Positions 1-64,000 of a DNA stretch of 64,000 nucleotides are shown here, one piece after another. The translations under genes were made by a program, and so were the position numbers. Origin of the DNA: a virus; IMG/VR virus record IMGVR_UViG_2711768806_000001. One strand, written 5' to 3'. How positions within the stretch are numbered: position 1 is the first letter of the stretch; each line of letters begins with the position of its first letter. The notes below the pieces were generated by a model. The model was given only the letters and a program-made list of their open reading frames with translations, did not search any database and was not told the origin of the DNA.

Positions 1-480
1 GGCGAGGTTGCCAAACGCAACTTCATGATGCAGCTGGCCATGATGGTCGCCGAGCCGGAGGATTGGCTGCTGCGCATCGACGCCGACGAGGTCTTGTCTG
101 ATGTGCCGTTAGACGCCCACCAGCGCCTTGCCGAAACGAGTGCAAGCGTCGCCGAGGTGACCTTGTGGGAGCGTGAGGCCAGCGATCACATCGGCGAGAC
201 GGTTGACACCCTGGGGGACTATCAGCAGCCTTTCCGCTGCCTCTTTCGGGCAACTCCCGGCATTGATATCCGCGGCAATCACTACACGGTGACCGCGCCG
301 GTAGATGGAGAGCGGAGAGTCCTCAACGGCATGGGGCAAATCCCGGCCGAACAGCTTTTGGATCTGCGGCTTGAGCATCGCACCCGGCTGCGCACAAAGG
401 CGCGCCAGCGGCTCAAGGCGGAATACAGCTCCCTGATCAACACTTTCGAAACAGTCTTAGAGAACCCTTGCGAGGAGTAA
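1..480 (+). CDS. Glycosyltransferase, 5' truncated by window edge
   Basis: Frame open from base 1 (GEVAKRNFMMQL...); LLRIDADEV DxD motif; lies in the virion gene region. Confidence 0.7.
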   Translation, partial: GEVAKRNFMMQLAMMVAEPEDWLLRIDADEVLSDVPLDAHQRLAETSASVAEVTLWEREASDHIGETVDTLGDYQQPFRCLFRATPGIDIRGNHYTVTAPVDGERRVLNGMGQIPAEQLLDLRLEHRTRLRTKARQRLKAEYSSLINTFETVLENPCEE

Positions 481-737
481 TGCCCAAACCCGTTGACCCC
501 GACCTGTTGGAAGCCCTGCTTTTCGAATACCGGTCTTACGCCCAAAACGGCCTTGACGACCGCGCCGAGGATGTTGCCAAGGTCTTGGCGATCTATGGCC
601 ACGACCCCCGCCCGGTCAAATCCGAAAAACCGGCACCCGAACCCAAGGAGCGCGCCGTCGCTGACGAGCCGCTCGAGAAAGTCGTCGAAGAAGCCCCCGC
701 GCCTAAGCGTCGCGGGCGCCCACCGAAAGGGGAGTAA
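480..737 (+). CDS. Small Pro/Lys/Glu-rich virion-region protein
   Basis: TAATG overlap with upstream gene and GAGGAG SD; MPKPVDPDLLEALL...KRRGRPPK. Confidence 0.75.
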   Translation: MPKPVDPDLLEALLFEYRSYAQNGLDDRAEDVAKVLAIYGHDPRPVKSEKPAPEPKERAVADEPLEKVVEEAPAPKRRGRPPKGE

Positions 738-1307
738 GTGGCAGAGGATCTGACTCCAGAGGACGTCGAGAACTACACCCGGGGTCGGATCTCCAAAGAC
801 GACCCCGAGACCACTCGCGCCCTCACGGCCGCCCTCCAGCGTGCCCGCAGGGCCTGTGGCTGGCATGTCACCCCCGTGCAGGAGGAGACGGTCTCGCTTC
901 ATGGTACGGGCCATGACTTCATTGTCCTGCCCACCCTGAAGCCCGTTGAGCTCCTATCCGTCACGGAGGATGGAAGGGAAGTCGACCTCGACGATCTGTA
1001 TTTCCTCTCCGAGGAGCCGGGCGTGCTCTACAAGAAGTGTGGCTGGTGGTGCCGCGAAAAGATCGAGGTCACCTTCACCCATGGTTTCACCGCTGACGAG
1101 GCGGTGGATTTCCGCGAGGCTGTTCTGCAGGTCGTGGATATCGCCCACATGATGATCGGGACCGGTGCCGTCGGCCCGCTGACCGGCATGGAAGTGGACG
1201 ATGTCTCCCTCCGCTGGTCGGGCCTCGTGGACCGCTCGTGGGGTATTGCGAAAGACCCCCTTCGTGAATCGGTCCTGTATCAGTACAGGCTGGTGGCGAT
1301 AGCGTGA
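738..1307 (+). CDS. Head-to-tail adaptor
   Basis: RRACGWHVTP motif, size and position typical of actinophage adaptors. Confidence 0.8.
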   Translation: MAEDLTPEDVENYTRGRISKDDPETTRALTAALQRARRACGWHVTPVQEETVSLHGTGHDFIVLPTLKPVELLSVTEDGREVDLDDLYFLSEEPGVLYKKCGWWCREKIEVTFTHGFTADEAVDFREAVLQVVDIAHMMIGTGAVGPLTGMEVDDVSLRWSGLVDRSWGIAKDPLRESVLYQYRLVAIA

Positions 1308-1648
1308 ACTTCGGCGGGCAAACGGTCACCTTCGTGGCCATCACCGAAGACCTCAATGACCGGGACAAGTACAACAACCCTCGACAGGTTCGTACTGAGA
1401 CTCCGGTTCCGGGGTGTCGCTTCCGGCCGCTCACCGCGAAAGAGAAGGTGGAGTTCGGCTACAACACCGTCACCGACCCGTGGAAGTGTACCGCCCCCGC
1501 TATTCCTGCGGTGATGGACGCCCTCTCCACCGGCATCCTGCGGTATGACGGCGTCGACTACCAGATAACTGGTGGGGCAAGGACTTTCGCCAGCTTCGCC
1601 GGCCAGCCCTTCAAGGTCACGATCATCTGCGAAAGGCGCGCGATCTAA
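1304..1648 (+). CDS. Head-to-tail stopper
   Basis: GTGA overlap; GCRFRP motif; position after adaptor. Confidence 0.75.
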   Translation: MNFGGQTVTFVAITEDLNDRDKYNNPRQVRTETPVPGCRFRPLTAKEKVEFGYNTVTDPWKCTAPAIPAVMDALSTGILRYDGVDYQITGGARTFASFAGQPFKVTIICERRAI

Positions 1649-2098
1649 ATGCCCAGGGACGTGGTCGTCAGGCTCAGGGATGTGCGGTCGGCCCTCCTGG
1701 ATGGCGTCAGTGAGAGCCGCGATCTCCGCCGGGTCGTTCAGCGTTTCATCAACGACGTCGAGCAAACCTGGCACGACGTGTGGAACGTCTCGATGCTCGG
1801 CGTCCTCGCCCAGCAAACGGGAACGCCCCACCCGTACCAGACCGGCGACTACAAAGCGCACATCAAGAAGAAGCGCTTAACGGCGATGCAGAAACTGCGC
1901 ATCAAGAAATTCCTGAAGGGCGGCCTACCCATCGGGTTGGTCTACAACAACGATGAAAAGGCCCACTGGATCGAATATGGCACGAAGAGGGATAGGCCCG
2001 GCAGCCGGTCACCGTGGGGTCCCAACACCCCAACCCCGGCCTTCGGGATTATGCAGCGCGTAGCCCAGATCATGAATGAGGATGTCCGCTATAGGTGA
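1649..2098 (+). CDS. Neck/tail completion protein (HK97 gp10-like)
   Basis: AHWIEYGT motif; position between stopper and terminator. Confidence 0.65.
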   Translation: MPRDVVVRLRDVRSALLDGVSESRDLRRVVQRFINDVEQTWHDVWNVSMLGVLAQQTGTPHPYQTGDYKAHIKKKRLTAMQKLRIKKFLKGGLPIGLVYNNDEKAHWIEYGTKRDRPGSRSPWGPNTPTPAFGIMQRVAQIMNEDVRYR

Positions 2099-2511
2099 CC
2101 GAATACGAATATCCACCTGGTGTCCAGGTGATTATCCAGCACCTCAAGACAATCGGCTTTGAGGTGCGCAACGAGCGCCCGCCGGAGTCCCCACTTCCAT
2201 TCGCCACCGTCCACCGCGTCGGCGGGGACGAAGACGAGGCGGGCATCACCGATGAGGGGCGATACGCCATCCTCGTCTTCGGATCTTCCCAGGAAGAGGT
2301 TGACGCCGCCACCCAGAAGGTTGTCCGCCGCATGAAGAAGCTGGCTTTCATCGGCCAGGAGAAGGTCGTCGTCGACGACAAGGCGTACTTCGTCGATGGC
2401 GCGCGGAAACGCGAAGAGCGTCCTATCGACAATCTCGACAACGCCATCCCAAGGAGGTTCTTCGGAACATCCCTGATGTATGACGTCCCGATGAGGATTG
2501 TCGCCGCCTAA
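2095..2511 (+). CDS. Tail terminator
   Basis: PLPFATVHRVGG motif; synteny. Confidence 0.75.
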   Translation: MTEYEYPPGVQVIIQHLKTIGFEVRNERPPESPLPFATVHRVGGDEDEAGITDEGRYAILVFGSSQEEVDAATQKVVRRMKKLAFIGQEKVVVDDKAYFVDGARKREERPIDNLDNAIPRRFFGTSLMYDVPMRIVAA

Positions 2512-2765
2512 ACGTTGAGCGGAATTCTCCGCTTGCAGGTCCGACACACCTTATCTACGTATTCGCCCCGGCATCCGTCATATCTGTCGAGATACCAGTC
2601 GTGCCGCCATCTGCGGCATCGGGGCGCGGGGGTCTGGATCTTTCCGCCCAATGGGCGCTTTCCCCACCAAATACGCGCACTGCCGTCCTCGTACTTGACG
2701 ACCGAATCGTTAAGGACGCTCTCAGCAAAGAGATCTGACGGCTTCATATCCACCAACCCTACCAC
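2508..2765 (-). CDS. Hypothetical Cys/His-containing protein, antisense to the tail operon
   Basis: Fills a 280-bp gap; C-terminal C..H..C..CxxC pattern. Confidence 0.45.
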   Translation of the reverse strand: MVGLVDMKPSDLFAESVLNDSVVKYEDGSARIWWGKRPLGGKIQTPAPRCRRWRHDWYLDRYDGCRGEYVDKVCRTCKRRIPLNV

Positions 2766-2794
2766 ATCTCTTATGTACTGAGAGGAATCACTAA

Positions 2795-3061
2795 GTGGCT
2801 AAGTACCGCACTGTCCAGGCGGTGACCTTCGTCCAGAACGGCAAGGTCGTCTCTATCGGGCCGAATCGCGTTGTCGAAATCGACGATGCGCAGGCCGAAA
2901 AGCTTGGCGCCAAGGTCGAGCGGGCCCGGGAGAACGACTCGATGTTCCCCGATGGCGCCCCCATCATCCCCGCCGGCTTCGTCCCCGAAGCCCCCGCCGA
3001 AGAGGCCAATCAGCGGCTCGTGAGCCAACTCCCGAAGCCCGAGCCCAAGAAGGCCAAGTAA
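2795..3061 (+). CDS. Small virion-region protein
   Basis: GAGGA SD; 88 aa; directly upstream of major tail. Confidence 0.8.
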   Translation: MAKYRTVQAVTFVQNGKVVSIGPNRVVEIDDAQAEKLGAKVERARENDSMFPDGAPIIPAGFVPEAPAEEANQRLVSQLPKPEPKKAK

Positions 3062-3101
3062 GTCCCACTCCGCCCATCGTGGGCATCGAAAGGAATAGCT
3101 A

Positions 3102-4106
3102 ATGGCTCTGCCTGCAAACGGCGGTACCTACGCGAACCTGCTGCAGCCGGGTATCAACCCGCTCGCTGTACGCAAGGCAATCATCACCGACATCCTCATC
3201 CGGGACTACCGGAACCTGGATGGCACGGTGCACAACCTGGCCGACCCCGCCGTCGGCCTTGGCGATGACGGCTTCTTCTCGCCGTTCGCCGCCGACGGCA
3301 AGCTGCGCTCCGACCTGCTTGGCGATGACGGCCTCGGGTTCTACCACCTCGGCTCCCTGCACGAGGACGGCATCGAGATGACGTACGACACGGACGTCGC
3401 CGACACGATGATCGCCCAGAGCAAGCGCGCGGTGCGCTTCGACGTCACCCAGGACAACGATGGCATCACCATCAAGGCCCTGGAGGGCACGCCGCTGGTC
3501 GACGCCCTGCGTTACGACAAGCCGCTGCACAACCTGGCCGACGTCGGTCAGGCCTCCTACACGATCGCCAAGGACGCGGAGACCGTTCTGGTTGAACGTC
3601 AGGTGATCGCCATCGGCTTCGACGGTGACAACTACTTCGCGCAGACCTACCCGCGTATGTCGCTGCGTAGCCGCGGCAACACCTCGTGGAACAAGGCTGA
3701 CCCGGACACCATGGAGATCGAGCTCGGCGCTTTGCTGTGCCCGTTCGTGGGTCGCCCGGCGCTGCTGCACCGCGACGGCGCGGATTGGCGTGGCCTGCAG
3801 GGCTACCCGGTCTTCGGTGGCGCCCCCTCGGCTGAGGCCGTGGTGGGTGAGATGGCGGACGTCACGTTTGCCAAGCCGACCGGCAAGTCGTCCTCGTACG
3901 AGTACGTCGTGGAGAAGTCCAACGACAACGGCACGACCTGGACCGAGGCCACCGTTGAGGACGTCTCCGGCACCAACACCGTGACGATCCGGGTTTCCGG
4001 CATCACCTCTTCGGTGTCGTGGAAGTTCCGCGTCAAGGCCACCGGCACGGCGCTGCTGACCACCACGTCGGCCGTGACGGCTTCGGCGATCGTCGGCCTC
4101 TCCTAA
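3102..4106 (+). CDS. Major tail protein with C-terminal FN3/Ig-like extension
   Basis: AAGGA SD; 334 aa; C-terminal YEYVVEKS..WKFRVKA FN3-like pattern; upstream of chaperones. Confidence 0.9.
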   Translation: MALPANGGTYANLLQPGINPLAVRKAIITDILIRDYRNLDGTVHNLADPAVGLGDDGFFSPFAADGKLRSDLLGDDGLGFYHLGSLHEDGIEMTYDTDVADTMIAQSKRAVRFDVTQDNDGITIKALEGTPLVDALRYDKPLHNLADVGQASYTIAKDAETVLVERQVIAIGFDGDNYFAQTYPRMSLRSRGNTSWNKADPDTMEIELGALLCPFVGRPALLHRDGADWRGLQGYPVFGGAPSAEAVVGEMADVTFAKPTGKSSSYEYVVEKSNDNGTTWTEATVEDVSGTNTVTIRVSGITSSVSWKFRVKATGTALLTTTSAVTASAIVGLS

Positions 4107-4113
4107 CTGATCT

Positions 4114-4167
4114 ACCCACAAGCGGCGGGCTCGGGCTGTGTCCGCCGCTTGTGGGTTTCCACAGCCC
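4114..4167 (+). promoter_or_regulatory. 15-bp hairpin with alternative/pseudoknot pairing between major tail and chaperone genes
   Basis: ACCCACAAGCGGCGG (4114-4128) / CCGCCGCTTGTGGGT (4142-4156); loop GGGCTGTG complements CACAGCCC (4160-4167). Confidence 0.55.
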
Positions 4168-4200
4168 AACAGCCTCTTTTCTTTTTTAGGAGTCATTCAG

Positions 4201-4707
4201 ATGACCTACACCCCTCGTAAGCCGGTTTCGGTTCGGGAAGCCAAGGAGCAGGCGGCCGAATACTTCGGTTTCACCGCTAGCGTCGAGATCGAGATCAACG
4301 GCGAAATCTTTGAAATCCCCAACCCCGGCCTTTTGGACGACGACCAGCAGGAACGCTGGGAGGAGCTCCAGTTCCGCATTGAGAAGTGCGACCGTGAAGA
4401 AGATGTCATTGTCCCGCCGATGACGCTGGAAGACGGCACCGAGCTCCCCGGCCGCACCATCAGGGGCGAACTCAAGACGCCGTACCAGATCAACGGTGAG
4501 CTGATGAAGCCTCCGTACAACGTTCAGCTTGCTCAGGCCATTTTCGGCGAAGAGAAGTATGAGCGGTTCAAGGCTGGCGGCGGGCGTTCCAACCAGATCC
4601 CCCTGGAATGGGCTCGCATGAACCGCGAATTCCAGGAGCGCGTCGAGAACGACCCCAAAAGTGGCGGACGCGGTTCCGAGGTGGATGGTATTTCCGAGGG
4701 AGATTGA
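4201..4707 (+). CDS. Tail assembly chaperone, short form
   Basis: AGGAG SD before ATG 4201; between major tail and tape measure. Confidence 0.9.
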   Translation: MTYTPRKPVSVREAKEQAAEYFGFTASVEIEINGEIFEIPNPGLLDDDQQERWEELQFRIEKCDREEDVIVPPMTLEDGTELPGRTIRGELKTPYQINGELMKPPYNVQLAQAIFGEEKYERFKAGGGRSNQIPLEWARMNREFQERVENDPKSGGRGSEVDGISEGD

Positions 4708-4933
4708 GTGTGATCTCTCCCTTTATCACCACCGTGACATAGGGGAGTGGTTTCGAGGGGAGTTGAGCAGCCGAAAGCTGCTCACTCTTCTCGACGGTTT
4801 ACCTGAAGATTCCTGGTACAAACTCAGCGTTCAAGCTTACTTGAAAGAAGTCCAGGAAACGCACGAACAAGAAGTTGTGAGCGATATTCGTAGATCGATA
4901 TTCGCTCAGCTCACTGGGCAGGAGATGGGTTAA
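4661..4933 (+). CDS. Tail assembly chaperone frameshift extension (long form 4201-4659 joined to 4661-4933, 243 aa)
   Basis: Overlapping +1 frame ORF; CCC-AAA-A at 4654-4660; ends with TAATG overlap into tape measure. Confidence 0.8.
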   Translation: MADAVPRWMVFPREIECDLSLYHHRDIGEWFRGELSSRKLLTLLDGLPEDSWYKLSVQAYLKEVQETHEQEVVSDIRRSIFAQLTGQEMG

Positions 4934-7900
4934 TGGCAAGAGTTGATCTATGGGCGTTTCTCCATCTCAACCAGAAGTCGATGCGAAATGCGGAGAAAGA
5001 GGCGGTAGGCCGATTCCAGAAGATTGGCAGGGAATCGGCCGATGCCATGTCGAAGGAGATCGAGAACGCCGCTCCTCGCGTCCGCAGGGCGATGAACAGG
5101 GTTTCCGACGCAACCCTCAGCAGTTCTCGCGCAGCCCGTGAGGCGAAGAGGAGCCAGGATGCGTTAGCCAAGTCTAGCCAGAAGGTCCTGAAGCTCCAGC
5201 AGGACATCGCGGACCAGAAAGAGCGCAACAACCGCCTCCTCAAAACCGAGAAGGCTAATCAGCGCCAGCAGACCAGGGCGCAGCAAGAACAGAACAAGGC
5301 ACTTGCTGACTATAACCGCCTTATTGATCGTCGCAGCAAGAAGAACGACGCCAATAAGGCGACCAAAGAGGAGATCCGCCTCGCTAATCATCGGATCAAG
5401 CAGCTCAAGCTCGAGGGTAAGCATAAAGAGGCCAAGGCTCTCGATAAGGCTATCCACCCGACCCGCAAGAAGGATATTCTGGAGTCGCGGGAAATCCGCG
5501 CCCTCGATAACCAGTTGGCGGCGGCCAAGGCCGATCTGGCAAAGAAGACCGAACATCTCGCCAAGGTCAACCAAAACCTCAAGTCCATTGAGCGCGACCG
5601 TCAAGCGGGGCTGAAGAGCCTCACTCAGGCCCAGGACGAGTACAACCGGGCGACCAAGGAAACCATCGACGCAATGGCCAGCGTCAAGAAGGCCAACGAA
5701 GACGTCGAGAAGGCCGTCCGCAGTCGCACGGAAGCCGTCAAAACCCTTCACGAGGTTGAAGCGGCCGAGGAGGAGAAGCGCCGGGCCGAGGAGGAGAAGC
5801 GCCGCAAGCGCGTAGACCGAGATCGCCGCGGCGGTAGGGGTGGTCGTCGTGGCGGCGGCCTGGGTGTCATTGGCAACATGCTCACCGACCTGCCGTTCGT
5901 CCCCTCGGGGCGAGCCGGCGCGTTCATGGGCGGCGGCCTGCTCATCACCATGGCCTCGGCGATGGAAGCCGTTGTCACGGCCTCTCAGAGCCTTGCCCTC
6001 ACCCCGGCCATCCTTATGGCTGCTGGCGCGGGCTTTGGCACGTTGGCGCTCGGCGTCTCCGGCTTCGGGGACGCCATCAAGGACATGGGCGATCCAGAGA
6101 AGTTCGCCGAAGCCCTCCAATCCCTCTCTCCGGCGGCCCAACAGGCAGCGCTGGAGATCCAGTACCTTGTTGACGGCCCCCTCGGGGACCTCAAGAAGGC
6201 TACTCAAGAGACTTTGTTCGAGGGTGTGGCGCAACGCTTCCGCAGCCTGACGAACACTTTCCAGCCGGAAATCATGCGGCTGACCACGGGCATCGCCGGC
6301 GCGATGAACGGAATGTTCGATGAGTTCACGAATCAGCTGATGACCCCCGGGTCGCAAAAGGCTATTTCGAGCATCATCGACGACATCGTCAAAGCGTTCC
6401 AGAATCTTCAGCCCGCTATCGCACCATTCACCAATGCGCTTCTGAAAATCTCGGAAACCGGTGCATCCTTCCTTCCTGATCTCGCCACCGGGCTCGCGAA
6501 CGCTGCTACGAGTTTCTCGCGCTTCATCACCGAGGCGCAGCGGTCGGGCAAGCTGGAAGAGTTCATCCAGAAGGGCATTGACGCGGCGAAGTCGCTTGGC
6601 GATGCCATCTGGACCATCGGCGGGCGGATCTACGAAGTCTTCGGCAACAAGAGCCCCGAGGATTTCGAGAAGACGCTTCAGGACGTCATCGATGCGGTGG
6701 GCGGCCTGGCCAATGGGTTGGTCACCGCGTCGAAGGCCGTCAACGCGGTGCTCAAGGAGATCGAGCCGCTCACCAACCTTATGAAGGATCACCCCGGACT
6801 GGTCTGGGCAATGATCGGCGCGTGGGTTGGCTTCAAGGGCCTTGGCCTTGTTGCGATGATCTCCGGCCTCGCCGGCGGACTCGGCAACGTTGCCACCGCA
6901 CTAGGGAAGATCCCGAGCCTGGCGCAGAAGGCCGGGGCGGGCATCTCCGGGGCGCTGGCAGCCGTCAGTATCCCTGCCTGGCTGAAGTTCCTGATGAAGT
7001 GGGGCGGCGCCATCGGATTCGGTGGCCAATCCGACGTCAAGATGCCTGGAGACGAGGGCTACCCGTTCGACCCGAACGATCCGAAGTACGGGGAGGACGC
7101 TCTTCGGAGGAAGGCCCGGGAAAAGCTTGGGCTTCCTCCCGAGATCCCCACGGGCGGGGCCCCGGGCACCGGCAACGGTCCCCACGGGCGCGACGGACGC
7201 CGTCGCTGGAACCCGAATGCGGGCCGCAGCGCTACCACGGGCATCGGCCCGGCACCTGCTGACGCGGGCCTTCCTCCGTGGGCTCCGCATGACGTTCCGT
7301 TGCCGCCGCCTGCCGACGGGGGCGGAAAGCTCAGCGATAGCGAACGTCGTGACCAAATCTGGTCGACGCTCAATCCTGACGACTTCATGCCGAAGATCGA
7401 TGTCCCCATGGGGCCGATCACGCCGGGCACCCCGCGGCTGGAAATCGGCACGGACGGCAAGCCGTTCTCGAAGCCGGGATACGGCTACACCGACATCGAT
7501 CCGCGTGCTGTCGCAGAGGCGCAGGAGAAGGTCCGCCGCGAAGCGTTGGACTACCGCGATGCGGCCATGGAACTCGCCATCCTCCAGAAGGATTCCCTCG
7601 CTACCGAGCGAGAGATCTTCGAGGCGAAGGAAAAGCTGAAGGAAGCCGAGTACGACTTCAACAAGGCCCAGCTTGACCTTGTCGAGGAGCTGAACGGCAA
7701 GTGGAAAAAGGTCAAGGGCGGCATGATGGACGCCAACAAGCTTGGCGCCGGACTTGACGACGACCTCGGCCTCTCAAGAGGTTTGGCGGGACTGGCGGAT
7801 AACCTGGTCCGCTTTGTCGGCAACCTCGCAACCGCTCCGCTGCAGATGATGCTGAGCAAGATCGCCGCACAAGGTGACGGTTCGTCCGGCATCTTGGGTA

Positions 7901-9870
7901 TGTTGTTCGGCGGGACGAGGGACAATCCCGCGAGCTTCGGCGGCGGCTTCGACCTCTCCGGCGGCGGCTTCGACCTCTCCGGTTCGGCAAGCAGTGGCGG
8001 CGCGACCTTCGGAACGCCCGTGGGCGGCGGAGAGCCTTACGGCCTCCCCGTCGGTACGGATACCGGCGGTTACGGGTCAAGCGGCGCGGTGTTCCCGCCC
8101 TGGGTACACGCACTTGAGAACATGTTCGGGGTCAAGGCCAGTACCTACGCCGGCCACCAGGAAAAGGACGGCCAGAACAAGGGCATTGACTGGTCCGGCC
8201 CCGTCGAGAACATGCAGCGGTTTGCCGAGTACCTCTCCACCGTCCCGCAGGCCCTGGAGCAGGTCATCTGGAACAACCCGAATACGGGCCAGAAGATCGG
8301 CATTGCCAATGGGCAGTTCGTCGGCCCCGGCACCGACCAGCCGGGCTACTACGCCAACGACTGGGGCGGGCATCAGAACCACGTCCATACGCGGCAGAGT
8401 TATTCGATCCCGCTCCCCGGTGGCGCGGCGGCCCCGGCCTCCTTCGGTACGCCATCGTTCGGCGGCGGCTTCAGTGGCGGCGGTGGCGGAACCCCCGTGT
8501 TCGTGACCAACTGGCCCTTCGGCGGCATGCCGGGAATGCCCGGTGGCGGGGGGTCGCCCGGCGGCCCCGGAACCATGGGCAAAATGAGCATGCCCATCGC
8601 CGATGCGTCAGCCTTCAGCGGCTTCGGCAACCCGGGCTCTCCCCAGGCTGTGGCCAACATGATCTACCAGCAGGCGGTGTCCCGCGGGTACAGCCCGCAG
8701 GAAGCTCAAGCCATCGTTGCCTACGCCATCGGCGAATCGGGGCTCAACCCCAACGCCAACGGCGGGCCACAGGGTGGCGGCGGCGCGGCCAACGAGGTTG
8801 TTGGACTATTCCAGCAGAAGCCCGACTTCGCCAAGGGTGGCGGTATCGATCCGTCACTGCGCACCAACGCTGCGGCCAATACCTACGCCTACCTCAACCA
8901 GCTGGACAGGAACCGCAACCTCCCGATCGAACAGGCCCTGCCCAAAACATCGAGCGGCGGCCCCCTCGCCACTGGCGGCAACTGGGACGGCCTGATGAGC
9001 CAGGCTGCGCAGTATCTCGGCATGCCTGGAACCCCCGCAAGCCTCTCCGGCATGCAGGGTGTCGCTGGCGGCCCGCTCGGCACAGGATTCCCGACAGGTC
9101 TCCCTGGCGGTACCCGACCCGGCGTTGCCGGTGGAGCGGCTGGCGGCGGCATCCCCGGGCTGTTCGGCAGCCTGGGCGGTGCCGGTGGTGGCGCTGCTGC
9201 TGGGGCCCTCGGGCAACTGCCCGGCCAGCAGCCCGGTCAGCAAAACGGCTTCCCCGGCGCTTCGGGCGCTGCGGGTGGCGCACTCGGCGGTGCGATGGGT
9301 GGTCAAGCGGCGGCGGCTGATTCGATGATCGGCCAAGGCAACAACGATTACCGACCCGGCGAGGAGGGCTGGCAGCCCTCGGGCGGCGGCGGCCTCGGGA
9401 TCGGCGGTCTCGCGGGCGCAGCGATCCAGGGCGCGATGGGCGCAGGGAGCGCAATGGCCGGTCCCGCAGCCCCGGCAGCCTCCGCGGCAGCCCAGATGGC
9501 GATGCAGCTAATTCAACGCGGAATTAAATACGGCGGCCAAGTTGCCTCCATCGGCGTTGAAGGTTTGTTCGAAACCCTGACCTTGGGCGATTCAGCTCTG
9601 GGCGATATGTCGAAAAGCTGGTTTGGCAGGCTCCTCTCCGGATTCGCCAGCGCAAAGCCAGCTATCGGCGGCAGCGCTGGGAAAGCCGGCGAGAAGCAGG
9701 AGAAGGAACAGCCGGGCGAACCGAAGGATCAGAAGCAGGGGCAGCAGGGCAACCAAATCGGTCGGCAGGGAATCTTCATCGAGAATTTCTCGCCAAAAGA
9801 CACGAGACAGGGTCAGGCCATGCTGAACGACCTCAACTTCGCCAGCTACCAAGCCGGACAGGGCCGGTAG
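4933..9870 (+). CDS. Tape measure protein
   Basis: 1645 aa; coiled-coil and Ala/Gly-rich; C-terminal muralytic-like motifs; follows chaperones. Confidence 0.95.
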   Translation: MARVDLWAFLHLNQKSMRNAEKEAVGRFQKIGRESADAMSKEIENAAPRVRRAMNRVSDATLSSSRAAREAKRSQDALAKSSQKVLKLQQDIADQKERNNRLLKTEKANQRQQTRAQQEQNKALADYNRLIDRRSKKNDANKATKEEIRLANHRIKQLKLEGKHKEAKALDKAIHPTRKKDILESREIRALDNQLAAAKADLAKKTEHLAKVNQNLKSIERDRQAGLKSLTQAQDEYNRATKETIDAMASVKKANEDVEKAVRSRTEAVKTLHEVEAAEEEKRRAEEEKRRKRVDRDRRGGRGGRRGGGLGVIGNMLTDLPFVPSGRAGAFMGGGLLITMASAMEAVVTASQSLALTPAILMAAGAGFGTLALGVSGFGDAIKDMGDPEKFAEALQSLSPAAQQAALEIQYLVDGPLGDLKKATQETLFEGVAQRFRSLTNTFQPEIMRLTTGIAGAMNGMFDEFTNQLMTPGSQKAISSIIDDIVKAFQNLQPAIAPFTNALLKISETGASFLPDLATGLANAATSFSRFITEAQRSGKLEEFIQKGIDAAKSLGDAIWTIGGRIYEVFGNKSPEDFEKTLQDVIDAVGGLANGLVTASKAVNAVLKEIEPLTNLMKDHPGLVWAMIGAWVGFKGLGLVAMISGLAGGLGNVATALGKIPSLAQKAGAGISGALAAVSIPAWLKFLMKWGGAIGFGGQSDVKMPGDEGYPFDPNDPKYGEDALRRKAREKLGLPPEIPTGGAPGTGNGPHGRDGRRRWNPNAGRSATTGIGPAPADAGLPPWAPHDVPLPPPADGGGKLSDSERRDQIWSTLNPDDFMPKIDVPMGPITPGTPRLEIGTDGKPFSKPGYGYTDIDPRAVAEAQEKVRREALDYRDAAMELAILQKDSLATEREIFEAKEKLKEAEYDFNKAQLDLVEELNGKWKKVKGGMMDANKLGAGLDDDLGLSRGLAGLADNLVRFVGNLATAPLQMMLSKIAAQGDGSSGILGMLFGGTRDNPASFGGGFDLSGGGFDLSGSASSGGATFGTPVGGGEPYGLPVGTDTGGYGSSGAVFPPWVHALENMFGVKASTYAGHQEKDGQNKGIDWSGPVENMQRFAEYLSTVPQALEQVIWNNPNTGQKIGIANGQFVGPGTDQPGYYANDWGGHQNHVHTRQSYSIPLPGGAAAPASFGTPSFGGGFSGGGGGTPVFVTNWPFGGMPGMPGGGGSPGGPGTMGKMSMPIADASAFSGFGNPGSPQAVANMIYQQAVSRGYSPQEAQAIVAYAIGESGLNPNANGGPQGGGGAANEVVGLFQQKPDFAKGGGIDPSLRTNAAANTYAYLNQLDRNRNLPIEQALPKTSSGGPLATGGNWDGLMSQAAQYLGMPGTPASLSGMQGVAGGPLGTGFPTGLPGGTRPGVAGGAAGGGIPGLFGSLGGAGGGAAAGALGQLPGQQPGQQNGFPGASGAAGGALGGAMGGQAAAADSMIGQGNNDYRPGEEGWQPSGGGGLGIGGLAGAAIQGAMGAGSAMAGPAAPAASAAAQMAMQLIQRGIKYGGQVASIGVEGLFETLTLGDSALGDMSKSWFGRLLSGFASAKPAIGGSAGKAGEKQEKEQPGEPKDQKQGQQGNQIGRQGIFIENFSPKDTRQGQAMLNDLNFASYQAGQGR

Positions 9871-9876
9871 AGACTT

Positions 9877-9920
9877 GGTACTGACCCGCGACTTAGTTCC
9901 CCTAGTCGCGGGTCAGTACC
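9877..9920. repeat. Perfect 17-bp inverted repeat between convergent tape measure and endonuclease genes
   Basis: GGTACTGACCCGCGACT / AGTCGCGGGTCAGTACC with 10-nt loop; no clear U-tract. Confidence 0.85.
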
Positions 9921-10879
9921 TCTTCAATCTGCGTGAAGAACCATTGGGTCATTGTGTCCGCTACAACGGGCTTTCGCACCCCTCGCCGAACCATCTCGGC
10001 GTCCCATCGGTCGCGGTACTCGACGAGCCGCGGGCGCTCGGCGGCGAGCCTCGCCTCAACCTCCCGGCGCTTGACGAAGGGGTTGCCCTCGATCCTTCCA
10101 AGAAGGACATTGCAGCCGTTGCAAAGGATGGAGCGCAGGCACTTGCCGCAGGATAGCGTCCCCGGGCAGCAGGCGTGGTCGTGGTCCACGCAGGCTCGCC
10201 TAGTCCCGGGGTCCCCATCCCAACTCAAGGGCTCGGAACAGGCCGCGCAGCGATAGTCCTGTTCCTCCATGAGTGCGTTGAGGGCTTCAGGCCCAACGCC
10301 GTACTTGAACCCGCGATACCGCTCGCGTGACGACTCGGGATCTTCGTGCCACTTGGCGCTTTGGGCCGCCTGTTGGCAGCGCTTGCACCGGGGCTGGTAC
10401 CTGTCCTTGTACCGCGAGAAGCCGGACACCGGCTGCAGGGGCTCGTCACAATCGGGGTTCGTGCACCAGCGCTTACCTTCTTCGACGAACCGTGCGCGAT
10501 GCGCCTTACAGGGGCCGTGGTGCCACGAAGGGTTGTCGCAGCCATCCATTGGACAGACGCCCCCCTTTCGACGCCCCAGGCAATCAAAGCACCACCAACG
10601 CTTGCCCCATGATGAGCCATTCGTGTTAGGAAAGGCGTCCAGGGGCTTGATCGGCTGCTTGCACTCCGGATGCTTGCAATAGCCTGCGCCACTCGCTTCG
10701 AGCTCCTCGCGATGCTGAAGGCAGAAGCTCTTCTTGTGTCGCGCGTTCTCGCAGCCCCTTACCGGGCATGTGGGCACTGGTAGCGTGCCCCGCTTCCTGT
10801 TGCGCGCGTAGCACGCAGCGCAGTATCCCCAGCCGACGATCTTCGTCTTGCTGCAGTCTTCGGTTGCGCAAGTCCTCAA
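9902..10879 (-). CDS. Free-standing endonuclease VII-type (HNH-like) homing endonuclease
   Basis: CAAC...VDHDH.CC...C..C.RSILC..CNVLLG EndoVII signature; repeated Cys-rich N-terminal modules; antisense insertion in tail operon. Confidence 0.85.
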   Translation of the reverse strand: MRTCATEDCSKTKIVGWGYCAACYARNRKRGTLPVPTCPVRGCENARHKKSFCLQHREELEASGAGYCKHPECKQPIKPLDAFPNTNGSSWGKRWWCFDCLGRRKGGVCPMDGCDNPSWHHGPCKAHRARFVEEGKRWCTNPDCDEPLQPVSGFSRYKDRYQPRCKRCQQAAQSAKWHEDPESSRERYRGFKYGVGPEALNALMEEQDYRCAACSEPLSWDGDPGTRRACVDHDHACCPGTLSCGKCLRSILCNGCNVLLGRIEGNPFVKRREVEARLAAERPRLVEYRDRWDAEMVRRGVRKPVVADTMTQWFFTQIEEVLTRD

Positions 10880-11015
10880 GGCCGGGGACCTCCTATCTTC
10901 CAGCGTTCATTTCCACTGTACCGCGGTGCGCCGCGTAGTTCATCCCACTGTGATGCGGAACGCACTCAACCATGTTCCGTGGCGCTGCCACTCCCTACAG
11001 GAGGTTTACGCTTAA

Positions 11016-13004
11016 TTGGAGTCATATCCTCCTACGCCAATAACCAAATACGGAATTCAACTCCTTAAAGAGGGGGTTGAACCGAATATCACCTATACCT
11101 CCCCCGGCGGGGAGATTATCTTCTACCTGAATGGTGGGCTGGCGCCATTCCCCGGGGTTACCGAAGGCATTGCCCTAGAAGAGGGTATTGAGGGCCTTCA
11201 CCCGCTATTCAATCACCTAGATACCAAGGGTGCGAGGCAGGACGGCGCGACGTGGACCGATACGGTTTACGAGCCGGCCGAAATGGTGATGAAGGTTATC
11301 GCCACCGCCCCCACCGCAGAGGGCTTGCGCCGGGTTATCCGCAAATGGATCGCCTCGTGGGACCCGGAGAATCCCGGAAAGCTCACCTGGACCACCCCCG
11401 AGTCGGGGGAGTGGTGGTGCTATCCACGCCTTCACCGCCCGGTTACCGACAAGCTCAACCGCGGCTATGCACGGGACGGTATTCAAAAGTTTAGCAATTG
11501 GTCGATCCGTAATGACGACGCCTTCTGGCGTTCGCACGATTCGGTTTCCCAATTCCAATTCTCTTATCGAATGGCGGTTGACGAGTTCAACCGCGACGAC
11601 GACGGAACCTTGGGCCCCAACTGGGAGCAGACCTATTCCGGTTCCGACGAGGGCGTGTGTGAGACAGAGCCCGCCCTGAACTTCCTGATTCCGGGCCGGG
11701 CCCGATGGACCCCCGCGGGCGAGGAGCAGCGGACGGTCATCAACCGCTGGCTGGGTTCTACCGAGGTGCAGACGGTTGAGGTTCACGGCAGCCCCACAAC
11801 GTGGCGGTTGGGCTTCGGTGGCCAGCCGACTTCGCCGATCTCCCATCCCGCCACCGCGGCGCAGGTGAAGACCGCCCTGGTGGGGCTGGAGAGCATCACC
11901 ACCGATGATGTGACTGTCGAGGGTGAGACTGGCGGCCCCTACACCGTTACGTTCACCGGCCAGTACGCCAAGACGGACGTCCCCCAGATGGAGGCGTCCG
12001 TGGTGAGCGGCGGCACCAACCCGTATGTCACGGTGGCCACCACCTCTACGGGTACGCCCGCCGTCACGGCCACCGACAACCAGGTTATCTCCATTCAATT
12101 GGGCGCATTCTTTATGTTCCCATTCCCGGATGCGGCCTATATCGATATCTGGGGCCGAATGAGCGAAGACAATGAGACGGGTATCCGGTTGAGGATTGGC
12201 CCGCAGTGGATTCGCCTTTCCCGGTTCAATAACGGTGTTGAGACGGTTCTTCGTCAAAGGATTCTGCTTGTCCTCCCCATCTGGGGCGAGACGTGGTCTT
12301 TGGTGTGCGGCTCGGCCAATAACGCCAGACAGTTCACCGTTATGCGAAGCGGCTTCCCCATCCTCTCCTATAAGGAGACTGGTACCGGTTCGGCTTTGGG
12401 CGCGGATTACCGCGGCGTCGGATTCGGTATGGAAGCCGGGGACGGATTCACCCGCCAACTGGTTCCGCCGGCGGTCAACAAGTGGGCTTTCGGCGACAAC
12501 GCCACCCTCACTCAATCGGGGCATCTGGCCCTTACCAACTTCGGCGACCAGCCGGGATTCCCGGATCTGGTGGTGTACGGCCCGGGGACGTTCAAGTTCT
12601 CCGACGGGCCGGGGGCGGAGCCGACGATCGAGTTCGGACCCCTGGCTGATGGACAGGTCGCCCTGATCAAGACCCATCCCGGTCAACGGGCGGTGTATGA
12701 CATCACCACGGATCAGACTGAGCAGGATTTGCCGTTCTTCCAAGATTTCCTGAAGCGGCTTATCAGCCTGGCTTTCAATGGGAATGTCCCGCCTTTGATG
12801 GAGTGGTTCCAAAGCCTTTTCGGCATCGAACCTCCCCAGGGGAATATGTATTCCCTCTTGAAGGGACGGTGGTCTAAACCGGTCCCCCCGAGGACGTTGA
12901 CCGCTTCGCCGGTTACCCACCAGATCGCGGTGGAGATCAAAGACGGCAACGCAAATTCAAAGGTTATCGCGGCACTGACGCCCATGAGGCGCTGGCCCGA
13001 GTAA
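11016..13004 (+). CDS. Minor tail protein (distal tail-like)
   Basis: AGGAGG SD and TTG start; 662 aa; first gene after tape measure/endonuclease. Confidence 0.85.
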   Translation: MESYPPTPITKYGIQLLKEGVEPNITYTSPGGEIIFYLNGGLAPFPGVTEGIALEEGIEGLHPLFNHLDTKGARQDGATWTDTVYEPAEMVMKVIATAPTAEGLRRVIRKWIASWDPENPGKLTWTTPESGEWWCYPRLHRPVTDKLNRGYARDGIQKFSNWSIRNDDAFWRSHDSVSQFQFSYRMAVDEFNRDDDGTLGPNWEQTYSGSDEGVCETEPALNFLIPGRARWTPAGEEQRTVINRWLGSTEVQTVEVHGSPTTWRLGFGGQPTSPISHPATAAQVKTALVGLESITTDDVTVEGETGGPYTVTFTGQYAKTDVPQMEASVVSGGTNPYVTVATTSTGTPAVTATDNQVISIQLGAFFMFPFPDAAYIDIWGRMSEDNETGIRLRIGPQWIRLSRFNNGVETVLRQRILLVLPIWGETWSLVCGSANNARQFTVMRSGFPILSYKETGTGSALGADYRGVGFGMEAGDGFTRQLVPPAVNKWAFGDNATLTQSGHLALTNFGDQPGFPDLVVYGPGTFKFSDGPGAEPTIEFGPLADGQVALIKTHPGQRAVYDITTDQTEQDLPFFQDFLKRLISLAFNGNVPPLMEWFQSLFGIEPPQGNMYSLLKGRWSKPVPPRTLTASPVTHQIAVEIKDGNANSKVIAALTPMRRWPE

Positions 13005-13014
13005 GGAGTTCTGC

Positions 13015-14199
13015 TTGCCCAGAGTTCAGGTCGATCAAGCGACTCTTGATGATCTTAGGGCGAAGCTCTCCCTGGATGCCTACACGGCTGTTGATGCGGC
13101 CCGGATGGCGGCGGAGCTTGAACAGGCCGCCGTCTCCGATACCCGCATTGTCGTGACGGTCTACGACAAGTTCTACAGGCCCGTGGGGGAGTGCGGCGAC
13201 TACATCTCATTGGGGTGCAAGTTCCCGCGCAATAAGGTCGAAACGGGCAACCTCTCCATCAAGAGGTCTGACCCTCTCGCAAATGTCATTCTGCAATGCC
13301 ACGAAACCACCGTGCCGATCACTATCGAGATCGGTCACCTTTTGTGGTCGGGCCAGGTTAAGACCGCCCACGACAACTTCAACCAGCCTGGTACGGCGGA
13401 TTTCGTCGAGTGCGAACTTGAGGGCGATTACGCCTGGCTGATGAAGATCCTCGCGTGGCCGAACTTTCTGCTGCCTTTGCAGGTGCAGTTCCCGCCGCGT
13501 GGCGTGGCAATTGGCCCGGCTGTCTCCATTCTGAAATGGCTCCTGGCCACCCAGGCCTTCCGTATTCAGGCGGGTATGTGGGAGATGGTCAATAACGCCC
13601 TGAGTTTGAATCTCGACTGGCGTTCATGGTTCGGTACGGTTCTCCAGGCTAATCCCGGTAGTGACGGTATTGGTCTGGATGATATCGCCCGCACCCTTCG
13701 CACCCCGATTTACGTGGTGCCCACCAATCCTTTGACGGATACCTCCCCGTTCATTTCGGTCAACTGGCGAATGGACAAGATCGGATCGATCTTTGAAGAG
13801 GTCGTCGAAGATAATGGCTTGCACGTTGAGGTGAAATTGTGGCGGCCGGGCGATCCCCAGCCGGGCAATGATCCCCTTCTGGCCTTGTTCCCATTGACGG
13901 TTCCCACCATTGTCGTGGATATCAAAGACCGCATGGGCATCGTCGGGCCCACCGGGACGTTTATCGACGGCATCCTCCGTGTGGCCGTTGACCTGCAGGA
14001 AGGGCTTTTCGGAGACATCCTGGCCCCGTTCCTGAACCCGAAGGGTGAATACGCCCCGGACGGTTGGAATATCGCCCCGCTATTGGGTATCCATTATGTC
14101 CCTTCTTGGGCGGTATTCAATGCTGACCATCCAAAGGGTGGCGTTTCCGGTCGAATGTCCCATCATAGACCGGAGGCGTGGCGCGTAATTGTAGGCGGT
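13015..14199 (+). CDS. Minor tail protein, exon 1 of intron-split gene (spliced product 577 aa)
   Basis: Ends ...WRVIVGG at the U of the P1 U-G pair; unspliced frame stops at 14232. Confidence 0.85.
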
Positions 14200-14464
14200 T
14201 TGTCGGATGATTTGGCCGCCGCGGCTGCGTAAGTAGCCGCTAGAAAACCTCACCGTATCGGTGAACCCCGCCCAAAAGGGGAATACCGAGGAAACCAGCA
14301 CATTGGGTTCCGTACAGACTAAACGTGAGGCTCCATCTTTGAACCGTTGCGAATGTGTATCGCAACGTGGAGATGGATGAAGTTATAGTCGGGTCTGCAT
14401 CGATGGCAAAGATGCAGAGTCAGGCAGAAATGACCTGGCCCCACGTTCGTGGAGTAACAAACCG
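14200..14464 (+). mobile_element. Group I self-splicing intron, 265 nt, no internal ORF
   Basis: P1 GGCGGU/GCCGCC with U-G; P10 UGAUUU/AAAUCA; P2 with GUAA loop; P3 CCUCAC/GUGAGG; P4 UCGGUG/UACCGA; R CAGACUAAA and S AAGUUAUAGUCGG; terminal G; removal restores frame. Confidence 0.93.
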
Positions 14465-15013
14465 AAATCACCTAAATGGCTTAACGACCTTATTAACGCG
14501 ACTATGGCCTTTATCTTGGACATGGTCCTGATCGTGGTGGGAATTACCGGCGTCCCGAGCAACCTTTTCGACGGGCTGTTCAATGACGTCCTTTTGGCCT
14601 TCCAGCTGGCGGACAACTTCGAGCGGCGCATGAAAATGGGCCCCTACGGCCACGCCGAGGTCTTCGTTCCCACCAACAAGGCCCCCTATACCATCGACGG
14701 CATTTTCGCCCTCAAGCGGGAAATGTGGAACACCAGAGGCTATATTTCTGGCGAGGTCACATTCAAGAATGGCCTGCCTTACGAGATTGGTAGGGATATC
14801 TTCCCGGGGTCTTTGGCGACCCTGATCCGCGATGGAAAAGTCTACACCGACTGGGTGGAGAACATTGCCGTTGTGGATACCCGCGACGGCCGCTCCGAAG
14901 TCGTGGTTCAGATTGGCGACGGCAAGGCTGAAGAGGCCTCGGTCGTGAAACTCCAAAGAAAGCTTTCGAAGCTTCAAGAGGCCTTCAACATCATCACGAT
15001 GGCCACTCAATAA
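14465..15013 (+). CDS. Minor tail protein, exon 2 of intron-split gene
   Basis: KSPKWLNDLINATMAF... in frame with exon 1 after excision. Confidence 0.85.
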   Translation, partial: KSPKWLNDLINATMAFILDMVLIVVGITGVPSNLFDGLFNDVLLAFQLADNFERRMKMGPYGHAEVFVPTNKAPYTIDGIFALKREMWNTRGYISGEVTFKNGLPYEIGRDIFPGSLATLIRDGKVYTDWVENIAVVDTRDGRSEVVVQIGDGKAEEASVVKLQRKLSKLQEAFNIITMATQ

Positions 15014-15057
15014 CGGGTTAGTGGGCTAACCCACTAACACTAAAGGGGAATCTTTAC

Positions 15058-15909
15058 ATGGCATTGACTATCGATGGCTCCAACATCACCTTCGACGGTC
15101 GGGTCACCGTTGTCAACGGCTTCAACCCGGACACCGGGGTGGCATATCTGGTTTTGACTCCCGAGGGTGGCTTCGGCGAGCTGCCGTTCTTCTCGGCCGG
15201 TACGCCGGGTCTTCCCCCGGAGTTCACCGAGATCAAGATGACCCCGGTCGACCCGGATGATCCGCTACCCACCCCAAACCCGGTGGTTACCGTGGTTGAT
15301 CCGGGCGGGCCGGGGCTTCCCTCCAAGTTCAAGCTGGAATTCTTCGTCCACAAGGGCCTTAAGGGCGACACCGGCTCGCTAGTGATTGCCAATGCGGAGG
15401 ACCTCGCCGCCTCTCCGGCGCTGGGCGCGGGAACCGACAAGTACACGCTGGTATACCGCGCCTCGGACGGCATGTGGGTCCCCACCGCTCAAAAGGTCGG
15501 GAACATGTACGTGTCGTCCGACATCGCGGCGACGGGCTTCAACTCGACTTCCGTTCGAGCCTTGTCGAGCATCTCCATCGCGGCCCAGCCGTTCGACTGG
15601 TACCCGGAGGTGTACGCCCAGACTCAGGTGACAGGCTCCGCGGATACCCGCGTAGACCTGGTGGCCCGACTCAACGACGCCGCCTCCGGGGCGATGGTGG
15701 GCTTCTCCAAGGGCCTTGTCGGCACCACCCCGCCGCCCAACGTCGTCATCCCGGCCTTTTCGGTGAGCTCCGCGCTCCCCAAGGTTCTCGCGGGTAATGC
15801 CGCCACCATCTATCTGCGCGCCGAGCAGCAGGCCGCCACCAGTAACTCTTGGTCCACGCCCGCCTCTCCCGCCACCACGTTCTGCGTGAAGGTGGCGCCC
15901 CTGCTATGA
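15058..15909 (+). CDS. Minor tail protein
   Basis: 283 aa; G-X-Y stretch GLKGDTG; tail operon. Confidence 0.8.
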   Translation: MALTIDGSNITFDGRVTVVNGFNPDTGVAYLVLTPEGGFGELPFFSAGTPGLPPEFTEIKMTPVDPDDPLPTPNPVVTVVDPGGPGLPSKFKLEFFVHKGLKGDTGSLVIANAEDLAASPALGAGTDKYTLVYRASDGMWVPTAQKVGNMYVSSDIAATGFNSTSVRALSSISIAAQPFDWYPEVYAQTQVTGSADTRVDLVARLNDAASGAMVGFSKGLVGTTPPPNVVIPAFSVSSALPKVLAGNAATIYLRAEQQAATSNSWSTPASPATTFCVKVAPLL

Positions 15910-18449
15910 CGACACCTTTCAAGCAGGAGGCCTTTCCGTCGAACCCGGCTTCACCGTCGGGCCCGCCGGCTGGCTATACGCAACCGACTTCAGCGCCCCC
16001 CACCACGGGGGAGCCGCCCAAGACGTCGGCCGAGCTCTCCGCGATCCGTGGACAGTTCTGGGAACTGCTGCTGCAGAAGGTTGTCGAGGCGCTGGTGGGC
16101 GTTTTCCTCCCTGGCAACGGCAACGCGTTCGACCAGCTGCGCGACTGGGCGTTGAACATCCCGATCCTCGGCGACATTATCGAGGCGATCACCGGTTTGG
16201 TTGGCGGCGGGATCGAGGAACTAACACAGTTCTTCAACAATATCCGCAACTTCTTCCGGTCTATCGACTTCAACAATCCGAGCTTCAACCCGCTTCAGGC
16301 GGCGGCGCAGTTGGTGAATATCATCCTGGCCCCGTTGCGACAGGTCTTGCCGCGGCTGTTGACGTTCCTGCCTATCGGTGCGATCACGGCGCAGACACCG
16401 AACCTACTGTCGGCGCCGAAGTTCGCTGCCGATTCCGTGGATTCCGGGTCGGAGTGGGTTGTCGACCCTGACAAGTCGCATTCGAGCGACGGCACGGGCG
16501 CGGTGCGGGTTATCGCAAACGGCAAGCTGCACGCTTTGCGTTCGGGGGAGGAGCCCTCCGACGTTTTAGCCGTGGGTGCGGGCCAGTCGGTTGATGTGTC
16601 GATTTACGTCAGCTACGAGGATTACTCGGGGTCTGGCGATCCGATCCGGCTCGATGTGGTGCCGTTCATTGACGGGGTGGCTCAGCAGACCGTTTCTATT
16701 GTCACTCACACGCCGCAGGCCCAGGATTCGGGCTGGGTCTTGATGTCTGGCCGGTACACGGTGCCTGAAGATGTCACGGGTATGCAGCTCCGCCTTGTCG
16801 TGGACGAGCGTGCCGCGGCGGGGACTGTGTGGTTTGACGATGCCACGGTGAAGCAAACGGGCACGATCCGCCCTGAGTGGGTGGAGGGCCTGTCGGACCT
16901 GCTCCAGTCGCTGGGTTCTCAGGTCCAGTTGGTGATCGACACGGTTGTGAACGCGATCCGTGGTGGCATCTCGGTGGTCGGCAGCACGATTGAGGATTTG
17001 TTCGATGCGCTGCGCAATATCAACCCCGCCAACATCATTGGTTTGCTCGGACCAGCTGATCTGAGGGAGACAATCCAGGAGATCGTCAACACCGTTGTCG
17101 GCGGTATCCTCAACATCCCGAACGCGGCGGGCCACAGTATCGCCGACCTGTTCAACTACATACAGACAGTGGCGTCGAACGCGCTGGCGGGCCTGTTCTC
17201 GTGGACGACTCTTGGTATCCGTACCAATAAACCTGCCGATGGCGGATTGCTTCCGTCTGAGCGGTCAAACTTCCCGCTGTCCAACATTTCCGACGAACTG
17301 GTGGCTACGCAGTCGGCGTCGCTGATCGGCCTGGACTTCATTGAAGAAGACATGCCGTTGGGTGTGGTGTCGTGGATTGGCTACGGCGTCGCCGGTATCA
17401 CCGAGTTCTACGTGAACATCTGGAAAGTGGACACCACGAGCGGTGATTTCACCTTGGTTCACCATTCACCGAATATCGTGGGCATCCTGGAGGGAACATC
17501 TTCTCCGGGCGCGTTCATTTCCTACGAGTTGGCCGATCCGCTGCCCGTGGTGGCGAGTGAGGTGTACGCCTATGAGCTTGTCCCTGTTGGTGGGACGCAC
17601 ACAGTTCAGGGCAGGGTGGCGAACCTTCCGCAGCATCCCACGGCGCAGATTGTTTCGTTGGCGGCGACCCGCAACAACACTTCCCCGAATAGTCCGCCGT
17701 CTTCGATTGCGAAGGCGAGCGTCACCCGTTCGGGGAATGTTCCGTGGATCGGCATTGCAATCGATACAGGTTCTGGTGGGGATCATCACGACCCGCTGAG
17801 GGTGTACCTCGGCACATCGGCCACGACGATCCCGATCCCGAACTGGTGCAACTACGTGGATGTGGTGGGTGTCGGCGCGGGCGGCGGCGGGCAGCAGGGC
17901 TTGTTGCTCGGGTTGAATGGTGCTCCGGGTCGGCCGGGGTTGTTTAACTCCACGACATGGGTTCGTGACACTGACTTTTCGGGCACGTCCACTGTCGTTA
18001 CGTTCGCCCCTGGCGCTGGTGGCACGGGCGGTTCTGGATCTGGGTCTGCCGGTGGCGACACCACTATTTCCATCCCGGGGAAGTCTCTCATCTGCGAGGG
18101 CGGTGCTGGCGGCGACGGCGTCGGATTTCTCACCGCCCCCGTGGGTCGTGGTCCGGGTTCGTTCACCTTCAATGGGCAGGAGTATGTCGGCGGCAAGGAC
18201 CAGAAGGTACTTGGCGGCGACGGCGCACCGGCTGGTGGCGCGGGCAATGGTGGGCGCGGCGCCCTGGCGTCGTTTGAGGGCGGCGGTGACGGTGCGCCCG
18301 GTGGTGCGTGGGTGTACTTCCGGCCCGACCCGCTTCCCGACCCCGACCCCGTGGACCTGACGCCCCCTACGGCTCCGACGCTCGTCGAGCTGGTGGATTC
18401 AACTTTCAGTTCACTCACTATCACATGGTCTGGAGCGACGGACGAGTGA
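15906..18449 (+). CDS. Minor tail protein with carbohydrate-binding-like and Gly-rich domains
   Basis: ATGA overlap; VWFDDATVKQ CBM-like segment; Gly-rich C-terminus. Confidence 0.85.
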   Translation: MTTPFKQEAFPSNPASPSGPPAGYTQPTSAPPTTGEPPKTSAELSAIRGQFWELLLQKVVEALVGVFLPGNGNAFDQLRDWALNIPILGDIIEAITGLVGGGIEELTQFFNNIRNFFRSIDFNNPSFNPLQAAAQLVNIILAPLRQVLPRLLTFLPIGAITAQTPNLLSAPKFAADSVDSGSEWVVDPDKSHSSDGTGAVRVIANGKLHALRSGEEPSDVLAVGAGQSVDVSIYVSYEDYSGSGDPIRLDVVPFIDGVAQQTVSIVTHTPQAQDSGWVLMSGRYTVPEDVTGMQLRLVVDERAAAGTVWFDDATVKQTGTIRPEWVEGLSDLLQSLGSQVQLVIDTVVNAIRGGISVVGSTIEDLFDALRNINPANIIGLLGPADLRETIQEIVNTVVGGILNIPNAAGHSIADLFNYIQTVASNALAGLFSWTTLGIRTNKPADGGLLPSERSNFPLSNISDELVATQSASLIGLDFIEEDMPLGVVSWIGYGVAGITEFYVNIWKVDTTSGDFTLVHHSPNIVGILEGTSSPGAFISYELADPLPVVASEVYAYELVPVGGTHTVQGRVANLPQHPTAQIVSLAATRNNTSPNSPPSSIAKASVTRSGNVPWIGIAIDTGSGGDHHDPLRVYLGTSATTIPIPNWCNYVDVVGVGAGGGGQQGLLLGLNGAPGRPGLFNSTTWVRDTDFSGTSTVVTFAPGAGGTGGSGSGSAGGDTTISIPGKSLICEGGAGGDGVGFLTAPVGRGPGSFTFNGQEYVGGKDQKVLGGDGAPAGGAGNGGRGALASFEGGGDGAPGGAWVYFRPDPLPDPDPVDLTPPTAPTLVELVDSTFSSLTITWSGATDE

Positions 18450-20335
18450 CAATTCAAGGCTATTTTGTGTACGCCAGAGAAAAAGACGCCGGCGGAGATT
18501 TCATTCAGTTGAACTCCGAGCCGGTTCTTCCCCCGCTGGCGCACAACGGGCTTCAGTCCAACACGACGTACGAGTTCTATGTTCAAACCATCGACAATGC
18601 CGGTTGGATATCTGACCCGTCTGATGTGTACGAGTTCACCACACCCGCACACGAAGAGGGTGACCTGCTGTCGCCGGAGGATCAGGCGATGGTGGATCAG
18701 ATTGTGGAGGAGTCCCGCGCCGAGACCGGGCAGCCGGGTGTGATTGTTCAGATCACCGGGCCGCGCGGCAACTATGCGAAAGCGTACGGCACCAGTGTGG
18801 GTGGCACGCCGCGACCGTTGACGCTGGATGACCATTTCCGCATGGGCAGCTCCACGAAGCTGTTCACCGCGATCGCGTTCTTCCAGGCCGTTGACAAGGG
18901 ATTGATCACCCTCGAAGACACGCTGGAGCAGTACGTGCCGGGCATCCCTAACGGGACGGTGATCACGATGGCGCACATGTTGTCGATGCGGTCGGGGATC
19001 GCCGAGTACACGGCGGGAGCGAACGCCCTTGTATACGCGGTTTTTCCGACGTGGCCATGGAAAGGGGCGGAAGATTTCCTGTCGTCCATGAAGGCGAAGC
19101 CAAACTTCTACCCCGGCACAGACTATCCGTACACGAACTCCAACTTTGCTTTGATCGGCATGGTTTTGGAGAAGGTCGACCCGGAGCATCGTTCGATCAA
19201 GCAGATTTTCCAAGAGGACATCATCGAACCGCTGGGCTTGACGGAAACAGCCTGGCCACCCACCGGCCCCGTTCCGCCCCCGGCGTCGATCAAGGATGCG
19301 ATCAACCCGAACTTTCTGAACGCGGCCGGTGCGCTCACCGCCAACATCAACGACTACACGAAACTGATCCAGGCGATCCGCGACAACGTGCTGTTGTCCG
19401 AGGAGTCGTTCAACACGTGGACAACAACATTCTGGAAACATCAGACAGGGTGGGACAAGTTCGCGAAGGGCTACTACATTCCGATCGATTACTACTACGG
19501 GTACGGAATGGAAAGCTTCGGTACGTGGCTTGGGCATCCGGGCCTGTTCTACGGGGGCTGGTCTTCGACGCTGTTCTATGAGAACGGATCCGGGGCGACG
19601 TTCGCGCTTCATGAGAACATGAACACCGAGAACCCTCCCGCGGCTGGATACACACGGATTTGGGTTCGGGTTGCGGAGTACCTGTATCCGGGCACGATCA
19701 CGAATGACCAGAACTGGCCGGTTCCTCCGGCCCCGGTGGATTTGGGTTATGACGCGGTGTCGGACCCGTTGTCCGGGTTTGGCAGTGCCAGCAAGTCGTT
19801 CACGGCGTCTGCCGGATCGACGGTGTTTGTGGTGATGTCGTGGGACCGTTCGGGTTCTGCGCCAGTAGTCACGTACGCCGAGGGTGGCGGAACACTGGTC
19901 GGGTCGGTGTATCACAATGGCAGCGCTTCAAACGGCGGGTTGGCGATCTACCGCATGGACAATGCCGGTGCCGGGTCCGCGAAAACCGTGAAGGTGGAGG
20001 GGCCGGGATGGGTGAGTGCGTATGCGATCTCGTTCAAGAATGTGGTGTCGGTCGGTGAAGCTGACGCTGCGTTCGGTAGCGGCACCGCACATTCCCAGTC
20101 GGTGACGGTGCCCGCAGGCAGTGTGGCGTTGCAGGTGTTCGGCGCCGGTGGCGGTGGCGGCCCCTCGTATGACCTGGTTTCGGTGGTGGGTGCCCGGTTG
20201 CGCGCGAAGCAGGAGGGCACGAATCCGCTGCTGTGCGTCAACACCACAACGAATACGGGGACGGTTAATGCGACGTCGTCACATAGCAATAAGTGGTCGG
20301 CGTTGGCGGTGAATCTGCAAATCGGGGCGGGCTGA
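18446..20335 (+). CDS. Minor tail protein with beta-lactamase/D-Ala-D-Ala carboxypeptidase domain
   Basis: GTGA overlap; FN3-like N-terminus; FRMGSSTK (SxxK), YTN, GHPG motifs. Confidence 0.88.
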   Translation: MTIQGYFVYAREKDAGGDFIQLNSEPVLPPLAHNGLQSNTTYEFYVQTIDNAGWISDPSDVYEFTTPAHEEGDLLSPEDQAMVDQIVEESRAETGQPGVIVQITGPRGNYAKAYGTSVGGTPRPLTLDDHFRMGSSTKLFTAIAFFQAVDKGLITLEDTLEQYVPGIPNGTVITMAHMLSMRSGIAEYTAGANALVYAVFPTWPWKGAEDFLSSMKAKPNFYPGTDYPYTNSNFALIGMVLEKVDPEHRSIKQIFQEDIIEPLGLTETAWPPTGPVPPPASIKDAINPNFLNAAGALTANINDYTKLIQAIRDNVLLSEESFNTWTTTFWKHQTGWDKFAKGYYIPIDYYYGYGMESFGTWLGHPGLFYGGWSSTLFYENGSGATFALHENMNTENPPAAGYTRIWVRVAEYLYPGTITNDQNWPVPPAPVDLGYDAVSDPLSGFGSASKSFTASAGSTVFVVMSWDRSGSAPVVTYAEGGGTLVGSVYHNGSASNGGLAIYRMDNAGAGSAKTVKVEGPGWVSAYAISFKNVVSVGEADAAFGSGTAHSQSVTVPAGSVALQVFGAGGGGGPSYDLVSVVGARLRAKQEGTNPLLCVNTTTNTGTVNATSSHSNKWSALAVNLQIGAG

Positions 20336-21537
20336 TGGCGGGGTGGTGGGCCGAGGTTCACGCCCATTTCGGTGTGACCCTCGCGCCTGAAGTGGGGTTC
20401 ACCTACGGCGGGCCGTCGCAGGAGTTCGGCGTGGCCGTGGCCCCCGAGGTGGGCATGTCGGGGATTGCGCGGAACACGGCCACCTTCGGGCTGGTGCTGC
20501 CCACCCTGATCGGGATGAGTGGCGGCGGAAAGAGTGTCGCCTCATTCGGGTTGGCATTGAATCCGTACATTGCGATGCGTGAACCTGGCGGGTTCACACC
20601 GTTGTTCCCATCCGAGGATGTGTTCCCCTCGACGTCGTTGTTCCCGACACCGCGCAGTCAACGGCCCGGGTTTGGCATGGCGCTTTCCCCGGCGCTGGGG
20701 TTCGCGGTCGACGGTGTGCGCTATGCCCGCGAGTTCGAGGTGAGCGTTTCCCCGTCGGTGGGAATGTCGGCGTCGGAGCGGTACGCGTCGGTGTTCGACC
20801 TGGCAGTCACCCCCGAGGTTGGGATGTCCGCGGTGGAGCGGTATGCCCGCACGTTCGGCGTGTCTGTCACGCCGACCGTGGGGATGGACGCTGTCGGCAA
20901 CGATGGTGTGGATCCGGTGGCGTACAACGCTGTCGGCGCCACTGGTGTGGTGTGGACCAGCTTCGGCGGTACGCAGACAGAGACGTTCGACTTCACCGCA
21001 GCGGCAGGCGCGGACGTTTTCGTGGCGGTGTCATGGGACCGCTCGGGGCCGTCGATCACCGGCATCACTTATGGCGGCGTCGCGATGACACAGTTGGCGA
21101 TTGTCTCCCATAACAACGACGCCACCAGGGGTTCGGTGTCGGTGTGGAGGCTCGCCGGGGCGGGCAGCGGATCGGCTAAGTCGGTTGCGATCACGCACAG
21201 CGGCTCAATGTATGGGGCTGCGAACGTGATATCCGCGACGCATGTCGGGTCCGTCAGCACGGCCACCGCGTACGGTTCTGGAGCATCCCCGTCGCAGGCC
21301 GTGACCGTTCCGGCGGGTGGTCTGGTCATCCACGTGCTTGCTGCTGGTAACGGGTCTACCGGGTCTGTTTCTTCGTGGACGTCCTACTCGGGCATGACGA
21401 ACAGGTCGCTCGTACAGTCGGATTTGTCTCGCACGCAGGTGGCTTTGAGTACAGCTTCGGCGAGCGGCACCGTGAGTGCAACATCGTCCGGTTCGAATCC
21501 GTGGAGCGGCATCTCTGTCGCTCTGTCACCAATATAA
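20335..21537 (+). CDS. Minor tail protein
   Basis: TGATG overlap; AVTPEVGM-type repeats; C-terminus resembles that of the preceding gene. Confidence 0.8.
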   Translation: MAGWWAEVHAHFGVTLAPEVGFTYGGPSQEFGVAVAPEVGMSGIARNTATFGLVLPTLIGMSGGGKSVASFGLALNPYIAMREPGGFTPLFPSEDVFPSTSLFPTPRSQRPGFGMALSPALGFAVDGVRYAREFEVSVSPSVGMSASERYASVFDLAVTPEVGMSAVERYARTFGVSVTPTVGMDAVGNDGVDPVAYNAVGATGVVWTSFGGTQTETFDFTAAAGADVFVAVSWDRSGPSITGITYGGVAMTQLAIVSHNNDATRGSVSVWRLAGAGSGSAKSVAITHSGSMYGAANVISATHVGSVSTATAYGSGASPSQAVTVPAGGLVIHVLAAGNGSTGSVSSWTSYSGMTNRSLVQSDLSRTQVALSTASASGTVSATSSGSNPWSGISVALSPI

Positions 21538-21560
21538 AGTTCTGGAAAGGAAGCGGGATC

Positions 21561-21902
21561 ATGGGCATTCCCAATGCAACACACAAGGCCGCCTCGGATG
21601 CGATCGCGGCGTTAGGTTCGTACATCAGTGTGCATACGGGTGCGGCTGGCACGACGGGCACGAACGAGGCGACGGGCGGCGGTTACGCCCGTCAGGCCAC
21701 GTCGTGGACGAGCGGGTCGAGTGGCACGAACACGGGAGACGAAGTGACCATCCCCGTCGCCGCCGGCACCTACGTTGAAGGCGGCATCTGGTCGGCGTCG
21801 TCGGGTGGCACGTTTGTGGGTTCCGCGGCGTTCGACGACGGCAACGTTGAAGTGAGCGGCACGGGTGCGTCGATCGATGTAACCCCAAGAATAGTCGCTT
21901 AA
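21561..21902 (+). CDS. Minor tail protein
   Basis: ISVHTGAAGTTGTNEATGGGYARQ motif typical of phage tail proteins. Confidence 0.75.
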   Translation: MGIPNATHKAASDAIAALGSYISVHTGAAGTTGTNEATGGGYARQATSWTSGSSGTNTGDEVTIPVAAGTYVEGGIWSASSGGTFVGSAAFDDGNVEVSGTGASIDVTPRIVA

Positions 21903-21941
21903 AAATGAAAGACGCTGTCGCGCAACGGAAAAGGGGTTAGC

Positions 21942-22196
21942 GTGCGGATCAAGACTGATCATCAGATCGTCGTGTTCGGTAACGATCTGATGGGCCTGTT
22001 TGACACCGACGGTGTACTGATCACCCAAGGTTCACGTACCGCAACGGGCTGGAAAGTCACCGCCGAGGGTGCGGCTGACGTGGATACCGAAACCCGGTCG
22101 GACGCGATCACCGCCATGATCAACATGGCGTTGGAAGTGCTTCCAGGGGACGGGTATTCGTGCCTGGTGCCGCACGGGTTGCGGGACCAGCCCTAG
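21942..22196 (+). CDS. Hypothetical protein of tail cassette
   Basis: GGGG SD; 84 aa. Confidence 0.7.
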   Translation: MRIKTDHQIVVFGNDLMGLFDTDGVLITQGSRTATGWKVTAEGAADVDTETRSDAITAMINMALEVLPGDGYSCLVPHGLRDQP

Positions 22197-22210
22197 AAAG
22201 GGGCATGTTC

Positions 22211-22849
22211 ATGGCTTACGACAAGCAGGCGTGGCAGAACGCGCCATCAACGGAGACTCCGTTGTCGGCGGCAGCGTTGAATCACATGGAGGACGGTATC
22301 GCCGATGCCCACGATCTCGCCGAGAGCAAGGCAGATGGCGAGCACACACACGTGCTGGCGGATGTCACGGATGTGGTGGCGACGGCCGGTGAGGTGAATG
22401 TGCTGGCCGGTGCGACGGTTTCGACTGGCGAGCTGAACACGCTCGATGGCGTGACCTCGAACGTTCAAACCCAGTTGGATGGGAAGGCTGCCACGTCGCA
22501 CACCCACGCGGCATCATCCATCACGTCCGGCACGCTGGACATCGCCCGTATCCCTGTGGGCAACTCAGGCTCGACGGTGTGCGTGGGTAACGATTCGCGC
22601 CTGTCAGATCAACGCACACCACTCGATGGTTCGGTGTCGTCAGCGAAGATTGCATCCGGGTCGATCACCAACACCCACGTCAGCCCGTCCGCGGCGATCG
22701 CGGCGTCGAAAATGTCGACGGGTGTGCAAGCATCGCTCACCAAAGCGGACGGGTCGGTGCAGAAGTCTGGGACCGCTGAGGGCATGTGGATGGGCACCAC
22801 CCTTCCTGGTACCGGCACGGCGGGTGTGTTGTACGTGGTGGTGCCGTGA
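22211..22849 (+). CDS. Minor tail/fibre protein
   Basis: PLSAAALNHMEDGI motif; HTH(A/V) fibre repeats. Confidence 0.75.
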   Translation: MAYDKQAWQNAPSTETPLSAAALNHMEDGIADAHDLAESKADGEHTHVLADVTDVVATAGEVNVLAGATVSTGELNTLDGVTSNVQTQLDGKAATSHTHAASSITSGTLDIARIPVGNSGSTVCVGNDSRLSDQRTPLDGSVSSAKIASGSITNTHVSPSAAIAASKMSTGVQASLTKADGSVQKSGTAEGMWMGTTLPGTGTAGVLYVVVP

Positions 22850-23700
22850 AAGTTTGGAACGGCACGGCGTTCGTTGACCCCACCGCGTTCAAGGTGTGGA
22901 ACGGTACTGCGTTCGTCAACCCCGAGCTGTACACGTGGAACGGGACCGGTTTTCAGAAGCTGTGGCCCACGTTCACCCCGTTCAGCATTTCCAGCGAAGA
23001 CCCCGGATACACGGATATCTACGACGAACCGGTACCCGAGGGCGCGTCCGGGGCATGGGTGACCCTGATCGGAGGCGGTGGCGGCCAAGGATCCGGGGCC
23101 CGGTCCAGCACCACCACCGGCACGCGCTACGGCGGCGGCGGTGGTGGCGGCGGTGCCCGAGTCAGGGTATGGGTGCCGATCGAGGCGATGGGCCCGACCT
23201 ACAGCGTGACGCGCGGCAACCGAGGCAACGCCGGTGCCAGCGCGGCCACCGGCAGCAACAGCTACAGCGGCAATGCGGGGACCGCGGGCGCAGCGTCGAC
23301 CTTCTCATCGGGAAGCGTGCACCTCACCGCCGGTGGCGGGTCGCCTGGCAGCGGTGGCACCAACACCTCGGCGTCGGGCGCGGGCGGATCTGGTGGAACG
23401 CCAACAGTAGTGGGTGTCACCGGGGCAGAGGCCAGCAACGGCGGCAACGGCGGCAAGGGCGGCAGCAGCCCGGTTAACGGTCAGGACCACATCAACGGTT
23501 CAGGGCCGGGCGGTGGTGGTGGCGGCGGCAGGAGCGCAGGCGGCGTGATCTCGCCGGCTGTGTCCGGTGTGGGTCTGCCGATCGGTGATGTGGTGTTCGG
23601 GCGTGGTGGGCAGGGCGGCAATGGGCAGGGCGCGGGAACGTCGTCTACCTCTGGCCCTGCCACCGCAACATATGGCTACGTCCTGATCGAGTGGGAATAA
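22846..23700 (+). CDS. Gly-rich minor tail protein
   Basis: GTGA overlap; KVWNGTAFV repeats; poly-Gly tracts. Confidence 0.8.
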   Translation: MKVWNGTAFVDPTAFKVWNGTAFVNPELYTWNGTGFQKLWPTFTPFSISSEDPGYTDIYDEPVPEGASGAWVTLIGGGGGQGSGARSSTTTGTRYGGGGGGGGARVRVWVPIEAMGPTYSVTRGNRGNAGASAATGSNSYSGNAGTAGAASTFSSGSVHLTAGGGSPGSGGTNTSASGAGGSGGTPTVVGVTGAEASNGGNGGKGGSSPVNGQDHINGSGPGGGGGGGRSAGGVISPAVSGVGLPIGDVVFGRGGQGGNGQGAGTSSTSGPATATYGYVLIEWE

Positions 23701-23704
23701 CTCG

Positions 23705-23902
23705 CTAATGGTTCGGGTCACCAGCAGCGCGGAGTTGATACACACGCTGCTTGGAAATCTTCAGGGCGCGGCCAATGTCATGCCACGTGATGCCGTGGAC
23801 AGTCATCGCCTCGTAGACGAGGGCAGCCAGTTCGGCATCAAGCTCGGCGATAGTCGCTGCGCGTTTCTGCCGGTTGGCGATCATGCGGTCGATGATTGTC
23901 AC
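23705..23902 (-). CDS. Helix-turn-helix DNA-binding protein
   Basis: TWHDIGRALKISKQRVYQL HTH; AGGA-like SD on minus strand. Confidence 0.8.
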   Translation of the reverse strand: MTIIDRMIANRQKRAATIAELDAELAALVYEAMTVHGITWHDIGRALKISKQRVYQLRAAGDPNH

Positions 23903-24050
23903 ATCTAGGAGTGTATCTCAAAGAAACACTGGTGCACGTGGTCAAACGCGGTTAGACTCGCGTTCATCAACTTGAGACACCGCCCGGCGGGGCGATAGGC
24001 CTGAGAAACCAACCCCGCCGGACGGCCCACCCCCAACAGGAGGCCCACCA

Positions 24051-24347
24051 ATGCTACGCACCGCCATCGCAACCATCACAGCCGCCCTCGCCCTCGCACT
24101 CGGAATACCCGCCGTCGCAGACGCCGCACCCAAACACTGCGACAACCACGGCGTAGGCGCAGGCAAAATCTACAAACACGCCTGCGCCACAGGCCCCGGC
24201 GGTGCAGGGGCCAACTGGAACCCCGTCATGAACCCTGACGGCACCTACAAAACCGTCACAGAAGACGGCAAAACGCGCAAGGTGTACAAGTGCGTTCGGC
24301 ACTGCGGCGGCGGCCGCCACCACGGCGAGACCACAGAGCCCTGGTGA
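24051..24347 (+). CDS. Secreted Cys-containing protein
   Basis: AGGAGG SD; signal peptide ending ADA; four Cys. Confidence 0.75.
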   Translation: MLRTAIATITAALALALGIPAVADAAPKHCDNHGVGAGKIYKHACATGPGGAGANWNPVMNPDGTYKTVTEDGKTRKVYKCVRHCGGGRHHGETTEPW

Positions 24348-24360
24348 TCCCCGGAGCGCG

Positions 24361-24391
24361 CCATCGGCAGCGCCGCTGACGCTGCCGATGG
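24361..24391. terminator. 12-bp hairpin, possible terminator or processing site
   Basis: CCATCGGCAGCG / CGCTGCCGATGG; no U-tract. Confidence 0.4.
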
Positions 24392-24505
24392 AAGTTGCAT
24401 AACCCTTTCGAGTGGTGCGCGCGTTCGCAACCCTCCACTGAACATCCCGCCACCCCCACATCATGCCACCCGCTAATGGCGATCACACACGGAACGGAGA
24501 ACCCG

Positions 24506-24637
24506 GTGACAAGCCCCGCTAGCGACACCGGGCGGCTTGTGCTACGAGCCGGTACGGCTTTAGTCGGCGCCGCCATCCTGTGCGGGCTGGCCCTGGTATA
24601 CGCCATGGCCGACCAAGACACTATTCATTACGCCTGA
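24506..24637 (+). CDS. Small membrane protein
   Basis: GGAG SD; one hydrophobic segment. Confidence 0.55.
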   Translation: MTSPASDTGRLVLRAGTALVGAAILCGLALVYAMADQDTIHYA

Positions 24638-24652
24638 CCCCCTCGGTTGGCA

Positions 24653-24678
24653 GCCCCGCGTAGCGGGGCCTTCTTTTT
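24653..24678 (+). terminator. Intrinsic terminator
   Basis: GCCCCGC-GTA-GCGGGGC then CTTCTTTTT. Confidence 0.75.
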
Positions 24679-24695
24679 GCCCGAAACGGAGGCGC

Positions 24696-25205
24696 ATGCC
24701 CCTTTATCGCACGCTCGGCCCGTTTACGTACATCGACGATGGCCGAGTAAACCATATAACCCGGGCTGGTGTTATTATCAGCATCAGCCGGGAAACGGCC
24801 AGTGAATTGTCCGGGCTTGTCGCGCACGTTGACGGTGGAGTCACTAGCTTTCCTCGCGCCGAGGTGGTCACCTACGAAAGCTATAGCGATTTTCCGGCGC
24901 AAGGCAATGGTGGGTACATTTATGTGGACCGCAGCGGTAACGCAATCTACCAATGGGTGGATGATGAATATGTTGCCATCGCCGGAACCACGTCGTGGAG
25001 CGCCCTGCCGGGCAAGCCTTCAGAGTTCCCGCCATCCGACCATACCCACGCCGCGTCGGACATTGCCGACGCCGTACGCACCGTCATTGTCTCCACGGGC
25101 TCAGAAGCTCGTCCCTCGACGACGGGCACGGTCCTGTGGCTCGGCGGCTCCAGCGAGCCTGCGAACTATGACGACACCAAAGACATCTGGTTCGGGACGG
25201 ACTAA
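24696..25205 (+). CDS. Probable virion accessory protein
   Basis: GGAGG SD; YIYVD..NAIYQW and WSALPGKPSEFPPSDHTH fibre-like motifs. Confidence 0.7.
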   Translation: MPLYRTLGPFTYIDDGRVNHITRAGVIISISRETASELSGLVAHVDGGVTSFPRAEVVTYESYSDFPAQGNGGYIYVDRSGNAIYQWVDDEYVAIAGTTSWSALPGKPSEFPPSDHTHAASDIADAVRTVIVSTGSEARPSTTGTVLWLGGSSEPANYDDTKDIWFGTD

Positions 25206-25874
25206 GTGCGGGTACTCGGACAAGAAATCACCAAGGTCCGGGTCTGCGGGGTCGACGTCGCTCGAGTCCGGGTTCGCGGCGTTGACGAGTGGACCAGCGC
25301 TCCGTCAGCCCCCGATCCGATAAGTTACTTCGACTGGCACGAAGGCGGGGGCTCGACCACGACATCAATCGTGTCGTCGCACGTCCTCACCGCCTCCAGC
25401 CCCTCAACGGCGTGGAACGGGCAGTCGGCCAATGGAACGTTCACCGGCAACATCGGCGACACTCCCACCACGACGTGGACCCTCGCCGTGGAGTTCACCC
25501 TCGACTCGGGGTCGAGTTGGCGCAACCTGCTGCACACCTCGGATGCCGGAACCGCCGACGAAATCTGGCTGCAGCTGAACGGCGCAACGTTGAACGTCTG
25601 GACATCGGCCGGGGCCTCCACCGGGTTTGACCCAGCGTTTCCCACGGTCGCGTCGAACGTCAGGACAATGCTTGCCGTCACCTGCGATGGCACCACGCAG
25701 CGGGTGTACCTAGACGGCGAACTGGCCACCTCACGCACGCGGGCCACCATCCTCGAACCAACCTCTGCGGTCATCCGGGACAGCTCCGAGAACCTCAACG
25801 GCTATGTGCACACCGTCCGCTTCTGGGACATCGCATTGAGCGATGCTGAGGTCGCAGCACTCATATCGGCCTAA
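25206..25874 (+). CDS. LamG/concanavalin A-like domain protein
   Basis: LAVTCDGTTQRVYLDG...VRFWDIALSDAEV LamG-like pattern. Confidence 0.7.
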   Translation: MRVLGQEITKVRVCGVDVARVRVRGVDEWTSAPSAPDPISYFDWHEGGGSTTTSIVSSHVLTASSPSTAWNGQSANGTFTGNIGDTPTTTWTLAVEFTLDSGSSWRNLLHTSDAGTADEIWLQLNGATLNVWTSAGASTGFDPAFPTVASNVRTMLAVTCDGTTQRVYLDGELATSRTRATILEPTSAVIRDSSENLNGYVHTVRFWDIALSDAEVAALISA

Positions 25875-25889
25875 ACGAATCTATATAAC

Positions 25890-25920
25890 GCCCCCGCGAG
25901 TTTTATCCGGGGGCTTCTTT
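25890..25920 (+). terminator. Intrinsic terminator before lysis cassette
   Basis: GCCCCCG / CGGGGGC then TTCTTT. Confidence 0.6.
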
Positions 25921-25939
25921 ATTCCCCGAAGGGGCTCCA

Positions 25940-26266
25940 ATGCAGAAAATCCTCATTTCCCTAATTGTCGGGGTTCTCACTCAGGCGGTTAGGAATCCGG
26001 AGATCCGGGAATTTGTTTCCGGCCTCGTCTTGAAGCTCGCCGACAAGCTGAAGGACGACCTTGTCCCCGCGCTCATCGGCCTGTTCCCAACCTTTGGCGG
26101 TGCGATTATCAAATCCGCTCTCGATTCACTGCCGGGCGTAAAGCTTCCGGATATCGACGTCATCAACTCCGATGTCGCCAAAAAGATCATCGATTCCGAT
26201 CCGGACCTTCCGTTTGTGTCGGACATCATCGACATCACCGAGATTCTTAAGGGCTGGATAAAGTAA
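25940..26266 (+). CDS. Hypothetical membrane-associated protein
   Basis: Hydrophobic N-terminus; upstream of lysis genes. Confidence 0.7.
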   Translation: MQKILISLIVGVLTQAVRNPEIREFVSGLVLKLADKLKDDLVPALIGLFPTFGGAIIKSALDSLPGVKLPDIDVINSDVAKKIIDSDPDLPFVSDIIDITEILKGWIK

Positions 26267-26851
26267 ATGGAGCAGGCGCACGTAAAGGCCTGCTCGAAAT
26301 GTAAAGCGGTGAAGCCGGTCGATCGATTCAATCGCGCTCCAGATAAACGATCCGGCCTATCTTCCCAATGCAAAGACTGCATAAAGGAGAGGGCGGCGCG
26401 GCACTACGCAGAGAATCGTGAAAGACTCCTCCGCAGAAACAAGGAATGGGCTGAAGCAAACCCCGAGAAGGCTCGGGAGGTGCGTCGGCGGAGCGTGCAG
26501 AAAAACAGAGAGCAGCGGAAGCTGTACGCGCGCGAATATCGCAAGCGTCGACCGGATATCACCAAGGCCGCAGAAAGGCGGTGGCGAGAAAACAATCCGG
26601 AAGCGTACAGGGCCTACGAGACGAGAAAGACGGCTCGACGCCGCTCGGCATATCAGTTAGCAGATTTCGCGCCGGAGCAACTAGAGGCCAGGTGGAATTA
26701 CTACGGAGGCAATTGCTGGATGTGCGGCGAGCCTGCCACTTCCATTGACCATGTAAAGCCCATTGCAAAAGGGGGAGCGCACATGCTTTGCAATCTGCGG
26801 CCGACCTGTAAGCCGTGCAATTCGCGAAAAGGCGGGAGGTGGCCACTGTGA
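26267..26851 (+). CDS. HNH endonuclease
   Basis: CWMC...SIDHVKPIAKGGAH.LCNLRPTCKPCNSRKG; N-terminal CSKC..CKDC. Confidence 0.92.
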   Translation: MEQAHVKACSKCKAVKPVDRFNRAPDKRSGLSSQCKDCIKERAARHYAENRERLLRRNKEWAEANPEKAREVRRRSVQKNREQRKLYAREYRKRRPDITKAAERRWRENNPEAYRAYETRKTARRRSAYQLADFAPEQLEARWNYYGGNCWMCGEPATSIDHVKPIAKGGAHMLCNLRPTCKPCNSRKGGRWPL

Positions 26852-28281
26852 CAACTCGACTCAATGTAGAGTTCGCTAAAAAAATCCTCGTCGACCGCAT
26901 CGGAAACAATTACGTTTACGGCGGAAACTGGGACCCCTTCAATCTAAAGAAGGGTACAGACTGCTCAGGTCTCGTTATTGACATCTGCGACGCCGTCCGG
27001 AACGGCACCAAGATGGCGTGGTCCCGTCACGGGATGTCCACCGAGACGTGGCGCCCCCCGTCGATGGGCGGCCGCGCCAACCCCGTCAACGGCCCATTCG
27101 GCACGGTGATGGTCAATCACCCCTCCCAATTCCCGGACAACGCCATCGTTAAGATCGCTATCCACCACGGGCCCGGAGGCGGGGCAAACTCCCACACTTG
27201 GTGCTCTGTCGATGGGATGCGGGGAGAGTCCGCGGGCAGCAAGGGCTGCGTAACGGGCTCGGCCGCGCGCGACCCCTACGACACATCGTATGCCAACAAC
27301 TGGTGGTACCTCCCCGGCCCAATCGTCGAAGACGGCAGCCCCATCCCGGAGGACCCCAACGCGGTCACCTGGGGTATCGACATCTCCAATCACCAGGGCG
27401 AGATGGACCTTAACCGCGTCAAGGCGGAGGGGTTCGATTTCATCTGGTGCAAGGTGTCGGAGGGCGCGAACTACCGCGACCCGTTCTGGCCGGGTAACCG
27501 GGATAAGGCCCGCGCCGCCGGCCTGATCCTGGCGGGCTATCACTACGTCCGCACGGGGGACCCTGCCGCTCAGGCAAAAACCTTCGTGGAGCACCTGGGG
27601 GATAAGTCCATCCCCGCCATGTTGGATTTTGAGGACGGCTCGGGGAACATCGAGCAGTTCTGGGCGGTCAAGGCCGAGATTGAAAAGCTCGGCGTCCAGG
27701 TCCGCCTGTCCTACATTCCTGACTGGTACTGGGAGCGCATCGGAAAGCCGGACCTGTCCAAGGTCCCCGGTCTGATCTCGTCCGAATACGTCAGCGGAAC
27801 CGGATACGCATCGGTGCTATATCCGGGTAATTCAAGCAACTTCTGGAAAGCGTACGGCGGCCGGACGCCCGACGTCCTGCAATTCACCGACAGGGCCCTT
27901 GTGGCTGGCAAGTCGGTCGACGCTAACGCTTTCCGGGGAACACCAGACAAACTGCGCCGACTTTTGGGCGCGGGAGGAGATGACTTCTTGTCCGCATTGA
28001 GCGATGCAGAACAGCGGCTGCTCTTTGATCGCACCAACCAAGTATGGGGCGCCCTCTTTAATCCCGTCGGTTCGGAATCGAAATACAAGGCCGAGGGCGA
28101 GGGCCTGATCTATAAGACCAAGGACATGGTCCGGTTCATCGACAAGAACGTCCACGAGATGCTTGTCGAGCGCCAGGCCATGATGGGGAATCCTGAGGCT
28201 ATCGCCCTCGTCCGCCGAGAGGCAAATAAGGGCGATAAGTGGGCCAAGGTAGTCCTCGACTACATCGAAAGCGAGGGCTAA
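26848..28281 (+). CDS. lysA: Lysin A (N-terminal peptidase-like domain plus GH25 muramidase)
   Basis: GTDCSGLV...HTW peptidase-like region; WGIDISNHQG GH25 start; LDFED motif. Confidence 0.9.
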   Translation: MTTRLNVEFAKKILVDRIGNNYVYGGNWDPFNLKKGTDCSGLVIDICDAVRNGTKMAWSRHGMSTETWRPPSMGGRANPVNGPFGTVMVNHPSQFPDNAIVKIAIHHGPGGGANSHTWCSVDGMRGESAGSKGCVTGSAARDPYDTSYANNWWYLPGPIVEDGSPIPEDPNAVTWGIDISNHQGEMDLNRVKAEGFDFIWCKVSEGANYRDPFWPGNRDKARAAGLILAGYHYVRTGDPAAQAKTFVEHLGDKSIPAMLDFEDGSGNIEQFWAVKAEIEKLGVQVRLSYIPDWYWERIGKPDLSKVPGLISSEYVSGTGYASVLYPGNSSNFWKAYGGRTPDVLQFTDRALVAGKSVDANAFRGTPDKLRRLLGAGGDDFLSALSDAEQRLLFDRTNQVWGALFNPVGSESKYKAEGEGLIYKTKDMVRFIDKNVHEMLVERQAMMGNPEAIALVRREANKGDKWAKVVLDYIESEG

Positions 28282-28661
28282 TGCCCGCTGATATCGACGT
28301 CAAAAACCAGATCGACGGGGAGTTCGCCGACGGCTCTCCCCGTCCGTGGGCTTGGGTTAAAGTAAGGGCCCGCACCGTCCTCGGGAGCCTGAAGGCCAAG
28401 CCCTTCGCCCGGGATATCGCCGGCAAGCCGGTGGCCTCTACGCCTTCGGCGCTGGATCACATCATCGGCGCTTCCGAGCAGACCTCGTGGAGGTATGTCG
28501 CCTCGGACGGCAACGTCTACGACCTCAAGGACGCCTGCCTTATCGCCATTGAACTCCTGCTAGACAGCGTTCCCCCGGGGAAACTCGCGGAATACCGCAA
28601 CAAGGCATCCCAGCTGCGCCCCTGGCCCGCGGGCTACGCAGGCAGGCCTGATTTCGAGTGA
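28281..28661 (+). CDS. Hypothetical protein between lysA and lysB
   Basis: TAATG and GTGA overlaps. Confidence 0.7.
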   Translation: MPADIDVKNQIDGEFADGSPRPWAWVKVRARTVLGSLKAKPFARDIAGKPVASTPSALDHIIGASEQTSWRYVASDGNVYDLKDACLIAIELLLDSVPPGKLAEYRNKASQLRPWPAGYAGRPDFE

Positions 28662-29530
28662 GCCTGTGGCCTGAAATCCGGGCCATGCTCAACGGCGAGT
28701 TCTACGTCCCCGCCGGGACGATCATCTCAGCTAACGGAACCGGGGTCCCCGATGGCGCGGGCCCCGGCTTCGGGGCGGATCTTGCCCGCGAGTTGGAGCG
28801 TGTCGCCGAGGGCATGTGGATCTGGCGCTGGATCGACTATCCTGCGGCCGTTTTCCCAATGCGCCCGAGCATCAACGTCTTGCGCGAAAACCTGAAGGCG
28901 ATGATCCGGGCAACCCCCGGAAAGCTGGTTCTCACGGCCTACAGCCAATCTGCGGTGGCTTTCGCATACGTCTGGCGGGACGACATCCTCAATCCCAACG
29001 GGGAGTTGCATGACCGCCTGGATGATATCGAAGCGGTTATTCTGTACGGCAACCCCGTGCGAGCCCCTGGCATTGCGTATGGCAATGAGCTTGGTGGGCA
29101 GCCCGCGCCGGGCAAGCTGAATGGCCACGTCACTGGCGGGATCGCCGGGCCCGACTGCCTGAAGCCCGAAGAGTGCCTCCACCCGGTCACGGGTAAACGG
29201 ATCGTCTTGGACTTCGCGAATGCCGGCGACCTCTACGCTGCGGCCCCGGTCGGTGCCGAACCCTGGGTCAAGGAGACTGAGGTCGGCCACAACGAGACGC
29301 TCATCTACGAAGCGGTGATGGACTTCAACGGTCGCGACATCATGGCCTTTGCCAAGGAGATTGCGCAGATTCTCACAATGCCGCTATCGCAGGTGATCCC
29401 TCTCGTGCAGGCGATCATCAACGGCTTGACATTCCTGGCGCAGGGCCCGCGAGCACCGCACTGGACCTACAGCATCGCTCCGGCCGTCGATTACCTGGTC
29501 CGCTGCGGGAACGAGCTTAGAAAGAACTGA
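28658..29530 (+). CDS. lysB: Lysin B (cutinase-like mycolylarabinogalactan esterase)
   Basis: ANGTG, WIDYPA, AYSQS nucleophile elbow, YGNP, C-terminal PHWTY. Confidence 0.9.
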   Translation: MSLWPEIRAMLNGEFYVPAGTIISANGTGVPDGAGPGFGADLARELERVAEGMWIWRWIDYPAAVFPMRPSINVLRENLKAMIRATPGKLVLTAYSQSAVAFAYVWRDDILNPNGELHDRLDDIEAVILYGNPVRAPGIAYGNELGGQPAPGKLNGHVTGGIAGPDCLKPEECLHPVTGKRIVLDFANAGDLYAAAPVGAEPWVKETEVGHNETLIYEAVMDFNGRDIMAFAKEIAQILTMPLSQVIPLVQAIINGLTFLAQGPRAPHWTYSIAPAVDYLVRCGNELRKN

Positions 29531-29532
29531 AC

Positions 29533-29841
29533 ATGAATCTCGGAAAATACTGGAAAGCGTTCTGCGCCTTCCTGTCCCTGGTGGCCACCAACCTGGCCTA
29601 CCGGGTGACCAATGGCGAGGAGCCGCTGCCGGCCCTTGACGACTACAAGGGGTGGGCGCTGTTCGCGGCCACCACCGTGGCGGGAACCTTCATCACGTGG
29701 GCGAAGGGCAATAAGGGTTTCGTGGAGGCCGATAGGGTCGAGTCTCCGGCCGTTGTTGAGGATTCGGTTAACGGGTCCGAAGCCGACACTATCCCGATCC
29801 CCGTGCAGCCCGCCCCTAAGCGTCGGAAACCTGTGATCTAG
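29533..29841 (+). CDS. Holin
   Basis: Two hydrophobic segments (KAFCAFLSLV; WALFAATTVAGTFITW); follows lysB. Confidence 0.75.
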   Translation: MNLGKYWKAFCAFLSLVATNLAYRVTNGEEPLPALDDYKGWALFAATTVAGTFITWAKGNKGFVEADRVESPAVVEDSVNGSEADTIPIPVQPAPKRRKPVI

Positions 29842-30236
29842 TGGATGCGCCCGGGTACGAGCCCACCAGTTGGCTCGGCGTTGTGCCCTGGCTGTTGTAC
29901 GCCGCGCCTCTTATTCTGCTCGCCTTCGTCACCGTACGGGGGCAGTGGAAGGCGCGGCGTCACAACGTTGAGCAGGCCGCAACCAACGACGAGCTCAAGA
30001 AGACCATGGGCACCATTCGCAACAACGTCCAGAATGGCCACCCCACCCTAATGCGCGAAGACATCGACAAACTCATTGAGGGAATCAAAGAGTTGAGAGA
30101 TGAGCAGAAGGAGCAGGGGGAGACGTTGGTCCGCGTGGACAGGCGTTTGGATCGCGTCGAAGAACGGCTCGACCGTGTCGACTGCAACCTTTCAATCGAA
30201 CGCCAGGAACGTATCGCTGGCGACAGGAGAGCATGA
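29841..30236 (+). CDS. Lysis-cassette membrane protein with coiled coil
   Basis: One TM; NGHPTLMREDID motif; coiled-coil tail. Confidence 0.75.
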   Translation: MDAPGYEPTSWLGVVPWLLYAAPLILLAFVTVRGQWKARRHNVEQAATNDELKKTMGTIRNNVQNGHPTLMREDIDKLIEGIKELRDEQKEQGETLVRVDRRLDRVEERLDRVDCNLSIERQERIAGDRRA

Positions 30237-30481
30237 AAGTAACTGTTTATTCCCCGCCGACCCCCTGTACCTGGTGCAACGCCACCAAGACCCGTCTCAA
30301 GGGGCTCAAGATAGAGTTTGAGCCCAAGACGGCCGACGAGGAAGACATTGCCCGCTTCAGGGCAATGGGCCACGAAGCGTTCCCGGTTGTCATCGTCGAA
30401 AGAGGCGGCGAGGAGCCGTGGACGTGGTCTGGCTACCGAGACATCGAAATCAAGAAGCTTGCCGAGCTAGCAAGTAAATAA
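30233..30481 (+). CDS. nrdH: NrdH-like glutaredoxin
   Basis: VTVYS..PCTWCNATK CxxC; FPVV; WSGYR. Confidence 0.9.
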   Translation: MKVTVYSPPTPCTWCNATKTRLKGLKIEFEPKTADEEDIARFRAMGHEAFPVVIVERGGEEPWTWSGYRDIEIKKLAELASK

Positions 30482-30497
30482 TCAGCTCACATAGACT

Positions 30498-30596
30498 GAC
30501 GCCCCGCGCTCCCCGGCCGTTCCCCCCGGGTTTTGAGCGCGGGGCGTCTTCTGTCGTTTTAGGCCCCGTTTAGCTTCGGCTAGGCGGGGCCTTTTC
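30498..30596 (+). terminator. Two tandem hairpins/terminators at the convergence of rightward and leftward operons
   Basis: 14-bp stem 30498-30511/30535-30548; AGGCCCCG/CGGGGCCT-TTT at 30561-30596. Confidence 0.75.
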
Positions 30597-30830
30597 TGCG
30601 TTTCTTAGGTCGAGAATCTCAGCGGCGTTGGCGCGGGCCTGGCTGTTCTCGGTCTCGTTACTGGTTAAGGTCTCGATCGCCCATCCGCGGAGGGATTCGA
30701 GAACACCCCGCGAGGGCGTTGGCCCGTAGACCCGCTCTTGATAACCGTGGGCGGGGCAGAGCCACTGCTCCACGGTTTGCAGGTACTGGACGCGAGTGCC
30801 GCACCAGCAGTAGTCGTTCTCGTTGGTCAT
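30570..30830 (-). CDS. Hypothetical zinc-finger-like protein
   Basis: CWCG...CPAHG; AAGG SD. Confidence 0.7.
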   Translation of the reverse strand: MTNENDYCWCGTRVQYLQTVEQWLCPAHGYQERVYGPTPSRGVLESLRGWAIETLTSNETENSQARANAAEILDLRNAEKAPPSRS

Positions 30831-30866
30831 GGGCTTCCTTAAGCGTATGCCTTCATAAAGGGGAAG

Positions 30867-31058
30867 TTAAGCGAGTTTTGGCCCGTATTCGGGCGGGCCT
30901 AACTCGGGGTAAACAAGCCACGCTACGTACTCGCCGGCGGCCTCGGCCAACTCGGCGCGCAGCCCGGCGAGATATTCCCGCAAGCAGTGCCGCTCGATCA
31001 CCTGAAGGATGTTGACGAGGCTGCCGTGGAGCTCCTCTTCGGGGGTCACTGGGATCAC
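30867..31058 (-). CDS. Hypothetical protein
   Basis: 4-bp overlap with upstream gene. Confidence 0.6.
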   Translation of the reverse strand: MIPVTPEEELHGSLVNILQVIERHCLREYLAGLRAELAEAAGEYVAWLVYPELGPPEYGPKLA

Positions 31059-31405
31059 TGGTGCACCCTGCGGCGCCTTTCGTCACTATCGGCAACAATG
31101 CATGTATGCAGTTCCTCGTCGCCGAATTGCACCTCAACCCAGGACAAGCATGTTGAGTCGTCGTCGTAGCACTGGGCGTCAAGCCATTCCACGAGGGCTT
31201 CCCGCTGCGCATCGCCCTCGTCGGAGGTGTCCCAGCCCTCCTTTGAGCCGTCGGGGGCCACAAGGAACGATTGGTACATGTTGATGCGCCCATCGACCAG
31301 CGGGGAGACGCACGCACCCAATTCAACAGCCTTGGCGTGAGCTTCGGCGAGCAGTTTCTGATCCCACGACGTAACTACAATCGCGTGGTGGCGCATGTAG
31401 CCCAT
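31055..31405 (-). CDS. Hypothetical protein
   Basis: MGYMRHHAIVVTSW...FLVAPDGSKEGW; TAATG overlap. Confidence 0.75.
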   Translation of the reverse strand: MGYMRHHAIVVTSWDQKLLAEAHAKAVELGACVSPLVDGRINMYQSFLVAPDGSKEGWDTSDEGDAQREALVEWLDAQCYDDDSTCLSWVEVQFGDEELHTCIVADSDERRRRVHQ

Positions 31406-31527
31406 TACTTCGCCTCGCCGGGGTGGCCGGTCCAGTCGATGAGACTGTTGTAGCAAAGGTGCCATTCGTAGTACCAGCCCGCGTCCATCCTTGCCGCGAT
31501 CAGCGCTATGGCATCCTTGGCGGTCAT
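31405..31527 (-). CDS. Hypothetical 40-aa protein
   Basis: MTAKDAIALIAARMDAGWYYEW...; overlaps both neighbours; below ORF-track cut-off. Confidence 0.6.
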   Translation of the reverse strand: MTAKDAIALIAARMDAGWYYEWHLCYNSLIDWTGHPGEAK

Positions 31528-31940
31528 TCCACCACCTGCACAACCCGGGCGCTCAACTGCCCATCAGGGGTGCTGCAATACTCCCAGTCGCCGAGCTGGC
31601 TCCACTTGTCGCCGACCATGTCGAAGTTGCCGACCTTGCCGTCGTCGCACCCCAGAACTTCGTACACCACGGTGAAGCGCATGGTTTCCGGGAGGATCGG
31701 CCCGTTGTACCGGGGGTCGATTTTGAATCGGACATTGCATCCGGCCGAGCCGTAGCACTGCCGTTCGATGACGTTGACGCCGACCTGGAAATCCCCAGGC
31801 ACGGGGAGACTAGCCTCCTCGACAACGGCTGCGGGAGTAGTGGTCATGGGGGAGCCCGCGGCGATCGGTTTACCGTCGACCGGGACGCACGCCACGCCGA
31901 AGAGCGCGGTCGTTGCGATTACTGTTGCGATGCGTAGCAT
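31524..31940 (-). CDS. Putative lipoprotein
   Basis: Signal peptide with lipobox-like GVAC; QCYGSAGCNV motif. Confidence 0.7.
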   Translation of the reverse strand: MLRIATVIATTALFGVACVPVDGKPIAAGSPMTTTPAAVVEEASLPVPGDFQVGVNVIERQCYGSAGCNVRFKIDPRYNGPILPETMRFTVVYEVLGCDDGKVGNFDMVGDKWSQLGDWEYCSTPDGQLSARVVQVVE

Positions 31941-31999
31941 GGTGCTTGCCTTTCATTGAGGGCGTGGGCGGGCGGTTCTTGACGGGACGGCCCGCCCAC

Positions 32000-32161
32000 T
32001 TACAGGTACATCCCCAGGAGGGGTTCTGGCTCCTTGATGGGCCCAAGGTGCTCGTCGAGGTATTCGGCGGTCAGCCGGTTGGTGACAACGGCGCTGGCGA
32101 CCAGAACCCGCCGGGCGAACTCCCGCGTCATGGGAAAAGTCAAACGATGGGTGATATCCAT
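32000..32161 (-). CDS. Hypothetical protein
   Basis: MDITHRLTFP..., between lsr2 and lipoprotein. Confidence 0.55.
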   Translation of the reverse strand: MDITHRLTFPMTREFARRVLVASAVVTNRLTAEYLDEHLGPIKEPEPLLGMYL

Positions 32162-32165
32162 TTGA

Positions 32166-32516
32166 CTATCCCGCGTGCGAGAACTGCGGATGGGCCTCCT
32201 CGAAGGCGTTGACAATATCCCGGGGGATACGCCCGCGGTCGGACACCTTCTTGCCGCTACGCCGCGCCCAGTCCCGGATGGCGGACAACTGGTCGGCCTT
32301 GTCGGTGGGCGACACCTTGGCCTTGGGCTTGGGGGCGGCCTTCTTGCTGCCGTGGACCTTGCGGGCGGATTCGATGAAGCCGGCGAGGGCCTTTTCCAGC
32401 TCCTCGTAGGTGGAGTCGACGAGGTCGATCTCGTAGGTCTCGCCCTCGATGGAGAATCGGCGCGTCTTTGCGCCCTCGTCTCCCGTGATGTCATCCACTA
32501 GCACCGTCTTGATCAT
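32166..32516 (-). CDS. lsr2: Lsr2-like nucleoid-associated protein
   Basis: LVDDITG, YEIDL, AIRDWARRSG..VSDRGRIP AT-hook-like RGR. Confidence 0.95.
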   Translation of the reverse strand: MIKTVLVDDITGDEGAKTRRFSIEGETYEIDLVDSTYEELEKALAGFIESARKVHGSKKAAPKPKAKVSPTDKADQLSAIRDWARRSGKKVSDRGRIPRDIVNAFEEAHPQFSHAG

Positions 32517-32551
32517 GTCATCTCCTTCGGATAACGGATTGGTTATCTAGA

Positions 32552-32580
32552 AAGATATAGACCTATCGCGAAGGCGTCAA
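32552..32580 (-). promoter_or_regulatory. SigA-like promoter for lsr2
   Basis: Minus strand TTGACG-17 nt-TATCTT. Confidence 0.7.
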
Positions 32581-32608
32581 CCTAAATCTCGCTGAGAGAT
32601 TCCCTTTG

Positions 32609-33232
32609 CTAAGACCATAAGTATCGCATGATGTCCACAAAGTCGTGTCGAGCCTGGTCGACGCGGGCCAGCCACTCTTCCTCTCGCTGGCGATAGGCGG
32701 CGTATACGTCCCTTCGCTCAGGGCTGGACTTGAAAATGACGGCCCCGTCGCCTCGTAGCTCGAAATCGTCACCCCGTTCCCGCCCTGGCGGGTGCAGGAT
32801 CACCTCCTCTTCTTCGGTGTACTTCGGGCGGGGCTCGTTCAGGCGGGCGATAATATCCTCATATCGTTCCCGCTGGTCCTCATTGTCGCAGACCGAGTAT
32901 TCCAAGTGGTAGCGCAGGCTGGCGGTGGCGAGATCATTGAAGCTAGAATCGAACTCGTCAAGAATCCAGTTGAGGTTACGGAGGTAATCCGGCCCCTCGA
33001 CCAAGGTCAGGTAGTCCTTGCCCGGGGTGGAGAGGTGAATCTGCCAATCCTTGGTAACTGGGATTCGCAGATCCCACTGCCTGCAGCGTCCGCGACTCAG
33101 CCAAGATTCCGTCACCGACCGATGGTGGTCAATGCCGAACGATCCGATGGGGGTGTCCACTCGATACCAACCCTGCGGACGGTAGGCGTGGAAGCCCCAG
33201 CTTCGCCAGCTCCAGTCAATCCGGTTTTTCAT
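32609..33232 (-). CDS. Hypothetical protein
   Basis: ATGA overlap; C-terminal QARHDFVDIMRYLWS. Confidence 0.75.
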   Translation of the reverse strand: MKNRIDWSWRSWGFHAYRPQGWYRVDTPIGSFGIDHHRSVTESWLSRGRCRQWDLRIPVTKDWQIHLSTPGKDYLTLVEGPDYLRNLNWILDEFDSSFNDLATASLRYHLEYSVCDNEDQRERYEDIIARLNEPRPKYTEEEEVILHPPGRERGDDFELRGDGAVIFKSSPERRDVYAAYRQREEEWLARVDQARHDFVDIMRYLWS

Positions 33233-33702
33233 TTGAGCGACTCCAAACACTTCACCAAGAAGTCGACAGGAAGATCGCCCTTGATCTCCATGCCTCTCCC
33301 GATGTACTTGTACCAGTGCACTTCGCCTCCGGTGGGCTTGTAGAGGAAGTTGGGCGCGAAGCCTGTAGTGCGACGCTTGACGCACCCATCGCACTGCAAC
33401 TCTTCAACGATGCGGTAAGAGCGAGCTCGCGGGTTCGCTTCGTAGTACGTTTCGGAGTTGACCGCCTGGCCGTCAACAAAGTATTGATAGACCCCGTCTG
33501 GACATTCGCAATCGAGGCACCAGGGGCAATCCATCCGCTCACACCAGCAGAACGGGTGCATCATGAAGACGTCGTTCTCGTAATCGCATCCGTAGCCGTT
33601 GTCGCCGCCGAGGACCCCCAGCGGACCTTCTCCGGTGAGGCTCCGGAGCGCCTTGGTCAACTCGCGTAACGAGCTGGATATGTATTCTTCCGACAGGGCC
33701 AT
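33229..33702 (-). CDS. Hypothetical Cys-rich protein
   Basis: HPFCWC..CPWC; PNFLYKPTG..VHWYKYIGRGM. Confidence 0.75.
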   Translation of the reverse strand: MALSEEYISSSLRELTKALRSLTGEGPLGVLGGDNGYGCDYENDVFMMHPFCWCERMDCPWCLDCECPDGVYQYFVDGQAVNSETYYEANPRARSYRIVEELQCDGCVKRRTTGFAPNFLYKPTGGEVHWYKYIGRGMEIKGDLPVDFLVKCLESLK

Positions 33703-33772
33703 TCAACTTTCCTTCTCTATCGGTCCTGATGCGCTTCAGCCTCGGTGATCTCGGTCCCCTCGAAGAAGAATC

Positions 33773-33973
33773 TCATTCGCGGGGCCTAACCTCGGTCGTT
33801 CTCACCGCCACCGTCTGATACGGGGACAGTCGGGAGGTGATGGACCCGTAATCCGCCTCCGGGTCCACCTTGATCGTGCAGAACACCCAACCGCGTTCCA
33901 CCTTTTCAACGTGGCCCTCGTGCTCGATGCCTTCAAATTCGACGATGACGTCATCGCCAGGCTTGGGGGTCAT
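33773..33973 (-). CDS. Hypothetical SH3-like protein
   Basis: KPGDDVIVEFEGIEHEGHV. Confidence 0.7.
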   Translation of the reverse strand: MTPKPGDDVIVEFEGIEHEGHVEKVERGWVFCTIKVDPEADYGSITSRLSPYQTVAVRTTEVRPRE

Positions 33974-34143
33974 GCCTTCTCCAAAAGTCGGGTGAGGTCG
34001 GCGCGCACCGACCGGTAGACATCGTCCAGCGCGTTGATCGCGTTGGTGACGGTTGTGTGGGTGATGTCGGGTATCTCGACGGACACATGCGGGCCATAAC
34101 CTGCCCCGTAGAACTCGTGCTTGTTGAATACGTGCCTGTTCAC
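33970..34143 (-). CDS. Hypothetical 57-aa protein
   Basis: MNRHVFNKHEFYG...; 4-bp overlaps on both ends. Confidence 0.6.
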   Translation of the reverse strand: MNRHVFNKHEFYGAGYGPHVSVEIPDITHTTVTNAINALDDVYRSVRADLTRLLEKA

Positions 34144-34517
34144 AGTTCTTGCTCCCGCCAGTTAGGATTGGCCGCCTCTACCGCGGCCGAGAAATCTGCC
34201 AATTCGTCTCGCATCCAATCCGCGATCTCGCCGTCGCGGCTGTAGTGCTTAAAGCGTTTGCCCGGGCGGGTGGCGGCCATCCAGCACGTCTTATCGGAGA
34301 ACAGGTCCAGGTGGACCGAGCGGTCGCCGCCGCGCCAATAGAACGTCAGGTCCCCGTTGTCCGGCGCAATCGAGGCGTACACAGTATCCGGGGTGAAAAG
34401 CTGCTCCACCACCTTGTAGCCCCACTGAGCCGTGTGCAGGCCGATGTGCCCGCCACTCCAGAGGTTGGCGATATCCAACTTGGCCCGCTCGGTAGCGGAG
34501 CGTGTATCAAGCTTCAT
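34140..34517 (-). CDS. Hypothetical protein
   Basis: ATGA overlap in packed run. Confidence 0.7.
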   Translation of the reverse strand: MKLDTRSATERAKLDIANLWSGGHIGLHTAQWGYKVVEQLFTPDTVYASIAPDNGDLTFYWRGGDRSVHLDLFSDKTCWMAATRPGKRFKHYSRDGEIADWMRDELADFSAAVEAANPNWREQEL

Positions 34518-34756
34518 GATTCCCCCGGCTCGAGGATCAGATGGGCCACCCCGGCGTCCGAGCGGTCGGGGATGTAGATGGACATCTCGGTCACGTAATA
34601 GACGGGCTCTTTTGAGCCCGGCCTGGCCGACACGTGCCACCCGCTATGGCCTTCGCGGCCGACGCAGAACACCTTCCCAACGCGATCATTGGACTCGAAT
34701 CCGCAGTGCTGGAGGTCGGCGACGCGCGGGCGCCCCTCCTTTAGGCGATGCTTCAT
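34514..34756 (-). CDS. Hypothetical protein
   Basis: CGF...FCVGREGHSGWH; overlaps. Confidence 0.65.
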   Translation of the reverse strand: MKHRLKEGRPRVADLQHCGFESNDRVGKVFCVGREGHSGWHVSARPGSKEPVYYVTEMSIYIPDRSDAGVAHLILEPGES

Positions 34757-35040
34757 TCGACTACCCTCCAGCCGTCGATGTAGGGAGCCTTCAGCCGGGC
34801 GACATTGTCCTCGCCGTTGACCCCCACTGACCTCGGCAGCTTGACCACCGCGTAGCGCTCGGCATCTAGATCGGCCAGGATCACGTCAGCCGCGGCGCGG
34901 CGCACCTCATCACTCCACCCGGCGAGAAGTCCAAGGTTGCGCAGTGTGCGGGCAATACTTTCGGACGCCCCGACATCAATGAAGTCTGGGCGAGGATTGG
35001 AGCGCAGCATATCCTCGATCCATTCGCCTAACTCACTCAT
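34753..35040 (-). CDS. Hypothetical protein
   Basis: AVVKLP motif; packed run. Confidence 0.65.
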   Translation of the reverse strand: MSELGEWIEDMLRSNPRPDFIDVGASESIARTLRNLGLLAGWSDEVRRAAADVILADLDAERYAVVKLPRSVGVNGEDNVARLKAPYIDGWRVVE

Positions 35041-35236
35041 CACTCACCACGTATCCACGTTTGAAGAAGGCCGTCCGGACAATCTGCTCGGCAAGGTGAA
35101 TCCCATGGGCCCGGCTGGAGTGGTTTCGAGAAACCTCGAAGGTGCCGGCGTCACATGTGGACTCGGCCTTGTCTATCTCGGCATTCCAGAGTTTGTCGAG
35201 TTCGGTCATGATCTCTTTGAGAATGTCGTTCATCAA
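35033..35236 (-). CDS. Hypothetical protein
   Basis: Packed run with overlaps. Confidence 0.65.
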   Translation of the reverse strand: MMNDILKEIMTELDKLWNAEIDKAESTCDAGTFEVSRNHSSRAHGIHLAEQIVRTAFFKRGYVVSDE

Positions 35237-35436
35237 TCCTCCCGGTACCAGGGCTTGGTTTCGCCAACCTTCAACCGGGGCCCGAAGGGGTGACTAAATC
35301 CCCACAGGGAGGCCGCTAGATTGGAGCTGCGCTGGTCGATCCGGCGCCACAGCGGTTTGGGCGCGAACGTCAGCGCGAAGCTGAACACTTCGATTGTCAG
35401 GATGACCCAAAACGCAATCCACCACAGGGTGCTCAT
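35233..35436 (-). CDS. Small membrane protein
   Basis: MSTLWWIAFWVILTIEV hydrophobic N-terminus. Confidence 0.65.
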   Translation of the reverse strand: MSTLWWIAFWVILTIEVFSFALTFAPKPLWRRIDQRSSNLAASLWGFSHPFGPRLKVGETKPWYRED

Positions 35437-35639
35437 TCTCGCCACCTCCATTTGCCGTCCTCGCCCAGTTCCTGTATCGCGGTGACCCACCAGCGCTCGG
35501 GCACCGGCCAGTCGACGGTGCACTTAGCGAGGCCGAGTTTCTCGATAATCGCCTTAGCTCCAGCGTCTGCGTCACTGCCAAAACACCCGCCAGGCATTGA
35601 GCGCAGAATGTCGGCTATCATCTTTTCGATATCGCTCAT
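35433..35639 (-). CDS. Hypothetical protein
   Basis: ATGA overlaps. Confidence 0.65.
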   Translation of the reverse strand: MSDIEKMIADILRSMPGGCFGSDADAGAKAIIEKLGLAKCTVDWPVPERWWVTAIQELGEDGKWRWRE

Positions 35640-35851
35640 TTCAACTCCTTGATCAGGCCGCGCCACTCGCAAGCGGTAAACCATTCCCGAAGGCTGCCGA
35701 CAAACTCTTCCGCCTCTTCTGGCCCGTCGAGATGAAACTCCGCGGCAACAGATACGGTGCGTCCACTAAGAAGCGACCTCCCCTCGGGCCCTATATCCCG
35801 GAGATGACGCCAGATGAGGTACCACTCGCGGAGGTAATTGACGACGTTCAT
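35636..35851 (-). CDS. Hypothetical protein
   Basis: ATGA overlaps. Confidence 0.6.
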   Translation of the reverse strand: MNVVNYLREWYLIWRHLRDIGPEGRSLLSGRTVSVAAEFHLDGPEEAEEFVGSLREWFTACEWRGLIKELK

Positions 35852-36024
35852 GAATCCTCTTTCCCGCAGATATGGGGATAGGGCGGCGCGCCGCTCCACC
35901 CCTCGGGGCTGCACCCCGGACAAGAGCACGGGCAGGTTTCATGCGCCGCGTAGCAGCAGGGTGCGCATAGCCTTTTTCCGCAACCGCACAACTTGCCATG
36001 TTCGGGATTGCAGAGACAGGTCAT
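35848..36024 (-). CDS. Small Cys-rich protein
   Basis: Many Cys in 58 aa. Confidence 0.6.
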   Translation of the reverse strand: MTCLCNPEHGKLCGCGKRLCAPCCYAAHETCPCSCPGCSPEGWSGAPPYPHICGKEDS

Positions 36025-36314
36025 GCCTCGCTCCATCCCGACACCCAGCGAGTTCCAGTTCTAGGGTTAGGCGCTGGCGGCATCACACCGGCGGTCGAGT
36101 TGCCGTACGGCACCTGTTCACGCACCGTCTCGCGGGTGAGTCCTCCGAGGGCTTTGTCGATTTCCTCGGCCAAGTGCTCGGCACATGTGGGAGGTCCCCA
36201 GCGAACCCCCTCCTGCCACCCGCAGGAGCACAGCCCATCCTCGCCGTCTCGGCTGTCGATGGGGCGATGCTTGCCGATCACGTCGGCGATCACGTTCTGG
36301 GCTTCGCTGCTCAT
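36021..36314 (-). CDS. Hypothetical protein, paralog of 36669-36953
   Basis: AEEIDKALGGLTRET shared motif. Confidence 0.7.
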   Translation of the reverse strand: MSSEAQNVIADVIGKHRPIDSRDGEDGLCSCGWQEGVRWGPPTCAEHLAEEIDKALGGLTRETVREQVPYGNSTAGVMPPAPNPRTGTRWVSGWSEA

Positions 36315-36676
36315 GCTTCCTCCTCTGACAGAATTGCGAGAATCTCATTGACGCTGACGACCTGCGCACCCTTCCAGTCGTCCTCCCAGGGGTCTCGCAG
36401 ATGAGGGGCCGCGGTGCACAGGTCCCGCAATTTCCGTTCACGCTCACGAGTCCGCTCAACCTCGGCCACCAGCTCAGGGATGAGAGTCCGGGATGCCGCG
36501 ATGAACTCGCCGTCATGGTCGGGCAGTCCGTAGGTCATGGACTCGCCAGCGCCGTCGAAGAGGATCGACTCTGCGTAGTCGCCGTTCTGGTTCTGTCCGC
36601 CCCAGTGCTGGAACGTCCATGGCCCTTCGGTCACGCCTTCCAGTGCGCCCTTGGCCCGCTCAACAACATCACTCAT
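36311..36676 (-). CDS. Hypothetical protein (TEGPW...DGEFIAASR family)
   Basis: Common small-phage-protein motif; overlaps. Confidence 0.75.
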   Translation of the reverse strand: MSDVVERAKGALEGVTEGPWTFQHWGGQNQNGDYAESILFDGAGESMTYGLPDHDGEFIAASRTLIPELVAEVERTRERERKLRDLCTAAPHLRDPWEDDWKGAQVVSVNEILAILSEEEA

Positions 36677-36953
36677 GAGGTATCTCCATCCAGTGGGTAA
36701 CGAATCGGGTTGCGGGCTCTGGCACGCCCAGCTCGAAGATGCTCTCGATTACGCGGGTCTCCCGCCTGAGTCCTCCGAGGGCTCTGTCGATCTCGGCGGC
36801 GACGTGGGCCTCGAAATCGTCGAGCGAACCGTCGCGGAAATCACATTCACCCACCCGCGTACCCTGGCAGTGGGAGCGCCCGGTTTCCAGGTTTAACGTC
36901 CGCCGGTGTCGGCGCTGAACCGCGCTCATGATCTTCTGCGCGTCGCCGCTCAC
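36669..36953 (-). CDS. Hypothetical protein, paralog of 36021-36314
   Basis: AAEIDRALGGLRRET. Confidence 0.7.
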   Translation of the reverse strand: MSGDAQKIMSAVQRRHRRTLNLETGRSHCQGTRVGECDFRDGSLDDFEAHVAAEIDRALGGLRRETRVIESIFELGVPEPATRFVTHWMEIPHE

Positions 36954-37093
36954 GCTTCCTCCTCGAATGATTCGCAACTACACGCTTCACAAGTTCCGAT
37001 GTCCGAGTGATGCGATGACGGGTGTTGGCATGTGGCGCAAGATGTGGCGGCGTAAGCGGCGATTGCTTCGGCACGGGTGACCGGGTCGTTCAT
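36950..37093 (-). CDS. Small zinc-binding protein
   Basis: CATCQH...H...CEACSC. Confidence 0.65.
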   Translation of the reverse strand: MNDPVTRAEAIAAYAATSCATCQHPSSHHSDIGTCEACSCESFEEEA

Positions 37094-37272
37094 GCTTCCT
37101 CCTCTGCGGCGCGGACGACCATTGAATACGTCCATCCGCAACCGGGTGGACTGTCCTGCGGGCGCTCGCCGTGCCGGGAGGCAGCGTTACCGCAGCGAAC
37201 GCACTGAACGGCGCGGTCTTCCGCAGCACCCATTAACGCTTCGAATGCCACAAACCTCGGATTGCCAGTCAC
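37090..37272 (-). CDS. Hypothetical protein
   Basis: CVRC..H..C; overlaps. Confidence 0.65.
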   Translation of the reverse strand: MTGNPRFVAFEALMGAAEDRAVQCVRCGNAASRHGERPQDSPPGCGWTYSMVVRAAEEEA

Positions 37273-37607
37273 GCTTCCCCCTCGGCTACAACCGCAGCAG
37301 CGAGAAGAGCGGCAGCGAGTTCACGCGCCTCCCCGGGACTCATCGGCTCCTCCGGTTCGAGGTCGTAATCGAAATGAACCTCGCCGGGGTAGTCGTCCCA
37401 CACGAGGACGCGGTGGAGCGCCACGCTGGGCCAGCCGACTGCGACCTCGTCCTCTTCGCGCTCTTCGGGTTCGGGTAGTTCTACTAGAGCGATACGGTTA
37501 GCCTCGAATGCCGCGAGGATGTTGCGCGCCTCGTCGTAGTCAAGCGCGGTGACATCTTCGTCATCCGCCAAGGCTTTGGCGATGGTGCCAAGAATTCGGT
37601 CACTCAT
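37269..37607 (-). CDS. Hypothetical protein, paralog of 41526-41867
   Basis: ANRIALVELP and AAALLAAA shared. Confidence 0.7.
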   Translation of the reverse strand: MSDRILGTIAKALADDEDVTALDYDEARNILAAFEANRIALVELPEPEEREEDEVAVGWPSVALHRVLVWDDYPGEVHFDYDLEPEEPMSPGEARELAAALLAAAVVAEGEA

Positions 37608-37804
37608 CACGCCTCCTGAAATTGCTTCTTGAGCCATTCCCTGGCTTCTTCACGCTGGACCATCACCCGCCGGCCGATCCGGGCGTAGCGCGGCCCGTAC
37701 CCCACCTGCTTCCAGTACCGCACTGTGGCCAGGGGCACTTGGGCCTCGCGGGCGAAGTCTTCGAGCGTCATCAACAACGGCTCGCTTGAACTGCTCTGCT
37801 CCAT
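37607..37804 (-). CDS. Excisionase / AlpA-MerR-like HTH protein
   Basis: LMTLEDFAREAQVPLATVRYWKQVGYGPRYARIGRRV; divergent from integrase. Confidence 0.8.
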   Translation of the reverse strand: MEQSSSSEPLLMTLEDFAREAQVPLATVRYWKQVGYGPRYARIGRRVMVQREEAREWLKKQFQEA

Positions 37805-37880
37805 GTACAACACTGTACTGCATTGAACTATAGCATGGAACACACTGCAGTGATGAGATCCTGCAACAAAATGAGTTTTC

Positions 37881-39110
37881 ATGCATACGCTGTCCGGTAT
37901 GCAGAACCGCACGCCAGGTCGCCGCGGAGTCACCGACATGTGGTACCGCGACGACGGAACCCCCACCCAACTCGCGACACCCGGAACCACGCCCAAGAAC
38001 CCCTCCGGAAGCGGGGCCAGGTGGCGCGCCTGGTACATCGACACCGCCGGAAAGCAGCGCACCAAGAAGTTCCCCAACAAGAAGGGGGCGGAGCGGTGGG
38101 CCGACGACCAGGCCAACAAAATCAACACCGGGACATGGGTCGCCCCCGAAGTCGCCTCGGAGACCTTCGCAACCGTGGCGGAAAAGTGGTACGCCACCAA
38201 ATCCAACCGGGAGGCGACCACCAAGCACGGCTACCGCAACATCCTCGACACCATCGTCCTGCCGAAGTGGGGTAAGGATTCCTTGGCCTCCATCGACCAC
38301 GAGTCCCTACAGGACTGGATCAACGAGCTCTCCACCACCAGTGAGTACCGGACCAAGGGCTCCGGGGGCTTCTCGGCCTCCAGGACCATCCAGATCCACC
38401 TGGTGATGAACGGGGTGCTGAAGTACGCCGTGCGAACGGAGAGGATCACCAGGAACCCCGCAGAGGGGTTGGAACTGCCCACCAAGAAGAAGACCTCCCG
38501 GCAGCGGTACCTCACCCACGGTCAGCTACAGGAGTTCGCCGGCGAGATGGGACGCTTCGAGGGCCTGACCCTCCTGCTGGGGTACTGCGGCGCCCGCACC
38601 AGCGAAGCCTTCGGCGCCAGGGGTAGGGACTTCCGGGGGAGGGTCTGGGAGTTGCACGGGGCAGTGGTGAGGAAGGTGGAGAAAGACACCAAGACGCACC
38701 GGGCCCGGTTCATCCCCGTCCCCGAGGTGGTGTGGAACAAGCTCCAGATGCCCGCCAATCCCGATTCCCTGCTCTTCCCCGGCCGGAAGGGGCACATCAC
38801 CACGGGGGAGTACCGCTGGGCCTTTGACAGGGCCCTGCGGACGGTGCAGGAGCGTACGGAGAAGATCCGTCAGGAGGAGATCGCGTCAACAGGGAGAGCG
38901 GTGACGCCAGCGTTCCCCACCATCACGCCTCACGACCTCCGGCACACCTGCGCATCGCTGGCCATCTCCTCGGGGGCCAACGTCAAGGCCGTCCAGAACC
39001 TCCTGGGGCACGCCACCGCAGTGATGACCCTCGACCTGTATGGACACTTGCTGTCGGACGATCTCCAGCGGGTGATGGACGCCCTCGATGAAGCGGCGGC
39101 TGCGGCATGA
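37881..39110 (+). CDS. int: Tyrosine integrase (start may be 37899)
   Basis: GAR.SEAFG, HDLRHT, LLGH...LDLYGH catalytic R-H-R-H-Y set; N-terminal WRAWY..G arm-binding domain. Confidence 0.95.
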   Translation: MHTLSGMQNRTPGRRGVTDMWYRDDGTPTQLATPGTTPKNPSGSGARWRAWYIDTAGKQRTKKFPNKKGAERWADDQANKINTGTWVAPEVASETFATVAEKWYATKSNREATTKHGYRNILDTIVLPKWGKDSLASIDHESLQDWINELSTTSEYRTKGSGGFSASRTIQIHLVMNGVLKYAVRTERITRNPAEGLELPTKKKTSRQRYLTHGQLQEFAGEMGRFEGLTLLLGYCGARTSEAFGARGRDFRGRVWELHGAVVRKVEKDTKTHRARFIPVPEVVWNKLQMPANPDSLLFPGRKGHITTGEYRWAFDRALRTVQERTEKIRQEEIASTGRAVTPAFPTITPHDLRHTCASLAISSGANVKAVQNLLGHATAVMTLDLYGHLLSDDLQRVMDALDEAAAAA

Positions 39111-39125
39111 CCTGGGCGAATGGAA

Positions 39126-39370
39126 GAGCCATGGTGCGTACTATCTGCATACGGCCCCTCGGTGTGTACGGCCTCCGGGGTGAAAAACCCCCTCTGACCA
39201 GTGCCCTCGGTGAGATTCGAACTCACACTGTACGGGTTTTGAATCCTTTGCTCTCGCGTTTTCTACCTGCGGGATTGCAGATCCTCAACACTGTTTCCGC
39301 AGGTTGAGTAGATGACGAGTGGTGACTGTTGCGAGTGGGCGAGAGCCATGGTGCATACGGCCTGCATACG
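39126..39370. repeat. Putative integrase arm-type sites flanking attP core
   Basis: GAGCCATGGTGC(G/A)TAC at 39126 and 39343; TGCATACG at 39146, 39352, 39363. Confidence 0.65.
39201..39246 (-). other. attP common core, matching the 3' half of a tRNA-Leu(CAA)
   Basis: Reverse complement GGATTCAAAACCCGTACAGTGTGAGTTCGAATCTCACCGAGGGCAC: anticodon arm, T arm (GTTCGAATC) and acceptor half; just 3' of int. Confidence 0.9.
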
Positions 39371-39643
39371 ATGCGAGGGTTCTGCGGAGAGCCGCCGGGG
39401 CGAGGGCCGAACGATGGGCGCGGGCTAGCAAACTGTTTGCCATAAAAGATTAGATAGAAAAACAATGTTTCCTGATCTCTGGTTCAGAAGCCGACCACAA
39501 GTTAAAACGGACCCCACGTCGGAACAACCTCTCAACGGCCGCCGTCAGGCGGCTACGGAAGTGCCCCCATCGCTCCGACGGGGCACCCTCAACCCCATGG
39601 GTCTTGCCTCACTGGAATCCCGCTTGACGGTATCGCTAAACCG

Positions 39644-40066
39644 TCAGCTTCTCTTTGATACTTGATAGGCATAGTCGATTTGACGGCATATGAGGGCCTC
39701 TTTGTACGGAGTCGATCCGACGGCGCACGCCGAGGGTGCGCAGACCCTTCGGGCCCGGTGCATGACGTACTCGTGTTTGTAGATCCGGTCGCCATGCTTG
39801 TACTCGTTGTGGCGGAGCCAGCCGGATTGGATGAGCAGCTTCATGGCGTTCCCGACGCGCTTGCTATTCGTCGGCCAGCCGAGCCCGGCGGCGATGCTCC
39901 GCTGACTTACATCCCAGCCATCCTCCAGCGATAGGAGGTACGCCCCGACCATGCGGGCGTCGGACGTGAGCTTGCCGTCCCGGATGAGCGCCGTCGGGAT
40001 GACGGCGTACCCAGAGTTGGGCATGTCGCCTAGCAACCTGAGTGTGGTGCGCTGCATGTAACCCAT
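39644..40066 (-). CDS. Winged-HTH protein resembling a replication-initiator N-terminus, possibly truncated
   Basis: YAVIPTALIRDGKLTSDARMVGAYLLSL..GW...SIAAGLG..LIQSGWL pattern. Confidence 0.6.
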   Translation of the reverse strand: MGYMQRTTLRLLGDMPNSGYAVIPTALIRDGKLTSDARMVGAYLLSLEDGWDVSQRSIAAGLGWPTNSKRVGNAMKLLIQSGWLRHNEYKHGDRIYKHEYVMHRARRVCAPSACAVGSTPYKEALICRQIDYAYQVSKRS

Positions 40067-40149
40067 TGGACCCCCTAAATTGTGGTGGAACTGGAGGTCC
40101 ATCGTAGTGTGATATGATCATGTTTTCAACATGCTTTATGGAGGTCGCC

Positions 40150-40662
40150 TTGAACCCCAGGTGCGCGCAGTACAAGTGTCGCGACCAGGCATGGCGAGCG
40201 AACGTCTGCAAAACGCATTGGTTCGAGTGGGCTGCCAAGGTTCGTGCCGGCGGCGCGAGGGCGGACCTGAAGGGCATCTTGCTTGCCGAGCAGGGCTTTA
40301 AATGCGCCAATCCTGGGTGTCGCGCACCGCTAACCAACTGGACTGACGCGCACTTAGATCATGACCATGATTGCTGCGGCCGGAATAAGGCGTGCGTCGC
40401 CTGCACTCGAGGGGTGATATGCCGCCTCTGCAACCTCATGCTCGGATATGCCAAGGATGACCCGGAGCGGCTTCGAGGCGGCGCCGAGTACCTTGAGGCC
40501 TTTCAGGTCCACGGCAAGCCGATCGCCATTGCGGTTCGCGACGGCGGTGCGCGCAGCTATGGGTACGACCGCAAAACGATGCGGGAGGACCTGGAGACAC
40601 TGGAAGGGCAGAGGGGGAGCCAGTGGAGGTATCGACCACCACTCACAGCAAGCTCCTCCTAA
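40150..40662 (+). CDS. Endonuclease VII-type HNH endonuclease
   Basis: CANPGC..HLDHDHDCC..C..C.RGVIC..CNLMLG; GGAGG SD before TTG 40150. Confidence 0.85.
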   Translation: MNPRCAQYKCRDQAWRANVCKTHWFEWAAKVRAGGARADLKGILLAEQGFKCANPGCRAPLTNWTDAHLDHDHDCCGRNKACVACTRGVICRLCNLMLGYAKDDPERLRGGAEYLEAFQVHGKPIAIAVRDGGARSYGYDRKTMREDLETLEGQRGSQWRYRPPLTASSS

Positions 40663-40666
40663 ACCG

Positions 40667-40701
40667 TACTGCAGTTGAGCTGCATCACACTGTGGTACGA
40701 T
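40667..40701 (+). promoter_or_regulatory. Candidate extended -10 promoter with operator-like motif
   Basis: TGG-TACGAT at 40693-40701; TACTGCAGTT at 40667. Confidence 0.5.
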
Positions 40702-40753
40702 CATGGTTGAAACGTACTTTCTAAGGGGGCGCGGTGGGCACAGGGTGGACAGC

Positions 40754-41014
40754 ATGAGTCAGTATCTGAATCAGTGGGGCGAGAAAATCCTTGGTCTCTA
40801 CATTTCCACCCTCCCCGATTTCGTCGAGGATCACTGGCAGGTCCTGGGGTTAAAGGATCACGACTTCGACCGGAGGCACTACGGACGCCGGTACGAGCTC
40901 AAAAAGACCAATGACTCGGGAACTCAGGGATGGGTTGCCGGCCGCTTCTCTCGCGAGGAATTGACTGGCCTGCGCGACATGCTGACGAGGGTCCTGGAGG
41001 CTGACGATGAGTGA
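40754..41014 (+). CDS. Hypothetical protein
   Basis: Packed rightward run. Confidence 0.65.
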   Translation: MSQYLNQWGEKILGLYISTLPDFVEDHWQVLGLKDHDFDRRHYGRRYELKKTNDSGTQGWVAGRFSREELTGLRDMLTRVLEADDE

Positions 41015-41258
41015 TCCCGCAATGAGTAAGTACGGGGTCCAGTACGAGCCCTCAACAGGGAAGATCCGCGCGGGGCGTCACAACAAAGCTGGGGACACCT
41101 TGGTTGAGAAGCAGGACGTGTCGGGGTCGGCCATCTGGGCGGTCGCGCAATGGCTTGAAGCTCACGACGAAGGGTTCCCCTACGAGATCTTCAAGTACGT
41201 AGAGGGCGGCGAGGGATACCGCCTTACCGTCGAGAAACTGGAGATTGGACATGCCTGA
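41007..41258 (+). CDS. Hypothetical protein
   Basis: EKQDVSGSAIWAVAQWL. Confidence 0.7.
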   Translation: MSDPAMSKYGVQYEPSTGKIRAGRHNKAGDTLVEKQDVSGSAIWAVAQWLEAHDEGFPYEIFKYVEGGEGYRLTVEKLEIGHA

Positions 41259-41529
41259 TCCCGCAGTAGAAGCCGCAGCGCGTGCGTGGGAATGGTATCC
41301 CGTTCCAAAAGACATTCCGCTGGTTGTTCGCTCTGTCCCTCTCGCCGCTGCCCGTGAGGCGTTGAAGCCGATCCGGGAACTGCACCGCCCTCGGTGGAGC
41401 AACTGCATCAACGCCTGCTGCAGCGGAGAGGACTGCCGACTCAGAGACCGCGTATGCGAACACTGCGAGGTCGATTGGCCATGCGACACCGCCAAGCTCA
41501 TCTACACCACCGAGGAGCTGGGACAGTGA
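41251..41529 (+). CDS. Hypothetical protein, paralog of 61523-61801
   Basis: AAAREALKPIREL...LIYTTEEL. Confidence 0.7.
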   Translation: MPDPAVEAAARAWEWYPVPKDIPLVVRSVPLAAAREALKPIRELHRPRWSNCINACCSGEDCRLRDRVCEHCEVDWPCDTAKLIYTTEELGQ

Positions 41530-41867
41530 GTGATCAGACACGTATCGAAGCGACTCTCGCGCAGATGTTTCGGGACGACTTCTTTGACGAAACTCGTGTT
41601 GGAGAGTTCCTGGAAGCGTTGAAAGCGAACCGCATCGCACTCGTAGAACTCCCCGACCCGATCGTCGACGAAGAGTGGGGCGACAAATACTGGCCCGTTC
41701 CGCAGGCGGATGAACGGCTCGGTGTTGATCACGGACGTATCCGAATCGATGAATGGCCTTCCGGCCCGCGTATCGGTTCGGTGTCGGTGCACACTCCAAT
41801 TCGCCCGTGCAACGTGTTGCCCTACGTCGCCGCCCTTCTCGCTGCCGCTGCGGAGGTGACCGAATGA
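41526..41867 (+). CDS. Hypothetical protein, paralog of 37269-37607
   Basis: ANRIALVELP motif. Confidence 0.7.
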   Translation: MSDQTRIEATLAQMFRDDFFDETRVGEFLEALKANRIALVELPDPIVDEEWGDKYWPVPQADERLGVDHGRIRIDEWPSGPRIGSVSVHTPIRPCNVLPYVAALLAAAAEVTE

Positions 41868-42052
41868 GCTGGCTCAATGAACCCTGCCCGCCGCCTGAGA
41901 ATTACACCAGCCCGCTCATCACCCGTGTCGAATTGGTGGACCACCGTTCGTCGGCCGGTAAACCCGGAAGGGTTTTCTCCGCCTTCGACGTGGAGAATGT
42001 TCTCGTCTCCGTCCAGGATGATGGGCGGACGTTGAAAGTGTTTGTGAGTTGA
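41864..42052 (+). CDS. Hypothetical protein
   Basis: ITRVELVDH...VQDDGRTLKVF. Confidence 0.7.
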   Translation: MSWLNEPCPPPENYTSPLITRVELVDHRSSAGKPGRVFSAFDVENVLVSVQDDGRTLKVFVS

Positions 42053-42255
42053 CGAGATACTTCTACGTACCGGGCATGGCCCATCCGTATTGGATTGTCA
42101 GCGAGGAGCATGACTGGCCCGAGCCTGGCGATGTCACAACAGTTGCAACGAACTCTGCGGCTAGCACCGACATGGGCGATCTGTACGACACGGAGTTTTT
42201 TGATCTCTTCCCGAATGCGGTGGAGATTTCCAGGGAGGAATTCGAGGCGCGATGA
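42049..42255 (+). CDS. Hypothetical protein
   Basis: 4-bp overlaps. Confidence 0.65.
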   Translation: MTRYFYVPGMAHPYWIVSEEHDWPEPGDVTTVATNSAASTDMGDLYDTEFFDLFPNAVEISREEFEAR

Positions 42256-42629
42256 TCGACGATCTCGACATCCCATATGGCATCTGCCCGTCCCAGGTGG
42301 ATGGGTTCACCGCCGACGGGCGACCCTTTTACTTCCGCTGTCGCCACGACCGCTGGACTATCGCCATAGGCGAGGTGGGCTGGGGAGCGAACTGCCTGTC
42401 TTGGCCGGAGAGCTTCCGCGAACGAATCGAGTTCTCCGGTAAGGGTGACTATGTGTCCAAGGTTGAGGTGGACACCCTTCTGACCGAGCACCTGGGCGAG
42501 GGGTGGCGCCAGGCCACGTGGGAAGAGTGCCTCTTCACCAGGACGTGCAGATGCGGAAAAGACTTTGAGGCCAGTGGCAGCTCCATCTGCATGGAATGCA
42601 TGGTGAAGGAGCTCCGGGGAGACGGATGA
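42252..42629 (+). CDS. Hypothetical protein
   Basis: CPSQVDG..DGRPFYFRCRH motif. Confidence 0.7.
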   Translation: MIDDLDIPYGICPSQVDGFTADGRPFYFRCRHDRWTIAIGEVGWGANCLSWPESFRERIEFSGKGDYVSKVEVDTLLTEHLGEGWRQATWEECLFTRTCRCGKDFEASGSSICMECMVKELRGDG

Positions 42630-42790
42630 CCGTGAGTCGACGCAATCCAGCGGTGGCTGAAAGAAGGCTGACATGACGGCAGCTACCGACCGATACTTGC
42701 GCACGTAAATTTTGATACAGCAAAGACGTTAGCACCGGAAGATCTTGAGAAACCCACCTAACCACCTGGTAATTTCCGGTACATTGGTTA

Positions 42791-43042
42791 GTGATGCTAC
42801 GAGGGGTGATGACGGTAGCGATCATGGTGGGGGTTGGCGTCGCGGTGGCGGCGACTGCGCAGGCGGACGCCTGCGATCCACCTATCGTTCTTGTCAACGG
42901 TGAAGAGGTCCAGCGTGACCAGCCGACGCTGCGATGCCATGGCGTGGGCGGGTCACTGGGGGGTGGCGGCGCCCGCCCACGAGGGCTGCTGGGGGATTTC
43001 CCGATAGTGGGGAACCTCCCCGGCCTAGGCGGCATCCTTTAG
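42791..43042 (+). CDS. Small secreted protein
   Basis: Signal peptide ending AQA; Gly-rich tail. Confidence 0.55.
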   Translation: MMLRGVMTVAIMVGVGVAVAATAQADACDPPIVLVNGEEVQRDQPTLRCHGVGGSLGGGGARPRGLLGDFPIVGNLPGLGGIL

Positions 43043-43732
43043 GAACTTCTGCAGGTTCCTGAATCCTTTGATTTTCCTCTTCCAAGAGAAGGCCGCGGCC
43101 AAGGCGACACCGATCAGCCACACTGCCGTGCCCACCAGGATCAATCTCAAGGCCATTTCTTCGGCCAGCAGGTGGTTGTCTGCCATGTGGCAGATCAGCA
43201 CCGCCAGCTGGCCCACCTGCGCGAGGAATCCCGCCACGCTGGGCACGAGGAACATTGTGGCCATGCCTCGCTGACGGTCATCCTGCATCAAGACCAGCAA
43301 CACCAGGACGGTGTAGCCGAGTAGATACCCCGCCGTGATGGTGAGGATTGTCGAATACGCGCTAATCCACTCCGGGTGGGGCCAGCGTCGACCATAGAGC
43401 TCGGCGGTAAACCCCCCGCCGATGAATAGTGCCGCCATCATGGCTAGCACGCCCGCCACCATTGGTCTCCCCACCCATGTGCGGACCATGGACCATGCGT
43501 CGCCCTCTAGCCGGGAGATTGCCGCGGCCGCGATCGCGCCGGCGCCCCCCAGGAGGCAGATATGCCCGGCCACTTGAAGCAGCCCCAGGCAGAACGTTAA
43601 GACGATGCTGAGACCCAGGAGGGTAACAGCGATGGTGGACGCGAGCTCCCAGCGCAGGGACCAAGTCATCCACCGGACCCGAAGACTCCAGCCGAGGCAG
43701 GAGAGGGCAGCGATGGTTAGAGCGGTTGTCAT
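43025..43732 (-). CDS. Multi-pass membrane protein downstream of repressor
   Basis: About 7 hydrophobic segments; GAAGG SD on minus strand; same strand as repressor. Confidence 0.8.
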   Translation of the reverse strand: MTTALTIAALSCLGWSLRVRWMTWSLRWELASTIAVTLLGLSIVLTFCLGLLQVAGHICLLGGAGAIAAAAISRLEGDAWSMVRTWVGRPMVAGVLAMMAALFIGGGFTAELYGRRWPHPEWISAYSTILTITAGYLLGYTVLVLLVLMQDDRQRGMATMFLVPSVAGFLAQVGQLAVLICHMADNHLLAEEMALRLILVGTAVWLIGVALAAAFSWKRKIKGFRNLQKFLKDAA

Positions 43733-43836
43733 TGGCCTTCTCGGAAACGATTCAGAACAGTCACGAGCCAGTAAACGCTTCGTTACACAAGATCGACAGG
43801 TCCTTAGGGCCCAATTAAGAAGACGAGACCCAATCG

Positions 43837-44256
43837 TTACATTGGCGGCGCGTCGCGGCGGGCTCTAAGCCGACCGAGGCGCTTCGGGGCCGTCTTCGTC
43901 CGAACTTTTAAAGAGCTGGGCTCAGTCCTGTTAAGGACCTCTTCGAGCAGCTCCTCGGTATCCACCAGCCCCAGGTCGGGCTCGTGGCGCACTACCGTGT
44001 CATATTCTTCTGCCCGGCCGTAGCCAGCGGCGGCCATCGCCTCGGGGAGTGTGGACCCCTCGCCGAACTGGCGCCAGAAGTTGACCACCTTGTCCGCGGA
44101 GGGCTTCGTGAACCCTTCCGCCTTGATCCAGTTGCCGACCATCGACCCTGATGCGTCGACCAATTTGCCAATCTGCTCGTTGGTCAGATCCCCCCGGTGT
44201 GCATCCAACTGACGCAGAACGTACCGGGACCATGTCTGCGCGAAGTCTCCATCCAT
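43837..44256 (-). CDS. Immunity repressor (XRE HTH), probably leaderless
   Basis: LTNEQIGKLVDASGSMVGNWIK HTH; divergent from cro; no SD. Confidence 0.8.
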   Translation of the reverse strand: MDGDFAQTWSRYVLRQLDAHRGDLTNEQIGKLVDASGSMVGNWIKAEGFTKPSADKVVNFWRQFGEGSTLPEAMAAAGYGRAEEYDTVVRHEPDLGLVDTEELLEEVLNRTEPSSLKVRTKTAPKRLGRLRARRDAPPM

Positions 44257-44263
44257 GGTTAAG

Positions 44264-44293
44264 ACGCTACTCCACTGTGGTGAGATGCTGCAA
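44264..44293 (-). promoter_or_regulatory. Repressor promoter
   Basis: Minus strand TTGCAG-18 nt-TAGCGT, 7 nt before ATG 44256. Confidence 0.65.
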
Positions 44294-44436
44294 CACCCGC
44301 AATTTAACTGCAGTGCGGATTTCGTTGGCAAAACCCCTGTTCAGGTACTGGTTCCATGTCTCACAACAATGTAACTCCACCCCTGGGAGGCGTTGCAGCA
44401 ACTCAACATTAGGCACATTAGAGGTTTGCCGAAGCC

Positions 44437-44466
44437 TTGCGTGGGTAGCGACAGCGCACTACAGTG
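44437..44466 (+). promoter_or_regulatory. Early lytic (cro) promoter overlapped by operator-like motif
   Basis: TTGCGT-17 nt-TACAGT; CACTACAGTG at 44457-44466. Confidence 0.7.
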
Positions 44467-44536
44467 AATCCCATCACGCAGCGCAGTTGAATTGCACTGC
44501 TAATCCAGAGCAGTACCGCGAGGGGATGGTGATTCC

Positions 44537-44761
44537 ATGGCTTTCTTCCGTGTCAACCACGAGGGCTTTCAGCGCATCAAGCAGCAAGGCCTGGCCAAAA
44601 GCGATCGGGCGATCGCGAAGATGTTTCAGGTAGATCCGGCGACGATGCACCGGGTCCTCAACGGCAAGACCGAACCGACCGGCCGGGTGGTTGCCGGTGC
44701 GATGGCGGCGCTCGGCCCAGCATGGGTTGGCATCCTCTTCGACCTCGTGGACGAACAGTGA
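44537..44761 (+). CDS. Cro-like HTH protein
   Basis: SDRAIAKMFQVDPATMHRVLNGKTEP. Confidence 0.8.
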   Translation: MAFFRVNHEGFQRIKQQGLAKSDRAIAKMFQVDPATMHRVLNGKTEPTGRVVAGAMAALGPAWVGILFDLVDEQ

Positions 44762-45003
44762 AGACCTGCTACCGCGGCCACGAGCGATCCGAGGAAAACA
44801 CCTACGTCTTCTTCGACAACGGCCAGAAGAAACACATGTGCCGCGAGTGCCGCCGCAAGGTCGGCCGAGTGTGCGACTACTGCAACAACGTCTTCACCAC
44901 CACCCTTCAGCGGGGCTCCTGGACCTGCCCGACCTGCACCAGCGGCGGGGTTGTCACCAAAGACTTCACCCCACTGGGGTCCACCTGGGTTACGAGCGGA
45001 TAG
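44758..45003 (+). CDS. Zinc-binding protein resembling an HNH accessory module
   Basis: CYRGH..SEENTY...CRECRR plus a second CxxC..CxxC. Confidence 0.65.
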   Translation: MKTCYRGHERSEENTYVFFDNGQKKHMCRECRRKVGRVCDYCNNVFTTTLQRGSWTCPTCTSGGVVTKDFTPLGSTWVTSG

Positions 45004-45011
45004 GACAGAAC

Positions 45012-45371
45012 ATGAGGAACACAGCTCTTCTCAACGAGGTCATGCAGTTCATCCTCGATTACCCCGAGGCGCACAGTCAGGGCGCCTGGTGGAACGCCGA
45101 GCGGGAAACCTCCTGCTACGGGATGCTGACCTGCTATCTCATGGGCCACGACCTGTTGCCCGGCTACACAACACTGGTTCGCGACTACGACGGCTACACG
45201 GTGCCGGCGCGGGACATGGCCGCCAAACTCCTCGGCCTGAACGGACATGAGGCGGACACCCTCTTTCATGGCGGCAACACGGTCGACGAACTCCGGCGCA
45301 TGGTTGCCGACCTTGTAGCGGGCAAGCCACTCGGCTCCGCCACCAGTTACTGGCAGAAGGCGGGGCACTAG
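45012..45371 (+). CDS. Hypothetical protein
   Basis: HSQGAW..C...A.LLGL...LF.G.N motif. Confidence 0.75.
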   Translation: MRNTALLNEVMQFILDYPEAHSQGAWWNAERETSCYGMLTCYLMGHDLLPGYTTLVRDYDGYTVPARDMAAKLLGLNGHEADTLFHGGNTVDELRRMVADLVAGKPLGSATSYWQKAGH

Positions 45372-46169
45372 ATGATCCCCGCACTTACGCATTTCGATGC
45401 GAGACGGAAGTTCCTCGCCGAATCCGTCCGCTACAACAGCACCGGCCAGAAGCTCGACATCTGGCTTCCCCTCAATCCCGTGGATGCACCGGTCTTCATG
45501 TTCATCCCCGGCGGGGCCTGGACCATCGGGGATCGGCGCGGCCAAGGCTACGCCATCATGTCCCACCTTGTTCAACAAGGCTGGATCTGTGTCGCCATCG
45601 ACTACCGCACCGCTCCCCAGAACCAATGGCCCGCCCCTTTCGAAGATGTCAACGACGCCTGGAATTGGGTTGTCTCGAACATTCACGTTTACGGCGGGGG
45701 AGACTTCCTCGCGGTCGGGGGAGCTTCCGCCGGCGGCCACATGGCCTCACTCTTGGGATTGACCACATGGTCATTCTCTAAACCCGATGCAGTGATTTCT
45801 TTGTACGGGGTGTACGACTGGACCTCCAAGAGCCTCGACCACTGGTTGATCAACCGGTACGTGGAGAGCGTCGTGGTGGGCCGACGCGACCCCGAAACCC
45901 TCCGCGTCTCCTCGCCCATCCATCAGGTGCACCACGACGCCCCGCCTTTCCTGATCATCCAGGGAGATAGGGATCTGGTTACCCCGCAGAGTGGGGCGAA
46001 GAAGTTCCACCAGAAGCTCGTGAAGACCTCCCGGAATCCGGCGGTGTATCACAACATCCCCGGCGGGGTGCACGGGTTCGACCTGATCCAGCCTCGGCAG
46101 ACCAAGTCCGCGGTGGGGGCTATCGACCACTTCCTCTCTTCCCGCATTGCCCTACAGGAGGCGTCGTGA
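45372..46169 (+). CDS. Alpha/beta-hydrolase lipase/esterase (HSL-like)
   Basis: PGGAW oxyanion motif, GASAG nucleophile, GDRD acid, VHGFD His. Confidence 0.9.
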   Translation: MIPALTHFDARRKFLAESVRYNSTGQKLDIWLPLNPVDAPVFMFIPGGAWTIGDRRGQGYAIMSHLVQQGWICVAIDYRTAPQNQWPAPFEDVNDAWNWVVSNIHVYGGGDFLAVGGASAGGHMASLLGLTTWSFSKPDAVISLYGVYDWTSKSLDHWLINRYVESVVVGRRDPETLRVSSPIHQVHHDAPPFLIIQGDRDLVTPQSGAKKFHQKLVKTSRNPAVYHNIPGGVHGFDLIQPRQTKSAVGAIDHFLSSRIALQEAS

Positions 46170-46288
46170 CCACTCCTGCGATCATCTTCTTCGCCTCCGT
46201 AGGGATTGCTCCACTCGTGGCACTCCTCATCGGCACCGTCCAGGCCAGGGCTGAGCGGTGGGCACACGATAAGGACTTTTGGCTATGA
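46166..46288 (+). CDS. Small membrane protein (40 aa)
   Basis: AGGAGG SD; one TM; overlaps both neighbours. Confidence 0.6.
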   Translation: MTTPAIIFFASVGIAPLVALLIGTVQARAERWAHDKDFWL

Positions 46289-46530
46289 GGACCTGCACGC
46301 GCGAAGACTGCGAGCGGAAACACCACGCCAGGGGATACTGCAAGTTCCACTACAAGCGCTGGCACGACGGTGTCGACCTAGACCGCCCCTACGGCCCCGG
46401 TCGGCTGAGGTTCTTCGACTGGGCGATGTGCGGAACGCCGGCCCAATACAAGAAGCATCTCCGGCACAACATCCCGATGTGCGAGCCGTGCCGGAAAGCG
46501 GAGAGTCGACGCCAGCAGGATCGGCCATGA
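46285..46530 (+). CDS. Zinc-binding protein resembling an HNH N-terminal module
   Basis: MRTCTREDC...GYCKFHY; CGT..Y..H..C..C. Confidence 0.7.
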   Translation: MRTCTREDCERKHHARGYCKFHYKRWHDGVDLDRPYGPGRLRFFDWAMCGTPAQYKKHLRHNIPMCEPCRKAESRRQQDRP

Positions 46531-46835
46531 AAGATTCCTCGGAACATTTACAGGGATCTGATCATGGCGCTGATAAAATTGGACTACCCGAAGGACTGCA
46601 AGACTGGAGGCCAGCGTGCGGAATGCGAGAAGAACTTCTCACGCTCCCAGTGTGCAGAAAACCCGCTACGCACAGTCTCAACGACTGCGACAACGTCGTT
46701 CTGACTTGCCTCGAATGTCATCAAGCTTATATGGATTATCTTCGCCACGAGGTGTCCACCTTCCCCAAGGCGAAGTGCAAGGCCTGCGAACAGGGTGTTG
46801 ATCTCCTGCTCCACCTTCAGCTGAAGAAGCTGTAA
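46527..46835 (+). CDS. Hypothetical Cys-rich protein
   Basis: Multiple CxxC; ATGA overlap. Confidence 0.6.
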   Translation: MKDSSEHLQGSDHGADKIGLPEGLQDWRPACGMREELLTLPVCRKPATHSLNDCDNVVLTCLECHQAYMDYLRHEVSTFPKAKCKACEQGVDLLLHLQLKKL

Positions 46836-46844
46836 CAACAGACT

Positions 46845-47071
46845 TACATCGCTTTTCACGGCGGGATGCCAGCGTTCTCCAAAGTCGATGGGGATGACGA
46901 TTCCACCAGCCCTCGGGTGCCGTGTTGAGTACATAAAAATGTGACGGGTTAAGCCATAGGGGCAGAAATGCCGCCCGCGGGGACATATAAACCCCGCCGT
47001 TAGCCTTCGGGCGCGTAGACCCACTTCGGTGGAGGATTAAGCTTACCCAGTTTTTTGCAGAGAAATCTGCA
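46845..47071 (+). ncRNA. Candidate structured non-coding RNA
   Basis: Gap in a packed operon; GAAA and two UUCG tetraloop hairpins; ACGGCGGG/CCCGCCGT long-range helix. Confidence 0.55.
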
Positions 47072-47138
47072 GCGCACGGCCGGAATGGTCCGGCATGAAT
47101 TCCGATTCATCAAGGTTCAACTCCTTGCGTGCGCACCG
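47072..47138 (+). tRNA. Non-canonical, shortened tRNA-like cloverleaf (TCC, Gly-like)
   Basis: 7-bp GCGCACG/CGTGCGC stem, AATGGT D-like loop, TTCCGA loop, CAAGG-TTCAACT-CCTTG T arm; no variable loop, no U8, 3' ACCG. Confidence 0.55.
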
Positions 47139-47139
47139 G

Positions 47140-47174
47140 GCCACGGGAGGTGTCTGCTCCCTCCCGTGGCTTTT
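47140..47174 (+). terminator. Intrinsic terminator
   Basis: GCCACGGGAG / CTCCCGTGGC then TTTT. Confidence 0.75.
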
Positions 47175-47203
47175 CCATGCCCATTTATCAGGAGGTAGGA
47201 CCC

Positions 47204-47503
47204 ATGCGCGGATTCGACAAATACCAGCAGGCCCTGCTTGCCGGGTTGTGGGCACTGTGCGACGCCCAGCCCCCCGAGAAGCAGGAGCTGCGCCGGCTGC
47301 TCAACCCCCGCACCACGGTGACCAGCGAAGCGCACGTCGTCATGGCCACAAGGGCGGCCGAGGACTTCCACCACAACATCCGCAAGGGTTTGACGGAGCT
47401 GTCTCGGTCCACTCAGAAATACCCTCGCTACGCCTTCGACAAAGACCGCCGGGGAACGGGTGTCCCGAATCATCGAAAGGTCAGGGTCAATGACGGTCGA
47501 TAA
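47204..47503 (+). CDS. Hypothetical protein
   Basis: AGGAGGT SD. Confidence 0.7.
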   Translation: MRGFDKYQQALLAGLWALCDAQPPEKQELRRLLNPRTTVTSEAHVVMATRAAEDFHHNIRKGLTELSRSTQKYPRYAFDKDRRGTGVPNHRKVRVNDGR

Positions 47504-47633
47504 CGCGGCCAAGGTTCTTTACCTGGCCTACCACAAGGATCGCTACGCCCCGCATTGGGAGTCCGCTTTGGATAAGACGCGGTGGCGGCGGGCGGCGGCG
47601 GCCCTACTCCAGGCCATGTCCAATGCCGATTAG
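47490..47633 (+). CDS. Hypothetical 47-aa protein
   Basis: MTVDNAAKVLY...WRRAAAA; overlaps neighbours. Confidence 0.55.
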   Translation: MTVDNAAKVLYLAYHKDRYAPHWESALDKTRWRRAAAALLQAMSNAD

Positions 47634-47958
47634 GCCGGAGAACCGCAAGCGATACCCGCCCGATTGGCGTGAGATAAGCCAGCGCATCAGATTTGTGCGC
47701 GCCGACGGACGCTGTGAATGCGAGGGCGAATGCGGACGTGGCACCCATCGGGGGCGCTGCCCAAACCGGCACGGTGAGCCCGCCTACGGCACCGGTAGCC
47801 GCGTCGTTCTCACCACGGCGCATCTCAATCACATTCCCGAGGACTGCCGCGACGAGAACCTCCGCGCAATGTGTCAGGGATGCCACTTGCATTACGACAA
47901 GGATCATCACGCCGCCACAAGGGCGGCCCGCCGCGCAGCTCTCCAGGAGATTAAATGA
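47623..47958 (+). CDS. HNH endonuclease-like protein
   Basis: GRCEC.GEC...LTTAHLNH..EDCRDENLRAMCQGCH. Confidence 0.8.
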   Translation: MPIRPENRKRYPPDWREISQRIRFVRADGRCECEGECGRGTHRGRCPNRHGEPAYGTGSRVVLTTAHLNHIPEDCRDENLRAMCQGCHLHYDKDHHAATRAARRAALQEIK

Positions 47959-48116
47959 ACCGCTGGAAGGTCCGCAAAGAAGACGGCATCTGGAAGATCT
48001 ACGAGCACGATTCCTGGTGGGACTCCGAATACGAGTTTGATCAGGCGATCTTGTGGGCCCACCGCTTTGCCGTGTCCGCATTCGTTATGGACGGTGGTTT
48101 AGGTGACTGCCGCTGA
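47955..48116 (+). CDS. Hypothetical protein
   Basis: MNRWKVRKEDGIW; ATGA overlap. Confidence 0.6.
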   Translation: MNRWKVRKEDGIWKIYEHDSWWDSEYEFDQAILWAHRFAVSAFVMDGGLGDCR

Positions 48117-48327
48117 AACCATGGAACGTCGAGTAGAGCTCTACGAGCATCTCACCGACATAGACCAGGCCTTGTCCCTCCTGCTCGGCGAGCCCTTAGA
48201 TCCCGATGCTGAAGATACCGCTTTCGAACTTCTTGAAGAGCGCGAGCTGGTCTGCAATCTGATGCGCAATGTCGGGTACCACCCGTGGGATTCCCCGCTT
48301 CACGAAGACGAAACGAAGGTTTTATGA
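48103..48327 (+). CDS. Hypothetical protein
   Basis: Packed run. Confidence 0.65.
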   Translation: MTAAETMERRVELYEHLTDIDQALSLLLGEPLDPDAEDTAFELLEERELVCNLMRNVGYHPWDSPLHEDETKVL

Positions 48328-48497
48328 ACGACGCAGACGAAAAGGAAGCGCTAGTCCGCAACGCCCTGCAATACCTGGCCGCGGCGCGCTCCACCGTGAT
48401 CGATCACCTCACAGGGCCGAATGACCTTTATGCCAAGGTCGAGATTCTTCAGGATCTCGACTCGGTTGACCACTACCTGAAGAAGGCCATGCAATGA
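48324..48497 (+). CDS. Hypothetical protein
   Basis: ATGA overlaps. Confidence 0.65.
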   Translation: MNDADEKEALVRNALQYLAAARSTVIDHLTGPNDLYAKVEILQDLDSVDHYLKKAMQ

Positions 48498-48775
48498 AAC
48501 AAACCCTGAAAGCATTCATCATCGCGGGTGCGGTGGCCGCCGGCTTCACCGGACTGGGCCTTGTCACCGCCCAGCCTGCCGAGGCGGTTCCCGGCCAGTG
48601 TGGCGGTGCCATTGTCTTCGGTAGCGGCGGAGGGTTCTGTGACGGCCCGCCCGCGCCGGATGGCACCTGGATGCACTGCGAATCGGTGTATGTCATGGGC
48701 TTTGGTGGAACTAACTGTTTCCGCGTCCGCCCAGTCCCGACCACTGTTGACCCCCGGGGATGGGTGCCCGCATGA
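48494..48775 (+). CDS. Secreted protein with CDGP motif
   Basis: Signal peptide ending AEA; GFCDGPP..DG.WMHC. Confidence 0.75.
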   Translation: MKQTLKAFIIAGAVAAGFTGLGLVTAQPAEAVPGQCGGAIVFGSGGGFCDGPPAPDGTWMHCESVYVMGFGGTNCFRVRPVPTTVDPRGWVPA

Positions 48776-48909
48776 ACTTTGCAATCCGAGTCGTTCTGGC
48801 ATTCCTCGCCGGAGCGGGCATCAGTCTGGCCCTTGCGCCCACGGGTGTGCCCTCTCTGCTGATTCTGATCATCGCCTTCCTTGTGGGCCTCGCGATTGGA
48901 CTGGTTTGA
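48772..48909 (+). CDS. Small membrane protein
   Basis: Two hydrophobic segments. Confidence 0.6.
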   Translation: MNFAIRVVLAFLAGAGISLALAPTGVPSLLILIIAFLVGLAIGLV

Positions 48910-49064
48910 TGCGCGCTACAACTTGGGCATTTTTCGTCCTAAATATCCTCTTTGCAGTGTTCAACGTCACTTGCGCGATTGCGCTGGCAAGCCCCGTGAA
49001 TGCGCTCGTCGCGGTGGTCAACATTATCGCGGCGTGCATGATGTGGGACTTGCTGCGTGACTGA
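48909..49064 (+). CDS. Small membrane protein
   Basis: Two hydrophobic segments; TGATG overlap. Confidence 0.6.
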   Translation: MRATTWAFFVLNILFAVFNVTCAIALASPVNALVAVVNIIAACMMWDLLRD

Positions 49065-49221
49065 CTACCTCTTGTCCTACGACCGCAAAGACGTGCGGTA
49101 CGAGGTCCACTACGGGGATAAAACCGAGGTGTTTACCTCTCCGTATATCACTCAACTGTGGTCCTGGCTCGGTAACACCATGGAGCCGGGGGACACCTTG
49201 CACTGGCTACCGGGAGAATAA
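49057..49221 (+). CDS. Hypothetical 54-aa protein
   Basis: Fills gap; below ORF-track cut-off. Confidence 0.5.
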   Translation: MTDYLLSYDRKDVRYEVHYGDKTEVFTSPYITQLWSWLGNTMEPGDTLHWLPGE

Positions 49222-49223
49222 CC

Positions 49224-49610
49224 ATGAAAAAGATCTTCACCGCAGTGGTCGCGACCGGCCTCATTCTCGGCCTCTCGTCATGTTCCTCCGACGCCGATGT
49301 CGCATCGGAGAACCTTTCCAAGGCGGCCGACAACTTCGAGATCCCCCGACGGATCGTGTTCTTCAACGGCATCACCGACAACTACCTCCTGGAGATCCAG
49401 GGTCGGTGCGCCATCTTCCCCGACACCGGATCAAAGAAGCTCGATGTGGTGTGCAAGATGGGCGACGGCTCCTTGAAGAAGCACTTCCTGGGGTTGTCGG
49501 ACAACGTTTCATATCTCGTGGAGCAGGTGGACGGCGCCAACGTCAGCACCGATTTCTACCAGGTGAACTTCAAGCCGACCACCATCCTGCCGGACGTCAA
49601 GCTTCGGTAA
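49224..49610 (+). CDS. Lipoprotein of a widespread phage family
   Basis: LSSC lipobox; ADNFEIPRRIVFFNGITD. Confidence 0.8.
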   Translation: MKKIFTAVVATGLILGLSSCSSDADVASENLSKAADNFEIPRRIVFFNGITDNYLLEIQGRCAIFPDTGSKKLDVVCKMGDGSLKKHFLGLSDNVSYLVEQVDGANVSTDFYQVNFKPTTILPDVKLR

Positions 49611-49666
49611 GGCCAAAAACTTTTTTCTCCCAAGCCGCTGGATAGCGCAAACCCAAGGAAACGACA

Positions 49667-50583
49667 ATTACCGTAAAGGTAACACTCGGGGCGACAATCC
49701 CGTGTCAGCAGTACGGCAACCTGACGCCCCAGGTGGAGGCCGAGGGGGAGACCCATTCGGAGGCGATGGAGCTGGCCCTATCCCATATCAAGGCGTTGTG
49801 GGATCGCACGGCGAACAAGCCTTTGGATATCAATAGGGATCAGCCCGCTCAGTCGACGCACGACACTCGACGACTCGTCAAATGCTGGGCATCGGGCACA
49901 GAAGTCTACTTCGACCCCATTGAGCACGCCTATACCGACGCCAGGGTAACAAGTACCTGGGCGGCTCGACCTTCGCCCATCGGTACACCACGGAATTCCC
50001 GTCGGAAATCATCTCGGGAAAGATGGCCGAGAAGTACGGCGTCAGCCAGGAGGAGATCCTGGCGATGTGGGAGCTCAACTCCGAGGCCTCCACAACGGTG
50101 GGGTCGGCGCTCCACGCAGCGCTGCAGCTGCGCGAGCAGTACGCCAACCTTTCCAGGGCCATCAAGGGCGGCTCGCTGGAAGCCTGCACGACGGGCAACC
50201 CGATACTCCGGCCGATCGTCGAGGCGTTCTTCGAGGGCCGTGAGCACGAGGTCGCCGTCCCGGAGGCTTTTGTTGCCGACCCCAAGCGGCATCACTGCGG
50301 GTTCATTGACCGCCTCCTCATTGAGGATGATGGCGTGTGGGTCGAGGACTATAAGACGTCGAAGGATATTCAAAAATCCGAGACGATCTTGGAGCCTTTC
50401 AAGGATTTGGTGCCGGGCACCCAGCTAGGAACGTATTGGCTGCAGTTGTCATTTTACAGCAGGATACTAAATGTCCACGGAAAGAATGTGAAAGGCCTCC
50501 GCGTCCACCACTGGACGGGTAAGGCCTGGGAAACGCATGAGCATCCCGTTATCGACTTGGATGCCGCCTTCAAGGAGAACTAA
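49667..50583 (+). pseudogene. PD-(D/E)xK (Cas4/RecE-like) exonuclease with -1 frameshift near 49942 and apparent ATT start
   Basis: Frame A ...HAYTDA joins frame B QGNKYLGGSTFAH...GSALH...CGFIDRL...VEDYKT; fused product about 305 aa. Confidence 0.75.
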
Positions 50584-50903
50584 TGAGCGAACTCGGACAA
50601 AAGCTCATCAACGAGATCCGCATGGTCGCCGCGAGCAATCCCGACTACGTCTACCGGGATGATCACCGCACCTGCGCATACGTCCAGGCGGGTGGCCCAT
50701 CCTGCCTCGTCGGTCATGGGTTATGGCGACTCGGCCTGATCGATGCGAAGTTTGAAACCAATCAGCTCAATGTCGAAGTGTTCGACCACCTCTGGGCCGA
50801 ATTCGACCTGGAAATGGACGAGGAAGAGGTTAACTGGGTTCAGATGGTCCAGGAGTGGCAAGACACCGGCCGCACCTGGGGCGAAGCGGTGGGCATCTCA
50901 TGA
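50583..50903 (+). CDS. Hypothetical protein, paralog of 57166-57525
   Basis: MSELGQKLI...PSCLVGH...QDTG.TWGEAV. Confidence 0.75.
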   Translation: MSELGQKLINEIRMVAASNPDYVYRDDHRTCAYVQAGGPSCLVGHGLWRLGLIDAKFETNQLNVEVFDHLWAEFDLEMDEEEVNWVQMVQEWQDTGRTWGEAVGIS

Positions 50904-51154
50904 CCGCTCCACTGATCGAGTCCGTTGACCTTTCGGCATACGAATTCTCCATCCAGTGCGAGTCCCCGGGGTGCAACGAGTCGGCCGACTTTATGGCTAA
51001 GGGTTGCGCCGACCGCACTTATCGCAGCCTTTGCCACTATCACCTGGCGGTCGTGAAGAGGCGATTCGACCAGAATTGCGGCAAGGTGGTTTGCGAAGAT
51101 TGCAACCGGCCGTGGTTGTTTTTTGAAACCCATTACGAGGTCACCAAGCTGTGA
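50900..51154 (+). CDS. Zinc-binding hypothetical protein
   Basis: CESPGC, CHYH, CEDC. Confidence 0.65.
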   Translation: MTAPLIESVDLSAYEFSIQCESPGCNESADFMAKGCADRTYRSLCHYHLAVVKRRFDQNCGKVVCEDCNRPWLFFETHYEVTKL

Positions 51155-51576
51155 GCCTTTCTCGACCATCAACACCGCGGAAAGAACCGGAGAGGCCCGT
51201 TCAGCAGGTTGATACCCGGCCACCGGGCGCCGACGACCTCGACCCGGTAACCGTCGAGAAACGCATCCAAGAGCTTGTAGAAGCATTGGATGCCGCACTG
51301 CTGGAGTGGCGGGCACTCTTCCGGGCGCACAAAGAGGCCGATCGGAATTTCGACCAGGCATACGCCTTGGCGAAGATCAACGTTGATAAAGACGTTCCAT
51401 ATAACGACCGCGGTCAGTACGCCACGCTCGAAACAATGGACGAGCGCGAAGCCAAAGATATCGCTTTAGAGGCGTTCAAATACGCCGAGGAGCGCCTGGA
51501 CGCCATCAAGAAGGCACTGTCCGCCTGGCAGTCTCTGTCGAACAGCATAAGGGCGGCGTATCTAAACGCTAGATAA
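51151..51576 (+). CDS. Coiled-coil hypothetical protein
   Basis: LSAWQSLSNSIRAAY C-terminus. Confidence 0.75.
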   Translation: MSLSRPSTPRKEPERPVQQVDTRPPGADDLDPVTVEKRIQELVEALDAALLEWRALFRAHKEADRNFDQAYALAKINVDKDVPYNDRGQYATLETMDEREAKDIALEAFKYAEERLDAIKKALSAWQSLSNSIRAAYLNAR

Positions 51577-51589
51577 CCGAAAGGGAGCA

Positions 51590-52237
51590 ATGCCCCGATT
51601 GCTGGATCTATTCAGCGGGGCGGGAGGCGCTGGCATGGGATATCACCGCGCCGGTTTTGAGGTAGTGGGTGTGGATATTGATCCCCAGCCTAACTATCCA
51701 TTCGAATTTCACCAGGGCGACGCGATCGAGTATGCGACAGCCCATATGCATGAATTCGACGCCATTCACGCCTCGCCCCCGTGCCAATCTCAAACCGCCC
51801 TCACCAAGGGCACCAACAAGGCCAAGCGTGACCTTTATCCGAACCTCATCCCCCAGACTCGGGATCTCTTGGCAAGATTCGACGGCCCGACGGTTATCGA
51901 GAATGTCCAGGGCTCCGAGGTTCGGCCGGATTTGATCCTCTGTGGGGAAATGTTCGGCCTGGGAGTCATCCGCCACCGCCACTTCGAACTCAACGTGCCG
52001 ATCCCGACGATCAAGCACGTCAAACACCGGGGCAGGGTTGCCGGCTGTCGCCACGGCAAGTGGTACGACGGCCCTTACTTCGCCGTGTATGGAGATGGTG
52101 GCGGCAAGGGTTCCGTCGAGCAGTGGCAGCGGGCCATGGGCATCGACTGGACCGATGTACGCAAGGAGATCGCCGAGGCCATCCCTCCGGCATATAGCGA
52201 GTACATCGGCAAGTATCTCATTGAGCATGTTCGATGA
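51590..52237 (+). CDS. DNA cytosine-5 methyltransferase
   Basis: Motif I LDLFSGAGG, IV SPPCQ, VI IENV, X AIPPAY. Confidence 0.9.
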   Translation: MPRLLDLFSGAGGAGMGYHRAGFEVVGVDIDPQPNYPFEFHQGDAIEYATAHMHEFDAIHASPPCQSQTALTKGTNKAKRDLYPNLIPQTRDLLARFDGPTVIENVQGSEVRPDLILCGEMFGLGVIRHRHFELNVPIPTIKHVKHRGRVAGCRHGKWYDGPYFAVYGDGGGKGSVEQWQRAMGIDWTDVRKEIAEAIPPAYSEYIGKYLIEHVR

Positions 52238-52566
52238 CCGGTTTCGCGCCGGCCGTCCGAAGACTCATCATCGACCGCGATCAGGGCCTCTGCGCTCGCT
52301 GCATGTATAGCGGCGCCGAGGTACACCACAGGCGTCCCCGAGGCATCGGGGGCTCAAAGGACCCGGCCACAAACGCCCCTGCCAATGGGGTCTTACTGTG
52401 CCCGTCGTGTCACCGATGGATCGAGTCCAACCGAGATAGGGCCCGGCAAGACGGCTGGCTAGTGCGCCAGGGGCAGAACCCAGCCGATATCCCCGTCCGC
52501 TACCGCGGTGAGTGGGTTCTTTTACGCGAAGACGGCTCCATAGATCGTTACGAGGGGACGGAATGA
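52234..52566 (+). CDS. HNH endonuclease
   Basis: CARC..EVHHRRPRG.GG..ANGVLLCPSCH. Confidence 0.88.
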   Translation: MTGFAPAVRRLIIDRDQGLCARCMYSGAEVHHRRPRGIGGSKDPATNAPANGVLLCPSCHRWIESNRDRARQDGWLVRQGQNPADIPVRYRGEWVLLREDGSIDRYEGTE

Positions 52567-52790
52567 ATAAGCACGAGTACGCCAGGGGGCGGCCAGTACT
52601 TTACTGGGCGCAGGTGGATCTCGCGGCTCGGCTCGGCATCCGGGTGGGTACGGATTACGAAGGCCGTCACCGACTGCCGGAGGTGGAAGTGTATCGAGAG
52701 CTTCCGCCCGGGACTGTGTTCTTGCGCTTCGACGGGGAGTGGGGTCGCCGGAGGCCTATTGATTGGCCCCCGTACACGGAAGTCCTTTAG
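52563..52790 (+). CDS. Hypothetical protein
   Basis: ATGA overlap. Confidence 0.6.
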   Translation: MNKHEYARGRPVLYWAQVDLAARLGIRVGTDYEGRHRLPEVEVYRELPPGTVFLRFDGEWGRRRPIDWPPYTEVL

Positions 52791-52792
52791 GA

Positions 52793-53110
52793 ATGATGAA
52801 GCATAAGCAAACCGCCCTAAAGCATTGGTCGGGCGAAGTCATGGTAGACGAGGGTATCGCCACCCTTATCGAGAAGCTGTGGGGCCGGGGAGTCGTCACC
52901 GAGTTCTCCTGCCAGGGCTGCGGCGATAACCCCGCCTACATCATGTTCACCGACCTTGAAGAGGCCGTTGAATTCGTTACGGAGTCCGTCGAGGCCACTC
53001 AAATGTACGAGTTCGACCTGGCCGTCTATCCGCCGGTGAATCATGACTACCCACGGGGGCGGGTGACATTCCCCGCTGACTATGTGGAGATTCTGGAGGG
53101 GGTCTGGTGA
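52793..53110 (+). CDS. Hypothetical protein
   Basis: VDEGIA.LI..LW..G..T.FSCQG motif. Confidence 0.75.
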   Translation: MMKHKQTALKHWSGEVMVDEGIATLIEKLWGRGVVTEFSCQGCGDNPAYIMFTDLEEAVEFVTESVEATQMYEFDLAVYPPVNHDYPRGRVTFPADYVEILEGVW

Positions 53111-53385
53111 GTACGGAAACAGTCTCGATTGCCGAGTTGGAAGAAGTGCTCTCTGACGAAATCCCATGTGGGGGTATTCGCTGGCCAACGCCCCGCGACT
53201 GCCCGAATCAGGCAACGGCAATGCTCGTCTGCAGGCATGCGCTCGCCTGCCTGGGGCACAAGAGCGACATGAAGTGTTTCAGTTGCTATTCGACTTGGCT
53301 GCGGGCGGCGCTCGATGACGGCCGACGCGTGCGATGCGGTTGCGGGTGGAGCGCCCACGCGACCGAGGTCTACACCCCGTTATGA
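53107..53385 (+). CDS. Cys-rich hypothetical protein
   Basis: Several Cys pairs; overlap. Confidence 0.65.
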   Translation: MSTETVSIAELEEVLSDEIPCGGIRWPTPRDCPNQATAMLVCRHALACLGHKSDMKCFSCYSTWLRAALDDGRRVRCGCGWSAHATEVYTPL

Positions 53386-53395
53386 GAGGCCTGAC

Positions 53396-53713
53396 ATGAC
53401 CTACGGAAACTACAACAACCTCAACCTCACAGAGGTCGTGGAGGTTAGCACCTATCGGGAATGCTACGACTGGCGTGTTCTCGGGGTGTGGTGGCACGAG
53501 GAAACCAACTCTTATCGGGTTTCCACCGACGCGGGGTGTTCCTGCAACTCCCCGTGGGAGTACCGCAAGTCTCTTGAGGACTACGGCCCGCCCCTCACTT
53601 ACGTAGAGGCCCGCACGAAAATCCAGAAAGAGCATTTCGACCCGGATTGCTTCAGCGAAAAGCTGGACGCTATCGAGAAGCTGGTGCAGTTTGAGCGCAA
53701 CCGACAAGTTTAA
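53396..53713 (+). CDS. Hypothetical protein
   Basis: YDW..VW..TDAGCSCNSPWE motif. Confidence 0.75.
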   Translation: MTYGNYNNLNLTEVVEVSTYRECYDWRVLGVWWHEETNSYRVSTDAGCSCNSPWEYRKSLEDYGPPLTYVEARTKIQKEHFDPDCFSEKLDAIEKLVQFERNRQV

Positions 53714-54005
53714 AGGTCCGGATATCAAGCCGGGCTCCGAAGTCATTTACAAACGAGGTGATGATGAGTTCTCGGCCGTGGTCGAGAGCGTTACCTACAC
53801 TTCGGCCAGCCCGGTGATCTATGCCGAGCTCAACCGTTGGCAGAAGGCCCGGCGGGCTCTGACCCCGAAGCGCTGGCGTAAGCCCATCCCGGTCATCCGG
53901 GAGGCCCGGGGCCCTGAGATCCAGATCAACATGGTCGACTCCCTCTGGCAAGTTCGCCAACAGGTGCAGCTGATGGAGTGGATGCTCAAGCGTCCCGATA
54001 GCTAA
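53691..54005 (+). CDS. Hypothetical protein (start uncertain)
   Basis: KPGSEVIY SH3-like start; true start may be near 53724. Confidence 0.65.
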   Translation: MSATDKFKGPDIKPGSEVIYKRGDDEFSAVVESVTYTSASPVIYAELNRWQKARRALTPKRWRKPIPVIREARGPEIQINMVDSLWQVRQQVQLMEWMLKRPDS

Positions 54006-54014
54006 AGGAATGTC

Positions 54015-54941
54015 ATGAAAATCTGGGCAATGCGCGGACTCCCCGGAAGCGGGAAATCCACCCGGGCGCGGGAAATCGCCAGGCAACACGACGCCGTCAT
54101 CATCAACCGGGACCTTATTCGTCAGCAGCTCCTAGACTCCTGGTGGACGGGCAAAACCGAAGACGAAGACCGCGTCACCATTGCCGAGAAGGCCCAGGTT
54201 GAGGCATTCCTCAAACAAAACGTCAACATCGTCATCGACAACACGAATCTTAATCCGAAGTTTCTTCGCCAGTGGGCGCGGCTCGCCACCCAATACGGTG
54301 CAGAATTCGAAGTCGTCGATATCAAAACCGACGTAGACGAATGCAAGCGCAGGGCGTACCGGCGCTGGTCCCAAGAGGCCGGCACCCCACTGGAGCGCTA
54401 TATCGACCCCCGGGTGATCGAAGCTAAGGCCAAGCAGTTTCCCATGGAGAAGTGGCCGAAGATCGCGGCCGAGCCTTTCACCATCGAGCCGGTGGAATGG
54501 ATCGATGGACTGCCCGAGATCGTCTTGGTTGACATCGATGGGACTTTGTCGCATATGACTGGCCGCAGCCCTTACGACTACTCCCGCGTCGGGGAGGATG
54601 TCGTCGACGAACAGGTTCGGCACATCCTCAACCTAATCTGGTTTGAGTCCTTCTGTGGGGTATTCCTGATGTCTGGCCGTCCCGACACCTGCCGCACCGA
54701 GACCGAAATGTGGCTTGGCAGAAACTCCATCCGCTTTGACGAGTTGTACATGCGCCCGGCCGACGCCAAGGACGAGCGCGGCAACAAGTTGCCCGATTAC
54801 CAGGTTAAGTACCACTTGTTCAATGAACACATTCGCGGCAAATACAACGTCCGATTCGTTTTGGATGATCGTCGGCAGGTTGTGGATATGTGGCGGAAGC
54901 TGGGGCTGAAATGTCTTCAGGTCGCCGAAGGGAATTTCTAA
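54015..54941 (+). CDS. Polynucleotide 5'-kinase/3'-phosphatase (T4 PseT-like)
   Basis: GLPGSGKST P-loop; DIDGT HAD motif; SGR; LDDR. Confidence 0.92.
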   Translation: MKIWAMRGLPGSGKSTRAREIARQHDAVIINRDLIRQQLLDSWWTGKTEDEDRVTIAEKAQVEAFLKQNVNIVIDNTNLNPKFLRQWARLATQYGAEFEVVDIKTDVDECKRRAYRRWSQEAGTPLERYIDPRVIEAKAKQFPMEKWPKIAAEPFTIEPVEWIDGLPEIVLVDIDGTLSHMTGRSPYDYSRVGEDVVDEQVRHILNLIWFESFCGVFLMSGRPDTCRTETEMWLGRNSIRFDELYMRPADAKDERGNKLPDYQVKYHLFNEHIRGKYNVRFVLDDRRQVVDMWRKLGLKCLQVAEGNF

Positions 54942-55106
54942 ATGGCCCACGGTAAACATTCCTGGTTCCACAACGGGGAGCGGGACGGCTTCTAGTGGAA
55001 TTCTTCGCATTCATGCGGACACTCTTGTTGCTTTTCATCTGCATGGCCCTTATCGCCATCGGTGAACAGCTCAACGAGATCATCGACATTATATCGAGGT
55101 AAACAA

Positions 55107-55583
55107 TTGCCTGACGTAAATCGCGTCTGCATCGACTGCAAAAAGGCTGCCGAGGAGTCTGGTGCCGCAATCCCGAAGAGGAAGCCGGCGCTTAACGCCG
55201 ACGGCACCCCCGTTCCGGGCAACCGTTGCATCACACATGAGCGCGAGCGAAAGAAGCGGAGGCGAACTAGCGCCCGCGAGAGGAATTGGTCGAGGACCTA
55301 CGGCATATCGGCCGAGGAGTATTGGCTTATATACGCAGAGCAGGGGGGCACCTGCGCCATCTGCCAAAGGGCGAAGGGGATCGGGAAGAAGCCACTCTGC
55401 GTAGACCATGACCACGAGACCGGCATGGTGAGAGGCCTCCTCTGCAACCCCTGCAATGCAGATGTGCTGGGCCATGCCCGCGACGATATCTCGTTCTTCG
55501 AACGTGCAATTGATTACCTAACCTCCCCTCCGGCGGTGCGCGCCATTGGCAGGAGGGTGATACCCGAGCAACCCGAGGAGTAA
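55107..55583 (+). CDS. Recombination endonuclease VII
   Basis: CAICQ..LCVDHDHETG.VRGLLC..CN..LG; GAGGT SD before TTG. Confidence 0.88.
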   Translation: MPDVNRVCIDCKKAAEESGAAIPKRKPALNADGTPVPGNRCITHERERKKRRRTSARERNWSRTYGISAEEYWLIYAEQGGTCAICQRAKGIGKKPLCVDHDHETGMVRGLLCNPCNADVLGHARDDISFFERAIDYLTSPPAVRAIGRRVIPEQPEE

Positions 55584-55587
55584 CCAT

Positions 55588-55812
55588 ATGTCTACACCGT
55601 GTGCTGGTAAGTGGGATATTTTCTGCGGGGAAGACGGATATGGGTGGTCAGAGGCCAAAAAGATCTGCCAGACCGAATGCTCCGAGAAGATGCGAAACAA
55701 ATGCTTGGAGAGATGCCTGGCGTTTGAGGAGCATGAGCCCGTTCGCCTGGGTGTGTGGGGCGGATTAACCGCGCATGAACGCAACAAGATCTACGGCCGA
55801 AAGAGTTCATGA
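55588..55812 (+). CDS. whiB: WhiB-family transcription factor
   Basis: C..C..EC..CL...GVWGGLT..ER. Confidence 0.9.
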   Translation: MSTPCAGKWDIFCGEDGYGWSEAKKICQTECSEKMRNKCLERCLAFEEHEPVRLGVWGGLTAHERNKIYGRKSS

Positions 55813-56609
55813 GTCAGTGTGCTGCATCTCCGAATTGTTCCAAGACTCCATCGAAGTTTAAGCGGGGCATGTGCGGCGCCCACCATCGAGCTTATCTGCG
55901 GCGCGCCAGGGACGAGGGGGTGTGGCGGGGGCATGTGCCCGCTGGGCCAGTCCAGGAGCATCTAAAAGCCCTGGCCGATGCCGGGGTGAGCGCTCAACGC
56001 GTCTCGTGGGTTACGGGGTTAAGCCTGAACACTCTCCTTCAGATTCCCGAGCGGGAGTCCCTTTGGTCGACGACCGCTGACAAGATTTTTGCCGTCCGGG
56101 TGGATGGGAATTTCCGCGAGGGCGGCAGGGGCATGATCCCCGTTCTTGGGTCTCGGCGGCGACTGCAGTCCCTGCACTCCCGCGGCTTCACGGTCGCCCA
56201 CTTGGCCGAGCGCCTCGGTATGAGTGTTACCGCTACGACCAGGATTTTGCGCCCTGATGATCCGCGCTCGGTGGACAGGGTGGAGTCGGGGACGGCGCGC
56301 AAGATCGACGCCCTGTGGCGCGAGCTGCAACTTGCTGCCCCGCCGCAGGGCCCCGCGTGCACCAAGGCTCGCAGGCGTGCGGCAAAGCTCGGCTGGCCGG
56401 ACCCCCTGGCTTGGGAAGAGAACGAGATCGATGACCCGAGGGCTCGGCCGCGCATTGACCCCACCCACCTCACCAAGGGACGCCTTGAGGAGTACAAGAA
56501 GCTCCGCGACCAAGGCTTGACCAAGAAGGAAATAGCGAAGCGATTCAACCTCAACGAGTCGACTTTGTATGACTGGATCAACCGCCAGAAAGCCAAGGGA
56601 AATCTATGA
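55809..56609 (+). CDS. Multi-HTH DNA-binding protein
   Basis: RRRLQSL..G..LA.RLG; C-terminal TKKEIAKRFNLNESTLYDW. Confidence 0.8.
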   Translation: MSQCAASPNCSKTPSKFKRGMCGAHHRAYLRRARDEGVWRGHVPAGPVQEHLKALADAGVSAQRVSWVTGLSLNTLLQIPERESLWSTTADKIFAVRVDGNFREGGRGMIPVLGSRRRLQSLHSRGFTVAHLAERLGMSVTATTRILRPDDPRSVDRVESGTARKIDALWRELQLAAPPQGPACTKARRRAAKLGWPDPLAWEENEIDDPRARPRIDPTHLTKGRLEEYKKLRDQGLTKKEIAKRFNLNESTLYDWINRQKAKGNL

Positions 56610-56629
56610 GTCGCCGCAAGGGGGATTAG

Positions 56630-57169
56630 TTGGACCGCTGCCAATCCGGCCCATACTGCGTGGCCGCCACCCCCGACGGCGCAGCCCTCACCGCCAAGAT
56701 CATATGCCAGAGATGCCTCACAAGACTCCAGGAACAATACGACGAGCTCCCCACCATCCGGAGAGTTCTGGAGATGTTCAAGGGGGGATTGTGGGGCCAG
56801 TCCGGCGAAGCCAAGGTCACCTCATCGAACGAACCCTCACCCCCGTTGAACGTCCATTGCCTGGATGTGATCGACGAGGTTGAGGAAGTTCTCGAAGATG
56901 TGGGCAACCTCCCTGTAGCCGATCTAGCGAGACATGAGAATGGCGTCTCCCGGGCTTTGCGGATCGGGAGGGCGTGGCGGCAGTCCGACGGCATTATCGG
57001 CATATCCAGGGCGTGGAGCCGGCGCCTTGTCAAATGCCCGGAATGTGTTCAAAGAACCCTTGGAAGTTTCGCGGGATCAGACACCATCGAGTGTTTGAAC
57101 TGCAGCCACCGTCTCACCAGGGATGAGTATTCGATGCTTTGTTTCACCTCACTGAAGGAGGGCTCATGA
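56630..57169 (+). CDS. Zinc-ribbon hypothetical protein
   Basis: C..C and CPEC...CLNC; GGGGG SD before TTG. Confidence 0.75.
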   Translation: MDRCQSGPYCVAATPDGAALTAKIICQRCLTRLQEQYDELPTIRRVLEMFKGGLWGQSGEAKVTSSNEPSPPLNVHCLDVIDEVEEVLEDVGNLPVADLARHENGVSRALRIGRAWRQSDGIIGISRAWSRRLVKCPECVQRTLGSFAGSDTIECLNCSHRLTRDEYSMLCFTSLKEGS

Positions 57170-57525
57170 GCGAGTTGGGCCAAAAGCTCATCCCCTTCAA
57201 ATGCATCCAGGACCGCATAGTCGAACTCGCCAAAGAACAACCTTGGCGCAAGTCCATCGGTGCATACTTCATCTCCGGGCAGCCCGAATGCATCATCGGA
57301 CACGTCTTGGCCGATATCGGGGTGGGCGCCGACGGCACCCGACTGGTCAACAAAAATGGCGTCCCCACCTCATCGGTCAGCCACCTAGCTGACACATTCG
57401 ACTGGAACGAGTTCGGCGTCCAAACCCCCACCAGACGTCAAATCGGATGGGTGCAGGTGGTCCAGTCCCGCCAGGATTGCGGAGACGTCTGGGGGGAAGC
57501 CGTCAAGAGAGCGGGAAGGCAATGA
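57166..57525 (+). CDS. Hypothetical protein, paralog of 50583-50903
   Basis: MSELGQKLI...PECIIGH...QDCGDVWGEAV. Confidence 0.75.
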   Translation: MSELGQKLIPFKCIQDRIVELAKEQPWRKSIGAYFISGQPECIIGHVLADIGVGADGTRLVNKNGVPTSSVSHLADTFDWNEFGVQTPTRRQIGWVQVVQSRQDCGDVWGEAVKRAGRQ

Positions 57526-57590
57526 AGAAACTCTACCGCCGCGCGTCGGCATACCTGTTCTACCTCTATTGGCGCCTCACCGGCCGCTAA
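57522..57590 (+). CDS. 22-aa peptide MKKLYRRASAYLFYLYWRLTGR
   Basis: ATGA overlap, GAAGG SD, fills gap. Confidence 0.45.
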   Translation: MKKLYRRASAYLFYLYWRLTGR

Positions 57591-57611
57591 CCCAACAACC
57601 AAAGGAAACAC

Positions 57612-58283
57612 ATGAGCCTCAGTAAACCTCATAGCAGCAATTCTCCCGTAAAGCGCTGGTTTAAGCTTAAGGGAACGAACGGCGGGGGCATCACGTATTG
57701 GGATAAGTCCGCAGAGGCGGAGCGCGCCGTCAGCACCCCGTTCCATTTCGTGGTACTGGATAGTCTGAATTCCATCACCGGATTCCACAAGCCCAGCAAC
57801 ACCGGTATCCGCAGCAATGAGATCCGCGACACCCGGACGGAGCCCCTGGTGGTTCGCGCGGGCGCCACCGTACTCGCCGAAGGCCTCTATAACGACATCA
57901 AAGATGTGATGAAGGGCAAGGGGGGCAAGTTTGCCAACAGCCTGTACGTCGCCTTCAAAGACGGCGACGAGCTGGTGATCGGCAACCTTCTCTTGTCGGG
58001 CGCGGCCCTCTCCGAATTCTTCGACTTCAAGAAGGGGAAAAGCCTCGACAAGGAGCCGGGTGTAGCCATCACCGGCTTCGACGGCCCCCACATGGCGGGC
58101 ACGAACGAATACTGGGTGCCGGTCTTCGGCTCCTGGACCCCCCAAGACCTGAGCGCGGCCATCGCCCTAGATGAAACGCTCCAGGCGTATCTGGACGGCA
58201 CGGGCCAGGCGGAGGAGCCCACGGCGTCGGAGCCGTCATTCGGCGGGGGCAATGACGACTTCGAAGAAATGCCCCCCTTCTGA
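57612..58283 (+). CDS. Putative single-stranded DNA-binding protein
   Basis: Beta-rich core; acidic tail DDFEEMPPF; next to primase. Confidence 0.55.
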   Translation: MSLSKPHSSNSPVKRWFKLKGTNGGGITYWDKSAEAERAVSTPFHFVVLDSLNSITGFHKPSNTGIRSNEIRDTRTEPLVVRAGATVLAEGLYNDIKDVMKGKGGKFANSLYVAFKDGDELVIGNLLLSGAALSEFFDFKKGKSLDKEPGVAITGFDGPHMAGTNEYWVPVFGSWTPQDLSAAIALDETLQAYLDGTGQAEEPTASEPSFGGGNDDFEEMPPF

Positions 58284-58303
58284 GAGAAGATTGAGGAATC
58301 TCA

Positions 58304-58956
58304 TTGCTAACTTATAGTCAATGTCGGTCATGCAATGAAATCCTCCAGGTGACGTGGGTCGGCCAGGAGACCCATCCCTCCTGCCCGCAGACCGAAGAAG
58401 AGTTGAAGCTTCGGGCATTCGTTGACGCAATTCAACGCGGGGATGAATCCGCGGCCGACAAGCTAGAGGCGGAGATCAACAAGCCCAAGCCCGCAAAGCT
58501 TGGGCCCTCCGCCCTCTGGTACGCCAAGAAGGCGGGCTGGGCCGTCTTCCCGCTCGTGCCAGGGGAGAAGCGCCCGGCCACCAGGAACGGATTCAAGGAC
58601 GCCACCCGAGACGGGGCGCAGATCCGCCGCTGGTGGACGGAGAACCCGAACTACAACATCGGACTCCCCACCGGGAAAACGGCGGGTTTCGATGTGGTGG
58701 ACGTGGATGGGCCCCAGGGCGTGCAATCTCTCGCCGAGTTGGGGAGGGTGTTTTACCGCCCGTACACGGCAAGGTTGAAACACCCAGAGGGTTTCATCTC
58801 TACGTCCTGGGGACGGCCGACGGCAATCGCGCCGGCGTCCGTCCGGGTATCGACTACAGATCAGAGGGCGGCTTCGTCGTTGCCGTCCCGTCCATCGTGA
58901 ATGGGAAGAGGTACTCGTGGGTGGTGCGGCCCAGCCCGGAGATCATGAGGGCGTAA
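58304..58956 (+). pseudogene. Bifunctional DNA primase/polymerase (Prim-Pol) with -1 frameshift at 58741-58744
   Basis: WAVFPL.PGEKRP, NIGLPTG, VVDVD in frame A; VETPRGFHLY, GIDYR..GGFVVA.PS in frame B; fused product about 217 aa. Confidence 0.8.
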
Positions 58957-59603
58957 AGCGGAGGTCGAGGCCCCTATCGGATAGGTTTTGGCCGAAGGTC
59001 GGCGGCGACACGCCTATCGAATGTTGGCCATGGCTCGCATCCCTTAATGACGGAGGGTACGGGCAGATCAACTTTAAAGGGCGCCCGCATCGGGCCCATC
59101 GCATCGCGTACGAGTTTCTGGTCGGGCCGATCCCCGAGGGTCTCGTGCTCGATCATCTTTGCCGCAACAGGCGATGCGTCAATCCGTGGCACCTTGAGCC
59201 GGTGACCGACGAGGAGAACATCCGCCGCGGTCGGCGAGACTCTCCGCCTCGACCCCCGAGGCCCAAGTGCAAGAACGGCCATAAATACACCGCAGAGAAC
59301 ACCCGTATCGACTCGGAGGGGTACCGCCGCTGCCGGACGTGCGAGAGGCGCGATAGTCTCGCCGGCTACTATCGCCGGTCAAGGTTTGCGAAGCTGGAGC
59401 GGGCGAACTGCACGCATTGCTCCAAGGATGTGGCGATTCATAAACACTCGCGCCAGTTCGCTCACCACATGATCGGTATCGAGGGATGCCTTTTCGGGTG
59501 CTGCGGGGCGAACGATACGTGCCCGGGGACGCTTCGCCTGGCCGATGAGGCCGCCCGGCGGCTTGACGATCGCTCGGGCCTTCGGGAATGGAAAAGGTCA
59601 TGA
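58917..59603 (+). CDS. HNH endonuclease (start uncertain)
   Basis: AHRIAYE..GPIPEGLVLDHLCRNRRCVNPWHLEPVT..EN; C-terminal CKNGH..ENT..CRTC. Confidence 0.9.
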   Translation: MGGAAQPGDHEGVKRRSRPLSDRFWPKVGGDTPIECWPWLASLNDGGYGQINFKGRPHRAHRIAYEFLVGPIPEGLVLDHLCRNRRCVNPWHLEPVTDEENIRRGRRDSPPRPPRPKCKNGHKYTAENTRIDSEGYRRCRTCERRDSLAGYYRRSRFAKLERANCTHCSKDVAIHKHSRQFAHHMIGIEGCLFGCCGANDTCPGTLRLADEAARRLDDRSGLREWKRS

Positions 59604-59848
59604 AATCTCGCCTCCGGAGTTGGTGGCTAGGCTTACCATTCCCGCTCTGGACCCTTAGCGCCTGCAAGCCCTTTTCGCCTTGGTGCTTTATCGAGGAGAT
59701 CTTGTCGGCCGCCTTCCCGCTCACCTTCGGGTGGTGCGACCTCGAGAAGGGATTGTGGCACGAGACCTTTATGAGCGAGTGGATTCACGATAAGCACAAC
59801 GCCGCCATTGAGAAGTATTACGACAAGAGGGATCGTGCTCGACGTTAA
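59600..59848 (+). CDS. Hypothetical protein
   Basis: ATGA overlap. Confidence 0.6.
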   Translation: MKSRLRSWWLGLPFPLWTLSACKPFSPWCFIEEILSAAFPLTFGWCDLEKGLWHETFMSEWIHDKHNAAIEKYYDKRDRARR

Positions 59849-60026
59849 AGAAATGACGCCGGACGAGTTGTTTGCGCATCTGGGCGTTCCAGATATGCCC
59901 GACGAGGACCGTGTCGACCTACTCGCTCACATGCACGCTTGGTCCCGAACGGTGCTGCCGGGCCCCAATCAATGGTGGCTCAAGGCGCTCTTCCTCGCTG
60001 CCGCCTGGAGAAGGGCGAACGGATGA
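59835..60026 (+). CDS. Hypothetical protein
   Basis: GAGGG SD; packed run. Confidence 0.6.
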   Translation: MLDVKEMTPDELFAHLGVPDMPDEDRVDLLAHMHAWSRTVLPGPNQWWLKALFLAAAWRRANG

Positions 60027-60145
60027 CCGTTGAGGATGTTGACGAAGACCTGGGCGTATTCGTCGGCTCAGAAATCCTCGACTACGACGAGGAAAACGAC
60101 GTTATCTACTACGCCCTTTACTACAAGGATCGGGAAATAAAGTGA
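60023..60145 (+). CDS. Hypothetical acidic 40-aa protein
   Basis: Overlaps both neighbours. Confidence 0.55.
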   Translation: MTVEDVDEDLGVFVGSEILDYDEENDVIYYALYYKDREIK

Positions 60146-60453
60146 TGATTGAAACAACCCTGCCGCCACTGACCCCACAGGACTTCGAAACCCTGTTCAA
60201 CGGACGCACTTACCCATTCTTCGAGGATGAGAATGCGGGGGGACTGTATGCATATGGGGATATCGATCCGGCGGAGTTCGCGCGATTGGCCAACATCTAC
60301 GACATCGTGGTCGGCGGGCTCGACCCCGAAGACGCCTGCTACAAAGCCGAGGATGTTTACGTTCAATGGGCCGTGCGCATTGATGAAGAGCGGTTCAAGT
60401 GGGTCAAATCTGACACCCCCAACGCCTTCTCCGTGGCAATCCTGGACCGATGA
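60142..60453 (+). CDS. Hypothetical protein
   Basis: Packed run. Confidence 0.7.
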   Translation: MMIETTLPPLTPQDFETLFNGRTYPFFEDENAGGLYAYGDIDPAEFARLANIYDIVVGGLDPEDACYKAEDVYVQWAVRIDEERFKWVKSDTPNAFSVAILDR

Positions 60454-60472
60454 GTGCCGAAGGAGAAATCGG

Positions 60473-60862
60473 ATGGCAATAGTGGTTCTCACTAAAGACC
60501 ACGGGGAGATCCCGCACAAGGAAGCGGTGAGCGCTTCGCACTCGGATGACGGGTTTCTGGAGATCGAGACACATAGCGGGGACTCGATCGCGGTCTACGC
60601 GCCGGGCACCTGGGTGTCGGCGACGAAGGTCGAGCTGACGAAAGAGGTCGTTAAGGCGAAGCCTCGGGCGTGGTACTGCTGGACTTCGGTTCCCGAGGGC
60701 GTCGTCGTAACCGACAAGTGCGGCGGAACCTACCGACGAGGGCAGGGAGGCTCCTGGGAGGTCCTGCTCGACTACGACTTCGATCTGTCGGAGTGGGAAG
60801 AGTCTTCCGTACCCGTCGGGGACCGGAACCTCTACGCCCCCTTCACCGAGGTGATCGCATGA
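60473..60862 (+). CDS. Hypothetical protein
   Basis: AAGGAG SD; YAPFTEV C-terminus. Confidence 0.7.
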   Translation: MAIVVLTKDHGEIPHKEAVSASHSDDGFLEIETHSGDSIAVYAPGTWVSATKVELTKEVVKAKPRAWYCWTSVPEGVVVTDKCGGTYRRGQGGSWEVLLDYDFDLSEWEESSVPVGDRNLYAPFTEVIA

Positions 60863-61176
60863 CCGAATCCATCCTCGACGGGGCAATGACCGCCGAAGAG
60901 ATCCTCCGCGAACTCGCCAAGCCCCTCGATCCTGACGCCCGGATGCAAGCCCATTACTACGGCTTTGAGCCTACGGGTTTGGCGGTGATTGACCGCATCC
61001 TCTCGGCGGTAGCCACCGCCGGGAAGAGGTACCACGACACCTCGGAGTGGAACGACCCGTGGAGCGATGAAGAAATGACCCAAGAGGACTGCATTCAGAT
61101 GGCGGCGGAGGAGTCCGCCGAGCAGGTCCGCCTACTCCTCGCCGTAGCGGAGTCACTCCTCGTGGGGGAGGAATGA
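60859..61176 (+). CDS. Hypothetical protein
   Basis: YYGFEPTG..ID.ILSAVATAGK.YH.T. Confidence 0.75.
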   Translation: MTESILDGAMTAEEILRELAKPLDPDARMQAHYYGFEPTGLAVIDRILSAVATAGKRYHDTSEWNDPWSDEEMTQEDCIQMAAEESAEQVRLLLAVAESLLVGEE

Positions 61177-61526
61177 CCCACCGGGGTCTTGAGCGGGCCG
61201 AGGAGCGCCGCGTCCAGATCGCCAAGCTTATCCGACAGGGCCTGACCAACAAAGAGGTTGCTCAGATTGTCGGCGTCACCGACCGCACAGTCAACCGCGC
61301 CAGGGAGCGGAAAGGCCTGAAGAAACCCCAGCCTCCGCGGATCAGCGAGGAGACACTGTCGGCCGGCTATCAGATGCTCCTGGATGGGTGCTCGTACGCG
61401 GAGGTTGCCCGGACCTTGGGGCACTCGCGGGATGCCTGGCGGAGAAAGCTGCCGGGCTTTGCCTGGTCGCATGTCGAGTGCGGTCGCTTTCGCAAGCTGC
61501 AGGAAAGATACGAGGGACTGCTATGA
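61173..61526 (+). CDS. Tandem HTH DNA-binding protein
   Basis: GLTNKEVAQIVGVTDRTVNR; GCSYAEVARTLG. Confidence 0.85.
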   Translation: MTHRGLERAEERRVQIAKLIRQGLTNKEVAQIVGVTDRTVNRARERKGLKKPQPPRISEETLSAGYQMLLDGCSYAEVARTLGHSRDAWRRKLPGFAWSHVECGRFRKLQERYEGLL

Positions 61527-61801
61527 GCGATCCAGTTGTTGAGGCAGTCCTCCGGGCCATTCCCCCGCTATGCGATGGGCATCAGCCGACGGCATTGATG
61601 GCGGCGGCGGCCCGGGAGGTCCTGAAGCCCATTCGGGAGTTGGTCGAGAAGCTGCGGCTGGCCACCGAGGGTCGCCAGCCCTTTACCGACCCTTCTCCGA
61701 TCGATTCGGACTACGACGTGGGGCACGCTTTTGATGACGGAGCGCTGTGCCTACTGGCTCTGCTAGACCCGCTTATCTACTCATCCGAGGAGCTGCAATG
61801 A
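61523..61801 (+). CDS. Hypothetical protein, paralog of 41251-41529
   Basis: AAAREVLKPIREL...LIYSSEEL. Confidence 0.7.
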   Translation: MSDPVVEAVLRAIPPLCDGHQPTALMAAAAREVLKPIRELVEKLRLATEGRQPFTDPSPIDSDYDVGHAFDDGALCLLALLDPLIYSSEELQ

Positions 61802-62073
61802 CATTCGGCTGCGCTCGTTGCGACGCTCGATGGGGCGGGGTCCGCACCGCCCATTGCGGCAGCTGCCATGAGACCTTCTCGGGACTGTCCGCCTTCGAAA
61901 TCCATCGCGCAGGCTCCCACTCCAAGGGGCGCTACTGCCTAGACCCCTCTACGGTAACCAACGAGAATTCCGATTCCGCTGATTACGGCGAGAAGTTGTT
62001 TAAGAGGTCGGCGCGCGACTACCCCTGCTGGTCTTTGGCGGGGGATATGCCCGAATTCTGGAAAGAATCTTAA
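61798..62073 (+). CDS. Zinc-binding protein (F.xHR motif)
   Basis: CARC..W.G..AHCGSCHETF...FEIHR. Confidence 0.75.
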   Translation: MTFGCARCDARWGGVRTAHCGSCHETFSGLSAFEIHRAGSHSKGRYCLDPSTVTNENSDSADYGEKLFKRSARDYPCWSLAGDMPEFWKES

Positions 62074-62100
62074 CCGCCGCTCGACTAGGAGGGTTTCAAA

Positions 62101-63504
62101 ATCGACGGATTCCTTTCCCGGATCGAGCCAAAGAAGGAAGCTCCTCCACGCCCGACCGGGCCGCTAGTCCCACCCAGTGATGCCTATACTGCCGCGGCCT
62201 TCAAAGGGGAGATCAACAACCTCCTCAATGCGGTGGAGGGCACAAGAAACTCCACCCTATTCCAGGCCTCCGCAAACTTGTCTGAGTTTGTCAATGCGGG
62301 AACCTTGAATGAAAATGTTGCCCGGGATGCACTGATGGATGCGGCCCGCCAGATCGGGCTCATGGATCACGAAATAGAGGCCACCATCGACTCCGGCTTC
62401 AATAAAACGGTGGGCAAGGCGCGGGCCGTGCCGGAGCGGAAGCTCTCGCTGGTGCGGGAGGGGGGCGAGCCCCCGCCACTGGTCCAGCCGGTGGTAATCG
62501 CGCCGGACCCCGAGGCGCAGCGCGGCGTCGACTCCCAATTCCGGAGCCGGTTCCTCAGCGTCAACGATATCCAGAACATGCCGAAGCCGGACCCCCTCAT
62601 CGAAGGGGTATTCAACCGTGGCACCACGGCACTGCTGTACGGCCGGTGGGGAACCTCGAAGTCCTTCATCGCCCTGGACTGGGCTTGCTCCCTGGCCACG
62701 GGGCGCAACTGGCAGGGCCGCGAAACCGAGAAGGTCAAGGTTCTGTATGTGGTGGCAGAGGGCGTGGCCGGCTTCTCCAGCCGCATCAAAGCGTGGGAGA
62801 CCGCGTGGCAGAGGACCCTGGAAGAGGGTTCGATCACCTTTCTCCCGGTCCCGGTAAACCTGATGACCCAAGACGTCGGGGCATTGGTGGAGGACATCAG
62901 GGATTATGGTTTCGAGTTCATCGTTTTGGACACGATCGCTCGATGCACGGTGGGCGCAGAGGAAAACTCGGCCCGGGACATCGGCATTGTCATCGACTCG
63001 ATGGCCCGCCTGATGGACGCCACCCCCGATCACGCCGGATGCGTGCTGGGAATCCACCACACGGGGAAGGATCAGAAGACCCTGCGAGGCTCGTCTGCTT
63101 ATGAGGGTGGTGTCGACACCGTGTACTTCGTTGAGCGCGGCAATGGCGTCACCCTTACGTGCACTAAGCAGAAGGACGCCCCCGAGGGGGATAGGCACAC
63201 GCTGAAACTGCAGCCGATCGACGGCACCGACTCGTGCGTTATGCAGTCGTTTACCGGTCCCAGCGCCGAAGAGGATGCCGAGGCGCTGGAGAAGTTGCGG
63301 CGGATCATGACCACCATGTTCCCCAATGGCGTGAGCAATTCAGAACTGCGCACCATCGCCCTGGAGCAGGGAATGACTCAAACCGGCCTTGCCAAGGCCC
63401 GCGCCGAGCTGATGCGCCAAGGCTGGCTGGTAAACACCGGTAGCGGAGCGCGGCAATTCTGGGAAATCGCCGTTGAACAGGGCGGGGCGGGCGGCGTCTT
63501 TTAG
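62101..63504 (+). CDS. PriCT domain plus RecA-like AAA helicase; apparent ATC start (first canonical start GTG 62233)
   Basis: EGTRNSTLF PriCT-like; GRWGTSKSF Walker A; IVLDT Walker B; IHHTGK; LRGSSA; AGGAGG SD 8 nt before ATC. Confidence 0.85.
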   Translation: MDGFLSRIEPKKEAPPRPTGPLVPPSDAYTAAAFKGEINNLLNAVEGTRNSTLFQASANLSEFVNAGTLNENVARDALMDAARQIGLMDHEIEATIDSGFNKTVGKARAVPERKLSLVREGGEPPPLVQPVVIAPDPEAQRGVDSQFRSRFLSVNDIQNMPKPDPLIEGVFNRGTTALLYGRWGTSKSFIALDWACSLATGRNWQGRETEKVKVLYVVAEGVAGFSSRIKAWETAWQRTLEEGSITFLPVPVNLMTQDVGALVEDIRDYGFEFIVLDTIARCTVGAEENSARDIGIVIDSMARLMDATPDHAGCVLGIHHTGKDQKTLRGSSAYEGGVDTVYFVERGNGVTLTCTKQKDAPEGDRHTLKLQPIDGTDSCVMQSFTGPSAEEDAEALEKLRRIMTTMFPNGVSNSELRTIALEQGMTQTGLAKARAELMRQGWLVNTGSGARQFWEIAVEQGGAGGVF

Positions 63505-63533
63505 AAGATTTTTCACCAAGGAGTTCTTAAACC

Positions 63534-64000
63534 TTGTCCAACACTGAAGAATGGCGCGACATCCCGGGGTATGAGGGCTATTATCAGGCGTCGAGCCACG
63601 GTCGCATCCGATCGCTGGATCGAGAAGTTACCCAAATGCACCCTAGCGGTAAGGGTATGATGACCCGCCTTTGGCGTGGCCGAGTCTTAACATTCGGGCC
63701 GTATAGCGGCGAGCGCTACCGGGTGGGGCTTTCTCGCGATGGCGTTTTAGAAATGAAAGGCGTGGCCGTCCTGGTCGCTCTTGCATTTCACGGGTTGCCG
63801 CCCGAGGGGAAGGGGCACGCCCTGCATCGCGATGGGGATATGTATAACAACGTCCCCGAAAACCTCTACTGGGGTGACGCCCGCGACAATGTTCAGGACA
63901 CGATCCGCCATGGCCGACATCGGGGCGTGACCAAGACCCACTGCCCACATGGGCATGCGCTTGACGGCAAGAATCTGTACATCAATGTGACTCTCCAGTC
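63534..64000 (+). CDS. NUMOD4-HNH endonuclease, 3' truncated by window edge (absent from ORF track)
   Basis: TTG start after AAGGAG; EEWRDIPGYEGYYQASSHGRIRS NUMOD4; LHRDGD..NNVPENLYWG..DN; THCPHGH. Confidence 0.9.
   Translation, partial: MSNTEEWRDIPGYEGYYQASSHGRIRSLDREVTQMHPSGKGMMTRLWRGRVLTFGPYSGERYRVGLSRDGVLEMKGVAVLVALAFHGLPPEGKGHALHRDGDMYNNVPENLYWGDARDNVQDTIRHGRHRGVTKTHCPHGHALDGKNLYINVTLQ

Follow-up and report, generated by a model that had tools for sequence, protein, structure and literature searches.

Background

The psbA intron of cyanophage S-PM2 and the introns of Staphylococcus phage Twort are phage group I introns that lack an open reading frame (ORF) of their own; in T4 and Twort, subgroup IA is common. 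The element described here is alike in kind to those of S-PM2 and Twort, being a small ribozyme without a homing endonuclease gene in an essential, conserved phage gene, but it occupies a different host gene and its phage has a high-GC actinobacterium as host.

The closest described system is found in mycobacteriophages of cluster J. Pope et al. (2013; PLoS One 8:e69273, PMC3706429) reported that BAKA and Optimus carry an extra 265 bp that gene 33 of Thibault lacks, placed the BAKA intron at coordinates 28,186-28,450, with exon 1 ending in U and the intron ending in G, and found by RT-PCR on infected cells that the RNA product was shorter than the DNA product. The same authors related the BAKA intron to the 5' part of the capsid intron of LittleE, whose splicing they established by RT-PCR and N-terminal protein sequencing (PMC3706429). 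A 2025 paper (PMC11855218) cites the BAKA intron (TTGT...ACCG), terms it "unorthodox" and states that MFannot recognises the element as derived from group I.

Here, we analyse a stretch of viral DNA of 64,000 nucleotides (IMG/VR record IMGVR_UViG_2711768806_000001; hereafter the window), in which positions 14200-14464 interrupt a minor tail gene. We conclude, with a probability of about 0.96, that this segment is a 265-nt group I intron without an ORF, located in a tail gene of the Sipho_Gp37 family, and that it is the same element as that of BAKA gp34.

Results

Upon comparing the tail locus (query 13015-15013) with deposited phage genomes by megablast, we found matches to cluster J (Omegavirus) mycobacteriophages only, and the window is a phage of this cluster. 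Among the matches listed, 24 records align over the full 1999 nt with 97.8-99.5% identity, the closest being Klein, Halley and JuicyJay (99.5%), while six records from five phages (Dove, Schatzie, Bombitas, Kalah2 and Thibault) align in two pieces that total 1734 nt, which is 265 nt fewer. Dove gp34 and Thibault gp33 are each a single uninterrupted gene of 1734 nt. The preliminary description of this DNA, made from the letters alone, had proposed an alignment to intron-less cluster J alleles as a check, and when this was carried out with Dove and Thibault, the extra 265 nt fell at exactly 14200-14464, the boundary being unambiguous against Dove (GGCGGT/AAATCG, where the slash marks the junction). 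The intron is also absent from Omega, LittleE and Lucky2013.

The two ORFs that flank the insert (Table 1) lie in different frames, and the ORF list holds no credible gene between them. When 13015-14199 is joined to 14465-15013, the result is 1734 nt that comprise 577 codons and a stop, with the junction reading RVIVGG/KSPKWLND. The spliced product shares 99.5% identity with Dove gp34, all differences lying away from the junction, and 98.8% with Thibault gp33. The Pfam family PF14594 (Sipho_Gp37) spans the intron-less Dove protein (92.8 bits, profile positions 2-370, above the gathering score), and the two halves in the window match complementary parts of the same profile, namely positions 2-201 in the 5' half and 265-370 in the 3' half. 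Together, the ORFs at 13015-14232 and at 14504-15013 make up a single minor tail gene of the Sipho_Gp37 type, each representing one half. This had been claimed in the preliminary description, together with an in-frame join of VIVGG to KSPKWLND in a protein of 577 aa, and both points are borne out, the former by the single genes of Dove and Thibault and the Pfam domain across the junction, and the latter by the codon count and the identity to Dove gp34. Mass spectrometry of virions has identified a homologue of the 577-aa protein, Omega gp36, as a structural component (Pope et al. 2013, Table 3, PMC3706429).

In the neighbourhood of this gene, the upstream minor tail protein of 662 aa (11016-13004) shows a DUF7257 match and a weak Sipho_tail (RIFT) match and probably represents the distal tail protein; the name "tail sheath" that RefSeq gives to its homologue in BAKA seems misplaced in a siphovirus. 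Across the 64-kb window, ARAGORN called neither tRNA nor tmRNA genes.

Table 1. Coordinates of the tail gene, its intron and the neighbouring endonuclease gene, in window positions; shortened numbers share the leading digits of the preceding one.
Feature	Position	Strand	Size or sequence	Basis or remark
ORF, 5' half	13015-14232	+	405 aa	ORF list
ORF, 3' half	14504-15013	+	169 aa	ORF list
Exon 1, minor tail gene	13015-14199	+	395 codons	ORF list, intron-less alleles, Pfam Sipho_Gp37 positions 2-201
Exon 2, minor tail gene	14465-15013	+	182 codons + stop	Alleles, Pfam Sipho_Gp37 positions 265-370
Group I intron, without own ORF	14200-14464	+	265 nt	Alleles, Rfam, fold, covariation, BAKA RT-PCR (PMC3706429)
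5' splice site	U14199	+		Last base of exon 1
P1	14194-14199 with 14215-14220	+	GGCGGU with GCCGCC	Includes the U14199·G14215 wobble
P10	14208-14213 with 14465-14470	+	Guide UGAUUU with AAAUCA	Pairs with the start of exon 2
P2	14221-28/33-40	+	8-bp stem	GUAA tetraloop
In-frame stop	14230-14232	+	TAA	In the L2 GUAA tetraloop, 10 codons into the intron; sequence reading
P3	14248-53/14325-30	+	CCUCAC with GUGAGG	
P4	14258-63/84-89	+		
P5	14266-69/78-81	+		
P6	14290-92/14309-11	+		
P6a	14295-97/14304-06	+		
P7	14315-20 with 14387-91	+	CAGACU with AGUCG	A14316 bulged
P8	14332-39/70-77	+		
P8a	14345-52/60-67	+		
P9	14394-14401/11-18	+		
P9.1	14421-24/34-37	+		
P9.2	14441-44/49-52	+	12-nt hairpin	
Terminal G (omega-G)	G14464	+		3' end fixed by alignment to intron-less alleles
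Endonuclease_7 gene (PF02945), free-standing	9902-10879	-		Between the tape measure gene and the first minor tail gene

The offset between the window and BAKA is constant at 13,986 (27001 in BAKA against 13015 here), so that BAKA 28,186-28,450 corresponds to window 14200-14464. The two introns are identical at 264 of 265 positions, the sole difference being C14407 (T in BAKA) in loop L9, and 10 other deposited cluster J records carry an intron that is 100% identical to that of the window. The BAKA record gives gp34 as a joined CDS and remarks that it "contains possible group 1 intron". The gene, the insertion site, the length and the ends (TTGT...ACCG) are shared with the introns of BAKA gp34 and Optimus gp35, whereas the L9 base differs from BAKA and the surrounding gene is 98.6% identical to it, and the window is therefore a different cluster J isolate. 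The intron is already known and is the published BAKA gp34 element. The preliminary description had pointed to reported tail-gene splicing in BAKA as a possible match, and this is borne out by the equivalent coordinates and the RT-PCR result of Pope et al. (2013).

Next, we investigated the structure of the insert. The minimum free energy (MFE) fold of 14190-14475 reaches -113.2 kcal/mol (z = -5.8, with none of 200 shuffles equally stable), and unaided it yields P1, P2, P3, P4, P5, P6/P6a, P8/P8a, P9, P9.1 and P9.2. The pairings proposed earlier for P1, P10, P3 and P7 and the terminal G14464 hold base by base, and the P4, P8 and P9 hairpins were all located and are contained in the MFE fold. 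An Infernal-type scan with group I models had also been suggested; upon aligning a 501-nt stretch to RF00028, the whole model was covered with a score of 28.5 bits (E-value 2.2e-5), which lies under the gathering score of 50, and a scan of the whole window against Rfam at that gathering threshold (50 bits) returned zero matches. The LittleE intron, which is spliced by experiment, itself reaches just 30.7 bits with RF00028, and for this reason the gathering cut-off is too high for this intron lineage, which is a statistical limit of one mixed model and not a biological feature. The window intron does not look like subgroup IA, as its modelled structure contains no P7.1/P7.2 between the 3' strand of P3 and P8; it also contains no P5abc extension.

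The relatives of the intron provide comparative evidence for this structure. A search with the intron alone recovered the capsid-gene intron of LittleE (91% identity across positions 16-242), and further relatives were collected by exact-pattern scans with the core motif over uncultured viral and metagenome contigs, after which base-pair changes were counted over seven related introns. Compensatory changes were observed in six of the eight pairs of P2, two pairs of P3 and seven of the eight pairs of P8a, as well as in each of P6a, P8 and P9.1. P1 shows one compensatory pair, from C-G to U-A, that tracks the change of the exon from GGCGGU to GGUGGU in the capsid-gene relatives, and its U·G wobble is unchanged in all seven introns. 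P4, P6, P7 and P9 do not vary among the seven, and for P4 and P7 the support thus consists of conservation and of the match to the Rfam consensus AGACUA...UAUAGUC. Loop L2 is kept as GNRA despite a wholly different P2 stem (GCGA in contig L007), and each of the seven sequences carries an in-frame TAA within P2/L2.

The P10 guide is distinct in each of four exon contexts and nonetheless complementary to the 3' exon in every one, reading UGAUUU/AAAUCA in the window, GCGUA/UACGC in LittleE, AAGUA/UACUU in L007 and GAAGUG/UACUUC in L010. The introns of L013, L016, LittleE, L007 and L010 likewise end in G. These comparisons indicate that the secondary structure is well supported by comparative evidence, beyond thermodynamics alone. 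Taken with the z-score of the fold and the E-value of RF00028, the compensatory changes in relatives confirm an RNA element far beyond chance.

Upon closer examination, the relatives fall in two genes. Two contigs, L013 (CXWK01095678.1, 269 nt) and L016 (FRDC01003289.1, 264 nt), carry ORF-less introns in the tail gene at the same site as the window (VIIGG/KSP); their exon DNA is 69-72% identical to that of the window and their introns are about 88% identical, and no ORF is inserted among the tail genes in the 9.2 kb of L016 that we examined. The introns of L007, L012 and L015 (887 nt) and those of L010 and L014 (818 nt) lie in the capsid gene, at the same GG/Y site as the LittleE intron (808 nt), and in the L007 and L010 groups and LittleE an antisense LAGLIDADG_3 ORF replaces the short P9.2 hairpin of the window. 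The LittleE gp13 major capsid intron is alike in its homologous ribozyme, its P2-P9.1 architecture and its 3' tail motif GAGUAACAA...G; it differs in its host gene, in its retargeted P1 and P10 guides (GCCACC and GCGUA) and in its length, which is due to the antisense LAGLIDADG_3 ORF. An exact-pattern scan of species genome contigs with the core motif found no prophage copy of the intron.

As a separate observation on the capsid-intron family, its members at L007:8875-9761, L010 (minus strand), L014 and L005:1186-1993 share a conserved GG/Y(A/F)VPPLW site. They are situated in HK97-like capsid genes on actinophage-like contigs, with the LAGLIDADG_3 ORF on the opposite strand within P9.2.

Discussion

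Removal of the 265 nt at the RNA level in infected cells has been shown for BAKA (PMC3706429), and for the window phage the evidence for splicing is its near-identity to that intron, from which one of 265 bases differs. Together with the structure and the alleles, the BAKA RT-PCR supports the earlier claim that a group I intron without an ORF interrupts a minor tail gene. From the pairings, splicing would follow the two-step, guanosine-initiated transesterification, guided by P1 and P10. The late transcript of the tail gene would fold so that GGCGGU of exon 1 pairs with the internal guide GCCGCC in P1, so that the U14199·G14215 wobble marks the 5' splice site. Free guanosine, docked in the P7 pocket (G14317-C14390, beside the bulged A14316), would attack after U14199, G14464 would next take over the pocket, and exon 2, aligned by P10 (UGAUUU with AAAUCA), would be ligated to exon 1, yielding the mRNA for the 577-aa virion tail protein. 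On unspliced RNA, the TAA in L2 may, judging from its position, halt ribosomes ahead of the ribozyme core. In the literature surveyed we found no report of GTP-dependent self-splicing of this intron in vitro, and a search for RNA data sets that contain 13700-15000 listed none.

Several fungal and phage group I introns need a protein to fold. It is conceivable that the segment is spliced as RNA but is not autocatalytic in vivo, with a phage or host protein, such as a maturase or an RNA chaperone, being required for folding. The published proof is in vivo RT-PCR only (PMC3706429), agreement with the Rfam consensus is weak at 28.5 bits and the intron has been termed "unorthodox" (PMC11855218), all of which would suit such a dependence. 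We nevertheless consider it unlikely, in view of a core that is complete and stable (MFE -113 kcal/mol, z = -5.8), the presence of the peripheral helices P2, P9.1 and P9.2, a GNRA L2 that is kept even in L007, and an intron that is without any ORF that could encode a maturase.

Two further explanations dispense with RNA splicing. That the locus holds two minor tail genes, each translated on its own, and that the structured stretch between them is an intergenic spacer would agree with the two minor tail proteins listed for Halley, JuicyJay, Dallas, Beem and others, and with the PHROGs families phrog_20512 and phrog_18875, each of which matches one half; it is very improbable given that close relatives have a single 577-aa gene minus exactly 265 nt, that one Pfam domain extends across both halves, that inspection of the region upstream of ATG 14504, which many records take as the start of a second gene, found no Shine-Dalgarno-like sequence, and that the BAKA RNA is spliced (PMC3706429). 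A bypass at the level of protein or translation, by an intein or by ribosome hopping, is less probable still and close to negligible: inteins are also present in cluster J genomes (Pope et al. 2013, PMC3706429), but the BAKA RT-PCR product from RNA is shorter than that from DNA (PMC3706429), and an intein is impossible here because an in-frame TAA lies 10 codons into the insert, whose length of 265 nt is not divisible by three. Based on the stop codon, the length, the single-gene alleles and the BAKA cDNA, we reject the intein, ribosome hopping and two separate genes, and retain the group I intron.

The locus is chiefly a matter of annotation. Although the intron and its RT-PCR evidence have been in print since 2013, the matches listed include nine cluster J records that contain the intron (Halley, JuicyJay, Dallas, Beem, EricMillard, HokkenD, Pound, Yeet and NihilNomen) and have the exons annotated as separate minor tail proteins in GenBank. 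The remaining intron-bearing records listed show one minor tail protein at the locus, with BAKA having the joined CDS. The families phrog_20512 and phrog_18875 probably derive from such split annotation, and automated pipelines will go on splitting the gene because the Rfam gathering threshold misses the intron. Biologically, introns are few both in genes for virion structural proteins and in phages with high-GC hosts, and this element is one of them; it makes a tail protein that is produced late in infection dependent on RNA splicing. Beyond the work of Pope et al. (2013), the new relatives enabled a secondary structure backed by covariation, which is absent from the original paper, and they show that the uncultured phages L013 and L016 carry the same intron, likewise without an ORF, at this position of the tail gene.

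With regard to its origin, we tentatively consider that the tail intron is an endonuclease-less offshoot of the LAGLIDADG-bearing capsid introns that moved to the GGCGGU site of the tail gene and remains mobile although it encodes no nuclease itself, a scenario that is possible but to which we give somewhat less than even odds. The P1 target of the L007 capsid intron is GGCGGU, identical to that of the tail intron, and this shared target suggests a route of movement between the two genes. The distribution is patchy, since the intron occupies the identical site in the distant L013 and L016 and is absent from the closer Dove, Thibault, Omega and LittleE. Such a pattern fits gain and loss, as far as these sequences can tell, and is no proof of current mobility, because the constraint on the ribozyme also slows the divergence of the intron. 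If the offshoot scenario is true, the intron could spread via reverse splicing, recombination in co-infection, or a nuclease acting in trans.

A candidate for such a nuclease, the free-standing Endonuclease_7 gene of the window, was considered and its link to the tail intron was rejected. By megablast, it occurs in five phages (seven records) only, namely Bobby, JuicyJay, Pound, Optimus and the intron-less Thibault, and is thus missing from most intron-bearing phages and present in one that lacks the intron. Its presence and absence are uncorrelated with the intron, which is still compatible with action in trans.

Finally, we report an unannotated group I intron at L006:1254-1541, in Lysinibacillus phage vB_LfM_LysYB1 (OP628075.1), which scores 58.2 bits with RF00028, above the gathering score. 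It is positioned at the 3' end of the major capsid protein CDS, the last bases of which it overlaps, with an HNH-like pseudogene feature downstream, and it is probably another capsid-gene intron, in a phage of the Herelleviridae.

What the first reader, a model, noticed from the sequence alone, without database searches (positions are those of the whole stretch)
46845..47071. Unexplained densely structured non-coding RNA island in the early operon
Seen: in a region where nearly every gene overlaps its neighbour, about 370 bp (46836-47203) has no credible ORF and is full of helices. These include ACGGCGGG (46858)/CCCGCCGT (46993), ACAT-AAAA-ATGT, GGCA-GAAA-TGCC, GCC-TTCG-GGC, CCAC-TTCG-GTGG and TGCAG/CTGCA. 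Two further complementarities would cross the long helix as pseudoknots: GGGTTAAGC (46946)/GCTTACCC (47041) and CATCGCTTT (46848)/AAAGTCGATG (46882). Inference: GNRA/UUCG-capped helices plus pseudoknots suggest a folded functional RNA (ribozyme-like, decoy or scaffold). I cannot assign it to a known family.
Basis: partly seen in the sequence, partly recalled or inferred. Interest (0 to 1): 0.75.

Follow-up and report, generated by a model that had tools for sequence, protein, structure and literature searches.

The report
New phage RNA with tRNA-like end
The gene-free island is a real, conserved, folded RNA of Cluster J and X mycobacteriophages: junction modules joined to a tRNA look-alike with no anticodon, always upstream of one small unknown protein, in no known RNA family, and not described in the papers searched.

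Summary
The window is a Cluster J mycobacteriophage (Omegavirus). The 368-nt gap 46836-47203 between two early genes has no conserved ORF.

It encodes one + strand RNA, about 46839-47176, with these parts:
- a variable 5' domain;
- a five-way-junction module (46946-47048);
- a short hairpin (47057-47070);
- a 63-nt tRNA-like cloverleaf without an anticodon loop (47072-47134);
- a tail hairpin.

I found the element in about 17 lineages: Cluster J, WXIN, Cluster X (Nebkiss, and a 90,460-bp IMG/VR record I take to be Gaia), Mycolicibacterium/Mycobacterium proviruses and metagenome contigs.

Covariation is strong. The module has 96.4% paired cells and 20 of 30 pairs with double changes. The tRNA-like part has 99.1% and 19 of 22. 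In both, 0 of 500 shuffles reached the observed values.

That pairing is the closing helix of the junction, not a pseudoknot.

Rfam 15 gives only sub-threshold mascRNA-like hits to the tRNA-like part, and ARAGORN finds nothing.

A small protein of unknown function (phrog_6612) follows the RNA wherever the DNA on both sides could be read.

Function is inferred, not shown. My preferred reading is an RNA cut out by host tRNA-processing enzymes that acts with a partner.

The parts
46839..46856 (+). 5' leader. AGACUU (46840-46845) is conserved as AAGACUUU at the start of the element in other lineages.
   Evidence: Alignments. Conservation begins just after the stop codon of the upstream gene (TAA 46833-35). 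The 5' end of the RNA has not been mapped.
46857..46942 (+). Variable 5' domain. It holds helix CACGGC/GCCGTG (46857-62 with 46919-24), helix GGGAT/ATTCC (46863-67 with 46900-04), an inner hairpin with loop AAAGUCGAU, hairpin GCC-CTCG-GGT (46909-18) and hairpin ACAT-AAAA-ATGT (46931-42).
   Evidence: MFE fold. A hairpin with an AAGUA-type loop recurs in Omega, WXIN, L024 and L027. The domain differs greatly in length and content between lineages, so support is weak.
46946..47048 (+). Module A, a five-way junction. P1 is GGGU.AAGC / GCUUACCC (46946-54 with 47041-48). Pa is 46959-75 with a bulged G. Pb is 46977-97 with the 9-nt loop ACAUAUAAA. Pc is 46998-47015 with a UA bulge. Pd is 47021-32. 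The junction strands GUAGAC and AGGAUUAAG are conserved.
   Evidence: Model R1 hits 13 loci at E 7e-36 to 9e-8 and more. Pair counts: 96.4% paired, 20 of 30 pairs changed on both sides, 0 of 500 shuffles as high, slid controls 40-50%. An invariant U-G pair fixes the strand as +.
47051..47071 (+). U-run (47051-56), then hairpin GCAG-AGAAAU-CUGC (47057-70) and A47071, which abuts the acceptor stem.
   Evidence: In WXIN, L024, L025, L027, L028, L030, L034 and L041 the same GCAG/CUGC helix closes a full second module of the form AAAUAC-GGG[hairpin]CC-UACAC-C[hairpin]G-AGGNAAAR. The helix covaries: UCAG/CUGA in L024 and GCAAG/CUUGC in L030. The window's hairpin therefore looks like a reduced module B.
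47072..47138 (+). tRNA-like cloverleaf. It has a 7-bp acceptor GCGCACG/CGUGCGC, a D arm CCGG-AAUGGU-CCGG, a mini 'anticodon' hairpin AUGAAU-UCCG-AUUCAU, a T arm CAAGG-UUCAACU-CCUUG and discriminator A. It is followed by CCG here and by CCA in many relatives.
   Evidence: Model R2 hits 13 loci. Pair counts: 99.1% paired, 19 of 22 pairs compensatory, G1-C72 invariant. Sub-threshold mascRNA-menRNA hits of 23.3 and 30.8 bits against a gathering score of 42.5. ARAGORN finds no tRNA. The anticodon arm is absent in about half of the lineages.
47138..47176 (+). Tail hairpin (GGCCACGGGAGG / CCUCCCGUGGC) followed by UUUU, which looks like a terminator in this lineage.
   Evidence: A long hairpin at this place folds in 12 of 12 lineages. 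The 5' strand is always G-rich and the 3' strand CCUCC-like. In the other lineages the hairpin is 20-25 bp with an inner GAGCCGG segment, and many lack a U-tract.
47204..47503 (+). Downstream gene of 99 aa (P0003), phrog_6612, function unknown. RBS AGGAGG at 47190-95.
   Evidence: PHROGs E = 5e-58 and no Pfam match. A homolog lies downstream of the RNA wherever the DNA on both sides could be read. The AF2 model has low confidence: three helices and a basic tail.

Best explanation

The family is modular. It has a variable 5' domain. Next come one or two copies of a junction module with this grammar: closing helix, AAUAC, G-bulged hairpin, UAGAC or UACAC, C-hairpin-G, AGG-A-rich strand, closing helix. 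Then come a tRNA-like domain that keeps the acceptor stem, T arm and D/T elbow but has lost the anticodon loop, and a long tail hairpin.

Most likely mechanism (inferred, not shown):
1. The RNA is transcribed with the early lytic operon.
2. Host tRNA enzymes recognise the tRNA-like domain. RNase P would cut at its 5' side. RNase Z or exonucleases and the CCA-adding enzyme would act at its 3' side.
3. This would release or define a stable structured RNA whose conserved junction strands bind a partner. It would also leave the downstream message starting with a protective hairpin.

The partner could be the small basic protein always encoded next to the RNA (phrog_6612) or a host factor.
For: **Shown**
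- The element is conserved in Cluster J. Blastn conservation to the Omega subgroup spans exactly 46859-47137 while the flanks diverge.
- In the provirus L016 the RNA core is the only stretch of 12 kb with nucleotide similarity to phages in the database.
- It also occurs in WXIN, Nebkiss (Cluster X), proviruses and metagenome contigs.
- Covariation supports the junction module and the tRNA-like domain.
- The T loop (UUCRANU) and the GG of the D loop are kept in all lineages, while the anticodon arm varies from a 6-bp hairpin to nothing. Selection is therefore on the 'top half' of the tRNA shape, which RNase P, RNase Z and the CCA-adding enzyme read (established knowledge).
- RNA and protein are linked, including 4 of 4 cases found from the RNA side alone.

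**From the literature**
- In the same host, M. smegmatis, the tRNA-like domain of YrlA has a 7-bp acceptor stem. [quoted passage not shown]
Against: - There are no expression or end-mapping data.
- The helix or hairpin just 5' of the acceptor stem is separated from G1 by one nucleotide. It could stack on the acceptor stem and hinder RNase P.
- CCA is encoded in only some lineages.
- Linkage to phrog_6612 could reflect conserved gene order or cis-regulation rather than binding. One lineage (L031) has another ORF between the RNA and the protein gene. One homolog (P0021) has only 112 nt upstream, and its DNA could not be read.
- Nothing shows what the junction modules bind.
Confidence: 0.4

Rival explanations
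1. The element is a cis-acting leader (riboswitch-like or protein-operated) that controls the phrog_6612 gene. The tail hairpin pairs a CCUCC-like strand with a GGAGG-like strand. A change in the upstream fold would free CCUCC to mask the real Shine-Dalgarno sequence (47190-95), or would decide termination at the hairpin.
For: - The RNA is always on the same strand directly upstream of the same gene family.
- The tail hairpin sits next to the RBS in 12 of 12 lineages. Its G-rich 5' strand and CCUCC-like 3' strand always have the same orientation.
- A U-tract follows the hairpin in Cluster J, L024 and L026.
Against: - At 370-600 nt with a tRNA-like domain, it resembles no known leader.
- In L031 the tail hairpin stays with the RNA while another ORF separates it from the gene.
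- No alternative antiterminator or anti-sequestor pairing is conserved.
- No Rfam riboswitch or T-box match.
Confidence: 0.2
2. The tRNA-like domain is a decoy for host or prophage defences that act on tRNA acceptor ends. Candidates are nucleotidyltransferase toxins of the MenT/AbiEii type and RelA-SpoT-type toxins that pyrophosphorylate CCA ends. The upstream modules would stabilise the decoy or present it.
For: - Only the acceptor/T-arm half and the elbow are conserved, and the anticodon is dispensable.
- G1-C72 and C74 are invariant, and A73 is kept in all but a few lineages such as L026.
- The RNA is expressed from the early region of temperate mycobacteriophages.
- That such toxins exist in mycobacteria and their prophages is my own knowledge. 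It was not tested here.
Against: - No link to any defence system was tested.
- A plain decoy would not need about 200 nt of conserved junction modules or a linked protein.
- CCA is mostly not encoded.
Confidence: 0.12
3. It is a processive antitermination RNA in the manner of the put RNAs of phage HK022. The tandem structured modules would fold on the nascent transcript and make RNA polymerase read through the tail terminator and later ones.
For: - It lies inside an early operon, directly before a terminator-like hairpin, with more early genes downstream.
- The modules are repeated.
Against: - The tRNA-like domain is unexplained by this reading.
- Most lineages lack a U-tract after the tail hairpin.
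- No sequence or structural likeness to put or EAR RNAs was found by Rfam.
Confidence: 0.08
4. It is a self-cleaving or self-splicing ribozyme, such as a group I-like intron or a small nucleolytic ribozyme.
For: Several stable tetraloop-capped helices and conserved junction strands are present. Cluster J phages do carry group I introns elsewhere (PMC3706429).
Against: - No Rfam ribozyme or intron hit even at E <= 10.
- The flanking genes are complete and independent, each with its own stop codon, RBS and start codon.
- The flanks differ between lineages while the element stays the same.
Confidence: 0.04
5. The element is chance structure in a spacer, or an unrecognised small protein gene.
For: Some records annotate a 'hypothetical protein' over it, for example Omega gp110, Baka 106 and Wanda 108.
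Against: - The covariation is far above the controls.
- Loop and helix lengths change by numbers not divisible by three.
- In the window the frame through the core has no start codon and is 35 codons at most.
- The annotated ORFs differ in strand and extent between records.
Confidence: 0.02

Closest known systems
MALAT1/MEN-beta with mascRNA/menRNA (vertebrate long RNA ending in a tRNA-like cloverleaf; Rfam RF01684)
   Same: A larger structured RNA is directly followed by a small cloverleaf of about 60 nt. The cloverleaf has a 7-bp acceptor stem, a good T arm and a shortened anticodon arm. It is the only Rfam family to score at all (23.3 and 30.8 bits). In MALAT1, RNase P cleavage at the cloverleaf makes the 3' end of the upstream RNA, which is the mechanism I infer here.
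   Different: MALAT1 is a eukaryotic nuclear RNA. The scores are below the gathering score of 42.5, and I treat the likeness as architectural rather than as homology. There is no triple-helix 3' end element here, and the upstream part consists of junction modules.
Bacterial Y RNA YrlA (M. smegmatis and Ro-encoding mycobacteriophages)
   Same: It is a non-coding RNA with a tRNA-like domain in the same host genus. M. smegmatis YrlA is cut by RNase P and gets CCA added (PMC4201824).
   Different: YrlA has the permuted order T arm, acceptor-like stem-loop, D arm, plus a Ro-binding helix. Here the order is that of a normal tRNA. There was no Rfam YrlA hit and no TROVE/Ro gene in the nearest held Cluster J genome.
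tmRNA with SmpB
   Same: A large structured RNA carries a tRNA-like domain lacking an anticodon arm, and a small basic protein is encoded next to it in some genomes.
   Different: In tmRNA the acceptor stem is made by the two ends of the molecule. G3-U70 is required for alanine charging, and a tag reading frame is present. Here the cloverleaf is contiguous at the 3' end, pair 3-70 is mostly G-C, no tag frame was found, and ARAGORN finds nothing.
tRNA-like structures with upstream pseudoknot domains at the 3' ends of plant RNA viruses (TYMV, TMV, BMV)
   Same: A viral RNA ends in a tRNA mimic preceded by a conserved structured domain, and host tRNA enzymes are exploited.
   Different: Those are genomic 3' ends of eukaryotic RNA viruses, are built with pseudoknotted acceptor stems, and are aminoacylated. 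Here the element is a DNA phage transcript with a standard acceptor stem, and charging is unknown.
Large 'ornate' phage-associated RNAs of unknown function (GOLLD, ROOL)
   Same: They are phage or prophage encoded, multi-junction, often next to tRNA genes, and of unknown function.
   Different: They are 2-3 times larger and occur in different hosts. No Rfam match was found. They do not carry a fused tRNA-like 3' domain as a constant feature (from my own knowledge).

Membership tests
canonical tRNA | 7-bp acceptor stem, 5-bp T stem with a UUCRANY loop, and a D loop with GG | tested here: met
   and the sequences.
canonical tRNA | 5-bp anticodon stem with a 7-nt loop carrying an anticodon; recognised by a tRNA finder | tested here: not met
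   The window has a 6-bp stem with a 4-nt loop. Omega has 3 bp with a 4-nt loop. WXIN, L024, L025, L027, L030 and L033 have no arm at all. ARAGORN finds 0 genes.
tmRNA | acceptor stem formed by the 5' and 3' ends around pseudoknots and a tag reading frame; G3-U70 | tested here: not met
   The cloverleaf is contiguous. Pair 3-70 is G-C in 9, A-U in 2 and G-U in 2 of the 13 distinct rows. ARAGORN finds no tmRNA. There is no Rfam tmRNA hit.
YrlA / Y RNA | match to the Rfam model; Ro (TROVE) protein encoded nearby; permuted T-AS-D order | tested here: not met
   No hit at E <= 10 or E <= 1. TROVE is absent from the nearest Cluster J record G001. The arm order here is that of a tRNA.
mascRNA-menRNA (RF01684) | score at or above the Rfam gathering score (42.5 bits) | tested here: not met
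   23.3 bits (window) and 30.8 bits (L026). The likeness is one of architecture only.
group I intron or other Rfam ribozymes | match to a covariance model; an interrupted host gene | tested here: not met
   No hits. The flanking genes are whole. Catalysis was not tested.
T-box and other riboswitch leaders | match to an Rfam model; conserved terminator/antiterminator alternative | tested here: not met
   No Rfam hit. No conserved alternative pairing was found by eye, and this was not tested exhaustively.
attP core (3' half of a host tRNA gene) | identity to a host tRNA 3' half, next to the integrase | tested here: not met
   The Cluster J attP lies at Omega 54,667-54,710, in tRNA-Leu (PMC3706429). 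No genome of 185,579 species carries the T-arm plus acceptor sequence.
new family proposed here (junction module + tRNA-like RNA of Cluster J/X phages) | module A or B grammar, then a tRNA-like domain, then a tail hairpin, upstream of a phrog_6612 gene | tested here: met
   Window: R1 145.5 bits and R2 100.9 bits. The gene scores E = 5e-58 against phrog_6612.

The most novel reading that the evidence does not exclude
This is a new class of modular phage RNA that couples one or two copies of a previously undescribed junction module to a tRNA 'top-half' mimic. It would work as a ribonucleoprotein with the small phrog_6612 protein, or with a host tRNA-handling factor, to manipulate host tRNA biology, defence or transcription early in infection. 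That would make it a phage counterpart of tmRNA/SmpB or Y RNA/Ro.
Probability: 0.3. Interest if true: 0.85.

Novelty: new variant of a known kind. Interest (0 to 1): 0.72.

Why it matters
Non-coding RNAs that borrow the tRNA shape (tmRNA, Y RNAs, mascRNA, viral tRNA-like ends) each revealed a new use of the tRNA machinery. This would be the first such RNA I know of in DNA phages that fuses a tRNA top-half mimic to conserved junction modules.

- It occurs in well-studied, easily engineered phages of M. smegmatis (Clusters J and X).
- It is unannotated, or mis-annotated as small proteins, in dozens of GenBank records.
- It is constantly paired with a protein family of unknown function.
- It is therefore directly testable by deletion, end mapping, RNase P assay and pull-down.
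- It would also give Rfam a new family, and phage annotators a reason to remove spurious ORFs.

Tried and rejected
- **Rfam at gathering score on the whole window:** no hits. At E <= 10 on the region and E <= 1 on five longer homologs, only sub-threshold mascRNA-like hits to the tRNA-like part plus chance microRNA and plastid hits.
- **ARAGORN:** no tRNA or tmRNA.
- **attP idea:** rejected.
- **Recent capture of a host tRNA half:** no match in genome contigs.
- **Y RNA idea:** no TROVE gene.
- **Public runs:** no RNA holder is listed. A wastewater 'RNA-Seq' run (probably DNA) holds an identical 178-nt contig. The laid contigs added nothing on ends or expression.
- **Pattern scans:** Genome contigs gave 0 hits twice and metagenome contigs 0 hits once.
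- **Promoter and terminator consensus scans:** nothing at the element. The tail hairpin has only four U and fails the scan's rule.
- **The protein:** AF2 gave mean pLDDT 61.6. Foldseek against PDB gave no match. The ESM Atlas features gave only unnamed clusters. Pfam gave nothing.
- **Literature:** the searches found no description of this RNA. The supplements of the 10,006-csRNA survey (PMC10690425) are not held, so I cannot exclude that it is listed there without a name.
- **MAFFT alignments of the module (A3, A5):** these misaligned Pa and the 3' strand of P1. I therefore built the models from the near-identical window group and let Infernal align the rest.
- **Not built:** a third model for module B. 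Its grammar rests on reading the sequences.

Full report
**What the window is**

The region is 99-100% identical to Cluster J mycobacteriophages (Omegavirus) such as Dove, Optimus, Redno2 and Schatzie. In Schatzie the early rightward genes 92-111 are packed end to end. The exception is a 368-nt gap between genes 98 and 99, which corresponds to window 46836-47203. Most records leave the gap empty. Some place differing 'hypothetical proteins' on it.

**Checking the observation**

The + strand of the gap folds to -143 kcal/mol, with z = -2.75 against dinucleotide shuffles. The - strand gives z = -1.77. Rfam has no family at gathering score anywhere in the window, and ARAGORN finds no tRNA or tmRNA.

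At a permissive threshold the only notable hit is mascRNA-menRNA at 47072-47134 (23.3 bits, E = 0.034). That stretch is a cloverleaf with four arms:
- a 7-bp acceptor stem;
- a D arm with GG in the loop;
- a 6-bp hairpin with a 4-nt loop where the anticodon arm should be;
- a canonical T arm.

**Relatives**

- Blastn finds the gap in 47 phage records. The Omega subgroup is 82% identical over exactly 46859-47137 while the flanks are unalignable. WXIN matches only the core.
- A core pattern found a provirus of 152 kb (L016). In 12 kb of that provirus, the RNA core is the only nucleotide match to any phage record.
- The gene after the gap (47204-47503, 99 aa, phrog_6612, no Pfam) is homologous in all four lineages.
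- I used its profile to collect further homologs and fetched their contigs. Every contig with enough upstream DNA has an ORF-free gap of 430-600 nt holding the same RNA. These are L024 (Mycobacterium sp. provirus), L025-L028, L030, L031, L033, L034 (phage Nebkiss, Cluster X) and L041.
- In the other direction, a looser RNA pattern found three more viral contigs. All three have the protein gene 220-280 nt downstream.

**Structure**

I built covariance models from the near-identical window group with hand-drawn structures and let Infernal align the diverged lineages.

- *Module A (46941-47052).* It is a five-way junction closed by GGGU.AAGC/GCUUACCC, with hairpins Pa, Pb, Pc and Pd. Thirteen loci match (E 7e-36 to 9e-8). 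Of the cells, 96.4% pair. Twenty of 30 pairs change on both sides. No shuffle of 500 reaches any observed measure. Sliding the partners drops pairing to 40-50%.
- *The tRNA-like domain.* It matches 13 loci, with 99.1% pairing and 19 of 22 pairs compensatory.

These alignments are fitted to the models, which favours the structure. However, many of the compensatory changes can be read directly from the raw sequences. Examples are Pb GCGGGG/CCCCGC against GCCUGG/CCAGGC (WXIN) and GCGAGG/CCUCGC (L016), and P1 AAGC/GCUU against AAGU/ACUU. An invariant U-G pair in Pc and other G-U pairs fix the strand as +.

- Pa, Pc, Pd and the TGCAG hairpin hold.
- GGGTTAAGC/GCTTACCC holds, but as the closing helix P1 rather than a pseudoknot.
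- The long ACGGCGGG/CCCGCCGT helix competes with Pb. Pb covaries, and WXIN has no partner for the long helix. I therefore reject the long helix, and with it the pseudoknot topology.
- The 5' pairing CATCGCTTT/AAAGTCGATG is specific to the window's lineage. A shorter GACUU/AAGUC version is possible in several lineages but is invariant, so it is untested.

**Modularity**

In WXIN, L024, L025, L030 and L034 the helix GCAG/CUGC, which is a bare hairpin at 47057-70 in the window, closes a second junction module. Its grammar is AAAUAC, GGG[hairpin]CC, UACAC, C[hairpin]G, AGGNAAAR.

L027, L028 and L041 carry two such short modules and lack Pb and Pc. Module A follows the same grammar with two extra hairpins, and model R1 detects a short module in L041 at E = 0.003. 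The window's lineage is thus a reduced form. Its tail hairpin also lacks the inner GAGCCGG segment present elsewhere.

**The tRNA-like domain**

All lineages keep the following:
- G1-C72;
- a 7-bp acceptor stem;
- a 5-bp (rarely 4-bp) T stem;
- the T loop UUCRANU;
- GG in the D loop;
- C74, and A73 in all but a few lineages (L026 has G).

The anticodon arm is a short hairpin in Cluster J, L016 and L026. It is missing in about half of the lineages. CCA is encoded in many Cluster J phages but reads CCG in the window, and it is not encoded elsewhere. What is conserved is therefore the part of tRNA read by RNase P, RNase Z and the CCA-adding enzyme.

The domain is not the phage attP, which lies elsewhere in tRNA-Leu (PMC3706429). 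No sequenced prokaryote carries the same T-arm plus acceptor sequence.

**What it is not**

- It is not a coding region.
- It is not a tmRNA, Y RNA, T-box, known riboswitch or known ribozyme.
- The paper searches returned no description of it.

**How it may work**

The following is inference. M. smegmatis processes another tRNA-like non-coding RNA, YrlA, with RNase P and CCA addition (PMC4201824). The domain here should therefore be recognised in the same way.

My preferred reading is a MALAT1/mascRNA-like arrangement. Processing at the cloverleaf would define a stable upstream RNA whose conserved junction strands bind a partner. It would leave the downstream message headed by a long hairpin.

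The constant neighbour phrog_6612, a small helical protein with a basic tail, is the obvious candidate partner. Its model is poor (pLDDT 61.6) and no fold or family match was found.

The rivals are a cis-regulatory leader for that gene, an acceptor-end decoy against tRNA-targeting defences, and a put-like antitermination RNA. The leader idea is favoured by the constant SD-like/anti-SD-like polarity of the tail hairpin. It is weakened by L031, where another ORF intervenes. None of these can be decided without experiments.

**Verdict**

The detailed helix map needed correction.

Noticed in passing
window 47135-47138: The window and about a dozen identical phages read ACCG after the acceptor stem. 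Thibault, Bobby, HokkenD and the Omega subgroup read ACCA. Both forms circulate, so an encoded CCA is not essential.
   Followed up: partly
L001:2594-2809 (Omega gp110), and genes such as Baka 106, Wanda 108, Beem 105, Halley 106 and HokkenD 93 (minus strand): The 'hypothetical protein' genes annotated over the RNA differ in extent and strand between records, and they overlap covarying helices. They are probably mis-annotations.
   Followed up: partly
L024:2010-2034, L030:~700-728, L033:~770-795, L034:~708-732, L027:~105-125, L002:~2275-2295: A conserved motif GCTCGCCAA(G/A)-ACAGGCTAGAGC lies 5-15 nt before the conserved AAGACUUU start of the RNA in the Cluster X-type lineages. In L024 and L030 it is preceded by TTGATT. 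It may be a promoter or an operator. It is absent in Cluster J, where the RNA follows a gene directly.
   Followed up: partly
L024, L030, L033, L034 (Nebkiss gp72): In the Cluster X-type lineages the gene just upstream of the RNA is a WhiB-family transcription factor. An esterase lies one or two genes further upstream, as in Cluster J.
   Followed up: no
L031:470-500 and L037:12077-12130 (-): There are further tRNA-like T-arm or acceptor matches in two relatives: GGTTCGATTCC at L031:483 and an R2 hit of 20.9 bits in L037. They may be true tRNA genes or fragments.
   Followed up: no
L033:1052-1103: The tRNA-like domain of this lineage has G3-U70, the alanine identity pair. The closely similar L030 has G3-C70, so this is probably a neutral wobble.
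   Followed up: partly
JGI 3300045391 contig (protein P0021): One phrog_6612 homolog has only 112 nt between it and the upstream gene, so it may lack the RNA. The DNA could not be fetched.
   Followed up: no
window 47623-47958; L001:1764-2141; L002:1791-2288: Free-standing HNH endonuclease genes lie near the RNA in several lineages, but at different positions. This fits the known mobility of these genes in Cluster J and suggests no link to the RNA.
   Followed up: no
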